Source: Patescibacteria group bacterium
Lineage (GTDB): Bacteria > Patescibacteriota > Minisyncoccia > Sungbacterales > JBBTQR01
Assembly: GCA_038065595.1 (NCBI GenBank)
Contig: JBBTQR010000017.1
Coordinates: forward strand, 1 to 18,060
DNA length: 18,060 nucleotides
Reading direction: 5' to 3'
Part shown: piece by piece, positions 1 through 18,060 of the stretch
How the letters are laid out: each line of letters starts with the position of its first letter
Position numbering within the stretch: position 1 is the stretch's first letter
Notes under the pieces: model-generated
Told to the model about the DNA's origin: nothing
What the model saw: the letters and a program-made list of their open reading frames with translations, nothing else
The model's database searches: none
Position numbers and translations under genes: made by a program

Positions 1-214
1 GAACTTACCTGAATCGCTCAGGCCAGCGTCTGCCTCAATGTGAGGCGAGCGCATTAGGTATAAAAAGGCTTACGCCCAGTGCGCTCGACTCATAAATAAG
101 GCTGGATTCAAAGAACTTTGATCTTGACATTTAAGTATAGCAAATATTAGGAGTTTTGTCAAGAGCAACAGGTAATGTGCACACACATATGGCGGTTTCT
201 CCTACAATGGAGGA

Positions 215-580
215 ATGAGCATATATATGTGTGCACATTACCCAGAACTCTTGACATCGCTGACACTTCAGCACTTTCGATATATCTCAAAGACAAAACA
301 CAGGACGTTCACCCTCGACAATGGAACTGAGTTTAGCGATTGGGAACGGCTCGAAAAGAAGAGTGGAGCAACGGTATATTTCGCATACCCCTATCACTTC
401 TGGGGGCGTGGCAGCAACGAGAATACGAACGGTCTCTTGCGGCAGTACTTTCCAAAATCGTACGACTTCAATCTCATCACGGCCGAGGAATTGGCACAGG
501 TGGTACGCCGGTTGAACGAGCGCCCACGGAAGAGACTTGATTTCCAGAGTCCGAAACAGATGTTTTTTAAAAAGAGCTAG
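215..580 (+). pseudogene. IS30-family transposase, C-terminal DDE-domain fragment (5'-truncated remnant)
   Basis: The translation TLDNGTEF…VYFAYPYHFWGRGSNENTNGLLRQYFPKSYDF…LNERPRKRLDFQSPKQMF matches, from memory, the conserved C-terminal half of IS30 transposases (DNGxEF … NENTNGLxRxYFPKG … NxRPRK). The frame stays open upstream only to a stop at 173-175. No catalytic N-terminal half (HTH, first D) is visible in any frame of 1-214, so this is a truncated remnant, not an intact IS. Confidence 0.75.
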
Positions 581-617
581 GGTTGCAATTAGAGTGCTAA
601 TTTAGTCCGGGGCGATT

Positions 618-662
618 AAAACACATACCAACATTCTCAAGAATGTTGGTATGTGTTTTTTC
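618..662. terminator. Bidirectional rho-independent terminator
   Basis: Perfect inverted repeat acacataccaacattc / gaatgttggtatgtgt at 621-656 with a 4-nt loop. It is flanked by an A-run upstream and TTTTT downstream. It sits between the + transposase remnant and the end of the minus-strand operon (stop at 691). Confidence 0.7.
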
Positions 663-690
663 AAAAAAACTGCGTATATCCCTGTTCATA

Positions 691-912
691 TTACATGCTC
701 ACTTCAATAATTTTAACTCTTTGTGTTGCTCCCGAAATAATAACAACCGCGCTTTGAGAAACTCCGAAATAATCCGCAATGAGACGGATAATTGCCCAAT
801 TTGCCCGCCCTTCAATGGGCGGTTCTGTTATAGAAACCCGATATTCAAATTCCGAGATTTTTTCAACCGCATCATGATGCGCGCGTGGCTTAGCGTGTAC
901 GGTTATGCGCAT
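691..912 (-). CDS. YggU/DUF167 family protein (UPF0235)
   Basis: 73 aa with an ATG start. The sequence VHAKP…EG.AN…II..IA..FGV…V.IISGATQRVKII resembles the DUF167 family. It lies 4 nt downstream of bcp, so it is probably translationally coupled. Confidence 0.6.
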   Translation of the reverse strand: MRITVHAKPRAHHDAVEKISEFEYRVSITEPPIEGRANWAIIRLIADYFGVSQSAVVIISGATQRVKIIEVSM

Positions 913-916
913 ATTT

Positions 917-1435
917 TTAACGAATTAAATCGGTCAAAACATTCTCTGCGTGTTCCGCCGGTTTTACATCTGTATATATTTTTATTATTTCCCCGCGCGG
1001 ATTTATAAGAAACGATGCGCGAAAAGTCCCCAGATATTCCCTGCCCATAAATTTTTTCTTACCCCATACGCCGTATTTTTTTACGACAATTTTTTTCTCA
1101 TCAGATAAAAGTATAAATGGCAACGAATATTTTTCTTTAAATTTTCTATGGCTTTTAGACGGATCTATGGATACGCCAAGCACAAGCGTATCCATTTTTT
1201 CAAATCGCGAAAATGTGTCGCGAATACCGCACGCTTCTTTTGTACATCCCGGCGTATCGTCTTTCGGATAAAAATAAAGCAATACCCAATGCCCAAGGTA
1301 ATCGGAAAGCTTGTGCGTCATTCCGTCCTGATCTGGCAATTCAAAATCCGGAGCTCTATCCCCCACGGCAAGTTTTCGTCCCAAAAGTGGCTCTACTTTC
1401 GGTGCAGATTTTTGTTTTTGCATAATTTTACACAA
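917..1435 (-). CDS. bcp: Peroxiredoxin Bcp (thiol peroxidase, PrxQ/BCP family)
   Basis: Peroxidatic-Cys motif FYPKDDTPGCTKEAC and the PDF.LPDQDG N-terminus. The position 1435 start is a TTG. An in-frame ATG at 1423 (MQKQK…) lies 15 nt downstream of a TATATAAT box and is the more likely start. Confidence 0.9.
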   Translation of the reverse strand: MCKIMQKQKSAPKVEPLLGRKLAVGDRAPDFELPDQDGMTHKLSDYLGHWVLLYFYPKDDTPGCTKEACGIRDTFSRFEKMDTLVLGVSIDPSKSHRKFKEKYSLPFILLSDEKKIVVKKYGVWGKKKFMGREYLGTFRASFLINPRGEIIKIYTDVKPAEHAENVLTDLIR

Positions 1436-1454
1436 TTAATTATATATTTGCGCT

Positions 1455-1784
1455 CTATCTATTATCCCCGCTTCCTTGAATCTGTCCCCGATTTTTTCGG
1501 GACTGAAGTTTTTCTAAATTAGCAATCGCTATATCATCAATTAACAGGTCAAGTTCAGTTGAAATCTGCGCCACATACCACAAAACATCCCCTAATTCTT
1601 TTTTTATTTCCCCTCTATGTTCCGGTTTTACCACTCCTTCGTGATCGCGAATAATTTTTTTTATCTTTTCCGCTACTTCTCCTGCTTCTCCGGCAAGTCC
1701 CAAAGTCGGGTATATAAAATTACTTCCAATGTTTGGATAAACTGCAGTTTCTCTTGATTTTTTCTGATACTCTTCAAATGTCAT
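1455..1784 (-). CDS. MazG-like nucleoside triphosphate pyrophosphohydrolase (small all-alpha NTP-PPase)
   Basis: 109 aa with a MazG-family metal-binding EE..E..D signature: GLAGEAGEVAEKIKK … ELGDVLWYVAQIS. Confidence 0.8.
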   Translation of the reverse strand: MTFEEYQKKSRETAVYPNIGSNFIYPTLGLAGEAGEVAEKIKKIIRDHEGVVKPEHRGEIKKELGDVLWYVAQISTELDLLIDDIAIANLEKLQSRKNRGQIQGSGDNR

Positions 1785-1793
1785 AACCGTATT

Positions 1794-2429
1794 TTAGCTC
1801 ACTTTTGCTCCGCTTACTACAGATTTTTCAGGCATTAAAAGTACCGGACCCTGCTCGCTCTGCGCGGCCAAAAGCATTCCGTTACTCTCCAGTCCCATCA
1901 GTTTTCTTTGCACCAAATTTGCCACGATAATAATTTCACGGTTCATAAGATTATCTGGTTCATAATTTTTACCAATGCCCGCAACGATCTGTCGTTGTTC
2001 ATTACCAAGCGCAAGCTCCAACCGAATTAGTTTTTCAGAGTTTGGCACCCGTTCTGCTTTGACAATTTTTGCCACACGCAAATCAATTTTTTGAAAATCA
2101 GCAAATTCAATAAATTTTAACACCTCTGTTGTTTTAACCGCCGTTTTCTGTTCTCCGCTCACCATTGTTTGCACCACAATACAACCCCGTCTCCATTCAG
2201 GCTTTTCGCCGGTACTGTATACGATGCACAAAAACCCCAAAAGAAGTGCTAACCCATTGGGTAAAAAAAGGGCAATAAGCGTATCACTTGCCGAATGTGA
2301 GCGCGAATCAATAAGCAAAAAAGTCATTACGAAAAGTATGATAAAAATAGCCGTCACGATCCACCCCTCCCACGAGGCAGGCATCCGTCCATAGCCATAC
2401 ATTTTTGTACGAAACCAAATTTTGTTCAT
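1794..2429 (-). CDS. Membrane-anchored tRNA-binding domain protein (CsaA/Trbp111/EMAP-like OB-fold, Myf domain)
   Basis: The N-terminal ~85 aa contain two hydrophobic helices (WIVTAIFIILFVMTFLLI; LIALFLPNGLALLLGFLCIV). The C-terminal ~110 aa, DLRVAKIVKAERVPNSEKLIRLELALGNEQRQIVAGIGKNYEPDNLMNREIIIVANLVQRKLMGLESNGMLLAA, match the tRNA-binding domain found in CsaA and the MetRS C-terminus. A TATAAAAT box lies 6 nt before the ATG. Confidence 0.7.
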   Translation of the reverse strand: MNKIWFRTKMYGYGRMPASWEGWIVTAIFIILFVMTFLLIDSRSHSASDTLIALFLPNGLALLLGFLCIVYSTGEKPEWRRGCIVVQTMVSGEQKTAVKTTEVLKFIEFADFQKIDLRVAKIVKAERVPNSEKLIRLELALGNEQRQIVAGIGKNYEPDNLMNREIIIVANLVQRKLMGLESNGMLLAAQSEQGPVLLMPEKSVVSGAKVS

Positions 2430-2537
2430 ATCATATTTTATAGAACCTCACCGCGCGTTTCAGTCTTTTTGCGCAAGACAATACATTGGACTTTCTCCAC
2501 ATCAATACTTTGAAGTATTGATGTGAGCGCATGCCCC

Positions 2538-3011
2538 CTATACAGTTAAAATTTTGAGCGACTGCTTAATAATATTTTTATCCTTAAAAGTAAACGCGCC
2601 GGCAAAACGATTTCCCTCAAAAAGTTTCGGTAGCCAAATTTTATCATCTGCCCACATGAGATGATATGGGATTTCGTGTTTTTTAAACCACTGCGGGCGC
2701 ATCTCTTCGGATTCAGTCGGCTCGCCTGTAAATTTTTTAACGCTAAAAATATGCACCTCCATAAGCTTTGGATCGCCAACAAATTCAAACACATTCACGC
2801 CTATTTTTTCAATTTCTAGAGCGTGAATACCCGATTCTTCCAAAAGTTCCCGTTTTGCAGCATCTTCAATGCTTTCCCCTTCCTCAACTTTCCCGCCAAA
2901 TCCGTTCCACAAACCCTCTCCAAGTCCCCGTTTTTTCATACCCAAAAGAACATCCGTTTCAGTATGGACAAGGCACAATGAATAAAGTTTTTTATATTGA
3001 AAATTTTCCAT
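2538..3011 (-). CDS. Nudix hydrolase, MTH1/NUDT1-like 8-oxo-dGTP diphosphatase
   Basis: Nudix box GGKVEEGESIEDAAKRELLEESGI. Similarity extends along the full length to the human MTH1 pattern as recalled from memory (LGMKKRG.G.G.WNGFGGKV.EGE.IED.A.REL.EESG … VFEFVG.P.LM.VH.F … E.DEMRP.WF … MW.DD..W.P). Confidence 0.85.
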   Translation of the reverse strand: MENFQYKKLYSLCLVHTETDVLLGMKKRGLGEGLWNGFGGKVEEGESIEDAAKRELLEESGIHALEIEKIGVNVFEFVGDPKLMEVHIFSVKKFTGEPTESEEMRPQWFKKHEIPYHLMWADDKIWLPKLFEGNRFAGAFTFKDKNIIKQSLKILTV

Positions 3012-3039
3012 GCACAGCTTTTATAGAGCATACAGCATA

Positions 3040-3068
3040 TTGCATTTTTAGAAAATACACACTATGCT
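3040..3068 (+). promoter_or_regulatory. Candidate sigma70-type promoter for the zinc-ribbon gene pair
   Basis: TTGCAT (3040-3045), 17-nt spacer, TATGCT (3063-3068). It is about 45 nt upstream of the GGGAGGG Shine-Dalgarno and the ATG at 3115. Confidence 0.4.
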
Positions 3069-3114
3069 ATAAAAACTTATTTAAAGCTCTTTATCAAAAA
3101 AATAGGGAGGGTAT

Positions 3115-3318
3115 ATGTTTTTTGGAATAACAATGCACTGTAGCACGTGCGATGCAAATATTGGGATAGGCGAAACGCGAATTTGTGAAATCTGCGATCC
3201 AACGATAACGCCGTGGGTAACATGGATAACCGATTGGAAATCAAAAACTCCAAAATTATGCGATGCGTGTTTTGAAAAACATATGAGTGCGCATAAAAAA
3301 AACGAAAGTGGTGATTAG
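3115..3318 (+). CDS. Small Cys-rich zinc-ribbon protein (3x CxxC), function unknown
   Basis: 67 aa with a strong SD (AGGGAGGG, 5 nt before ATG). CSTC, CEIC and CDAC motifs are present. Confidence 0.6.
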   Translation: MFFGITMHCSTCDANIGIGETRICEICDPTITPWVTWITDWKSKTPKLCDACFEKHMSAHKKNESGD

Positions 3319-3319
3319 C

Positions 3320-3646
3320 ATGGCTTCCAAAGAAAAAATCAATCAGGTTATTTACGAATACATAAATCGCACGCATGAGCTTTTTTTGCGAAATCGGATG
3401 CCAAATCAAAATGACCAAGATTATTTTATTGATTGTCCGGACTGTGAGAAAGAAAAATCACTTCAATACCACACGAACCATGCAAACGCCGTGAATTGGT
3501 ACTGCGTATGGAGTAAGTGTACATTTCAATTTCCCCCCGACCTTGTCCCGCCAAGTCCCGAAGAACTTGCAAGCGTTTTTTTATACGAAGAAGTACTCGC
3601 TCTAAAACAGCGCGTGGACAAATTGCTTGATTCCTCAAAACGCTAA
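3320..3646 (+). CDS. Small zinc-ribbon protein with C-terminal coiled-coil, function unknown
   Basis: The ATG at 3320 is 1 nt after the upstream stop and has a GGTGA SD, so it looks translationally coupled. The track ORF 3287.. is the longer alternative. The protein has CPDC … C.W.KC and a C-terminal helical tail. Confidence 0.55.
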   Translation: MASKEKINQVIYEYINRTHELFLRNRMPNQNDQDYFIDCPDCEKEKSLQYHTNHANAVNWYCVWSKCTFQFPPDLVPPSPEELASVFLYEEVLALKQRVDKLLDSSKR

Positions 3647-3666
3647 AAAATTACACATAAACAGAC

Positions 3667-3692
3667 ACCTCGCCACGCGCGAGGTTTTTTTG
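3667..3692. terminator. Rho-independent terminator (probably bidirectional)
   Basis: Hairpin cctcgc-cacgc-gcgagg followed by TTTTTTT. It lies between the convergent genes ending at 3646 (+) and 3702 (-). Confidence 0.65.
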
Positions 3693-3701
3693 TATAAAAA
3701 A

Positions 3702-4946
3702 CTACTCATACCGCAACGCTTCAATGGGGCTTTTAAGCGATGCTTTTCGCGCGGGATAAATTCCAAAAACAAGCCCCGTAAGCGTGGAGATGCCCACTGC
3801 TAAAAATATAGAGTTCAGCGAAAGAATAAATATCCAACCGGTCGTGAGAAATTGCTGAAGTGCAAAATACGCAAGCGCAACAACCAAAGAACCAAGCGCG
3901 ATTCCGATTATTCCCCCAGCAAAAGTAAGAATTACCGCCTCCAATAAAAACTGCTGGAGAATGTCGCCATTCGTAGCGCCGACCGCTTTCCGAAGTCCTA
4001 TTTCTTTCGTTCGCTCAACAACAGACACAAGCATAATATTCATAATTCCGATACCGCCGACAATAAGCGAAATGAAAGCGATTGATGTCAAAAAAATAGT
4101 CATAATGGAAGTGATATTTCCTAAGAGCGAAAGGGCGTCTTCCTGCGTTCGAATGGAAAAATCATCTTTATCCGGATCGGTAATGCGATGATTTTGGCGA
4201 ATAACAGAGGTAATGCGCCCCTTTGTAAATTCAATGATGTAAGCGTCATTTGCTTGAATAGTAACGCTGTTGTAATAATCAATTCCTAAAAGTTGTTTTT
4301 GCGCGAGTAAAATCGGAAGAAGAATGAGATTATCCTGATCAACCCCGAAAGGCCCGATCCCCTTCTGCTCTAAAATACCAACGACGCGAAACGAAAGATC
4401 TTTAAGACGAATAACTTTACCAATTGGGTCTTTCTCGCCAAAAAGTGTTCGTGCGATTTCTGAACCAAGCACGGCAACGCGATTAAGGGATTCATTGTCC
4501 GATGCAGAAAAACTTCTTCCCCGTGCGATTTCAAAATTCCGTATGGCGAAAAATTCTTCCGTCGTTCCTGTATAGGTAATCATTGCGTCGTTATTTTCAT
4601 AGACAACCCGTGCCTGTCCGCGAACCTCTGGAGCAGCGCGAATAACACTCGGTTCGCGCCTGAGCGCATCAATGTCCGCTTTCACGAGCGTTTTAATGAT
4701 TACTCCTTGCACCGACGCAGGAGAAGCAAATCTAGAGCCTTTTGTAGCGCCCGGAACGACAAAAATTAAATTTGATCCTATTCCCTGCACCTGACTTAAA
4801 ATAAGATTTTGCGCGGAAGCGCCGATTGACATAAGAACGATAACCGATGATATGCCAATAATAACACCGAGCATCGTCAATGCGGAGCGAACTTTTGCGT
4901 GCCGAATGCCGGCAACTGCCGTTCTAAAAGAATCAATAAGGCGCAT
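3702..4946 (-). CDS. ABC transporter permease, MacB/FtsX family (MacB periplasmic domain + FtsX 4-TM domain)
   Basis: 414 aa. It has an N-terminal TM helix, a large extracytoplasmic domain, and three C-terminal TM helices in the FtsX arrangement. It sits downstream of an ABC ATPase and a membrane-fusion protein. Confidence 0.85.
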   Translation of the reverse strand: MRLIDSFRTAVAGIRHAKVRSALTMLGVIIGISSVIVLMSIGASAQNLILSQVQGIGSNLIFVVPGATKGSRFASPASVQGVIIKTLVKADIDALRREPSVIRAAPEVRGQARVVYENNDAMITYTGTTEEFFAIRNFEIARGRSFSASDNESLNRVAVLGSEIARTLFGEKDPIGKVIRLKDLSFRVVGILEQKGIGPFGVDQDNLILLPILLAQKQLLGIDYYNSVTIQANDAYIIEFTKGRITSVIRQNHRITDPDKDDFSIRTQEDALSLLGNITSIMTIFLTSIAFISLIVGGIGIMNIMLVSVVERTKEIGLRKAVGATNGDILQQFLLEAVILTFAGGIIGIALGSLVVALAYFALQQFLTTGWIFILSLNSIFLAVGISTLTGLVFGIYPARKASLKSPIEALRYE

Positions 4947-4994
4947 ATAAATTTCTACATTATAATTTCCAATGCAACGCGTACATGGCGTAAT

Positions 4995-5705
4995 TTATTT
5001 AAAAAATCCCTCTCCGTTTATGCGGTGTTTTTTCATCAGTTCGTCAACTTCAATCTCCCCATCTTTAAGACGAATAAGGCGATTGGCAAATTCAGCGGTA
5101 TAGGTCTCATGCGTCACCAAAATTATCGTGTGCCCCCCTTTGTTTAGTTTTTCCAAAATATCCATAATCTGCGCGCCAGCGGCAGAGTCAAGATTTCCTG
5201 TCGGCTCATCAGCAAAAATAACATTCGGCTTATTAACAAGTGCTCGCGCTATGGCAACTCGTTGCTTCTGTCCGCCAGACAATTTTCCTGCCTCAGTGTA
5301 TGTTTTTTCAGAAAGTCCAACGGACTGAATCGCTTCCTCAATGCACGAACGGCGCTGTGAAGGAGGGCTATCGGAATATATAAGTGGCATCTCAACATTC
5401 TCGTACACGGTTGAACGCGACAAAAGATTGAATGATTGAAAAACAAATCCCATTTCGCGATTCCTAATTCGCGCTAAGTCAGCATCAGAAAGCTCGCCGA
5501 TGCTTTTTCCAAAAAATGTGTACACACCGCTCGTCGGACGGTCCATAAAACTCAAAATATGAAGAAGCGTTGATTTTCCGGATCCAGACGGACCCATAAT
5601 TGATACGAATTCACCTTTTTTAATTTCAAAAGAAACGCTTTTAAGCGCTGTGATCGGAGCCCCCTCATCAGTAAATTTTTTCGTAATGCTTTCTGCGATA
5701 ATCAT
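4995..5705 (-). CDS. ABC transporter ATP-binding protein (MacB/LolD-like)
   Basis: Walker A GPSGSGKST, ABC signature LSGGQKQRVAIARAL, Walker B IIFADEPTGNLD, and H-loop. It has an ATGA start/stop overlap with the upstream MFP gene. Confidence 0.95.
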   Translation of the reverse strand: MIIAESITKKFTDEGAPITALKSVSFEIKKGEFVSIMGPSGSGKSTLLHILSFMDRPTSGVYTFFGKSIGELSDADLARIRNREMGFVFQSFNLLSRSTVYENVEMPLIYSDSPPSQRRSCIEEAIQSVGLSEKTYTEAGKLSGGQKQRVAIARALVNKPNVIFADEPTGNLDSAAGAQIMDILEKLNKGGHTIILVTHETYTAEFANRLIRLKDGEIEVDELMKKHRINGEGFFK

Positions 5706-7264
5706 TCGCCCGCTTCTTTAAGTCCGACATTTATAACTCGTTCCCCCTCGCTAACACCAGAAACAATTTCTACAAGCCCCTCTTTACCGCGCACGCCAAT
5801 AATAACGGGCACATCTATGATTTTTTTGCCGTTTCTTTTACGAACAAATACTCCATTATCAGTTTCTACGATTGCAAATTGCGGTAATACCAAAACTCCA
5901 TCTTTACGAGCTGTTTCAATAGAAAGATTCGCGGTAAGCCCGCTTTTTAGGCGTGGGTCATACGCATCAAAACTAATAAAAATTTTAAAATTAACCACTC
6001 CGTCAACAATCGTCTCTCCGGGTTCAATAGAAAAAACTTTTCCGATAAAACTCTCTTCCGAAAAAGCATCCACGGTAATCGCAACAAAATTCCCAATTAA
6101 AATTTTTCCAATATCAACCTCCGGAACAAACACTTCAATTTCGTTCTGCTCAAGCGAAATAACCGAAACAATCGCAGAATGTGGCGCGATAATTTCTCCC
6201 TGTTTTGCGTCTTGTTTTGTGATGATTCCATTTATTGGTGAACGAAGAATATTTTTTTCAATCTGTGCGCGAATTCCAATCACCTTCGCTTCCGCCCCCT
6301 TAACTTCCGCAACCTGCACAGCGATTTCTTCCAAAGTTGGTCCTGCCTTTTTAAGGATCAGCTCATTTTTTTCAAGTAGTGAAGAGGAATTGGCGACGCG
6401 AAATTTCTCCTCCGCCGCGGAAAGATTTGTAATGGCGGTATTGATGTTTGTCCGCGCGGTTGAAATGTTCAATCTATATCCGTCAATAGTCGCCTGCGTC
6501 AATCCACCTCCCGCAATCAAGCTATTAACTCCTAAGGCAATCAGATCGGTAAAACCCCTAACCGTTTCAAGATTTTTTTTCGCATCAGCGATGCCAATAG
6601 TCGCGTTTTTGAACGATGAAACAGAAAAATTCTGTTCTGCCCACACGCGAAGGATCTGCTCAATCAAAAATCGCTGATTTTCTGCTAACTGTTTTTGATA
6701 AAATCCTATGATAGAAATCTGCGGACTTGAACTTCGTGGATTATTAAAAAGCTGATCAACAAGATTTCTCACCGCGTCATCGGATTTTGTATATGCGTCG
6801 CGCAACCTATCAAAAAGATTTTGCTCCGCATCTTCAATGGCAATTTCTGCGCTTCGCACTTTTACCTCTTGAATGGCAATCTCTTCTGGACGAGTTCCTT
6901 GCCGTAATTGATCAAGTTTTGCATTTTGTGTCGCGACGCTCGCTTCCATCTGCAAAAGTTCTGCAGACAACTCTTTTTGATCAAGCTCCACAAGAATCTG
7001 TCCCGTTAAAATACGATCTCCGACGCGTGAAAAGACCCGCCGTACCTTCCCTGACCCCTCAAAAGAAAGGGAAACGCTCTCAGTTGGTTTTATTTTCCCG
7101 GTCACAATTACCTCCTCTGCAACGGTTCCGCGAACCACTTCAATGGTTTCTAATTTTGGTGTGGAACTTTTGAAAAAAATATAATACACTCCGACGATTC
7201 CAATTATAATCGCGAGAGGAACAATGAAAGCTTTTTTTAAAATTATTCCAGTAATTATTTTCAT
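5702..7264 (-). CDS. Efflux membrane-fusion (periplasmic adaptor) protein, HlyD/MacA family, long coiled-coil variant
   Basis: 520 aa. It has an N-terminal TM anchor and biotinyl/lipoyl-like beta segments (VVRGTVAEEVIVTGKIKP … ILTGQILVELD). A long helical-hairpin region and a C-terminal beta-barrel follow. It is the first gene of a three-gene operon. Confidence 0.85.
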   Translation of the reverse strand: MKIITGIILKKAFIVPLAIIIGIVGVYYIFFKSSTPKLETIEVVRGTVAEEVIVTGKIKPTESVSLSFEGSGKVRRVFSRVGDRILTGQILVELDQKELSAELLQMEASVATQNAKLDQLRQGTRPEEIAIQEVKVRSAEIAIEDAEQNLFDRLRDAYTKSDDAVRNLVDQLFNNPRSSSPQISIIGFYQKQLAENQRFLIEQILRVWAEQNFSVSSFKNATIGIADAKKNLETVRGFTDLIALGVNSLIAGGGLTQATIDGYRLNISTARTNINTAITNLSAAEEKFRVANSSSLLEKNELILKKAGPTLEEIAVQVAEVKGAEAKVIGIRAQIEKNILRSPINGIITKQDAKQGEIIAPHSAIVSVISLEQNEIEVFVPEVDIGKILIGNFVAITVDAFSEESFIGKVFSIEPGETIVDGVVNFKIFISFDAYDPRLKSGLTANLSIETARKDGVLVLPQFAIVETDNGVFVRKRNGKKIIDVPVIIGVRGKEGLVEIVSGVSEGERVINVGLKEAGE

Positions 7265-7275
7265 AGTACAGCGTC

Positions 7276-7310
7276 ATTGTATCATAAAAAAATTTCACCA
7301 CCTATACCCG
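7276..7310 (-). promoter_or_regulatory. Candidate extended -10 promoter for the efflux operon
   Basis: The minus strand reads TGATACAAT (TGnTACAAT) at 7284..7276. The MFP ATG is about 12 nt downstream with no SD, giving a short-leader mRNA. Confidence 0.4.
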
Positions 7311-7329
7311 CGACATCACCACTTTCAAT

Positions 7330-7992
7330 TTAATGATTTAGCATTTCCAGCAAAATTGGCTTGATTCTGTCGGCGATTATGCGATACCCCTCATCATTTG
7401 GATGTATTGCATCGTACATATAACGAGAACGCCCAAAAACGCCAGAAAGAACATCGGGGATATACGAAACTTTTGTTTTTTGCGCGAGAGATTTAAATTC
7501 TTTTTTATACGCGTCAGAAAAAAACCCGCCACGGACCCCCAAAAGTAATACGGCGCTTCCCTGCGCGTGAATACGGGCGATTATCTCTTCTAAATTTCTA
7601 AATGTGTCCAAAGGTTTGTAACGGCGAATTGCATCATTTCCACCCAAAAGCAAAATAACGATTTTTGGATCATGATTCAAAACATCCAGCGAAACGCGCG
7701 TAAGAGCGGAAAATGTCGTATCGCCGGAAATTCCTGCGTTAATAATTGGTATTTTTAATTCTTGCGACAACAGCGAAACAAGATCATTGCCCTGCGATGA
7801 TCCAACTCCCTCAATTAAACTATCTCCAAAAGCAATAACCGCGCTTCCTGTGCGCGGTTTGTCAATGTATCGGCGATCCATTGAAAAAAAATAAAAAACA
7901 CCTCCCAAAATCAGGACGCCAAACACCGCAATTATTACTTGTGAATTTGTCATGCGCACAGAGCGTGTGCTATTATATATACTCGCATCCAT
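7330..7992 (-). CDS. SGNH/GDSL-family hydrolase (lipase/esterase-like) with N-terminal membrane anchor
   Basis: SGNH blocks: block I FGDSL, block III GGND, block V DAIHPN. An N-terminal TM helix is present. An alternative start (MTNSQ…) lies 13 codons in. Confidence 0.85.
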   Translation of the reverse strand: MDASIYNSTRSVRMTNSQVIIAVFGVLILGGVFYFFSMDRRYIDKPRTGSAVIAFGDSLIEGVGSSQGNDLVSLLSQELKIPIINAGISGDTTFSALTRVSLDVLNHDPKIVILLLGGNDAIRRYKPLDTFRNLEEIIARIHAQGSAVLLLGVRGGFFSDAYKKEFKSLAQKTKVSYIPDVLSGVFGRSRYMYDAIHPNDEGYRIIADRIKPILLEMLNH

Positions 7993-8139
7993 TATACCCG
8001 ACCGAGGGCATTTTTTATAATATATATCTGAACTTATGCGATATGTGGTGGACGCATACAGGCGCTTGATAAATTAAAATTTTAAGCGTACTACTAAAAA
8101 CACGCCCTTTGATATCATGCCAAAATAAGGAGGGATTCT

Positions 8140-8262
8140 ATGGATGCTTTTTTAACAAACGCAGAGCTTGTCGTAATAAATTTTTCCATTTCATTATTTT
8201 GGGTTTTGCTCGTTGTGCTTGTTGCCCTAGCATTTTTCAGCCTTATTGATAATCGCGATTAA
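8140..8262 (+). CDS. 40-aa hydrophobic membrane peptide (toxin-like or bacteriocin-like small protein)
   Basis: Not in the ORF track because it is under 60 aa. A strong SD (AAGGAGGG, 6 nt) precedes the ATG at 8140. It encodes MDAFLTNAELVVINFSISLFWVLLVVLVALAFFSLIDNRD, a single TM helix with a charged C-terminus. It contains the 33-nt repeat shared with the sigma gene. Confidence 0.5.
   Translation: MDAFLTNAELVVINFSISLFWVLLVVLVALAFFSLIDNRD
8166..8198. repeat. 33-bp perfect direct repeat, copy 1 (inside the small-peptide ORF)
   Basis: gcttgtcgtaataaatttttccatttcattatt is identical at 8166-8198 and 14969-15001. In this AT-rich window a 33-nt perfect match is far beyond chance expectation. Confidence 0.9.
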
Positions 8263-8274
8263 AGGAGAAACGCT

Positions 8275-8502
8275 GTGACTACTTTGGAAATCGCATGCTT
8301 GATTTGGATAATTTCTCTTCTTGTTGTTATAACCATTGCTTTCGTGGATAATTTTTTGTATCCTGTCTGCCCCTCTTGTGAGCATAACCTGTATTCACGA
8401 CGATTATCATTTTTTTCTCCCGATGCACTGTGCAAAAAACATGGCACATTCATCATTGCTCTCGCGCATCGCTCTATTTGTTCTGTGACGCACAAAAAAT
8501 AA
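8275..8502 (+). CDS. 75-aa membrane protein with CPSC…C…C motif, function unknown
   Basis: GTG start with an AAAGGAG SD 7 nt upstream, 12 nt after the upstream stop. It has an N-terminal TM helix and is followed by a strong terminator. Confidence 0.5.
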   Translation: MTTLEIACLIWIISLLVVITIAFVDNFLYPVCPSCEHNLYSRRLSFFSPDALCKKHGTFIIALAHRSICSVTHKK

Positions 8503-8515
8503 TAATATCTCGGCA

Positions 8516-8556
8516 TTAAAAACGCCCCGCTTAATTTGAGCGGGGTGTATTTTTAG
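8516..8556. terminator. Rho-independent terminator (bidirectional)
   Basis: Stem cgccccgct (8523-8531) / agcggggtg (8539-8547) with an A-run before and a T-run after. A second hairpin, gttttcgc-tttg-gcgaaaac, at 8578-8596 lies just downstream of the minus-strand gene ending at 8606. Confidence 0.7.
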
Positions 8557-8605
8557 TTCATACCATATAAAAATACAGTTTTCGCTTTGCGAAAACGGTC
8601 CAAAC

Positions 8606-8800
8606 TTATTCTTTACGAGATTTCCAAAAAAGAATAATCGCCAACATTCCAAAAAAAGCTGTGCCAACTCCGCTTACCCACATAGGAATGCTAACCGTTT
8701 CAAATAAAATCTCCCATAAAAAAAGAACGCGGGCAAAGTGCGCAATCGCGATAAAAGCAAAAATCGTTCCAGAAATTTTATGCAGTGTTTTATTCGTCAT
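8606..8800 (-). CDS. Small 2-TM membrane protein, hypothetical
   Basis: ATG at 8800 (MTNKTLHK…) is preceded by an AAAGGAG SD. The longer track ORF extends to 8836. Two hydrophobic helices are present. Confidence 0.5.
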   Translation of the reverse strand: MTNKTLHKISGTIFAFIAIAHFARVLFLWEILFETVSIPMWVSGVGTAFFGMLAIILFWKSRKE

Positions 8801-8967
8801 GCACTCCTTTCTATTTTTTGTTTCCGCCGTTGACACACAGACAGACGAATTTGTTGTGCGTGTCCCGATCTGTCAAACTAAAATAAGCGCTCTGCACTGT
8901 ATGCGAAACTACATCACTTACTATCCTTACCACGCCATCATTTTAAAATATAAATGAACAAAGTTCG

Positions 8968-10281
8968 TTAGACCGCTTTTGCCGCCTCTTCAACGGTAGT
9001 GACCCCCATTAAAACTTTTTCACGAGCGGCGTCTTTCAATGTTTTCATGTTGGCACTCGCAACATATTCTTCAAGAACGCTCATTGAGCTTCGCTCAATT
9101 ATTAACGAACGAAGATTGTTGTCAAGTTCTAAAACCTCATAAATGCCCGTCCGCCCCTGATACCCAGTTCCTCTGCACGCCTCACATCCCATCCCTTTTG
9201 TAAACGAGTATGAATTTTCATCAAGCCCAAAATACAAAAGATATTCAGGATCCGGCACATACGATGAACGACATGTATTACAAATTTTTCTAATAAGTCG
9301 CTGGGAAACAATTCCGTTTAAAGCATATGCAATTAAACTTCGCTCAATATTCATATCTAAAAGACGGGCGATTGTTCCGATGGTCGTATTTGAATGAATC
9401 GTTGAAAACACAAGTCGTCCGGTCAAAGAAGCGCGGATAGTATATTCCGCTGTATCAGCATCTCGAATTTCGCCAATCATAATGATATCAGGATCCTGAC
9501 GAAGAATTGAACGCATGCCGTCTGCATAATTATATCCCTGATCAGGTTTAATTTCGCTCTGCCTAATATCTTTGAAGTGATATTCAACGGGGTCTTCAAG
9601 GGTTATAATGTTTTTTTCTTTTGAACGCAAAGACTGCAGAATTGAATACAGCGTCGTTGATTTGCCTGACCCTGCCGGACCCGTTACAAGAATCATTCCA
9701 TATGTTCGCGCAATCAATTTTTTAAATACCCCAAAATTCTCGGGGCTCATTCCAAGGTTTTCAGGATGCACCAATACTTCTTGCCGATTCAAAACACGCA
9801 AGACGGTCGCTTCACCGTTAATGACGGGGAAAACAGAAACACGAACATCAAGCATCATCTCGCTATTTTTTGAAGCATCCAGAACCGCTCCGACTTTCTC
9901 TTGCTTTTTTTGATCAGTGGCCTTTGCGATAATAAAAAGCTTTGAAAGCCTGTCAACGAACGGCACAGATTTTTCGTCTCCTTGCTCTGAGTACAACTGC
10001 CCAACGCTTGCTGAAAAGTGCCCTTCAACGGGCATTGGATGACGAACGAGAGGAATGTCAGATGCGATTTTAATGCGGTTTAAAATAGATTCGTACTCAT
10101 ACAGCGGAATAGACGCGTGTTCCTGTAAAATTCCATCAACACGAAAACGAATGCGGAGAACATCTAATAATGGCTCAATGTGAATATCGGAAGCACGATC
10201 TTCAAGCGCGCTCGCGAGAATTATTTTGAGAGGATCTTCGTTTTTTAAATCATTCTTTTGTAACATAAAAGTTTTACGCAA
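8968..10281 (-). CDS. Type II secretion / type IV pilus assembly ATPase, GspE/PilB family
   Basis: Walker A GPAGSGKSTT, Asp/His boxes (IMIGEIRD, TIHSNT), and a C-terminal tetracysteine motif CNTCR…CEACRGTG. The position 10281 start is a TTG, and an ATG (MLQKNDL…) lies at 10266. No pilC/pilT/pilM partners are in the window. Confidence 0.9.
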   Translation of the reverse strand: MRKTFMLQKNDLKNEDPLKIILASALEDRASDIHIEPLLDVLRIRFRVDGILQEHASIPLYEYESILNRIKIASDIPLVRHPMPVEGHFSASVGQLYSEQGDEKSVPFVDRLSKLFIIAKATDQKKQEKVGAVLDASKNSEMMLDVRVSVFPVINGEATVLRVLNRQEVLVHPENLGMSPENFGVFKKLIARTYGMILVTGPAGSGKSTTLYSILQSLRSKEKNIITLEDPVEYHFKDIRQSEIKPDQGYNYADGMRSILRQDPDIIMIGEIRDADTAEYTIRASLTGRLVFSTIHSNTTIGTIARLLDMNIERSLIAYALNGIVSQRLIRKICNTCRSSYVPDPEYLLYFGLDENSYSFTKGMGCEACRGTGYQGRTGIYEVLELDNNLRSLIIERSSMSVLEEYVASANMKTLKDAAREKVLMGVTTVEEAAKAV

Positions 10282-10305
10282 AATATAATGACGCGCCCTT
10301 ACTCA

Positions 10306-10506
10306 TTATTGTATAACATCCCCATATGAACTTAAAAACTGCGGGACAACAACCATTAATCCGATAAGTGGTAAAACAAAAACAAGCACTGAACCGATAA
10401 AAGTCCACAAAAGATATTTTTTTGTCGCTTCAACAGACGCGCCAATCTCATCAACTTTTTGGCGAAGCTCACGAATTTCTTTTAAAAGACTTTCTTCCAT
10501 TTTCAA
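10306..10506 (-). CDS. Small membrane protein (N-terminal coiled-coil + 1 TM), hypothetical
   Basis: It lies 24 nt upstream of the PilB-like gene in the same orientation. The position 10506 start is a TTG, and an ATG lies at 10500. A hydrophobic helix LLWTFIGSVLVFVLPLIGLMVVV is present. Confidence 0.4.
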   Translation of the reverse strand: MKMEESLLKEIRELRQKVDEIGASVEATKKYLLWTFIGSVLVFVLPLIGLMVVVPQFLSSYGDVIQ

Positions 10507-10632
10507 ATAATACCATATTTAAAAAATACCCCGCCCCACACACAAACAGTTAATAAAAAATCAACAGATGCCCTTAATTTTTCCATTATCCACCAAAGGT
10601 GGATCAAATCCGCATCACACCATATCATCAAA

Positions 10633-10911
10633 TTACATTTTTTTCTTTAGCGATTCTTCTAGCTTATCAATTTTACTTGATTCAAGACGATGGCTATTCG
10701 GATGTGCTCTAAGCCATTTAATTTTTTCCTGAAGTTCTTTCTCATCAATCCCGCGATGATACGAACCGCTCTTCTTCTCAAGATCACCTAAAAAAATCAT
10801 ATCAACATCGGCAAGCTCCTGCTGACTAAACCCTTCCGAATGCAGATGTCCGCGAACCAGTTTATACTCTTCGCTCCCGACATGAGGTTTTGAATCTCCA
10901 AATAGTCCCAT
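10633..10911 (-). CDS. Hypothetical protein (92 aa, charged/helical)
   Basis: An ORF only. It has K/E-rich composition typical of this genome. No SD and no recognisable domain. Confidence 0.3.
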   Translation of the reverse strand: MGLFGDSKPHVGSEEYKLVRGHLHSEGFSQQELADVDMIFLGDLEKKSGSYHRGIDEKELQEKIKWLRAHPNSHRLESSKIDKLEESLKKKM

Positions 10912-11161
10912 ATACCAGTGAGCAAGAATCTTTAGTGTTATTTACGGTTTTTATACCTCTTGTAGAAAAACAATCAGACAAAAATTGTTTCTTGAAGTGG
11001 TGCAAAACCCCAAACAGCATTATTAAAACTTGCTATTAAATTACTACATTGTCATATAGAGCTCTATTATAGAGCGAAATAACCTTTATTGCAAAGCAAG
11101 CGTTCTCGTGATCATTTAAGAAAAAGCCAAAAACAAATGCGTTGTACCACGCCTATAATAC

Positions 11162-12028
11162 TTATTTTGAAACAACAATCATTGCCGAACGAATTTGTTC
11201 AAATGGCTCGTTTTTACCAGTTACATAATCCATAAGAGCGCCCTCTAATATAGCGTACCCATAACGATACCCTGCCCCCCGATATGTGCCAGGATCATTT
11301 GTAATAAATTCTTGCGCTGTGTCATCGTATCCTGTAATGAGAATTTTATGCCGTTCTGGCCCTGGTTCTGTATAAAATGAATTTTTCAATTTACGACCAT
11401 CAACAGGAACGATAACGAGATTACCGTCTGCCAGCTCTTTTTTAATATCTTTTATGGTAATGTCATAGCGCAAAAACGCATTTGTATATCCAAAATAATC
11501 TTTAATAATCCGATCAAGCGTGTCCTGTGAAGATGTGTCGTGAAATTCGCCGTATTTTTTCTTTTCAAATTCAGATATCGCGATAATTTCTTGAAGAGCT
11601 TCTTCTGGGGTGAGTTTTTTTCCTTCTGCCCAACGAATTGCCATAAGCGAAGCAGCTTCTTCACATCCGTAATCCTGCCGTGGATCATTCCAATCGGCAT
11701 ACGGCGCCTGCGCGGTGAACGGGGCATCAATGAGTATTTTTGTTGAGATTTTGATTGGAGTCGGAATTTGTGTTATGTCGGAAGAAGACGCTGTTTGATT
11801 TTCAACTATAGATAAAAGATCGACTGGCTTCGGGGGTGGTTGGGTTGCAATCACCGGAAGCTCTATTTCTTTTTGCACATTTTTTTCAATGTTTTTTTCA
11901 GCGCTCAAAAAAAGAAATTCGTCCGAACGAACGAATTCCAACTTAGAGATTAGAAAGAAAACAAAAATCGCAATGATCGTTGCGGTAAAAAGCGTAAAAA
12001 GAAAAAATTTTCTTGATATATTACTCAT
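11162..12028 (-). CDS. Membrane-anchored C39-like cysteine peptidase (peptidase_C39_2 / BtrH-like papain fold)
   Basis: N-terminal TM helix, then a PPPKP linker. Candidate catalytic motifs are Q…DYGCEEAASLMAI (Gln/Cys) and HKILITGYDD…FITNDPG (His/Asp), as in C39-like domains. Confidence 0.55.
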   Translation of the reverse strand: MSNISRKFFLFTLFTATIIAIFVFFLISKLEFVRSDEFLFLSAEKNIEKNVQKEIELPVIATQPPPKPVDLLSIVENQTASSSDITQIPTPIKISTKILIDAPFTAQAPYADWNDPRQDYGCEEAASLMAIRWAEGKKLTPEEALQEIIAISEFEKKKYGEFHDTSSQDTLDRIIKDYFGYTNAFLRYDITIKDIKKELADGNLVIVPVDGRKLKNSFYTEPGPERHKILITGYDDTAQEFITNDPGTYRGAGYRYGYAILEGALMDYVTGKNEPFEQIRSAMIVVSK

Positions 12029-12046
12029 GGTGCGTATTGTTATTTT

Positions 12047-12080
12047 ATTATATCACCCTTCCAGCTTTTTCAAAAATCAA
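12047..12080 (-). promoter_or_regulatory. Candidate extended -10 sigma70 promoter for the C39 peptidase gene
   Basis: The minus strand reads TTGAAA-N15-TGATATAAT, with the TGnTATAAT at 12055..12047. The ATG follows about 20 nt downstream with no SD. Confidence 0.45.
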
Positions 12081-12084
12081 ATTT

Positions 12085-12113
12085 TAAAAGCCGTGCTTTC
12101 GCACGGCTTTTAA
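12085..12113. terminator. Rho-independent terminator (bidirectional) ending the sigma/anti-sigma/secreted-protein transcription unit
   Basis: Stem agccgtgc / gcacggct with loop tttc, flanked by AAA and TTTT. It lies just downstream of the minus-strand gene ending at 12142. Confidence 0.7.
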
Positions 12114-12141
12114 AGAATCAAACGACTAATCCGTTCTTTCG

Positions 12142-13122
12142 CTATTGCAAACTTTCATTTCTCACGACAGTCGCATTGATTGTCGTTCCTTCAAGCGCGC
12201 CGTAAACGCGAATCTTGTGACCAACAAGGAATTGCGATAAAGTCGCCCGCGCCCATAATTTATTTAAGATTGATGTGTCAGGCACAATCTGAACTGTATA
12301 GTCAGTTTCGCTCTTGCGTATAACAATCGTCGTCGGAGCCGTTGTTGAGGCAACAGACTGCAGCTTGCCTTCAAATACCCGCTGAAGAATAGCGTGATCA
12401 ACGAATATTTTTATTTTCTTCGCATCAAGCGTGTTCTGAAGATTATTCCAAACGCCTTGCACATTTATTTTGTCTCCCATTTTAATATCTGAAAACGCAA
12501 CATGAACCCCCGCCTTCATAATTTCAGTTGAACTCCCAACAATAATCGTTTGTAATCCCCTATCTTCAGCATCAAGCATAAAGCTCGTTGAGGATGCGCT
12601 CATTGAAAGAACCCTTCCAAAAAAAGAGGCGTTCCGTTTCTGCACAGACCAGTTTTTTATGTAAGTTGCGCGAACCATAAATAAATCAGCGGTGTCCGCG
12701 CGAAGCATGCCATGTACCGTGAGAAAATCGCCGACGGAAATTTCCGCGATAGAAGAATTCCCATTAAATCGTCTCATAAAATTCGTATTGCCATCAGTTT
12801 CAATTCGCACGCGAAGAGAAAAACTCCCCCATGAAATTATTCCGTGTATCGTTGATGACGCTGAAACAGAATCAACTTTTATATTTTGAAACACGCTTTT
12901 TCCGTTGTTATTGATCTGAATAGATGAGCCCGAAGGAATGTCATCGCCTCGCTTGTCGCGCATATCAACACGAAGTTCTTTTTTCCCGTGAGAGTCATCA
13001 TCCCCGCCTTTATCTGTGTCTTTTTTCGCAAACGCAAATTCTGGAGACATAAACAAAGCGCTTCCTACAATGCTCAATACCGCAAACGCTAAAAATGATT
13101 TTATAGCCATATGTGTAAACAT
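12142..13122 (-). CDS. Secreted protein with tandem ~90-aa beta-rich repeats (possibly DUF5666-like)
   Basis: A signal peptide with an AFA|KKD cleavage motif is present, in-frame with the ATG at 13110 (MAIKSF…). An acidic linker follows, then about three tandem beta-rich repeat units (…VHGML…VRATYI…, …AGVHVAF…, …RVYGALEGTTINATVV…). Its position after a sigma/anti-sigma pair is typical of an envelope stress module. Confidence 0.6.
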   Translation of the reverse strand: MFTHMAIKSFLAFAVLSIVGSALFMSPEFAFAKKDTDKGGDDDSHGKKELRVDMRDKRGDDIPSGSSIQINNNGKSVFQNIKVDSVSASSTIHGIISWGSFSLRVRIETDGNTNFMRRFNGNSSIAEISVGDFLTVHGMLRADTADLFMVRATYIKNWSVQKRNASFFGRVLSMSASSTSFMLDAEDRGLQTIIVGSSTEIMKAGVHVAFSDIKMGDKINVQGVWNNLQNTLDAKKIKIFVDHAILQRVFEGKLQSVASTTAPTTIVIRKSETDYTVQIVPDTSILNKLWARATLSQFLVGHKIRVYGALEGTTINATVVRNESLQ

Positions 13123-13154
13123 TAATTTAATTAAAAATTTTTGACCCTACTATA

Positions 13155-13183
13155 TAGACGAAGTAAGCTGGATTTTCTTACAA
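13155..13183 (-). promoter_or_regulatory. Candidate ECF-sigma-type promoter (TGTAAG-N16-CGTCTA)
   Basis: The minus strand reads TTGTAAG (13183..13177), a 16-nt spacer, and CGTC (13160..13157). This resembles the SigW/SigX/SigM-class consensus TGwAAC-N16-17-CGTC/CGTA. It lies about 30 nt upstream of the secreted-repeat protein gene. Confidence 0.4.
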
Positions 13184-13235
13184 AAACTCTATCGCGGTCC
13201 ATAAGAAAATATTTTTAATCAAAACGCTACCCACA

Positions 13236-14429
13236 CTATTCCATAAATTCGCTTTTTTTATGGGCCTTTTCGCGCATTTCATCTTTTAGAGGGCTTTTAA
13301 TTTTTTCGCCGGAGGCGGACACGCCTTGTTCATTTTCTGATCCTCGTTCATCGTTTGTATCATTTAAATCACGCCCCCGCTTCTTTTCTTGTTTCTCGGT
13401 GCGGTCTCTTCGTATTTCGTTTTTATTTTCATTATGATTATTGTCCCCATTTTCCTCTATTGAAACCTGTATGTGAAATTCCTTATTTGCATTGATCAAT
13501 ACCCGCGCCCTTTCAAGCGTTCTCATCGCTTTCTGAAAAAGCGAAAAGGCTTTGCCGTATTTCCCCTCATTTTGTTTCGTTTTCCCTTCGGCAATTATTT
13601 CAATTACACCTGAAAGTCGTTTTTTTATTTCGTCTGTTGCCAAATCTCCCGATCCTAATGCGATGCCGTCAATAAACGCGTTCATTTCCTGAAGTTTTTT
13701 TTCTACTTCCACACGCATATCTTCGGAAGATTTTTTTGCTTTGTCGTCTTTTTTGTTTTCAATATTTTCTTCTAAATTTTTTCTTTTTTTACCAACTTCC
13801 CGTATAGCATTTTGCGCCGATACGGTAATTGGCGCAAGCGCATAATCCGAATCCGCGTCATCTTCGGTTAATTTTTGAAGGATTTTATCATGCGCCTCAA
13901 GTTCCGCCTCAAAATTAGAATTAATGCGCGCTGCGACTTCAAAATCTCCACCATTTTCAATGGTTGCTATTTTTATTTCTGCGTTTTTACGATGCTCGTT
14001 GAATTTTTCCTGAAGGGCTAAGCGAACCTCTGGCGTAATAATTCTTTTTTCAACCGTCAATCGTTCGGACTCTTCCAGTCGTTTTGTAGCAAGTTTTGTT
14101 TCCCATTCTACCCTTGATTTTGGAGAAAATTTTAACAATCCACGAATCTCTTCGTTTACATTAATTTTTACCGGATACAGAATATCTCCGGGAAGCGTTC
14201 CCTCTGCTCCAAATGCGATTCCCGCTCCCGAAAGCATGCTTGCGATAAGCACGAGTGGAACGGTTCTGTGTATCGCGAAAAACGCGAAAAGCTGGTCGCG
14301 TAATGCCACGCGAATCGGTGGGCGATATGCGTGCATATAAATGCGAAGCTCATTTCTAACGCGCGCGCGTTCATTTTCGGCAAGAGATATATTTTTCGCT
14401 TGCTGTATTATTTCGTGAAAGTTTTTCAT
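13236..14429 (-). CDS. Putative membrane-anchored anti-sigma factor (short cytoplasmic N-domain, 1 TM, long coiled-coil/charged ectodomain; possibly DUF5667-like)
   Basis: It has an ATGA overlap with the upstream ECF sigma gene. A single TM helix lies around residues 60-80 (LVLIASMLSGAGIAFGA). The K/E-rich helical extracytoplasmic region ends in a low-complexity acidic/basic tail. Confidence 0.55.
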   Translation of the reverse strand: MKNFHEIIQQAKNISLAENERARVRNELRIYMHAYRPPIRVALRDQLFAFFAIHRTVPLVLIASMLSGAGIAFGAEGTLPGDILYPVKINVNEEIRGLLKFSPKSRVEWETKLATKRLEESERLTVEKRIITPEVRLALQEKFNEHRKNAEIKIATIENGGDFEVAARINSNFEAELEAHDKILQKLTEDDADSDYALAPITVSAQNAIREVGKKRKNLEENIENKKDDKAKKSSEDMRVEVEKKLQEMNAFIDGIALGSGDLATDEIKKRLSGVIEIIAEGKTKQNEGKYGKAFSLFQKAMRTLERARVLINANKEFHIQVSIEENGDNNHNENKNEIRRDRTEKQEKKRGRDLNDTNDERGSENEQGVSASGEKIKSPLKDEMREKAHKKSEFME

Positions 14430-14992
14430 ATTTCAAAAATATGTTTTACCGATTGTAATCCTCGATGAATACGCACTGAAACGGCGTTTTCGCTTTCATT
14501 CAAAATCTTGGCAATTTCGCTAGGCGACATATCATCAACATACCGCATAATTACAACATCCCGATATTTTTTATCAATGGAATTAATCGCTTCAATGACC
14601 TCGCGTGTTTCAGCCGAATGACGCATAGCGATGTGTCCGGCTATCGCGGGATCAAAACCAAATTCTTCCTGCATTGTATCCAAAGATTCTTCTCGTTTTT
14701 TCTTCCAGTCATCAATGATTAAATTATTGGCAACTTTATATAAAAACGCTCTGATGTTGGTAACTTCATTGCCGGAAGCAAGATATTCCCATGTCTTTGT
14801 ATACGCTTCCTGCATTACATCGCGCGCGATTTCTTCGTCATATACACGGAAAAAACAATGCCTAAATATGGCGTCAGAATGTTCATCGTATGCATTAATA
14901 AACGGTATTAAACCATTTGTTCCGACGGCACGCTGAGGAGGTGTGCGGAAGCGCCCACCTCCCTCATCGCTTGTCGTAATAAATTTTTCCAT
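14426..14992 (-). CDS. ECF (group IV) RNA polymerase sigma-70 factor
   Basis: Region 2 is FRHCFFRVYDEEIARDVMQEAYTKTWEYL. Region 4 HTH is DVVIMRYVDDMSPSEIAKILNESENAVSVRIHRGLQSVK. The start is ambiguous between the ATG at 14992 (MEKFITTS…) and a TTG at 15058. Confidence 0.9.
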   Translation of the reverse strand: MEKFITTSDEGGGRFRTPPQRAVGTNGLIPFINAYDEHSDAIFRHCFFRVYDEEIARDVMQEAYTKTWEYLASGNEVTNIRAFLYKVANNLIIDDWKKKREESLDTMQEEFGFDPAIAGHIAMRHSAETREVIEAINSIDKKYRDVVIMRYVDDMSPSEIAKILNESENAVSVRIHRGLQSVKHIFEI

Positions 14993-15001
14993 TTCATTAT
15001 T
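14969..15001. repeat. 33-bp perfect direct repeat, copy 2 (covers the ECF sigma ATG and first 8 codons on the opposite strand)
   Basis: The same 33-mer as at 8166-8198. On the minus strand it reads AATAATGAA-ATG GAA AAA TTT ATT ACG ACA AGC, which is nt -9 to +24 of the sigma start. Confidence 0.9.
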
Positions 15002-15155
15002 ACCCGTATTGTTCTTTATATAAGACGAAATAATGCCATATTTCTTACGCAAAAACAATGCAAAATGGCAAGAGTATAAACTCCTGTTTTTTTTAAAACC
15101 CCCTCATTCCCGTCTGTTTATATAAAGATTTTTTATACTGGCAAGCAAAAAACTA

Positions 15156-15181
15156 CCAATAAAAACAAGTGTTTTTATTGG
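15156..15181 (-). terminator. AT-rich hairpin followed by a T-run on the minus strand (possible terminator or insulator upstream of the sigma promoter)
   Basis: ccaataaaaac-aagt-gtttttattgg is an 11-bp stem. On the minus strand it is followed by TAGTTTTTTG. Confidence 0.3.
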
Positions 15182-15254
15182 TACAAAAAAGTTATCCACA
15201 GTTATGCATACAATTACACTTGCGTATTTTTTTCGCAGTGATAGACTATAAAAT

Positions 15255-15345
15255 GTAACTTAGGTTACATCGTTCTTTCATCTCGGGGCTTCGGTCCCAC
15301 ATTTTCTCTTCTTGGGGTTTGCTACGGCAAACCCTTTTTATTTTA
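15255..15345 (+). ncRNA. Candidate ~90-nt small RNA (three hairpins including a C(UUCG)G tetraloop, with an intrinsic terminator)
   Basis: On the + strand the first hairpin is gtaac-ttag-gttac (15257-15270). The second is gggGC-UUCG-GUccc (a 5-bp stem with a G-U wobble and a UUCG tetraloop). The third is the terminator ggggtttgc-tacg-gcaaaccc followed by TTTTTATTTT (15314-15345). A weak upstream promoter reads TTGCGT-N16-TAGACT (15220-15247). There is no ORF, and it is antisense to the flanking minus-strand genes. Confidence 0.35.
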
Positions 15346-15784
15346 ACTAGACTAGATATGATCATTTCTCACGATAGAACAAAAACCGCCAAATGCGTGT
15401 GCACATTACCTTCCGGTTCCACATGGACCACGGCATTGCTTGCGTCAATTGTCGGAGAACGATGAGTTGTTTTTGGAGTAGAACGAATTCCCAAGCTTGT
15501 TACATTTGGAGCAAAAAATCTTAATACATATAAATAGGCGTATACATTCGCGCATTCTAAAATTCTTATGGCGGGACCGACACTCAGACTTCCCCAAGAA
15601 GCTCCATTCAATAAAATTCTCGTTTCAGCGGCCGCCGATACTATGTTAAAAGGTCTGGTTCTACAATTAAAAATCGGGGGGCACTTGTCATCCCGATACA
15701 AAACCAAATCTGGAAAATAAAAAAAACCGCAAACGAAAAATTAAATATAGAAAAATTCGACGGGTTTGCGTTTGTTCCACTTGT

Positions 15785-15821
15785 TTAAAAAATCCCCAAT
15801 TCGCGATATCGCGAATTGGGG
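15785..15821 (-). terminator. Rho-independent terminator of the flotillin-like gene
   Basis: A 28-nt perfect palindrome ccccaattcgcgat|atcgcgaattgggg (15793-15820). On the minus strand it is followed by ATTTTTTAAAC, and it lies 36 nt after the stop at 15857. Confidence 0.75.
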
Positions 15822-15856
15822 GCTCTGCTCATTTATAGAGCGTTTCTCCTTCTGCT

Positions 15857-17830
15857 TTAAATTTTCTTTGTAGCGCCCTCCTTTGTTTCCAGTGATAAAG
15901 GCTCGGAAGGTTCGCTCGTTTTTGCGCCATCTTTCGTTCCACGCGCTAAATCCTTCAGCATCGGAATCAGGAGAGCGAATGGAGACGCAGACGATCCGTT
16001 TCCGCTTCCGGCTACATACGCTTCCGGAACAATCGGATGCTTACTTTCTGCAAGTTTGGCAATAGCTTGAATTACCATAGCGTTCTCTTGGCCAAGAGCT
16101 CCAGCGAGGGCTTGCAAAGTTTTTTCTATATACTCTGCTTCGCCAAGAGCCTCTTTTTTCCGCGCCGTTGCCATATCTTCCCGAATCTGAATTTCTGTTT
16201 GCGCGTTGACAACGTCCTTTTTCCTATTGGCCCGCGCAGTTGCCTCCTCCTTTTCAGCGCGTTTTTCTTCTGCCTCCTTTTCTACCTTAAGCGTTTCCTT
16301 GCTCGCTTCAGCGATGGTGCGATTTTTCCGCACAGTCATATATTCAGAATCGCCAATTACTTCTTGGATGATGATATCTTCAAGCTCAACGCTAAATAGC
16401 ATTAGCTCTTTTCTCATTTCGTCTTTAAGCTTGGCGCGAAAAGTCTCTTGATTATCAAGAAGATCTTCGGCGTTACTATCGCGAACAGCCTTTGTGGCAA
16501 ATCCAAGCATTCGCGCTGCCATAAAATCCTTGATAAACCCATGCATTGAACCAAAACTCGCAATAACCATTGACGCTGACTCACTCGGAACAACGGCAAG
16601 GGCATCAACATCAAGGGTCATTGAAATATTATTTTTTGAAAGCGCTGTGATGCTTTTCAATTCTTTATCAAGTCCGTGATCCGAACTTCTATTTGGACTG
16701 AAAAAAAGCGTCAAAAGATTCGTCTGCGCTCTATGAATTTGCAAGACCTCAGTATTGATAAGATACTGCCCCTGCGAAAGAGCGTTGTACCACACCCCGT
16801 GATGTCCCGGGCGAACGATTGCTCCATATTTGAAGACGGCGTCTGTAATGTCAAAAGCAGGAAGTCCTAAGCCAGCACTTATGACAAGCGCTTCTCCGGG
16901 AGCAACCGTGACGATGTCAACTATTTTAACCGAGAAAAGCTTTTTGTTGATTGCATAATTTCCTGACGCAAGTGGATAAAACTGCGGTCCCATTTTTCCG
17001 CCATTCTCAAAGAATGCTGCGGGATTCTGGAAATTTTCATGCAGATTATTATTTGACCGCAAGACATATTCCAAAAGTTTTTGACCAAGTTCATGCTCTT
17101 TGTCTTTTCTCGTATCCCATAATTCGGTTTTCAGAATTTTTGGATTATCAAGTTCAGCTTCTTTTCGCGCGACATCCCCAAACTCTCCAATACGACACGC
17201 AACAGCATCAGGTGGAAGCGGAGACCCGTCCAAACAGGTAACAATTCCCATTTTCTGATTTGAAATCGTTGTAAGTTCAAAATCCTCTTTTGTAAATCCA
17301 AAATCCTTATACGAAAGAGTTCTCGCAACTTGTTTTTCAACAAGATCAAGATCCGACATAACGCCGAAAACTTTTGCAAGCGTTGCAATGGTAAATCCAA
17401 CTGGATGAATCGGAAGGAATGTTCCCGGAGGCAGAACGAGTCGCTGAATACCCTTTTGACCGTTCTCAAGAATAAATTTTCTAATATCCTCAAACCGTCC
17501 GTACACCTCTTTATATTCAGCGGTCTTCTGCCCGGGTCTTAATCCGTGTCCAACATTCGCAATCACATACCCGATCTTATCTCCTTCAACGCGAGCCCAC
17601 GGATGGATTTCGTGCCGATAGAAAATTGGATCGGCGTAGCGCCACCCTGACATTTTGAGAGTCGGCTGATATCCCGCCTCATTTCGAAATGCGACAGGAT
17701 CACGCGTTGCGCCATTGAACGAAAACCGTTTATACAGAATACCAATATGATGCGCCGGAACCTCAAAGATTCCGAACCATATATACACGCCCGCGACTAC
17801 GATCGCTAAAAATCCTAAAAAGATTTCCAT
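15857..17830 (-). CDS. Flotillin-like SPFH/Band-7 domain membrane protein (long form)
   Basis: 657 aa with a good SD (GGAAGGGGGATTCAG-ATG). It has an N-terminal TM helix and a central SPFH-like region. The C-terminal E/A/K-rich heptad region (KEAEEKRAEKEEATARANRKK…ARKKEALGEAEY) is typical of flotillin (FloT/YuaG-like) coiled-coil 'flotillin repeats'. The Ser/Gly-rich tail may be disordered. Confidence 0.6.
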   Translation of the reverse strand: MEIFLGFLAIVVAGVYIWFGIFEVPAHHIGILYKRFSFNGATRDPVAFRNEAGYQPTLKMSGWRYADPIFYRHEIHPWARVEGDKIGYVIANVGHGLRPGQKTAEYKEVYGRFEDIRKFILENGQKGIQRLVLPPGTFLPIHPVGFTIATLAKVFGVMSDLDLVEKQVARTLSYKDFGFTKEDFELTTISNQKMGIVTCLDGSPLPPDAVACRIGEFGDVARKEAELDNPKILKTELWDTRKDKEHELGQKLLEYVLRSNNNLHENFQNPAAFFENGGKMGPQFYPLASGNYAINKKLFSVKIVDIVTVAPGEALVISAGLGLPAFDITDAVFKYGAIVRPGHHGVWYNALSQGQYLINTEVLQIHRAQTNLLTLFFSPNRSSDHGLDKELKSITALSKNNISMTLDVDALAVVPSESASMVIASFGSMHGFIKDFMAARMLGFATKAVRDSNAEDLLDNQETFRAKLKDEMRKELMLFSVELEDIIIQEVIGDSEYMTVRKNRTIAEASKETLKVEKEAEEKRAEKEEATARANRKKDVVNAQTEIQIREDMATARKKEALGEAEYIEKTLQALAGALGQENAMVIQAIAKLAESKHPIVPEAYVAGSGNGSSASPFALLIPMLKDLARGTKDGAKTSEPSEPLSLETKEGATKKI

Positions 17831-18060
17831 CTGAATCCCCCTTCCAATATGGTTGATTTAATTAGAAAAAATTGATTTTCAATGTTCAATTTGAGAGCTT
17901 ATATTGTACTATATTATTTATATTTTGTAAAGCATGCAAAAGGCGACTTCAACAATCTTTACATGGTATGAATTATTCGCTATTCTAAAACATAGTTTTG
18001 TTATGCTTTATTACGGCTAGCGATGAGCGAAATGAAGCCAGCAAGGATTCATTTCGTCAG

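Follow-up and report, generated by a model that had tools for sequence, protein, structure and literature searches.

Organization of the plus-strand cassette

The window, meaning here the whole 18,060-nt stretch of DNA that was analysed, is a contig from a metagenome-assembled genome of groundwater Patescibacteria (CPR), sampled from the Hainich aquifer wells H41/H51. The sequence is also present in the ENA assemblies Hain_H41. The window carries nearly all of its large genes on the minus strand. Amid them stand two plus-strand ORFs, read directly from the sequence, that code products of 40 aa (positions 8140-8262) and 75 aa (8275-8502). They are flanked on one side by a minus-strand gene for a GDSL hydrolase (7330-7992) and on the other by a minus-strand ORF for a 64-aa membrane protein with two helices (8606-8800), followed by the minus-strand gene of a T2SSE/PilB ATPase (8968-10281). 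The initial annotation described the two ORFs as a compact, autonomous plus-strand unit with strong Shine-Dalgarno sequences (SD), tight spacing and a terminator, all of which are found at the positions given below.

The whole cassette, composed of promoter region, leader, the two ORFs and terminator, spans positions 8025-8566 of the plus strand and fills a variable slot between the GDSL hydrolase gene and the gene of the 64-aa membrane protein. Its bounds are defined by comparison with L002, a contig of a metagenome-assembled genome labelled Saccharibacteria that shares ~80% nucleotide identity and codes an 80-aa orthologue of the 75-aa protein. Homology between the window and L002 stops at ~8019-8024 and restarts at 8567. 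Inverted repeats close to the cassette termini (8093-8107 and 8543-8557, 13 of 15 positions) were considered as the sign of a mobile element and set aside, since they are not conserved in L002.

A candidate promoter-like site is found at 8066-8094 of the plus strand (TTGATA-17 nt-TACTAC). It aligns with a perfect TTGACA-17-TACAAT motif upstream of the L002 orthologue, and its -10 hexamer is degraded when compared to that sequence. The final T of the -10 is absent, which explains why the site was not listed by a consensus promoter scan. Because the -10 of the ancestral promoter has decayed to TACTAC, transcription of the unit in the window is not assured. The 5' leader (8101-8134, plus strand) ends in the SD AAGGAGGG (8127-8134), and both are homologous to the leader and SD of the L002 orthologue. 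A spacer of 5 nt separates this SD from the ATG at 8140, which opens the 40-aa ORF closed by the TAA at 8260-8262. The second SD, AAAGGAG (8261-8267, plus strand), overlaps this stop codon and is positioned 7 nt upstream of the GTG at 8275 that starts the 75-aa ORF. Downstream of the two ORFs lies an intrinsic terminator (8522-8556) on the plus strand that is readable on both strands. Its stem has 12 pairs, 7 of them GC (8522-8548), and is followed by ATTTTT. The terminator is conserved with the L002 orthologue and with a remnant of the gene in a second close relative, L017 (see below).

The 75-aa gene and its protein family

Neither ORF product belongs to a characterised family, as had been stated in the initial annotation: no above-threshold match to either of them came from Pfam, NCBIfam, PADLOC or PHROGs. 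The 75-aa ORF has noise-level matches only in these curated libraries (TniQ with E 0.003 and one PHROG with E 0.06), and no phage match was found for its product. A word-indexed protein search with the 75-aa ORF returned itself only. An exhaustive search was needed to reveal the family. Using phmmer over 1.84 billion representatives with a cut-off of E <= 1e-3, 31 proteins including the query were retrieved. One match, P0005, is a repetitive 1643-aa artefact, and 29 are true relatives, distant in sequence and 58-102 aa long.

The family alignment features an amino-terminal transmembrane helix followed by the pattern D..YPxCPxCxxNLxSxRxxFFxxxAxCxxHGxF. Residues P30, C32, C35, C53 and H56 are invariant across the 31 aligned sequences, while N38, R43 and G57 are nearly so. 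The initial annotation had noticed a motif of four cysteines, CPSC...C...C. Its first three (C32, C35 and C53) are those conserved throughout the family; C69 is not conserved, and the place of the fourth ligand is taken by H56.

The L002 orthologue has its own perfect promoter, SD and terminator. It is 61% identical to the 75-aa protein over 64 aligned residues (tblastn) and 53% identical in the family alignment. The dN/dS ratio between the two genes (Nei-Gojobori) comes to 0.15 for the full length, with values of 0.31 for the helix and 0.06 for residues 28-60. Judged from this comparison with its relatives, the 75-aa ORF is a genuine gene under purifying selection. Conservation of the reading frames in relatives, by which the unit as a whole was to be judged, is thus seen for the 75-aa ORF, with its 29 true relatives, and not for the 40-aa ORF, which is absent from L002, L017 and seven family contexts. 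The 75-aa gene belongs to a so far unnamed family of small proteins, under strong purifying selection in Patescibacteria, that combine a transmembrane helix with a CCCH zinc knuckle, the latter as predicted in the next section.

Predicted structure of the 75-aa protein

AlphaFold2 run with the family alignment gives a confident model of the 75-aa protein (mean pLDDT of 88.8, rising to 93-96 across residues 31-60). The product of the plus-strand gene at 8275-8502 is predicted to be a single-pass membrane protein with a carboxyl-terminal CCCH zinc-ribbon-like domain. The transmembrane helix covers residues 3-28 (8281-8358, plus strand), its best 19-mer having a hydropathy of 3.03, and strands are predicted at residues 41-43, 50-53 and 57-60. 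The first putative zinc knuckle is C32-P-S-C35 (8368-8379, plus strand) and the second C53-K-K-H56 (8431-8442, plus strand). Both knuckles, C-x2-C and C-x2-H, are conserved family-wide, and the short strands predicted for the 75-aa protein lie between and after them, as in zinc ribbons. No lysine or arginine precedes the helix and seven follow it, from which the positive-inside rule would place the Cys/His domain in the cytoplasm and the amino terminus outside.

The nearest known systems are zinc ribbons of the Top1 C4, DUF6758, DUF3039 and HMPTM types (PF01396, PF20544, PF11238 and PF23545, respectively), together with the zinc-ribbon ribosomal protein L37Ae/L43. The four Pfam domains also feature a CPxC knuckle and a short beta-hairpin in which an Arg and aromatic positions are conserved, and likewise have a second C-x2-(C/H) knuckle ~17-18 residues further on. 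Between 6 and 16 of 30 family members give sub-threshold matches to these four profiles; no gathering score is reached and the protein of the window gives no match. The family differs from the Top1 C4-type zinc ribbons in that its fourth ligand is His and not Cys, and in that its domain is fused to an amino-terminal transmembrane helix within a protein of 58-102 aa.

The second finger of LIM domains (PF00412; PDB access codes 1x62 and 1x64) also resembles the family. The family profile aligns with both of its knuckles in register at a marginal E = 1.2e-3, the C-x2-H of the second knuckle included, and the two share the ligand spacing and conserved N-L and F residues. LIM domains are, however, eukaryotic soluble double fingers, while the family has a single membrane-anchored finger. 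The likeness is a structural analogy, not family membership.

The presence of an ECF sigma-factor gene in the window invites comparison with the ZAS (zf-HC2) anti-sigma factors, which share with the 75-aa protein a single-pass topology, a cytoplasmic zinc site (predicted here) and a nearby ECF sigma gene. In ZAS proteins an amino-terminal helical anti-sigma domain of ~90 residues carrying H-x3-C-x2-C precedes the transmembrane segment. The 75-aa protein has the opposite order, with the transmembrane helix first and then a beta knuckle of ~35 residues with the pattern C-x2-C...C-x2-H, and there is no match to PF13490. In addition, the sigma gene already has a DUF5667 partner of its own, coded downstream of it, and no sigma gene adjoins the family members found elsewhere.

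We infer that the ~35-residue cytoplasmic domain directly after the helix would fold round a single structural metal as a zinc-ribbon or treble-clef-like pair of knuckles; the metal is most likely Zn(II), with C32, C35, C53 and H56 as its ligands. The 75-aa protein could then act as a membrane-tethered adaptor whose knuckle binds a partner, be it a protein or a nucleic acid, on the cytoplasmic side of the membrane. This role is guessed from the architecture; the 75-aa protein is not a toxin.

Family loci and history of the slot

Family genes are monocistronic in seven loci, where each has its own sigma-70-like promoter-like site, an SD and usually a terminator. In these seven contexts they are often oriented opposite to their neighbours, as is the case in the window. 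Conserved synteny in related genomes, which the initial annotation considered for the unit, is not observed: no partner gene and no neighbour is shared among the seven contexts, and the small ORFs that neighbour family genes are unrelated to one another. One Yanofskybacteria genome carries two tandem paralogues.

In L002 the slot between the GDSL and 64-aa genes is occupied by a gene for a 337-aa class-A beta-lactamase-like protein, and an intact zinc-ribbon cassette is found ~4.5 kb off, beside a gene coding a MacB-like permease. In the same slot of L017 the beta-lactamase-like gene ends, and behind it a 3' remnant of the zinc-ribbon gene persists, starting near codon 50 and still accompanied by the terminator. 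The simplest history compatible with these sequences is that the cassette was ancestral in the slot, was overwritten in the lineage of L002 and L017, and was retained there as a second copy. Such retention after overwriting is consistent with selection for the zinc-ribbon gene. Families of this sort contribute to the functional dark matter of episymbiotic bacteria with reduced genomes, and this gene appears to have been kept although its locus was overwritten.

The 40-aa ORF and the inserted segment

The 40-aa ORF MDAFLTNAELVVINFSISLFWVLLVVLVALAFFSLIDNRD (8140-8262, plus strand) codes a peptide with one hydrophobic segment (residues 17-35, mean Kyte-Doolittle hydropathy of 2.82) and is specific to this strain. 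The charged tail attributed to the peptide reads IDNRD; it is indeed charged, with one R and two D, and is not a basic tail. Both close relatives, L002 and L017, lack the ORF, and no small ORF is found upstream of the family gene in the seven contexts. The peptide clusters with no other sequence of the protein collection and has no match in Pfam, NCBIfam, PADLOC, PHROGs or the PDB. The pairing of a 40-aa with a 75-aa protein, on which the initial annotation was built, is consequently not a feature of the family.

Pairwise alignment with L002 displays a single gap of ~135 nt, corresponding to positions 8135-8272 of the plus strand in the window and comprising the 40-aa ORF, its stop codon and the second SD. 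Since an SD-like sequence is repeated there, the exact ends of the insertion are ambiguous. The GTG at 8275 (VTTLE...) lines up with the ATG that starts the L002 orthologue (MTLG...). The leader and SD preceding the 40-aa ORF are homologous to those found directly before the L002 gene, which identifies the SD of the 40-aa peptide as the one that originally served the zinc-ribbon gene. The distance from the ATG at 8140 to the GTG at 8275 is 135 nt, so that both ORFs are in the same frame.

These observations indicate that the ~135-nt segment landed between the ancestral SD and the start of the zinc-ribbon gene. The SD would have been taken over by the new ATG, while the inserted sequence supplied a stop codon and a second SD. 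The zinc-ribbon gene would now be read from the GTG at 8275, its translation being probably coupled to termination of the upstream ORF. Less probably, the difference reflects a deletion in the lineage of L002 and L017 instead of an insertion in the window, the comparison being between the window and two close relatives. A metagenome scan anchored on the PilB-like ATPase yielded one near-identical contig and otherwise relatives of ~36% identity, which added no informative strains.

The 33-nt repeat shared with the ECF sigma-factor gene

Part of the inserted segment can be traced. The 33-mer GCTTGTCGTAATAAATTTTTCCATTTCATTATT (8166-8198, plus strand) encodes LVVINFSISLF, with which the hydrophobic stretch of the 40-aa peptide opens, and is 100% identical to positions 14969-15001 on the same DNA strand, 6.8 kb apart. 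The second copy lies within the minus-strand ECF sigma-factor gene, where it encodes NNEMEKFITTS and spans positions -9 to +24 relative to the ATG at 14992; the plus-strand 33-mer thus corresponds to the antisense strand of the sigma gene. A match of this kind was found in 0 of 200 shuffles, even when 3 mismatches were allowed. Similarity in the flanks does not extend the repeat, no donor for other pieces of the insertion is found within the 18 kb, and the 33-mer is absent from viral contigs. The arrangement is not an assembly artefact: it is present in independent assemblies of other samples (ENA Hain_H41), and an assembler would be unable to make an internal 33-nt copy between unique flanks.

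The initial annotation had noticed this antisense 33-mer, which exists as described, and took it as part of a regulatory module of the unit. That assignment does not hold: the element lies inside the 40-aa ORF and duplicates antisense-strand sequence of a sigma gene far away. The direction of copying was probably from the sigma gene to the insertion. The A-rich codons of the sigma gene, read in reverse, would then have yielded a hydrophobic peptide.

With an SD hijacked by the insertion and antisense DNA copied into it, the 40-aa product is best seen as that of a very young upstream ORF or proto-gene. Its origin would represent a case of bacterial proto-gene birth, in which an insertion captures an existing SD and antisense coding DNA provides a ready hydrophobic segment. 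The reading that we consider probable, on the strength of the comparisons described above, is that of a cassette with a conserved 75-aa gene, coding a putative membrane-tethered adaptor, and a young inserted 40-aa ORF.

Alternative explanations for the 40-aa ORF

The 40-aa ORF could instead be what is left of a tandem paralogue of the zinc-ribbon gene, or of an amino-terminal second transmembrane helix of its product, cut by the TAA at 8260 and patched with the 33-mer. The shared frame of the two ORFs, 135 nt apart, would be in line with this origin, although it is expected by chance in one of three cases. Tandem paralogues are known from the Yanofskybacteria genome, and three family members (P0015, P0020 and P0021) have an amino-terminal extension with an extra hydrophobic segment; a BLASTP comparison of the 40-aa peptide with P0015 gave, however, no match. 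Residues 17-38 of the peptide score 7.1 bits against the family profile of the transmembrane helix plus Asp, when the maximum in 300 shuffles is 6.0, a weak hint of a decayed duplicate rather than a pure insertion. At the DNA level the comparison of the 40-aa ORF with the 5' part of the 75-aa gene gives a score of 18 against a shuffle mean of 17, which is not significant. The start of the 75-aa gene also speaks against a truncated larger gene: the GTG at 8275 aligns with the ATG start of L002 and is preceded by a proper SD, and in L002 the leader upstream of the first SD abuts the gene directly. A decayed duplicate is unlikely on this balance.

A different role for the 33-mer would be regulatory. 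The mRNA of the unit might pair in trans with the initiation region of the sigma-factor mRNA through the 33-mer, leading to a block of translation or to cleavage of the duplex, and expression of the cassette would thereby be linked to shut-down of the sigma regulon. The complementarity of 33 in 33 positions is far above chance and the predicted 33-bp RNA duplex between the cassette mRNA and the sigma mRNA has an energy of -44.7 kcal/mol. A perfect identity of 33 nt is, on the other hand, equally expected of a recent templated copy without selection or function. In favour of such a role, a promoter-like site and a terminator belong to the unit itself. The pairing segment is missing both in the L002 cassette and in the L017 remnant and is thus not a conserved regulator. 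The ORF that contains it is, moreover, well initiated, so that pairing would face competition from ribosomes.

The position of the target depends on the start of the sigma protein. The NCBI record places it at the ATG at 14992, which gives a 188-aa protein beginning with MEKFITTS and puts the pairing segment across the start codon. ECF profiles first match at residue 53-57 of the longest sigma ORF, favouring such a downstream start. Prodigal-type calls start the gene at the TTG at 15052, and a good SD is lacking at every candidate start, which makes the ATG at 14992 an uncertain choice. Trans-acting repression through the 33-mer has, with these points weighed, a small chance of being right.

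Dual-function RNAs that act by base pairing and also encode a small peptide are represented by SgrS/SgrT, SR1/SR1P and RNAIII. The unit would share with them a short, independently transcribed RNA, a small peptide and a predicted complementarity to the initiation region of a regulator mRNA. Known dual-function RNAs pair through a short, imperfect and conserved seed that is mostly outside the ORF, unlike the perfect 33-mer of the unit, which lies inside the ORF and is not conserved in relatives. It is conceivable, if quite doubtful, that the templated 33-nt patch marks the birth, in one strain, of a dual-function RNA that codes a hydrophobic micro-peptide and represses the sigma factor in trans.

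The least probable reading, to which we give very little credence, is that of the initial annotation, a type I toxin-like or otherwise membrane-damaging module with an RNA-controlled 40-aa peptide and the 75-aa protein as its partner. Type I toxin-antitoxin loci such as hok/sok, tisB/istR and ibs/sib resemble the unit in coding a hydrophobic single-helix peptide of less than 50 aa behind a strong SD, in a compact and separately terminated arrangement. The 40-aa ORF indeed codes a strongly hydrophobic single segment and has an excellent SD, but this SD is the one that the zinc-ribbon gene had ancestrally. Unlike those loci, the unit lacks an antisense RNA gene and a structured leader, and its peptide is neither conserved nor multicopy and does not end in a basic tail. 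No minus-strand promoter-like site is found in 7700-9100, and Rfam gave no match anywhere in the window. The fold of 8098-8290, at -38.6 kcal/mol, is no more stable than shuffled sequences (mean of -39.9, z = 0.31), by which a riboswitch or other stable leader structure was likewise discarded. PADLOC, Pfam, NCBIfam and PHROGs gave no match, the peptide is missing from relatives and the 75-aa gene is solitary everywhere else. What survives of the initial interpretation is a unit of small membrane proteins; the toxin module does not.

The conspicuous hydrophobic peptide is the non-conserved part of this unit, and its reading as a toxin should not be spread. The NCBI record (locus tags AAB362_*) includes this non-conserved ORF of 40 aa, whereas the conserved gene of 75 aa is missing from it, as can be seen from the consecutive accessions and locus tags of the entries that flank it.

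A variable slot harbouring the 75-aa gene

The plus-strand cassette lies in a slot between the minus-strand genes for a GDSL hydrolase (7330-7992) and a 64-aa membrane protein (8606-8800), whose content differs among close relatives. In the window the slot is occupied by the zinc-ribbon cassette (8025-8566), and in the relative contig L002 (2545-3602) it carries a gene coding for a 337-aa class-A beta-lactamase-like protein. The slot of the second relative, L017 (2204-2378), features this beta-lactamase-like gene together with a residual 3' portion of the zinc-ribbon gene.

In the NCBI record of the window contig, the 40-aa ORF (8140-8262) is MEK7636395.1 (AAB362_01805) and the 64-aa ORF is MEK7636396.1 (AAB362_01810). 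Both accessions and locus tags run consecutively, showing that the conserved 75-aa gene located between them (8275-8502), which codes for a protein with a transmembrane helix and a zinc knuckle, is unannotated in that record. A Candidatus Yanofskybacteria genome carries a tandem pair of paralogues from this family, COV29_03445 and COV29_03440 (L014 5001-5225 and 5286-5483). Another member, the 80-aa protein P0014 (JGI 3300048050, L016 2910-3152), has the same organization of transmembrane segment and zinc knuckle and bears the source name 'tRNA(Ile2) C34 agmatinyltransferase TiaS'. For a protein of this size and layout the name is almost certainly wrong, prompted by the zinc ribbon.

Inverted repeats and hairpins

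A 15-nt inverted repeat (8093-8107 and 8543-8557), with complementarity at 13 of the 15 positions, joins the predicted 5' end of the cassette transcript with the 3' arm of its terminator. The cassette of L002 does not conserve this repeat, which is thus probably due to chance. Elsewhere in the window, two long near-perfect palindromic hairpins flanked by runs of A and T are found in intergenic regions (618-659 and 15794-15850) and look like bidirectional intrinsic terminators.

The ECF sigma factor gene and its presumed operon

The minus-strand gene coding for an ECF sigma factor has an ambiguous start (14992 and about 15045-15090), with candidate codons TTG 15058, TTG 15052 and ATG 14992, none of which is preceded by a good SD. 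The sole strong SD upstream, ACAGGAG, is positioned 9 nt upstream of an out-of-frame TTG that begins an 8-codon ORF (MPFCIVFA), which could be a leader peptide. The sigma factor gene shares a 4-nt overlap with a gene coding for a 397-aa DUF5667 protein, followed by a DUF5666 gene, the run spanning 12142-15058 on the minus strand. This arrangement is presumably an operon of the sigma factor with its dedicated membrane partner, unrelated to the cassette.

What the first reader, a model, noticed from the sequence alone, without database searches (positions are those of the whole stretch)
8166..8198. Perfect 33-nt complementarity between a small-peptide mRNA and the start region of the ECF sigma factor mRNA
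The 33-mer gcttgtcgtaataaatttttccatttcattatt occurs twice on the + strand, at 8166-8198 and 14969-15001. Copy 1 lies inside a + strand, SD-driven 40-aa hydrophobic peptide ORF. Copy 2 lies on the strand opposite the minus-strand ECF sigma gene, spanning exactly nt -9 to +24 around its most plausible ATG (MEKFITTS). The two mRNAs would therefore form a perfect 33-bp duplex over the sigma factor's ribosome-binding footprint. That is the geometry of a trans-encoded antisense regulator, with the peptide mRNA acting as a dual-function sRNA. Alternatively it is the junction of a recent duplication or recombination event. Similarity does not extend beyond the 33 nt on either side (ttgg… vs accc… downstream), which argues against a simple long duplication. 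It may be a conserved regulatory 'address tag'.
Basis: seen in the sequence. Interest (0 to 1): 0.75.

Follow-up and report, generated by a model that had tools for sequence, protein, structure and literature searches.

The report
Stray copy of sigma-gene start
A 33-base piece of a sigma-factor gene's start region has recently been copied into new DNA in front of a small-protein gene 6.8 kb away; the two messenger RNAs could therefore pair perfectly, but nothing shows that this pairing is a selected regulator and not a by-product of genome rearrangement.

Summary
The exact 33-mer occurs at 8166-8198 and 14969-15001 and identity stops sharply at both ends. Five assemblies and two k=31 unitigs of the same Patescibacteria population carry it.

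Copy 2 is the original. It covers -9 to +24 of the ECF sigma start, and the closest relative has an orthologous start with 25 of 33 bases identical. A conserved ECF-type promoter motif shows that the upstream TTG codons are not the start.

Copy 1 is derived. It lies in about 135 nt of extra DNA that only this lineage has. That DNA sits between the inherited promoter, 5'UTR, SD and ATG of a conserved small-protein gene and the gene's coding body (the 75-aa ORF, dN/dS about 0.2). The 40-aa 'peptide gene' is an orphan upstream ORF made from the inherited SD and ATG plus the inserted DNA.

The relative has no such copy. A second, older 24-nt patch from the same sigma segment lies 73 nt beyond another synteny breakpoint.

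The most likely reading is a recent ectopic templated copy. The 33-bp mRNA:mRNA duplex (-44.7 kcal/mol) is physically real if both RNAs are made, so regulation is possible but has no conservation support. Interest is modest.

The parts
14969..15001 (-). Copy 2, the source copy: the sigma mRNA translation-initiation region, -9 to +24 around ATG 14992 (AAUAAUGAA AUG GAA AAA UUU AUU ACG ACA AGC).
   Evidence: Exact match. It is orthologous to the sigma start of the relative L005, with 83% identity over window 15065-14964 and 25 of 33 bases identical in the 33-mer itself.
8166..8198 (+). Copy 1, the derived ectopic copy. It lies antisense to the sigma sense strand and forms codons 9-20 of the 40-aa upstream ORF.
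   Evidence: It lies in DNA that the relative L008 lacks.
8140..8262 (+). Orphan 40-aa hydrophobic ORF. It is a lineage-specific upstream ORF built from the inherited SD and ATG plus about 135 nt of extra DNA (8140/8143 to 8274/8277).
   Evidence: It forms a singleton cluster and is the only hit among 1.84e9 representative proteins. The two start regions both read AAGGAG-N7-[A/G]TG and lie exactly 135 nt apart.
8065..8134 (+). Promoter-like element (TTGATA 8066-8071, 17-nt spacer, TACTAC 8089-8094), 5'UTR and SD inherited from the small-protein gene cassette.
   Evidence: Homologous to L008 8396-8313 (TTGACA-17-TACAAT ... AAGGGAGG). Local alignment score 24 against a shuffle null of 10.1 +/- 1.5. 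The -10 element lacks the final T, so promoter strength is uncertain.
8275..8502 (+). Conserved 75-aa small membrane protein gene with a CPxC motif. It is the downstream gene of the bicistron.
   Evidence: Homologous to an ORF that was not called as a gene in L008, at 8065-8307(-), 80 aa. Amino-acid identity is 54% and dN/dS is about 0.2.
8522..8548 (.). Bidirectional intrinsic terminator that closes the small-gene cassette.
   Evidence: It is conserved in L008.
14426..14992 (-). ECF sigma factor gene (188 aa). The first 30 residues lie outside the conserved sigma domains.
   Evidence: Pfam Sigma70_r2 and r4_2. TIGR02937 scores 73.7 bits against a cut-off of 42.9, matching from residue 35; other sigma families match from residue 31.
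15024..15048 (-). ECF-type promoter-like motif GTAAGAAA-N11-TTCGTC upstream of sigma. It predicts a transcription start near 15017 and a 5'UTR of about 25 nt without an SD.
   Evidence: Conserved in L005 and L015. A second copy lies before the DUF5666 gene at 13157-13181, and that copy is also conserved in L005.
14903..14983 (-). 81-nt in-frame insertion in the sigma 5' coding region, absent from the relatives. It is bounded by imperfect 21-nt direct repeats (14983-14963 and 14902-14882) and overlaps the coding end of the 33-mer.
18007..18030 (+). Third, partial and inverted copy of the same sigma segment (TTTATTACGGCTAGCGATGAGCGA, 21 of 24 bases). It lies 73 nt beyond another synteny breakpoint at 17934.
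   Evidence: I7; 0 of 200 shuffles. One search gives score 18 against a null of 11.0 +/- 1.2. Breakpoint.
8024..8566 (.). Lineage-specific replacement segment. The relatives have a class A beta-lactamase-like gene here. The window has the relocated small-gene cassette instead.
   Evidence: Homology to L008 stops at window 8019 and resumes at 8567. L008 and the third lineage L013 agree with each other beyond 8023.

Best explanation
Copy 1 is a recent ectopic copy, a short templated patch, of the translation-start segment of the ECF sigma gene.

Shown: the sigma locus is the ancestral home of the sequence. Copy 1 lies in about 135 nt of extra DNA that only this lineage carries. That DNA is wedged between the inherited promoter, 5'UTR, SD and ATG of a conserved small-protein gene and the gene's coding body. 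The gene cassette itself sits at a different site from where it sits in the relative, and here it replaces a beta-lactamase-like gene. The 40-aa ORF is therefore an accidental upstream ORF that borrows the old SD and ATG. Its hydrophobicity follows from the T-rich strand.

Inferred: the patch arose by template switching or illegitimate recombination in a lineage that was rearranging heavily. That lineage also shows IS30 debris, a decayed PCMT gene, loss of DUF2238, an 81-nt insertion in the sigma 5' end and a second, older patch from the same donor.

Consequence, inferred and not shown: if the bicistronic small-gene mRNA and the sigma mRNA are present in the same cell, they can form a perfect 33-bp duplex over -9 to +24 of an SD-less start. 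That would block initiation or invite double-strand cleavage of one or both RNAs. I regard this as an incidental, evolutionarily young interaction and not a demonstrated regulator.
For: - **Ancestral position of copy 2.** Its position and sequence are ancestral.
- **No counterpart of copy 1.** The relative's reconstructed 26-kb locus (L005 plus L008, which overlap identically) has no repeat of its own sigma start and no equivalent of the 40-aa ORF.
- **Inherited start signals.** Window 8065-8133 is homologous to the relative's promoter, UTR and SD of the 80-aa gene, z = 9.4. The 75-aa gene is conserved with dN/dS about 0.2.
- **Orphan ORF.** The 40-aa ORF has no homologue.
- **Breakpoints.** They lie at 8019-8023 and 8567, and two outgroup lineages agree with each other there.
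- **Relocated cassette.** The filled and empty sites of the cassette are visible.
- **Second patch.** A 24-nt patch from the same donor lies next to another breakpoint.
- **Other rearrangement traces.** An IS30 transposase fragment and IS-related repeats, and the 81-nt insertion abutting the donor segment.
- **Duplex strength.** Duplex energy is -44.7 kcal/mol and the combined opening cost is about 9.7 kcal/mol.
Against: - **Unlikely geometry by chance.** A random 33-nt donor segment would cover a start codon only a few percent of the time, and it would be antisense to local transcription half of the time. I estimate the combined chance as roughly 2%.
- **Exact identity.** Both copies are identical in all five assemblies, although synonymous divergence from the relative is about saturated. 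The copy is therefore either very recent or conserved. Ascertainment favours exact copies, so this does not decide the matter.
- **Unknown donors.** The source of the other roughly 100 nt of extra DNA is unknown, and junction microhomology cannot be assessed without the pre-insertion sequence.
- **No expression data.** None exist here, so a real regulatory effect is not excluded.
Confidence: 0.6

Rival explanations
1. Functional trans-antisense pairing between two mRNAs. The 40-aa/75-aa bicistronic mRNA base-pairs over the sigma start region and represses sigma translation. That would set a threshold on the self-activating ECF circuit. Alternatively, induced sigma mRNA could destroy the small-gene mRNA.
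For: - A perfect 33-bp complement centred on the start codon of an SD-less leader.
- A net duplex energy of about -35 kcal/mol after opening costs.
- The downstream 75-aa gene is under purifying selection, so some + strand transcription across copy 1 is expected.
- A terminator and partly conserved promoter elements are present.
- Both copies are invariant in five assemblies.
- Trans-acting mRNAs and antisense stretches of about 30 nt are known, for example hly-prsA2 (PMC8722363) and dinQ/agrB with 30 of 31 nt (PMC3567139).
Against: - The pairing is not conserved. The closest relative has both genes but no complementarity.
- The ORF is an orphan.
- The SD was inherited and not evolved for this ORF.
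- The inherited -10 box has lost its final T.
- No ECF promoter motif lies upstream of the small operon, so no feedback wiring is visible.
- A second, non-antisense patch from the same donor points to a mutational bias and not to selection.
Confidence: 0.25
2. A type I toxin-antitoxin-like pair. The 40-aa transmembrane peptide would be a toxin whose mRNA is neutralised by pairing with the sigma mRNA leader.
For: The ORF is small and has a single hydrophobic helix (19-residue hydropathy windows reach 2.8), a strong SD, and about 30 nt of complementarity as in dinQ/agrB.
Against: - No dedicated antisense RNA gene exists. The partner is a housekeeping-type regulator mRNA 6.8 kb away.
- The peptide is net acidic, read directly from the sequence.
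- It is an orphan and was created by an insertion into another gene's start region.
- Pairing lies in codons 9-20 and not at the ribosome binding site.
Confidence: 0.04
3. Recombination site. The two direct repeats would be attL/attR-like cores, or substrates for programmed excision, of the 6.8-kb segment that carries the sigma operon and the T2SSE ATPase gene.
For: Identical direct repeats with sharp borders flank a discrete segment. The Logan unitig L003 equals exactly the inter-repeat unit.
Against: - The relative has the same genes contiguous across both borders, so the segment is ancestral chromosome and not an insert.
- No integrase or recombinase domain is found in the main ORFs of the segment.
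- The L012 assembly reads straight through copy 1.
- A unitig that breaks at a 33-nt repeat is expected at k=31.
Confidence: 0.04
4. A shared DNA operator, or an RNA-binding-protein site, duplicated so that the two loci are co-regulated.
For: Three loci share the core TTTATTACGRCWAGC.
Against: - Exact identity over 33 nt with random flanks is not how operators look.
- The sequence has no clear dyad symmetry.
- The relative has no second copy.
Confidence: 0.04
5. Assembly or chimera artefact, suggested because 33 is a SPAdes k value.
For: The contig names indicate SPAdes assemblies.
Against: - Five assemblies from different samples agree.
- Independent k=31 Logan unitigs from two runs end inside the repeat.
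- L012 spans copy 1 with unique flanks.
- Synteny with the relative supports the sequence across copy 2.
Confidence: 0.01

Closest known systems
Trans-acting mRNA-mRNA pairing and dual-function RNAs (hly-prsA2 in Listeria; irvA-gbpC in S. mutans; SgrS, RNAIII and SR1-type dual-function sRNAs)
   Same: A protein-coding transcript carries a stretch complementary to another mRNA encoded elsewhere. Here the stretch covers the target's start codon, the classic repressive geometry. Source: PMC8722363.
   Different: The known cases have imperfect, conserved pairing with experimental proof. This one is perfect, 33 bp long and confined to one lineage. It lies inside the coding part of an orphan upstream ORF, and no expression or conservation evidence supports it.
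Type I toxin-antitoxin loci with short trans-type complementarity (dinQ/agrB, tisB/istR-1, zorO/orzO, ralR/ralA)
   Same: A small hydrophobic ORF and a perfect or near-perfect antisense match of 16-31 nt made by a short repeated DNA segment (PMC3567139; abstracts of PMC3919570 and PMC4041452).
   Different: In those loci the antisense partner is a dedicated small RNA gene next to the toxin gene. Here the partner is the sigma mRNA 6.8 kb away, toxicity is unknown, and the ORF is an insertion-born upstream ORF.
Templated (filler) insertions and short ectopic duplications at rearrangement junctions (template switching or illegitimate recombination). This comparison rests on general knowledge, not on a paper read here.
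   Same: A short exact copy of a sequence from nearby in the same genome, with sharp borders. It is embedded in lineage-specific extra DNA, in a region with several other breakpoints and IS debris.
   Different: The donor is a translation start region and was used twice (33-nt and 24-nt patches). Junction microhomology could not be assessed.
ECF sigma / anti-sigma modules with self-activating promoters
   Same: The sigma gene overlaps the start of a membrane DUF5667 gene. A conserved GTAAGAAA-N11-TTCGTC motif precedes both the sigma gene and the DUF5666 gene.
   Different: This is the context and not the finding itself. No antisense control of such a module is documented here.

Membership tests
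Trans-encoded base-pairing regulator / dual-function RNA | Extended complementarity to the target mRNA at or near its ribosome binding region | tested here: met
   33 of 33 nt complementary over -9 to +24 of the sigma start. Duplex energy -44.7 kcal/mol.
Trans-encoded base-pairing regulator / dual-function RNA | The regulator is made as a transcript with its own promoter and terminator | tested here: inconclusive
   A terminator lies at 8522-8548. The inherited promoter has TTGATA-17-TACTAC, with a -10 box lacking the final T. Another consensus match lies at 7947-7976. No RNA data are available.
Trans-encoded base-pairing regulator / dual-function RNA | The pairing is conserved or co-varies in related genomes | tested here: not met
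   The relative (L005 plus L008) has both genes but no copy of its own sigma start elsewhere in 26 kb and no 40-aa ORF.
Trans-encoded base-pairing regulator / dual-function RNA | A measurable effect on target translation or stability | not testable with these tools
   This needs a reporter fusion or RNA-seq.
Type I toxin-antitoxin (trans-type: dinQ/agrB, tisB/istR-1, zorO/orzO) | A small hydrophobic membrane peptide that is toxic when expressed | tested here: inconclusive
   40 aa with one hydrophobic helix. The peptide is net acidic, an orphan and insertion-born. Toxicity is not testable here.
Type I toxin-antitoxin (trans-type: dinQ/agrB, tisB/istR-1, zorO/orzO) | A dedicated small antisense RNA gene in the same locus | tested here: not met
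   The only complementary sequence in the window lies inside the sigma mRNA 6.8 kb away. Rfam finds nothing at the gathering thresholds in the window, and only chance-level matches below those thresholds at the locus.
Integrated mobile element bounded by att core repeats | Identical direct repeats at both ends | tested here: met
   33-nt exact direct repeats 6803 nt apart.
Integrated mobile element bounded by att core repeats | An integrase or recombinase encoded inside | tested here: not met
   Pfam scans of the main ORFs in the segment show sigma, DUF5667, DUF5666, C39_2 and T2SSE only. The 92-aa, 75-aa and 40-aa ORFs had no hits.
Integrated mobile element bounded by att core repeats | The segment is absent (empty site) in relatives | tested here: not met
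   The relative keeps Band_7 ... sigma ... T2SSE ... GDSL contiguous.
Templated ectopic patch at a rearrangement site | An identical donor sequence elsewhere in the genome whose position is ancestral | tested here: met
   The sigma start is orthologous in L005 and L015.
Templated ectopic patch at a rearrangement site | The recipient site is lineage-specific extra DNA relative to outgroups | tested here: met
   About 135 nt lie between the inherited SD/ATG and codon 2 of the conserved small gene. The surrounding segment 8024-8566 replaces a beta-lactamase-like gene.
Templated ectopic patch at a rearrangement site | Microhomology at the patch junctions | tested here: inconclusive
   The flanks share no bases with the donor flanks on the left and 9 of 16 on the right. 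The pre-insertion sequence is unknown.
IS / MITE insertion with target-site duplication | Terminal inverted repeats and a short target duplication | tested here: not met
   No terminal inverted repeats appear at the ends of the 135-nt extra DNA (sequence read). The only duplication is AAGGAG-N7-start. 33 nt is far longer than usual target duplications.
ECF sigma factor | Sigma-70 regions 2 and 4 only, and a match to the ECF superfamily model | tested here: met
   PF04542 and PF08281. TIGR02937 scores 73.7 bits, above the cut-off of 42.9.

The most novel reading that the evidence does not exclude
An antisense regulator caught at birth. A 33-nt templated patch copied from the sigma factor's start region into the leader ORF of a small-protein operon would have created at once a perfect mRNA:mRNA duplex. 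That duplex would couple the ECF sigma circuit and the small membrane-protein operon, with repression in either or both directions. It would be maintained in this Patescibacteria population because the coupling is useful.
Probability: 0.2. Interest if true: 0.6.

Novelty: new member of a known kind. Interest (0 to 1): 0.3.

Why it matters
If the duplex acts in vivo, this would be a dated, mechanistically transparent example of how a trans-antisense interaction can arise in one step, by short-patch copying of a target's start region. It would also be a rare post-transcriptional control of an ECF sigma factor in the uncultivated Patescibacteria. If it does not act, the locus is still a clean illustration of three things:

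- An orphan 'small peptide gene' with a perfect SD can be an accident of an insertion into another gene's start region.
- A conserved small gene was missed by the gene call on the relative's contig.
- Short exact repeats mark rearrangement history.

Tried and rejected
**Assembly artefact at k=33.** Rejected because five assemblies and k=31 unitigs agree.

**Dispersed repeat.** The 24-nt core and a degenerate 21-mer have no hits in GTDB representative genomes. The 24-nt core has none in IMG/VR and one hit in the metagenome collection, which is this same locus. The rest of this genome could not be searched, so dispersal within it is not excluded.

**Paralogous sigma pseudogene at copy 1 or at 18007.** tblastn finds only the 8-residue and 7-residue patches.

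**Mobile element with att sites.** Rejected on synteny and the lack of a recombinase.

**Remnant of the lost beta-lactamase-like gene in 8024-8566.** tblastn and blastn find nothing. A faint alignment of 8199-8262 to the first 70 nt of that gene is not significant (p about 0.17).

**The extra DNA as a diverged tandem duplication of the small gene's start region plus about 29 codons, with the 33-mer as a pure insertion.**
- In favour: the start regions are spaced exactly 135 nt apart. After removing the 33-mer, W..AF..DN lines up with the 75-aa N-terminus (p about 0.01).
- Against: there is no DNA-level signal and no signal against the relative's 80-aa protein.
- Left as inconclusive.

**Other donors for the rest of the extra DNA, or for the 60-nt core of the sigma insertion.** None found in the window or in related loci, and none for 8000-8290 in phage or plasmid collections.

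**Rfam.** No family reaches its gathering score in the window or at the small-gene locus. Beyond the window's 3' end only a tRNA matches.

**ECF promoter motif upstream of the small operon (a feedback loop).** Absent.

**Homologues of the 75-aa protein by word-indexed search.** Only the protein itself was found, because the relative's copy was never called as a gene. It was found by DNA alignment instead.

Full report
**1. The observation**

The 33-mer occurs exactly twice on the + strand, at 8166-8198 and 14969-15001. No shuffle of the window gave two matches, even with three mismatches allowed. In register, identity drops to background immediately on the left. On the right it is 9 of 16 over the next bases and then background. 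It is the only exact repeat of 18 nt or more in the window that is not a hairpin.

The window is a contig of a Patescibacteria genome assembled from metagenomes of Hainich groundwater well H41. The same sequence, 99.9% or more identical, is present in four other assemblies. L001, L002 and L014 carry both exact copies. L012 spans copy 1 with unique flanks. Two Logan k=31 contigs end inside the 33-mer, and one of them (L003, 6830 nt) is exactly the unit between the repeats. The repeat is therefore real, and the order of the flanks is supported.

**2. Copy 2 is the original, and it covers the true sigma start**

ORF 14426-14992(-) is an ECF sigma factor (Sigma70_r2 and r4_2; TIGR02937 above its cut-off). 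It overlaps the start of a membrane DUF5667 gene and is followed by DUF5666, C39-like peptidase and T2SSE ATPase genes.

The closest relative has 88% sigma identity (P0002; loci L005 to L007). Its promoter region and start align with window 15065-14964 at 83% identity. Within the 33-mer, 25 of 33 bases match (AATAATGAAATGGAGCAATTTGTTAAGGCATAT).

A third lineage, L015, shows the same conserved block. Inside that block lies the motif GTAAGAAA-N11-TTCGTC. It recurs before the DUF5666 gene in the window and in L005, and it precedes the sigma gene in L015. Chance expectation is 0.23 matches per window. I read it as the cognate ECF-type promoter. This is an inference from its resemblance to the TGTAAC-N16-CGTC type known from Bacillus ECF sigmas, recalled from my own knowledge.

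That reading puts the transcription start near 15017. The TTG codons at 15052 and 15058, one of which Prodigal chose, would then lie in or before the promoter. In addition, a 1-nt indel puts the conserved upstream DNA in a different frame in L005. ATG 14992 is the first in-frame start after the predicted transcription start, and it is the start PGAP uses (P0001). The leader is about 25 nt long and has no SD. Most genes here lack one. The 33-mer therefore spans -9 to +24 of the real start.

**3. Copy 1 is derived and sits in lineage-specific extra DNA**

The relative's contigs L005 and L008 overlap identically and together give 26 kb of the same region. The gene order Band_7 - sigma operon - T2SSE - GDSL esterase - MacAB is shared. 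Between T2SSE and GDSL, however, the relative has a 323-aa class A beta-lactamase-like gene. Homology to the window stops at 8019 on one side and 8567 on the other. A third lineage, L013, agrees with L008 beyond the 8023 breakpoint, so the window's state is the derived one.

What fills the gap in the window is a small-gene cassette. In L008 this cassette lies 4.5 kb away, directly after the MacB stop codon, where both the window and L013 have an empty site. Its gene is an 80-aa ORF that was not called as a gene in L008. It corresponds to the window's 75-aa ORF at 8275-8502, with 54% amino-acid identity, a shared CPxC...C motif and dN/dS of about 0.2. This explains why the protein search found no homologue.

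The decisive result is that window 8065-8133 is homologous to the relative's promoter, 5'UTR and SD of that 80-aa gene. The window stretch comprises a promoter-like TTGATA-17-TACTAC, the leader, and the AAGGAGG that precedes the 40-aa ORF. The relative has TTGACA-17-TACAAT ... AAGGGAGG-N5-ATG. The local alignment score is 24 against a shuffle null of 10.1 +/- 1.5.

The window therefore has about 135 nt of extra DNA between the inherited SD and ATG and codon 2 of the conserved gene. Both start regions read AAGGAG-N7-[A/G]TG and lie exactly 135 nt apart. The 40-aa ORF is this extra DNA read from the old start codon. It has no homologue among 1.84 billion representative proteins and forms a singleton cluster. 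Its strong SD is inherited, so it is not evidence that the ORF is a selected gene. Its hydrophobic helix is what a T-rich strand encodes (36% T). The 33-mer supplies 11 of its 40 codons.

**4. The donor region has been used more than once, in a lineage full of rearrangements**

- A 24-nt inverted patch, TTTATTACGGCTAGCGATGAGCGA, lies at 18007-18030. It matches sigma codons 4-11 at 21 of 24 bases (I7). A second match this close appeared in none of 200 shuffles, and the local score is 18 against a null of 11.0 +/- 1.2. It sits 73 nt beyond yet another synteny breakpoint at 17934.
- The sigma gene itself carries an 81-nt in-frame insertion (14983-14903) that both relatives lack. It is bounded by imperfect 21-nt repeats and overlaps the coding end of the 33-mer.
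- Upstream of sigma, the relative's PCMT gene is reduced to a 381-nt fragment and the DUF2238 gene is gone.
- An IS30 transposase fragment and IS-related repeats at 170-198 and 15383-15411 are present.
- No sigma pseudogene accompanies either patch.
- No donor was found for the rest of the extra DNA.

**5. What it most likely is and does**

Shown: copy 1 is a secondary, lineage-specific, sharply bounded copy of the sigma start segment, embedded in extra DNA at the start region of a relocated small gene.

Inferred: it arose by template switching or illegitimate recombination. It did not arise by decay of a long duplication, which would not leave 33 exact bases with random flanks.

The extra DNA may itself be a diverged tandem duplication of the small gene's start region plus about 29 codons, into which the 33-mer was inserted. 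The evidence for that is weak (p about 0.01 against the 75-aa N-terminus, no signal against the relative's protein, and none at the DNA level).

The consequence is that the two mRNAs are perfectly complementary over 33 nt. Duplex energy is -44.7 kcal/mol and the opening costs are about 5.2 and 4.4 kcal/mol. The 75-aa gene is under purifying selection and has lost nothing except the continuity of its leader. Some + strand transcription through copy 1 is therefore expected, although the inherited -10 box has lost its final T. Pairing over an SD-less start would be expected to block initiation, or to create a double-strand RNase substrate on both RNAs.

Whether this happens, and whether it is useful, is untested. 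Three points argue against a selected regulator:
- The relative has no such pairing.
- The ORF is an orphan.
- A second patch from the same donor is not antisense to anything known.

Two points argue for one:
- The geometry is unlikely by chance. I estimate roughly 2% for a random 33-nt donor that covers a start codon and lies in antisense orientation.
- Both copies are identical in all assemblies, although exact copies are the ones that get noticed.

My estimates are about 0.6 for a by-product with at most an incidental effect, about 0.25 for a working antisense pair, and small shares for the other rivals.

**6. Comparison with known systems**

The arrangement works like trans-acting mRNA-mRNA pairs and dual-function RNAs (hly-prsA2 and irvA-gbpC; PMC8722363). 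It also resembles type I toxin-antitoxin loci in which a short repeated segment gives about 30 nt of complementarity (dinQ/agrB, 30 of 31 nt; PMC3567139).

It fails the testable membership criteria for both. The pairing is not conserved, and there is no dedicated antisense RNA gene. It also fails the criteria for an att-bounded element, having no recombinase and no empty site in relatives. It meets the testable criteria for a templated ectopic patch.

**7. Verdict**

The repeat is real and the first-stage reader described it accurately. It is most likely a young rearrangement scar that happens to create a potential antisense pair. I classify it as a new instance of a known kind, with interest 0.3.

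Noticed in passing
window 15024-15048(-) and 13157-13181(-); L005 9944-9968 and 11893-11917; L015 236-260: The motif GTAAGAAA-N11-TTCGTC precedes both the sigma gene and the DUF5666 gene and is conserved in relatives. It is a candidate cognate ECF promoter and defines a minimal regulon. In the relatives an in-frame ATG sits right at the predicted transcription start (a leaderless-type start: MQNNTNNNEMEQF in L005, MATDENEQKTMEQF in L015). The window has ATA at that position.
   Followed up: partly
L008 8065-8307(-), with the cassette at about 7920-8400; window 8275-8502: A conserved small membrane protein gene of 75-80 aa with a CPxC motif was not called as a gene in the relative. It behaves as a promoter-gene-terminator cassette that occupies different sites in different lineages, with clean empty sites in the window (about 3690-3703) and in L013.
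   Followed up: partly
window 14903-14983(-): An 81-nt in-frame insertion in the sigma N-terminal region is absent from two related lineages. It is flanked by imperfect 21-nt repeats and contains a GC-rich hairpin (GGAGGTG...CACCTCC). It adds 27 residues before sigma region 2.
   Followed up: partly
window 18007-18030(+): A 24-nt inverted partial copy (21 of 24 bases) of sigma codons 4-11 lies 73 nt beyond a synteny breakpoint. The hairpin-rich non-coding DNA beyond it leads to a tRNA-Asn gene just outside the window (L001 99-173).
   Followed up: partly
window-wide start regions: Seventeen of 20 start regions examined lack an SD (one, the tRNA_bind gene, has only a GAGG tetramer), and many have a -10-like box 5-20 nt before the ATG, implying short leaders or leaderless mRNAs. 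Only the three small ORFs (40 aa, 75 aa, and 64 aa at 8606-8800) have a strong AGGAG.
   Followed up: partly
window 215-580(+), 157-256, 15383-15411: A C-terminal fragment of an IS30-family transposase (NF033563, E = 2e-33) and related repeat remnants are present. One remnant lies about 380 nt upstream of the sigma start, next to the truncated PCMT gene.
   Followed up: partly
window 15412-15792 and 15172-15349: These stretches are remnants of a protein-L-isoaspartate methyltransferase (PCMT) gene and its upstream flank that are intact in the relative. The relative's DUF2238 gene is missing entirely. The 112-aa ORF called at 15369-15707 has no Pfam hit and lies on the opposite strand to the relic.
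   Followed up: partly
window 8137 and 9905: Two population variants were seen. Position 8137 is T in the window and G in four other assemblies, and it lies between the SD and the ATG of the 40-aa ORF. A 1-nt deletion at 9905 appears in two assemblies. In L002 it splits the T2SSE ATPase gene into 136-aa and 295-aa ORFs.
   Followed up: no
L008 2578-3549(-), versus window 8024-8566: A class A beta-lactamase-like gene lies between T2SSE and GDSL in the relative, and the GDSL-side flank of the third lineage (L013) matches the relative there. It has been cleanly lost from the window's lineage.
   Followed up: yes

Follow-up and report, generated by a model that had tools for sequence, protein, structure and literature searches.

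A predicted autoregulated ECF sigma/anti-sigma pair with an adjacent OB-fold target, an arrangement of known kind, in an uncultured groundwater Patescibacteria genome

Hardly any regulators have been studied in Patescibacteria (CPR), whose genomes are tiny. The locus described here comes from the genome of an uncultured groundwater member of this group and lies within a stretch of 18,060 nt that was analysed as a whole (hereafter the window). It comprises four genes, all on the minus strand in the open reading frame (ORF) list of the window, together with several candidate promoters and hairpins that were compared with L062, a related locus that is 71-80% identical and syntenic over the entire region:

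15154..15183, minus strand: terminator-like hairpin, ca. 105 nt upstream of P1 (terminator scan; L062 comparison)
15023..15048, minus strand: P1, predicted ECF-type promoter of the sigma operon (motif match, kept in L062)
14426..15058, minus strand: ECF sigma factor ORF, TTG-extended (ORF list)
14426..14992, minus strand: ECF sigma factor gene from its likely start at ATG 14992, 188 aa (Pfam, TIGR02937, position of P1, start in L062)
13236..14429, minus strand: putative single-pass anti-sigma factor (DUF5667), 397 aa (ORF list, Pfam)
13156..13182, minus strand: P2, second predicted ECF-type promoter, ahead of the DUF5666 gene (motif match; -35 and -10 kept in L062)
12142..13122, minus strand: secreted DUF5666 protein, 326 aa (ORF list, Pfam)
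12083..12114, minus strand: predicted intrinsic terminator hairpin, 14 pairs plus T-run (terminator scan; hairpin at the same place in L062)
12047..12073, minus strand: predicted sigma-70-type promoter of the peptidase gene (read directly from the sequence; extended -10 kept in L062)
11162..12028, minus strand: membrane-anchored Peptidase_C39_2 protein, 288 aa (ORF list; Pfam, 49.7 bits)

An earlier sequence-only reading had proposed these four ORFs as an envelope module of a sigma factor, an anti-sigma factor, a secreted repeat protein and a C39-like peptidase. Its coordinates were correct and the domains that it predicted are all recognized by Pfam (Sigma70_r2 and r4_2, DUF5667, DUF5666, and Peptidase_C39_2), while the ATGA in which the sigma stop codon overlaps the start of the 397-aa protein is present as described. 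The terminator at 12083..12114 is predicted to end a transcription unit of the sigma, anti-sigma, and DUF5666 genes, and the hairpin at 15154..15183 would insulate the sigma operon from transcription upstream; L062 also carries a hairpin with a T-run directly upstream of its own P1. A frameshifted methyltransferase pseudogene occupies part of the long stretch that precedes the sigma gene, and no RNA genes were found there by Rfam (gathering threshold over the whole window, E-value mode over 15000-15900) or ARAGORN.

Within the sigma factor, Pfam finds regions 2 (Sigma70_r2, 33.8 bits) and 4 (r4_2, 52.9 bits) and no other sigma region. Its identification as an ECF sigma factor is borne out by the general sigma70-ECF model TIGR02937 only (73.7 bits, cut-off 42.9), with no named subfamily passing its NCBIfam cut-off, including SigW (76.1 against 209), SigM (77.8 against 147.95), and SigX (53.7 against 260). 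The ORF at 14426..15058 exists as proposed, but its start at 15058 did not hold up. Because a copy of the promoter motif, P1 (15048..15023), lies within the TTG-extended part, and also because of where the L062 orthologue starts, the gene most likely begins at ATG 14992 and not at TTG 15058. The resulting size of 188 aa fits the range of ECF (group 4) sigma factors (ca. 160-200 aa). Public annotation starts the gene at TTG 15058 and thereby puts P1 within it, so the sigma gene seems to be over-extended by public annotations in this lineage. Our literature search turned up no work that deals with ECF sigma factors of Parcubacteria or CPR, and the ECF re-classification paper makes no mention of these groups in its main text.

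The two predicted ECF-type promoters share an identical motif. P1 reads GTAAGAAA-N11-TTCGTCT, with its -35 GTAAG at 15048-15044 and its -10 CGTC at 15027-15024. P2 lies in the 113 nt that separate the anti-sigma gene from the DUF5666 gene and reads TGTAAGAAA-N11-TTCGTCT; its TGTAAG-N16-CGTC site covers 13182..13157 on the minus strand. Both sites lie ca. 32-35 nt ahead of a start codon, and transcription would start near 15016 and near 13149, respectively. GTAAG-N16-CGTC has exactly these two matches in 18 kb compared to 0.03 expected, and two matches were reached in 0 of 200 shuffles. In L062 the P1 site is kept, while P2 has preserved its -35 and -10 with a diverged spacer. The copy before the sigma gene had been overlooked by the sequence-only reading.

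Beyond the window, loci related to this one were found with an alignment of seven DUF5667 sequences. A site of the form G[TA][AC]A[GT]-N16-CGTC is present at the start of the sigma gene in ca. 41 of 52 Patescibacteria loci, and the 581 kb of loci hold 83 matches in total compared to ca. 27 in shuffles. Further matches before housekeeping genes (PGI, NusA, and trigger factor) are probably chance occurrences, given the ca. 27 expected. The -35 is GTAAG in the window and GTAAT, GAAAG, or GTCAG in relatives, while the canonical AAC is absent. In 23 of the 41 loci with the site, an in-frame ATG follows within 10 nt of the CGTC, so close that it fits a transcript starting at the ATG itself, and many relatives would therefore make leaderless sigma mRNAs. 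In some relatives the motif is also found within the anti-sigma gene. Since a second motif copy precedes the sigma gene, this gene looks autoregulated. The promoter that had been proposed ahead of the secreted protein gene is thus strengthened by the second copy, by the ca. 41 related loci, and by unlinked DUF5666 genes (see below). Its assignment to a SigW/SigX class, in turn, stands at the level of the class, where the CGTC -10 fits, but not for the -35, which is GTAAG instead of AAC, or for the SigW and SigX models, which score far below their cut-offs.

The protein encoded behind P2 matches DUF5666 (PF18914) in two stretches at 38.7 bits (cut-off 27), and its relatives are annotated with the same family. 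It begins with a signal peptide (…SPEFAFA/KK) followed by a charged linker, though the gene may start at ATG 13110 instead of 13122. An AlphaFold2 model displays a disordered N-terminus and three beta-rich domains whose five-stranded, closed beta-barrel topology identifies them, at the level of the model, as three tandem OB-folds (ca. aa 67-157, 162-240, and 248-322). A PDB sequence search with the DUF5666 profile gave nothing significant, and the literature on DUF5666 that we found consists of incidental mentions.

DUF5666 relatives are usually not linked to a sigma gene, DUF5667, or a C39 gene. However, the promoter motif lies upstream of 8 of 21 such unlinked DUF5666 genes, whereas among other genes it precedes 4 of 68 (Fisher p = 8e-4), and two of four further loci have it ahead of DUF5666 as well; ca. 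60% of the unlinked genes lack a strict motif. This apparent sigma dependence, seen both at P2 and at unlinked genes, would suit a co-regulator like RseB or CnrX that binds the DUF5667 ectodomain and tunes the release of the sigma factor as a sigma-induced feedback. The rpoE-rseA-rseB operon has the order sigma factor, anti-sigma factor, secreted protein, which the single transcription unit predicted here resembles, and OB-folds are binding modules. For an obligatory partner, however, it would be unusual to lie apart from the sigma/DUF5667 pair, as DUF5666 does in ca. 24 of 26 metagenome loci and at every other sigma/DUF5667 locus. We therefore see a co-regulator as a rather unlikely role, yet the strongest of the alternatives. 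It is compatible with an autoregulated switch and does not exclude it.

The sigma factor's immediate neighbor, the 397-aa protein, matches DUF5667 (PF18915) at 31.7 bits (cut-off 27) over aa 77-188, and the same family is present in all 19 relatives found (19/19). Basic residues before a transmembrane helix at ca. aa 55-77 indicate a single-pass, N-in topology. The cytoplasmic N-terminus of ca. 45 aa carries the motif L-x-E-x-E-R-A-R-V-R-x-x-L, and this motif ahead of the helix is conserved. AlphaFold2 gives a confident all-helical model for ca. aa 80-320, a helical-bundle ectodomain followed by a disordered and charged C-terminal tail, which bears out the long helical ectodomain that had been read from the sequence; for the N-terminus, the pLDDT is 45-65. 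We found no specific structural match for the bundle, no significant hit in a PDB sequence search with the DUF5667 profile, and no paper that mentions DUF5667, and NCBIfam named none of the DUF5667, DUF5666, and C39-like proteins.

The pairing of this membrane protein with the sigma factor, already proposed by the sequence-only reading, agrees well with genomic context. In 50 of 52 Patescibacteria loci the DUF5667 gene follows immediately behind the sigma gene, with the other two loci cut by contig ends, and the two frames overlap in 26 loci and lie within 15 nt of each other in 15 more (41 of 52 in total). The pair thus recurs across the Patescibacteria MAGs recovered, and its genes are predicted to be translationally coupled. 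We infer that the DUF5667 protein acts as an anti-sigma factor. It could instead be the first member of the regulon, a co-transcribed envelope protein, with the sigma factor controlled otherwise, e.g., only transcriptionally. Pfam indeed detects no known anti-sigma domain (zf-HC2 and RskA have no match at E <= 0.1), residues 1-50 contain no cysteine so that a zinc-binding HxxxCxxC domain is absent, and the cytoplasmic part is very short with a low-confidence model. However, short sigma-binding peptides are known, e.g., from CnrY, an anti-sigma factor of class II, and the near-universal adjacency with coupled frames, the conserved motif before the transmembrane helix, and the N-in, single-pass topology all argue against a mere regulon member, which we regard as improbable.

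The fourth gene encodes a protein with a nearly full-length Peptidase_C39_2 match (PF13529, cut-off 24) that reaches 49.7 bits and spans positions 3-142 of the 143 in the profile. Q107, C122, and H227 do not vary among 28 relatives, and at least 90% of these keep D245. A PDB sequence search found nothing significant. An archaeal C39-like protein has been reported as a glycosidase (PMC13642728), and the predicted peptidase activity of the 288-aa protein is for this reason not certain. The terminator ahead of this gene and a separate extended -10 promoter had been noted before, and both are present (12114..12083 and 12055..12047). The promoter consists of TTGAAA, a 15-nt spacer, and the extended -10 TGaTATAAT, for which L062 has TGgTACAAT; it was read directly because this spacer falls outside the rules of the promoter scan. 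No ECF motif precedes the peptidase gene, the only motif matches in the window being P1 and P2.

The proposal that all four genes form one module, in which the peptidase would cleave the anti-sigma ectodomain like a site-1 protease or mature the OB-fold protein, found no support in the comparison. The genes adjoin in the window and in L062, the Q/C/H/D catalytic set is intact, and the N-terminal membrane anchor would put the enzyme outside the cell. However, all four are found side by side in just the window species and L005/L062, and the linkage in L062 carries no information because synteny there spans the entire region. No C39 gene adjoins the sigma/DUF5667 pair in ca. 50 loci, where unrelated housekeeping genes follow DUF5667, or DUF5666 in ca. 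25 loci, and rechecking the neighbors with Pfam and a broader C39 HMM left this unchanged except for L090. In this independent lineage, a C39_2 gene of another subfamily lies directly upstream of the DUF5666 gene, but its product has neither a signal nor an anchor sequence; L093 has a weak vasohibin-like (cysteine-protease-fold) neighbor. L090 thus offers a weak lead for a link between peptidase and OB-fold protein. Given also the very large and widespread family (1616 representatives) and the separate terminator and promoter without ECF motif, we consider a four-gene module quite improbable; the peptidase appears to be a neighbor, not demonstrably part of the switch, that is separately transcribed from a predicted housekeeping-type promoter. 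Finally, that the repeated GTAAG-N16-CGTC is another regulator's binding site or a chance repeat is very hard to credit despite its departure from the canonical ECF AAC, given the chance expectation of 0.03, the spacing fixed at 16 nt, the constant position relative to start codons (in 23 of 41 loci the ATG follows 4-8 nt behind CGTC), and the way in which the element accompanies this sigma family where it is present and turns up again at DUF5666 genes.

The locus is thus probably an ECF sigma/anti-sigma switch under positive autoregulation, with a single direct target next to it. Through its cytoplasmic N-terminus of ca. 45 aa, the DUF5667 protein would keep the sigma factor at the membrane until an extracytoplasmic cue acts on the helical-bundle ectodomain and releases it, by proteolysis or conformational change. 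Free sigma factor with RNA polymerase would then transcribe from P1, amplifying its own operon, and from P2. The stretch from the anti-sigma gene to the DUF5666 gene yielded no terminator, so that read-through from P1 could add to P2 and yield more of the Sec-exported protein with its three OB-fold domains, which would serve at the cell surface as output or modulator of the response.

A sigma/anti-sigma pair with a recognizable promoter and at least one conserved target would offer a handle on surface sensing in episymbiotic cells, and with the promoter consensus, TGTAAGA-N15-CGTC, regulons could be predicted straight from metagenome data. More speculatively, the sigma/DUF5667 pair might be the first example of an ECF group that spans the Patescibacteria and is marked by a non-AAC -35, sigma transcripts that are often leaderless, a sigma-binding segment that is very short and free of zinc, a conserved OB-fold surface protein as main output and, in some lineages, a sigma-dependent promoter within the anti-sigma gene. 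If functional, this internal promoter would produce a truncated membrane sensor of transmembrane helix and ectodomain without the sigma-binding part, i.e., a previously undescribed feedback device and a new way of tuning ECF signalling.

Compared to known families, the OB-fold protein differs from the periplasmic BOF (bacterial OB-fold) stress proteins, e.g., YgiW, and from B. subtilis YobA by its three tandem OB domains per chain, its membership in DUF5666 without any BOF Pfam match, and a sequence identity of 12-16%. The 288-aa protein resembles papain-like cysteine peptidases of the Peptidase_C39_2 family (PF13529) in its full-domain match and conserved Gln/Cys/His/Asp set, unlike the bacteriocin-processing C39 domains of ABC exporters, since it has no PF03412 match and no transporter fusion. 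Short class II anti-sigma factors of the CnrY kind share with the DUF5667 protein a sigma-binding cytoplasmic segment, putative here, that counts some tens of residues and is followed by one transmembrane helix. However, CnrY of the CnrH-CnrY-CnrX system of Cupriavidus has almost no ectodomain and relies on CnrX as a separate sensor, whereas the DUF5667 protein, with no similarity to CnrY detected in its Pfam search, carries a helical ectodomain of ca. 240 aa. Anti-sigma factors like CnrY are listed in PMC7826278.

Differences also separate the locus from SigW-RsiW of Bacillus subtilis. The sigma factor is no SigW orthologue because it scores far below the cut-off of that model (76 bits against 209), the putative anti-sigma factor has a DUF5667 helical bundle as ectodomain and lacks the zinc-binding HxxxCxxC domain of RsiW, the -35 is GTAAG/GTAAT/GAAAG/GTCAG instead of the SigW-type TGAAAC, and in many relatives the sigma mRNA appears to be leaderless. 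Since the architecture of the window is canonical, our results mainly propose a function for the DUF5667 and DUF5666 genes and drop the peptidase from the module. Like the SigW-RsiW and rpoE-rseA types, the locus combines a sigma factor of regions 2 and 4 only, a single-pass membrane protein encoded next in a coupled frame, a predicted sigma-dependent promoter of its own with CGT-type -10 and 16-nt spacer, and envelope proteins as targets, and thus has the architecture of an ordinary type of bacterial envelope-stress switch.

The window comes from the genome of an uncultured member of the Patescibacteria (CPR) from Hainich groundwater, and the identical 397-aa protein is encoded by ENA contig Hain_H41_02um_R2_2083 and by a contig of an NCBI MAG (Patescibacteria group bacterium). 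Four genes were studied, all of them on the minus strand and at the coordinates that the sequence-only reading had given:

14426..15058, minus strand: sigma factor ORF in its TTG-extended form
13236..14429, minus strand: 397-aa DUF5667 ORF, with an ATGA overlap with the sigma stop codon
12142..13122, minus strand: 326-aa DUF5666 ORF
11162..12028, minus strand: 288-aa Peptidase_C39_2 ORF

The domains predicted for these genes were all found by Pfam above the gathering threshold (Sigma70_r2 and r4_2, DUF5667, DUF5666, and Peptidase_C39_2). Among NCBIfam models, the sigma factor matched only the general ECF superfamily and fell far under the cut-offs of SigW, SigM, SigX, and other named subfamilies. 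It carries an N-terminal insertion of ca. 26 aa (ITTSDEGGGRFRTPPQRAVGTNGLIP…; 14992..14880) that is absent from its orthologue in L062 (6037..6070), the closest relative.

The ECF-type motif TGTAAG-N16-CGTC that had been proposed to drive the DUF5666 gene is present at 13182..13157 (P2) within the 113-nt gap before this gene. A pattern search with GTAAG-N16-CGTC returned exactly two matches in the 18-kb window, both on the minus strand, where 0.03 would be expected by chance and none of 200 shuffles gave two matches. The second site (P1, 15048..15023) is located 5' of the first in-frame sigma ATG at 14992 yet within the publicly annotated TTG-extended ORF, so that ATG 14992, giving a protein of 188 aa, is the most likely start of the sigma factor. 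Both sites share the longer pattern GTAAGAAA-N11-TTCGTCT and are kept in L062 with intact -35 and -10 elements and a diverged P2 spacer; identity to the window is 71% for the anti-sigma and 80% for the DUF5666 protein. Judging from these sites, the sigma operon seems to have a sigma-type promoter of its own, which is a hallmark of ECF autoregulation.

The pairing of sigma and DUF5667 genes extends across Patescibacteria. Scanning one genome per species, we found 52 loci encoding DUF5667 relatives, nearly all of them labelled as Patescibacteria lineages (three have another or no phylum label). In 50 of these, the gene directly 5' of DUF5667 encodes an ECF sigma factor, and the remaining two are truncated where their contig ends; the sigma stop overlaps the DUF5667 start in 26/52 loci or is separated from it by no more than 15 nt in 15 others. 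With the motif relaxed to G[TA][AC]A[GT]-N16-CGTC, there were 83 matches in 581 kb compared to ca. 27 in shuffles; 42 of the 83 matches are at the sigma gene, and ca. 41 loci have the motif at the start of this gene (consensus TGTAAGA-N15-CGTC). In 23 of these 41 loci, the first in-frame ATG follows only 4–10 nt past the CGTC (L007, L010, L016, L018, L021, L024, L030, L031, L033, L038, L046, L048-L050, L053-L055, L058, L060, and others), which implies leaderless sigma mRNAs. L005 and L062 likewise have an in-frame ATG 5 nt after CGTC, but in the window (15024..14992) the equivalent codon is ATA, so that ATG 14992 is probably used with a leader of ca. 24 nt. Two Magasanikbacteria loci encode a second ECF sigma factor directly 3' of the pair (L026, 7657..8292; L034, 5585..6162). 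In L026, this gene is followed by a 499-aa ORF, and two of the scanned downstream ORFs match DUF5667, which may reflect a tandem duplication of the pair.

The DUF5666 protein has a typical Sec signal peptide (…SPEFAFA/KK) followed by a charged linker, and its AlphaFold2 model (45 sequences, mean pLDDT 84.8) contains three beta-barrel domains. A profile search recovered 68 proteins including the query's own cluster, and those with a named source are labelled as Patescibacteria lineages, “bacterium”, or a metagenome. None of the 26 metagenome loci that encode DUF5666 relatives has DUF5667 or C39 as a neighbour, and in one locus pair an ECF sigma gene is located ca. 2.7 kb away. The strict motif was nevertheless found within 300 nt upstream of these unlinked DUF5666 genes in 8/21 non-redundant loci, compared to 4/68 other genes of the same loci (Fisher p = 8e-4); the motif is also present in 2 of 4 additional long contigs. 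Its variants there include TGTAAC and TGTCAGATT…CGTC, and the latter has the same extended -35 as the sigma genes of other lineages. These comparisons support the view that the DUF5666 protein is a conserved part of the regulon also in genomes that encode it away from the sigma gene. In a less likely reading it would act as an RseB-like modulator, which would suit an exported protein encoded next to the anti-sigma gene in the window but less so the 26 loci without an adjacent DUF5667 gene. Other envelope-type genes near the sigma gene also have the motif in front of them, i.e., those for a SIMPL/DUF541 protein (L006, 8287), a PG_binding_1 plus FN3 protein (L007, 4302), and an Ig-domain (He_PIG) surface protein (L024, 5491, minus strand), and these may be additional regulon members. 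Motif matches at the genes for PGI, NusA, and trigger factor look like chance.

The DUF5667 protein has a conserved L-x-E-x-E-R-A-R-V-R-x-x-L segment near its N-terminus, followed by a hydrophobic helix and an invariant LPGDxLYPVK. Its ectodomain is modelled as all-helical (ca. aa 80-320; AlphaFold2, 15 sequences) with a pLDDT of mostly 85-95, while confidence is low for the N-terminus (45-65) and for the charged tail at the C-terminus (<50). Pfam detected no zf-HC2, RskA, or other anti-sigma domain in the 397-aa protein, and its residues 1-50 contain no cysteine. The putative anti-sigma role is thus deduced from the genomic context, the topology of the protein, and its short, conserved N-terminus. 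The lack of a recognizable anti-sigma domain would also fit a DUF5667 protein that is only a regulon member, an unlikely reading in view of its near-invariable position directly behind an ECF sigma gene.

In 15 relatives, a motif of the form GTAAG-N16-CG[TA]C is found inside the DUF5667 gene itself, ca. 90-120 nt past the inferred start (L010, L011, L012, L014, L015, L016, L017, L019, L023, L024, L026, L034, L036, L041, and L044; e.g., at 6091 in L016, 6073 in L023, and 3745 in L036). It is in frame and coincides with a peptide P-V-R-x5-R. In this peptide, Val is encoded by GTA in 15/15 cases (26% background, p ~2e-9), the first Arg by AGA or AGG in 13/14 (27% background), and the second Arg by CGT or CGA in 15/15, always followed by a C although the next residue varies. 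This codon use points to selection on the nucleotides. Of the genes with the motif, 14/15 have a Met where the transmembrane helix begins, 41-89 nt further 3', compared to 7/38 genes without the motif, a contrast that shared ancestry may inflate. A sigma-dependent internal transcript may therefore exist from which a truncated sensor isoform would be made, with the transmembrane helix and the ectodomain but not the part that binds the sigma factor. The window's own DUF5667 gene has neither the internal motif nor the Met.

The peptidase gene is separated from the rest by a strong terminator hairpin (12114..12083) and has its own promoter (TTGAAA-N15-TGaTATAAT) with an extended -10 that is kept in L062, both as anticipated from the sequence; the pattern search of the 18-kb window found no ECF motif before it. 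Its product is anchored in the membrane by its N-terminus and has a proline-rich linker and a complete C39_2 domain, in which Q107, C122, and H227 are invariant and D245 nearly so among 28 relatives of a family with 1616 cluster representatives (E <= 0.001). The proposal of a conserved four-gene module did not hold up, since only L005/L062 share the full set of four genes with the window, and in ca. 50 other sigma/DUF5667 loci the pair is followed by unrelated housekeeping genes (e.g., G6PD, RNase Y, MscS, glutamate dehydrogenase). Even in L005/L062 the linkage is uninformative because synteny with the window extends there all the way from the SPFH gene to the type IV pilus ATPase. Outside of them, L090 from an unrelated CPR lineage (GCA_964643135.1, 3313..4938) encodes a C39_2 protein directly upstream of DUF5666 with TGAAAG-N16-CGTC between the two genes; this protein has 176 aa, belongs to a different subfamily, and lacks a signal sequence, and in L093 the equivalent position is taken by a weakly vasohibin-like neighbour. 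One additional, independent adjacency in ca. 27 loci makes a link between C39_2 and DUF5666 suggestive at best. That the peptidase is the dedicated protease of the system is unlikely: this would be in line with its membrane anchor and preserved catalytic-domain residues, but hardly with its separate promoter and its rare linkage to the other genes.

Around the locus, the seemingly gene-free gap 5' of the sigma gene contains a frameshifted remnant of a protein-L-isoaspartate methyltransferase (PCMT) gene (15376..15785, plus strand), detected by tblastn as two pieces in different frames with 68-78% identity to the intact L062 gene. An annotated 112-aa minus-strand ORF (15369..15707) is antisense to this remnant and probably spurious, and the DUF2238 gene of L062 is missing from the window. 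On the 3' side (3702..7992 and 8968..10281, minus strand), precomputed Pfam matches on the identical contig L001 revealed a MacB-type ABC system (HlyD-like adaptor, ABC ATPase, and permease with MacB_PCD and FtsX), a GDSL lipase, and a type II/IV secretion ATPase whose gene is intact in the window but split into two ORFs in the NCBI copy L002.

The locus is most likely a classical ECF switch. The DUF5667 N-terminus would hold the sigma factor at the membrane until a cue at the cell surface, acting on the helical ectodomain, leads to release of the sigma factor. From P1 and P2, sites that are evident from sequence and comparison, the freed sigma factor would then transcribe the sigma operon and the OB-fold (DUF5666) gene, respectively, and the OB-fold protein would be exported by means of its signal peptide. 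In the interval between the anti-sigma and DUF5666 genes, no terminator was detected, so that transcription from P1 probably reads through to the hairpin at 12114..12083. That the motif is not a promoter is very unlikely in view of its enrichment at sigma and DUF5666 genes.

Literature searches turned up no paper that deals with DUF5667, nor any about ECF sigma factors of Patescibacteria/CPR. The more interesting aspects of this system are its CPR-wide conservation, its leaderless promoters, and the promoter-like element inside the anti-sigma gene of some relatives. It would work like the SigW-RsiW and RpoE-RseA operons yet belongs to no named subfamily, and its anti-sigma factor is not of the zinc-binding type. 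The short cytoplasmic segment of the DUF5667 protein recalls class II anti-sigma factors of the CnrY type, and the DUF5666 target resembles exported OB-fold stress proteins at the level of the fold only.

Follow-up and report, generated by a model that had tools for sequence, protein, structure and literature searches.

An ORF-free, hairpin-rich island in a Patescibacteria contig very probably holds a dead pcm gene among relic regulatory DNA and terminators

What fills a gap of 798 bp without a long open reading frame (ORF), at positions 15059-15856 of a contig from the Patescibacteria, whose genomes are small and densely coding? The gap lies in a stretch of 18,060 nucleotides from contig JBBTQR010000017.1, referred to here as the window, which makes up nearly all of a metagenome contig from Hainich groundwater (ENA ERZ1292628, 18,638 bp). 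The gap is bordered by two genes:

14426-15058, minus strand: ECF-type sigma gene, left neighbour of the gap
15857-17830, minus strand: SPFH/Band7 "flotillin-like" gene of 657 aa, right neighbour of the gap

The original prediction had described the gap as an ORF-free island between the sigma operon and the flotillin gene, with raised GC content and dense hairpins, set in DNA otherwise tightly packed with genes, and had offered structured noncoding RNAs (ncRNAs) or a decayed gene as its possible content. The lack of ORFs is borne out, the sole ORF longer than 60 aa being one of 112 aa on the minus strand, and the hairpins are both real and enriched, with a terminator scan finding six terminator-like sites in 15059-15856 versus 1.3 +/- 1.2 expected. 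The GC content does not fit the description: at 0.427, 15360-15710 is coding-like and not raised, the window having 0.409 and the two flanking genes 0.39 and 0.446, and the value is conspicuous only next to that of 15059-15249 (0.31), which is truly intergenic. Nor is all of the flanking DNA tightly packed, since 7993-8967 is another stretch with short ORFs only and is low in coding content, so that 15059-15856 is not the sole gap of the window. The short ORFs in this ~1-kb stretch are found on both strands, several of them are hydrophobic, and a terminator-like hairpin lies near 8520-8545. With respect to the gap itself, an assembly artefact is ruled out by eight contigs from independent assemblies, which show 100% identity in all their overlaps within 14900-15900 (seven short ones cover 14972-15900).

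Every stop-to-stop segment of the gap was translated and scanned against Pfam, and two plus-strand fragments in different frames matched successive parts of the PCMT family profile (PF01135), one at 15538-15717 (E = 3.8e-5, profile positions 137-169, in a single frame) and the other at 15615-15785 (E = 0.016, profile positions 163-206). One single-frame fragment alone scores 24 bits against Pfam PCMT, and the frames joined together, with stops written as X, score 78 bits (E = 1e-21, profile positions 71-206 of 210; cut-off, 20.3). The joined translation also matches the structure of a PIMT enzyme (PDB 1jg1, E = 3e-15). A protein search with this reconstruction retrieved 1300 homologs, mostly Patescibacteria PCMTs at ~50-57% identity, and the best of them is an intact protein of 212 aa (P0002) at 74% identity. 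The feature is as follows:

15412-15788, plus strand: pcm (protein-L-isoaspartate O-methyltransferase) pseudogene, from codon 82 to the stop, identified by Pfam PCMT and synteny

We conclude with high confidence that 15412-15788 is a dead pcm gene, which underwent a repeat-associated 5' loss and further lesions, and that the island is a gene being lost. The decayed-gene option was thus the correct one for this core, in the form of a plus-strand pcm pseudogene and not of the minus-strand ORF that the original prediction had examined.

Set beside the Pcm/PIMT family (PF01135; TIGR00080 and NF001453; 1jg1), the remnant aligns with approximately positions 82-206 of the profile and keeps the region after motif I, the ...EAPFDKILVSAAA... 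block, and the C-terminal ...FVPL motif. Its ancestral C-terminus is retained as ...FDGFAFVPLV, followed by a TAA stop at 15786-15788. Unlike the family, it is without the N-terminal 81 residues and the start, is interrupted by two in-frame stops and one frameshift, and is altered by the replacement G85T. The two NCBIfam PIMT equivalogs (TIGR00080 and NF001453) match over positions 86-210 with 75 and 74 bits, below their cut-offs of 188 and 159 because the N-terminal 40% is missing; at 75 bits versus 188, the remnant is a pseudogene and not a functional equivalog member. An N-terminal reading in frame 2 ("GYIVLSS...GKPFLF," 15245-15343), weakly aligned by one PDB match, was rejected, since its DNA aligns with noncoding sequence that precedes the intact gene of a related contig (L009; see below).

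The remnant falls in a subfamily with the motif GSGSGWTTALL that is found in Patescibacteria, and its nearest intact member, the one that is 74% identical, is also syntenic with it. Across the loci retrieved in a search of genome contigs (L013-L092), PCMTs with this motif are present in many Patescibacteria and in Campylobacterota (Sulfurovum, Sulfurimonas, and Sulfurospirillum) at a similar identity of 50-60%, and one Woesearchaeota MAG also carries a PCMT of this type. This distribution hints at horizontal transfer of the GSGSGWTTALL type of pcm.

The intact protein P0002 is encoded on four Hainich groundwater contigs (L009-L012), which come from the same aquifer as the window. L009 and L010 carry a Peptidase_C39 gene (minus strand), the intact pcm (plus strand), and a flotillin homolog (minus strand), with pcm convergent with the flotillin gene, and the window has the same neighbours as L009, save for an extra three-gene sigma operon. 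In a more distant relative (L173, with a flotillin 52% identical), the PCMT gene is also convergent and lies two genes from the flotillin gene. A search of genome contigs with the flotillin protein as the query found no relatives. Starting from nucleotide 244 (codon 82) of the L009 gene, 15412-15788 aligns with 87% nucleotide identity. The intact pcm of L009 has an insertion of its own of ~120 nt at its 3' end (~2065-2190), where the window keeps the ancestral C-terminus; through this insertion the C-terminal coding motif TTTGCATTTGTNCC is present twice and the protein gains a tail of 11 aa (...ISEKQEKYRLP), and a small hairpin (TTATAGGAAGCTGAACTTCCTATAA) lies within the inserted DNA.

The DNA alignment with L009 yields five lesions in pcm, which, like the homology and the synteny, are seen directly in the data:

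15346-15411: 5' truncation, with 328 nt of ancestral DNA (5' UTR and codons 1-81) replaced by 66 nt
15421-15423, plus strand: missense change G85T, GGA to ACA
15463-15465, plus strand: nonsense change at G99, GGA to TGA
15534-15545, plus strand: 12-nt insertion with a TAG stop at 15535-15537
15676-15681, plus strand: 1-nt deletion (one G) in a G-run, giving a -1 frameshift

No uninterrupted, start-bearing ORF spans the ~200-aa PCMT domain, with codons 1-81 absent and the remainder broken by the TGA, the TAG, and the -1 frameshift. The SAM-binding motif I (G-x-G-x-G; GSGSGW) is broken as well and reads (foreign)-S-G-S-T-W in the window, G81 being lost and G85 changed to T; G81, G83, G85, and G99 are all invariant among 22 family members. 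The 12-nt insertion is absent from the aligned homologs, that is, from the L009 alignment and from five homolog sequences.

The DNA that took the place of the 5' part of the gene is foreign to the locus:

15346-15411, no strand assigned: foreign 66 nt in place of the 328 nt of ancestral DNA, recognized by L009 alignment and repeat homology

Approximately 60 nt of this insert (15352-15411, in the minus-strand reading) are homologous to one half of a palindromic repeat at 157-256, which consists of 34-nt inverted arms (157-190 and 223-256, 82% complementary) and a 32-nt loop. An inverted repeat of 29 nt at 93% (I2) joins the two sites, and GGTAATGTGCACAC occurs 3 times in the window versus 0.03 expected. 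The repeat at 157-256 directly adjoins a 5'-truncated IS30-family transposase (ORF 215-580), of which only the C-terminal third is left, matching NF033563 over profile positions 179-267 of 267. At both sites, IS30 and pcm, the same repeat end (...GTGTGCACATTACC) faces the surviving 3' part of the truncated gene. The repeat motif gave no match in 164 other loci or in a viral contig collection (0 matches), and nothing was on record for the protein of the IS30 fragment. The contig stops ~30 nt beyond position 1 of the window, probably because of this repeat.

A deletion associated with a mobile repeat may thus have truncated pcm. The inverted arms, and a half-copy adjoining 5'-truncated genes, are like those expected of truncation mediated by an IS or MITE in an IS30 context; no target-site duplication was identified within the 18 kb of genome available, and assignment of the repeat to the MITE class is putative. 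We infer the following sequence of events and role of a mobile element. The ancestor would have had an intact plus-strand pcm, convergent with the flotillin-like gene and sharing a terminator region with it. A rearrangement tied to the small palindromic repeat would have removed the ribosome-binding region and codons 1-81 of pcm, leaving 66 nt of repeat-derived DNA, and the remaining 3' two-thirds would then, or also, have gained four lesions (the missense change, the TGA, the 12-nt TAG insertion, and the -1 frameshift).

The dN/dS value versus L009 is 0.30 for the remnant, 0.13 for the flotillin gene, and 0.20 for the peptidase gene. The remnant is no more diverged from L009 than its neighbours are (sliding identity, 0.83-0.92; dS, 0.31 versus about 0.85), which means that either the inactivation is recent or the segment was recently exchanged. 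A long-dead pseudogene would be expected to be more degraded than this, and the inactivation therefore looks recent on the basis of sequence divergence, in a comparison of lesions that is underlain by a single close relative lineage (L009-L012).

The left third of the gap (15059-15345) is not part of the pseudogene and shows ~82% identity, with indels, to the noncoding DNA that precedes the intact pcm of L009. A series of plus-strand features lies in this third, as follows:

15220-15247, plus strand: weak candidate promoter, TTGCGT-16 nt-TAGACT (speculative; TTGCAT-16-TAAAGT in L009)
15254-15269, plus strand: hairpin H1, from the fold
15285-15298, plus strand: hairpin H2 with a cUUCGg loop, from the fold
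15314-15335 (to 15345), plus strand: hairpin H3 with a cUACGg loop, then UUUUUAUUUU, a predicted intrinsic terminator, from the fold and the terminator scan

The original prediction had listed stem-loops at 15156-15181 and 15257-15345, and both are real (z = -4.4 and z = -6.0, respectively); the latter belongs to the H1-H3 region, which is conserved upstream of intact pcm in L009-L011. The GC-rich stem, U-tract, and short stable tetraloop predicted for 15314-15345 are like those of intrinsic terminators, and the H3 stem is maintained in relatives by coordinated stem-restoring substitutions; unlike such terminators, H3 has no recognisable gene upstream.

Besides the pcm pseudogene, and in addition to it rather than as an alternative, 15254-15345 (plus strand) might be a functional small RNA (sRNA), or an attenuating leader of pcm, that has outlived the gene, with transcription starting at the weak promoter at ~15220-15247 and ending at H3. 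We consider this doubtful, though worth keeping in mind in light of four observations. The stability of the 15250-15345 fold is very high (z = -6.0). The loops of H2 and H3 are UNCG loops closed by a C-G pair and, together with the G.U pairs in H2 and in H3 of the window, work on the plus strand only; the linkers between H1, H2, and H3 are CU-rich and single-stranded. Over 1699 nt, L011 and L009 are separated by no more than 4 substitutions, every one of them in H3, where their joint effect is to restore a perfect stem of 8 bp with its register shifted, and with the stem and the U-tract kept in three variants the hairpin appears to be maintained, as expected for an intrinsic terminator. Finally, no conserved ORF was found upstream of H3, and no small ORF is common to the window and L009, so that the terminator would end a noncoding transcript (or may end a pcm leader).

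Against this stand the poor conservation of H1 in L009, the different length of the H2 loop (4 nt versus 10 nt), and the fact that conservation of the hairpin block (0.87-0.89) equals that of the neighbouring DNA and may hence reflect recent ancestry only. A promoter scan returned 0 sites, with the candidate at 15220-15247 below its threshold. A covariance model of H2 and H3 gave nothing significant in 160 pcm loci of more distant relatives (best E = 0.4), and Rfam gave no match in the window or in L009, with only sub-threshold, terminator-driven matches in the intact upstream region of the latter. The clustered differences (L011 850-873 versus L009 1351-1366) occur in a contig with a coverage of 3x; selection for the hairpin might explain them, as might a template-switch mutation in a quasi-palindrome or an error due to low coverage. 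That this candidate ~90-nt plus-strand element is a previously undescribed Patescibacteria sRNA or attenuator, persisting after the death of pcm, appears to us a little less likely again.

The remainder of the island is made up of the promoter region of the sigma operon, the old pcm upstream region with its plus-strand terminator hairpin, and the terminator of the flotillin-like gene. The features on the minus strand are as follows:

15005-15153, minus strand: putative promoter and 5' region of the sigma operon, from L009 alignments
15154-15183, minus strand: AT-rich, perfect 13-bp hairpin followed by T6, terminator-like in its presumed function, from the terminator scan and the fold
15794-15821, minus strand: 12-bp GC-rich palindromic hairpin followed by a T6 run (tail ATTTTTT), from the terminator scan and L009 alignment

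The 28-nt palindrome of the original prediction is real and is located at 15794-15821, after the flotillin stop and at the convergent end of pcm, and it is read here as a predicted terminator of the flotillin-like gene, in a region common to the convergent pcm. As in intrinsic terminators of convergent genes, it combines a GC-rich stem with a U-tract, and its stem is kept in L009 by one compensatory change (C15802-G15813 to T-A). The AT-rich hairpin is specific to the window, as the fold of 15150-15190 (z = -4.4) has a degenerate equivalent in L009 (z = -0.7).

The block 15005-15075 is conserved in L009 although L009 has no sigma operon. Sigma-70 homology starts only at approximately residue 53 of the 210-aa sigma ORF, the listed start of which is a TTG at 15058, and the first ~20 codons of the listed ORF overlap the block that is conserved as noncoding DNA in L009. 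Given this late onset of homology, translation probably begins at the ATG of MEKFITTS, near 14994, and the noncoding gap would then measure ~860 bp. The sigma/DUF5667/DUF5666 operon (~12130-15005, ~2.9 kb) is an indel with respect to L009 (~1000-1022), in which the terminator hairpin and the promoter-region block on either side are retained, only ~20 nt apart; this suggests either a deletion in the L009 lineage or an insertion in the window. A direct repeat links 8166-8214 with 14969-15017 (33 nt exact; 49 nt at 86%), its plus strand encoding ...LVVINFSISL... of a 40-aa membrane-like ORF (8140-8262) and its antisense the MEKFITTS start of the sigma gene, and it is because of this repeat that k=31 Logan contigs break at 14972.

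Is the core of the island (15360-15790) a structured ncRNA after all, such as a divergent tmRNA, an RNase P RNA, or a novel large RNA? We regard this as highly improbable. The plus strand of 15150-15800 does fold somewhat better than shuffled sequences (z = -2.9 with 20 shuffles, versus z = 0 for the minus strand in folding of the whole gap), but this signal stems largely from the terminator hairpins at the edges, and the GC content is above that of the adjacent AT-rich spacers. Rfam 15 gave 0 matches at the gathering threshold over the whole window and, on 14950-15950 with E <= 10, nothing but unrelated noise (best, 21 bits versus a cut-off of 102), with no tmRNA match even at this level, and ARAGORN found no tRNA or tmRNA (0 genes). 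An intact protein gene can instead be aligned to the core codon by codon, and the joined frames match PCMT (E = 1e-21). The 10-nt resemblance to the tmRNA 5' motif is present as ATTCGACGGG at 15755-15764 and is due to chance, since these nucleotides are the codons F-D-G of the conserved ...KFDGFAFVPL C-terminus and read ATTCGATGGG in L009. Likewise, the atcgggg...tcccgat pairing, which the original prediction had listed among the stable stem-loops, falls in coding-derived sequence, in the codons on either side of the frameshift, and is not conserved in L009. RNase P and tmRNA motifs picked out by eye on both strands were dropped once the PCMT homology appeared.

A similarly slim chance attaches to the reading of the sole longer ORF as a real, lineage-specific protein gene:

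15369-15707, minus strand: 112-aa ORF antisense to the pcm remnant, judged spurious

This ORF is annotated by a gene caller on the public contig, but the 112/123-aa product matches only itself among 5.8 billion proteins and has no Pfam match. As read from the sequence, it begins with a TTG that has no Shine-Dalgarno motif upstream, it is antisense to DNA of unambiguous PCMT coding ancestry, and the equivalent antisense ORF of 165 aa in L009 is likewise an artefact of the pcm gene.

Least probable of all is that pcm remains functional through recoding (read-through of TGA and TAG with a programmed -1 frameshift) or through an alternative genetic code on this contig: the TGA does replace a glycine codon (GGA in L009), in keeping with genetic code 25, in which UGA means glycine and which is used by some candidate-phyla bacteria, and the frameshift is located in a slippery G-run, but the DNA for the start codon, for all of codons 1-81, and for the leading part of the SAM motif is physically gone, the invariant G85 is replaced, the TAG sits in a 12-nt insertion that aligned homologs lack, and TGA is a genuine stop in this genome, where two genes end with it in ATGA overlaps of the typical kind and where, with table 11, the other ORFs are all long, so that TGA as glycine is ruled out and recoding does not rescue pcm.

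Taken as a whole, the island consists of a pcm pseudogene, inactivated recently, together with terminators and relic regulatory DNA, an ordinary and known kind of biology. In terms of annotation, a correction is called for: the 112-aa "hypothetical protein" listed on the public contig is spurious, and the pcm pseudogene on the strand opposite to it is not annotated. For work on similar loci, a search for frameshifted protein homology should come before any proposal of an RNA in ORF-free, hairpin-rich stretches with a typical GC content. For the organism, the recent, repeat-associated loss of pcm, the gene of a protein-repair enzyme, at this locus of an 18-kb contig is a tidy example of ongoing reductive evolution, with an intact pcm ortholog still circulating in the same aquifer.
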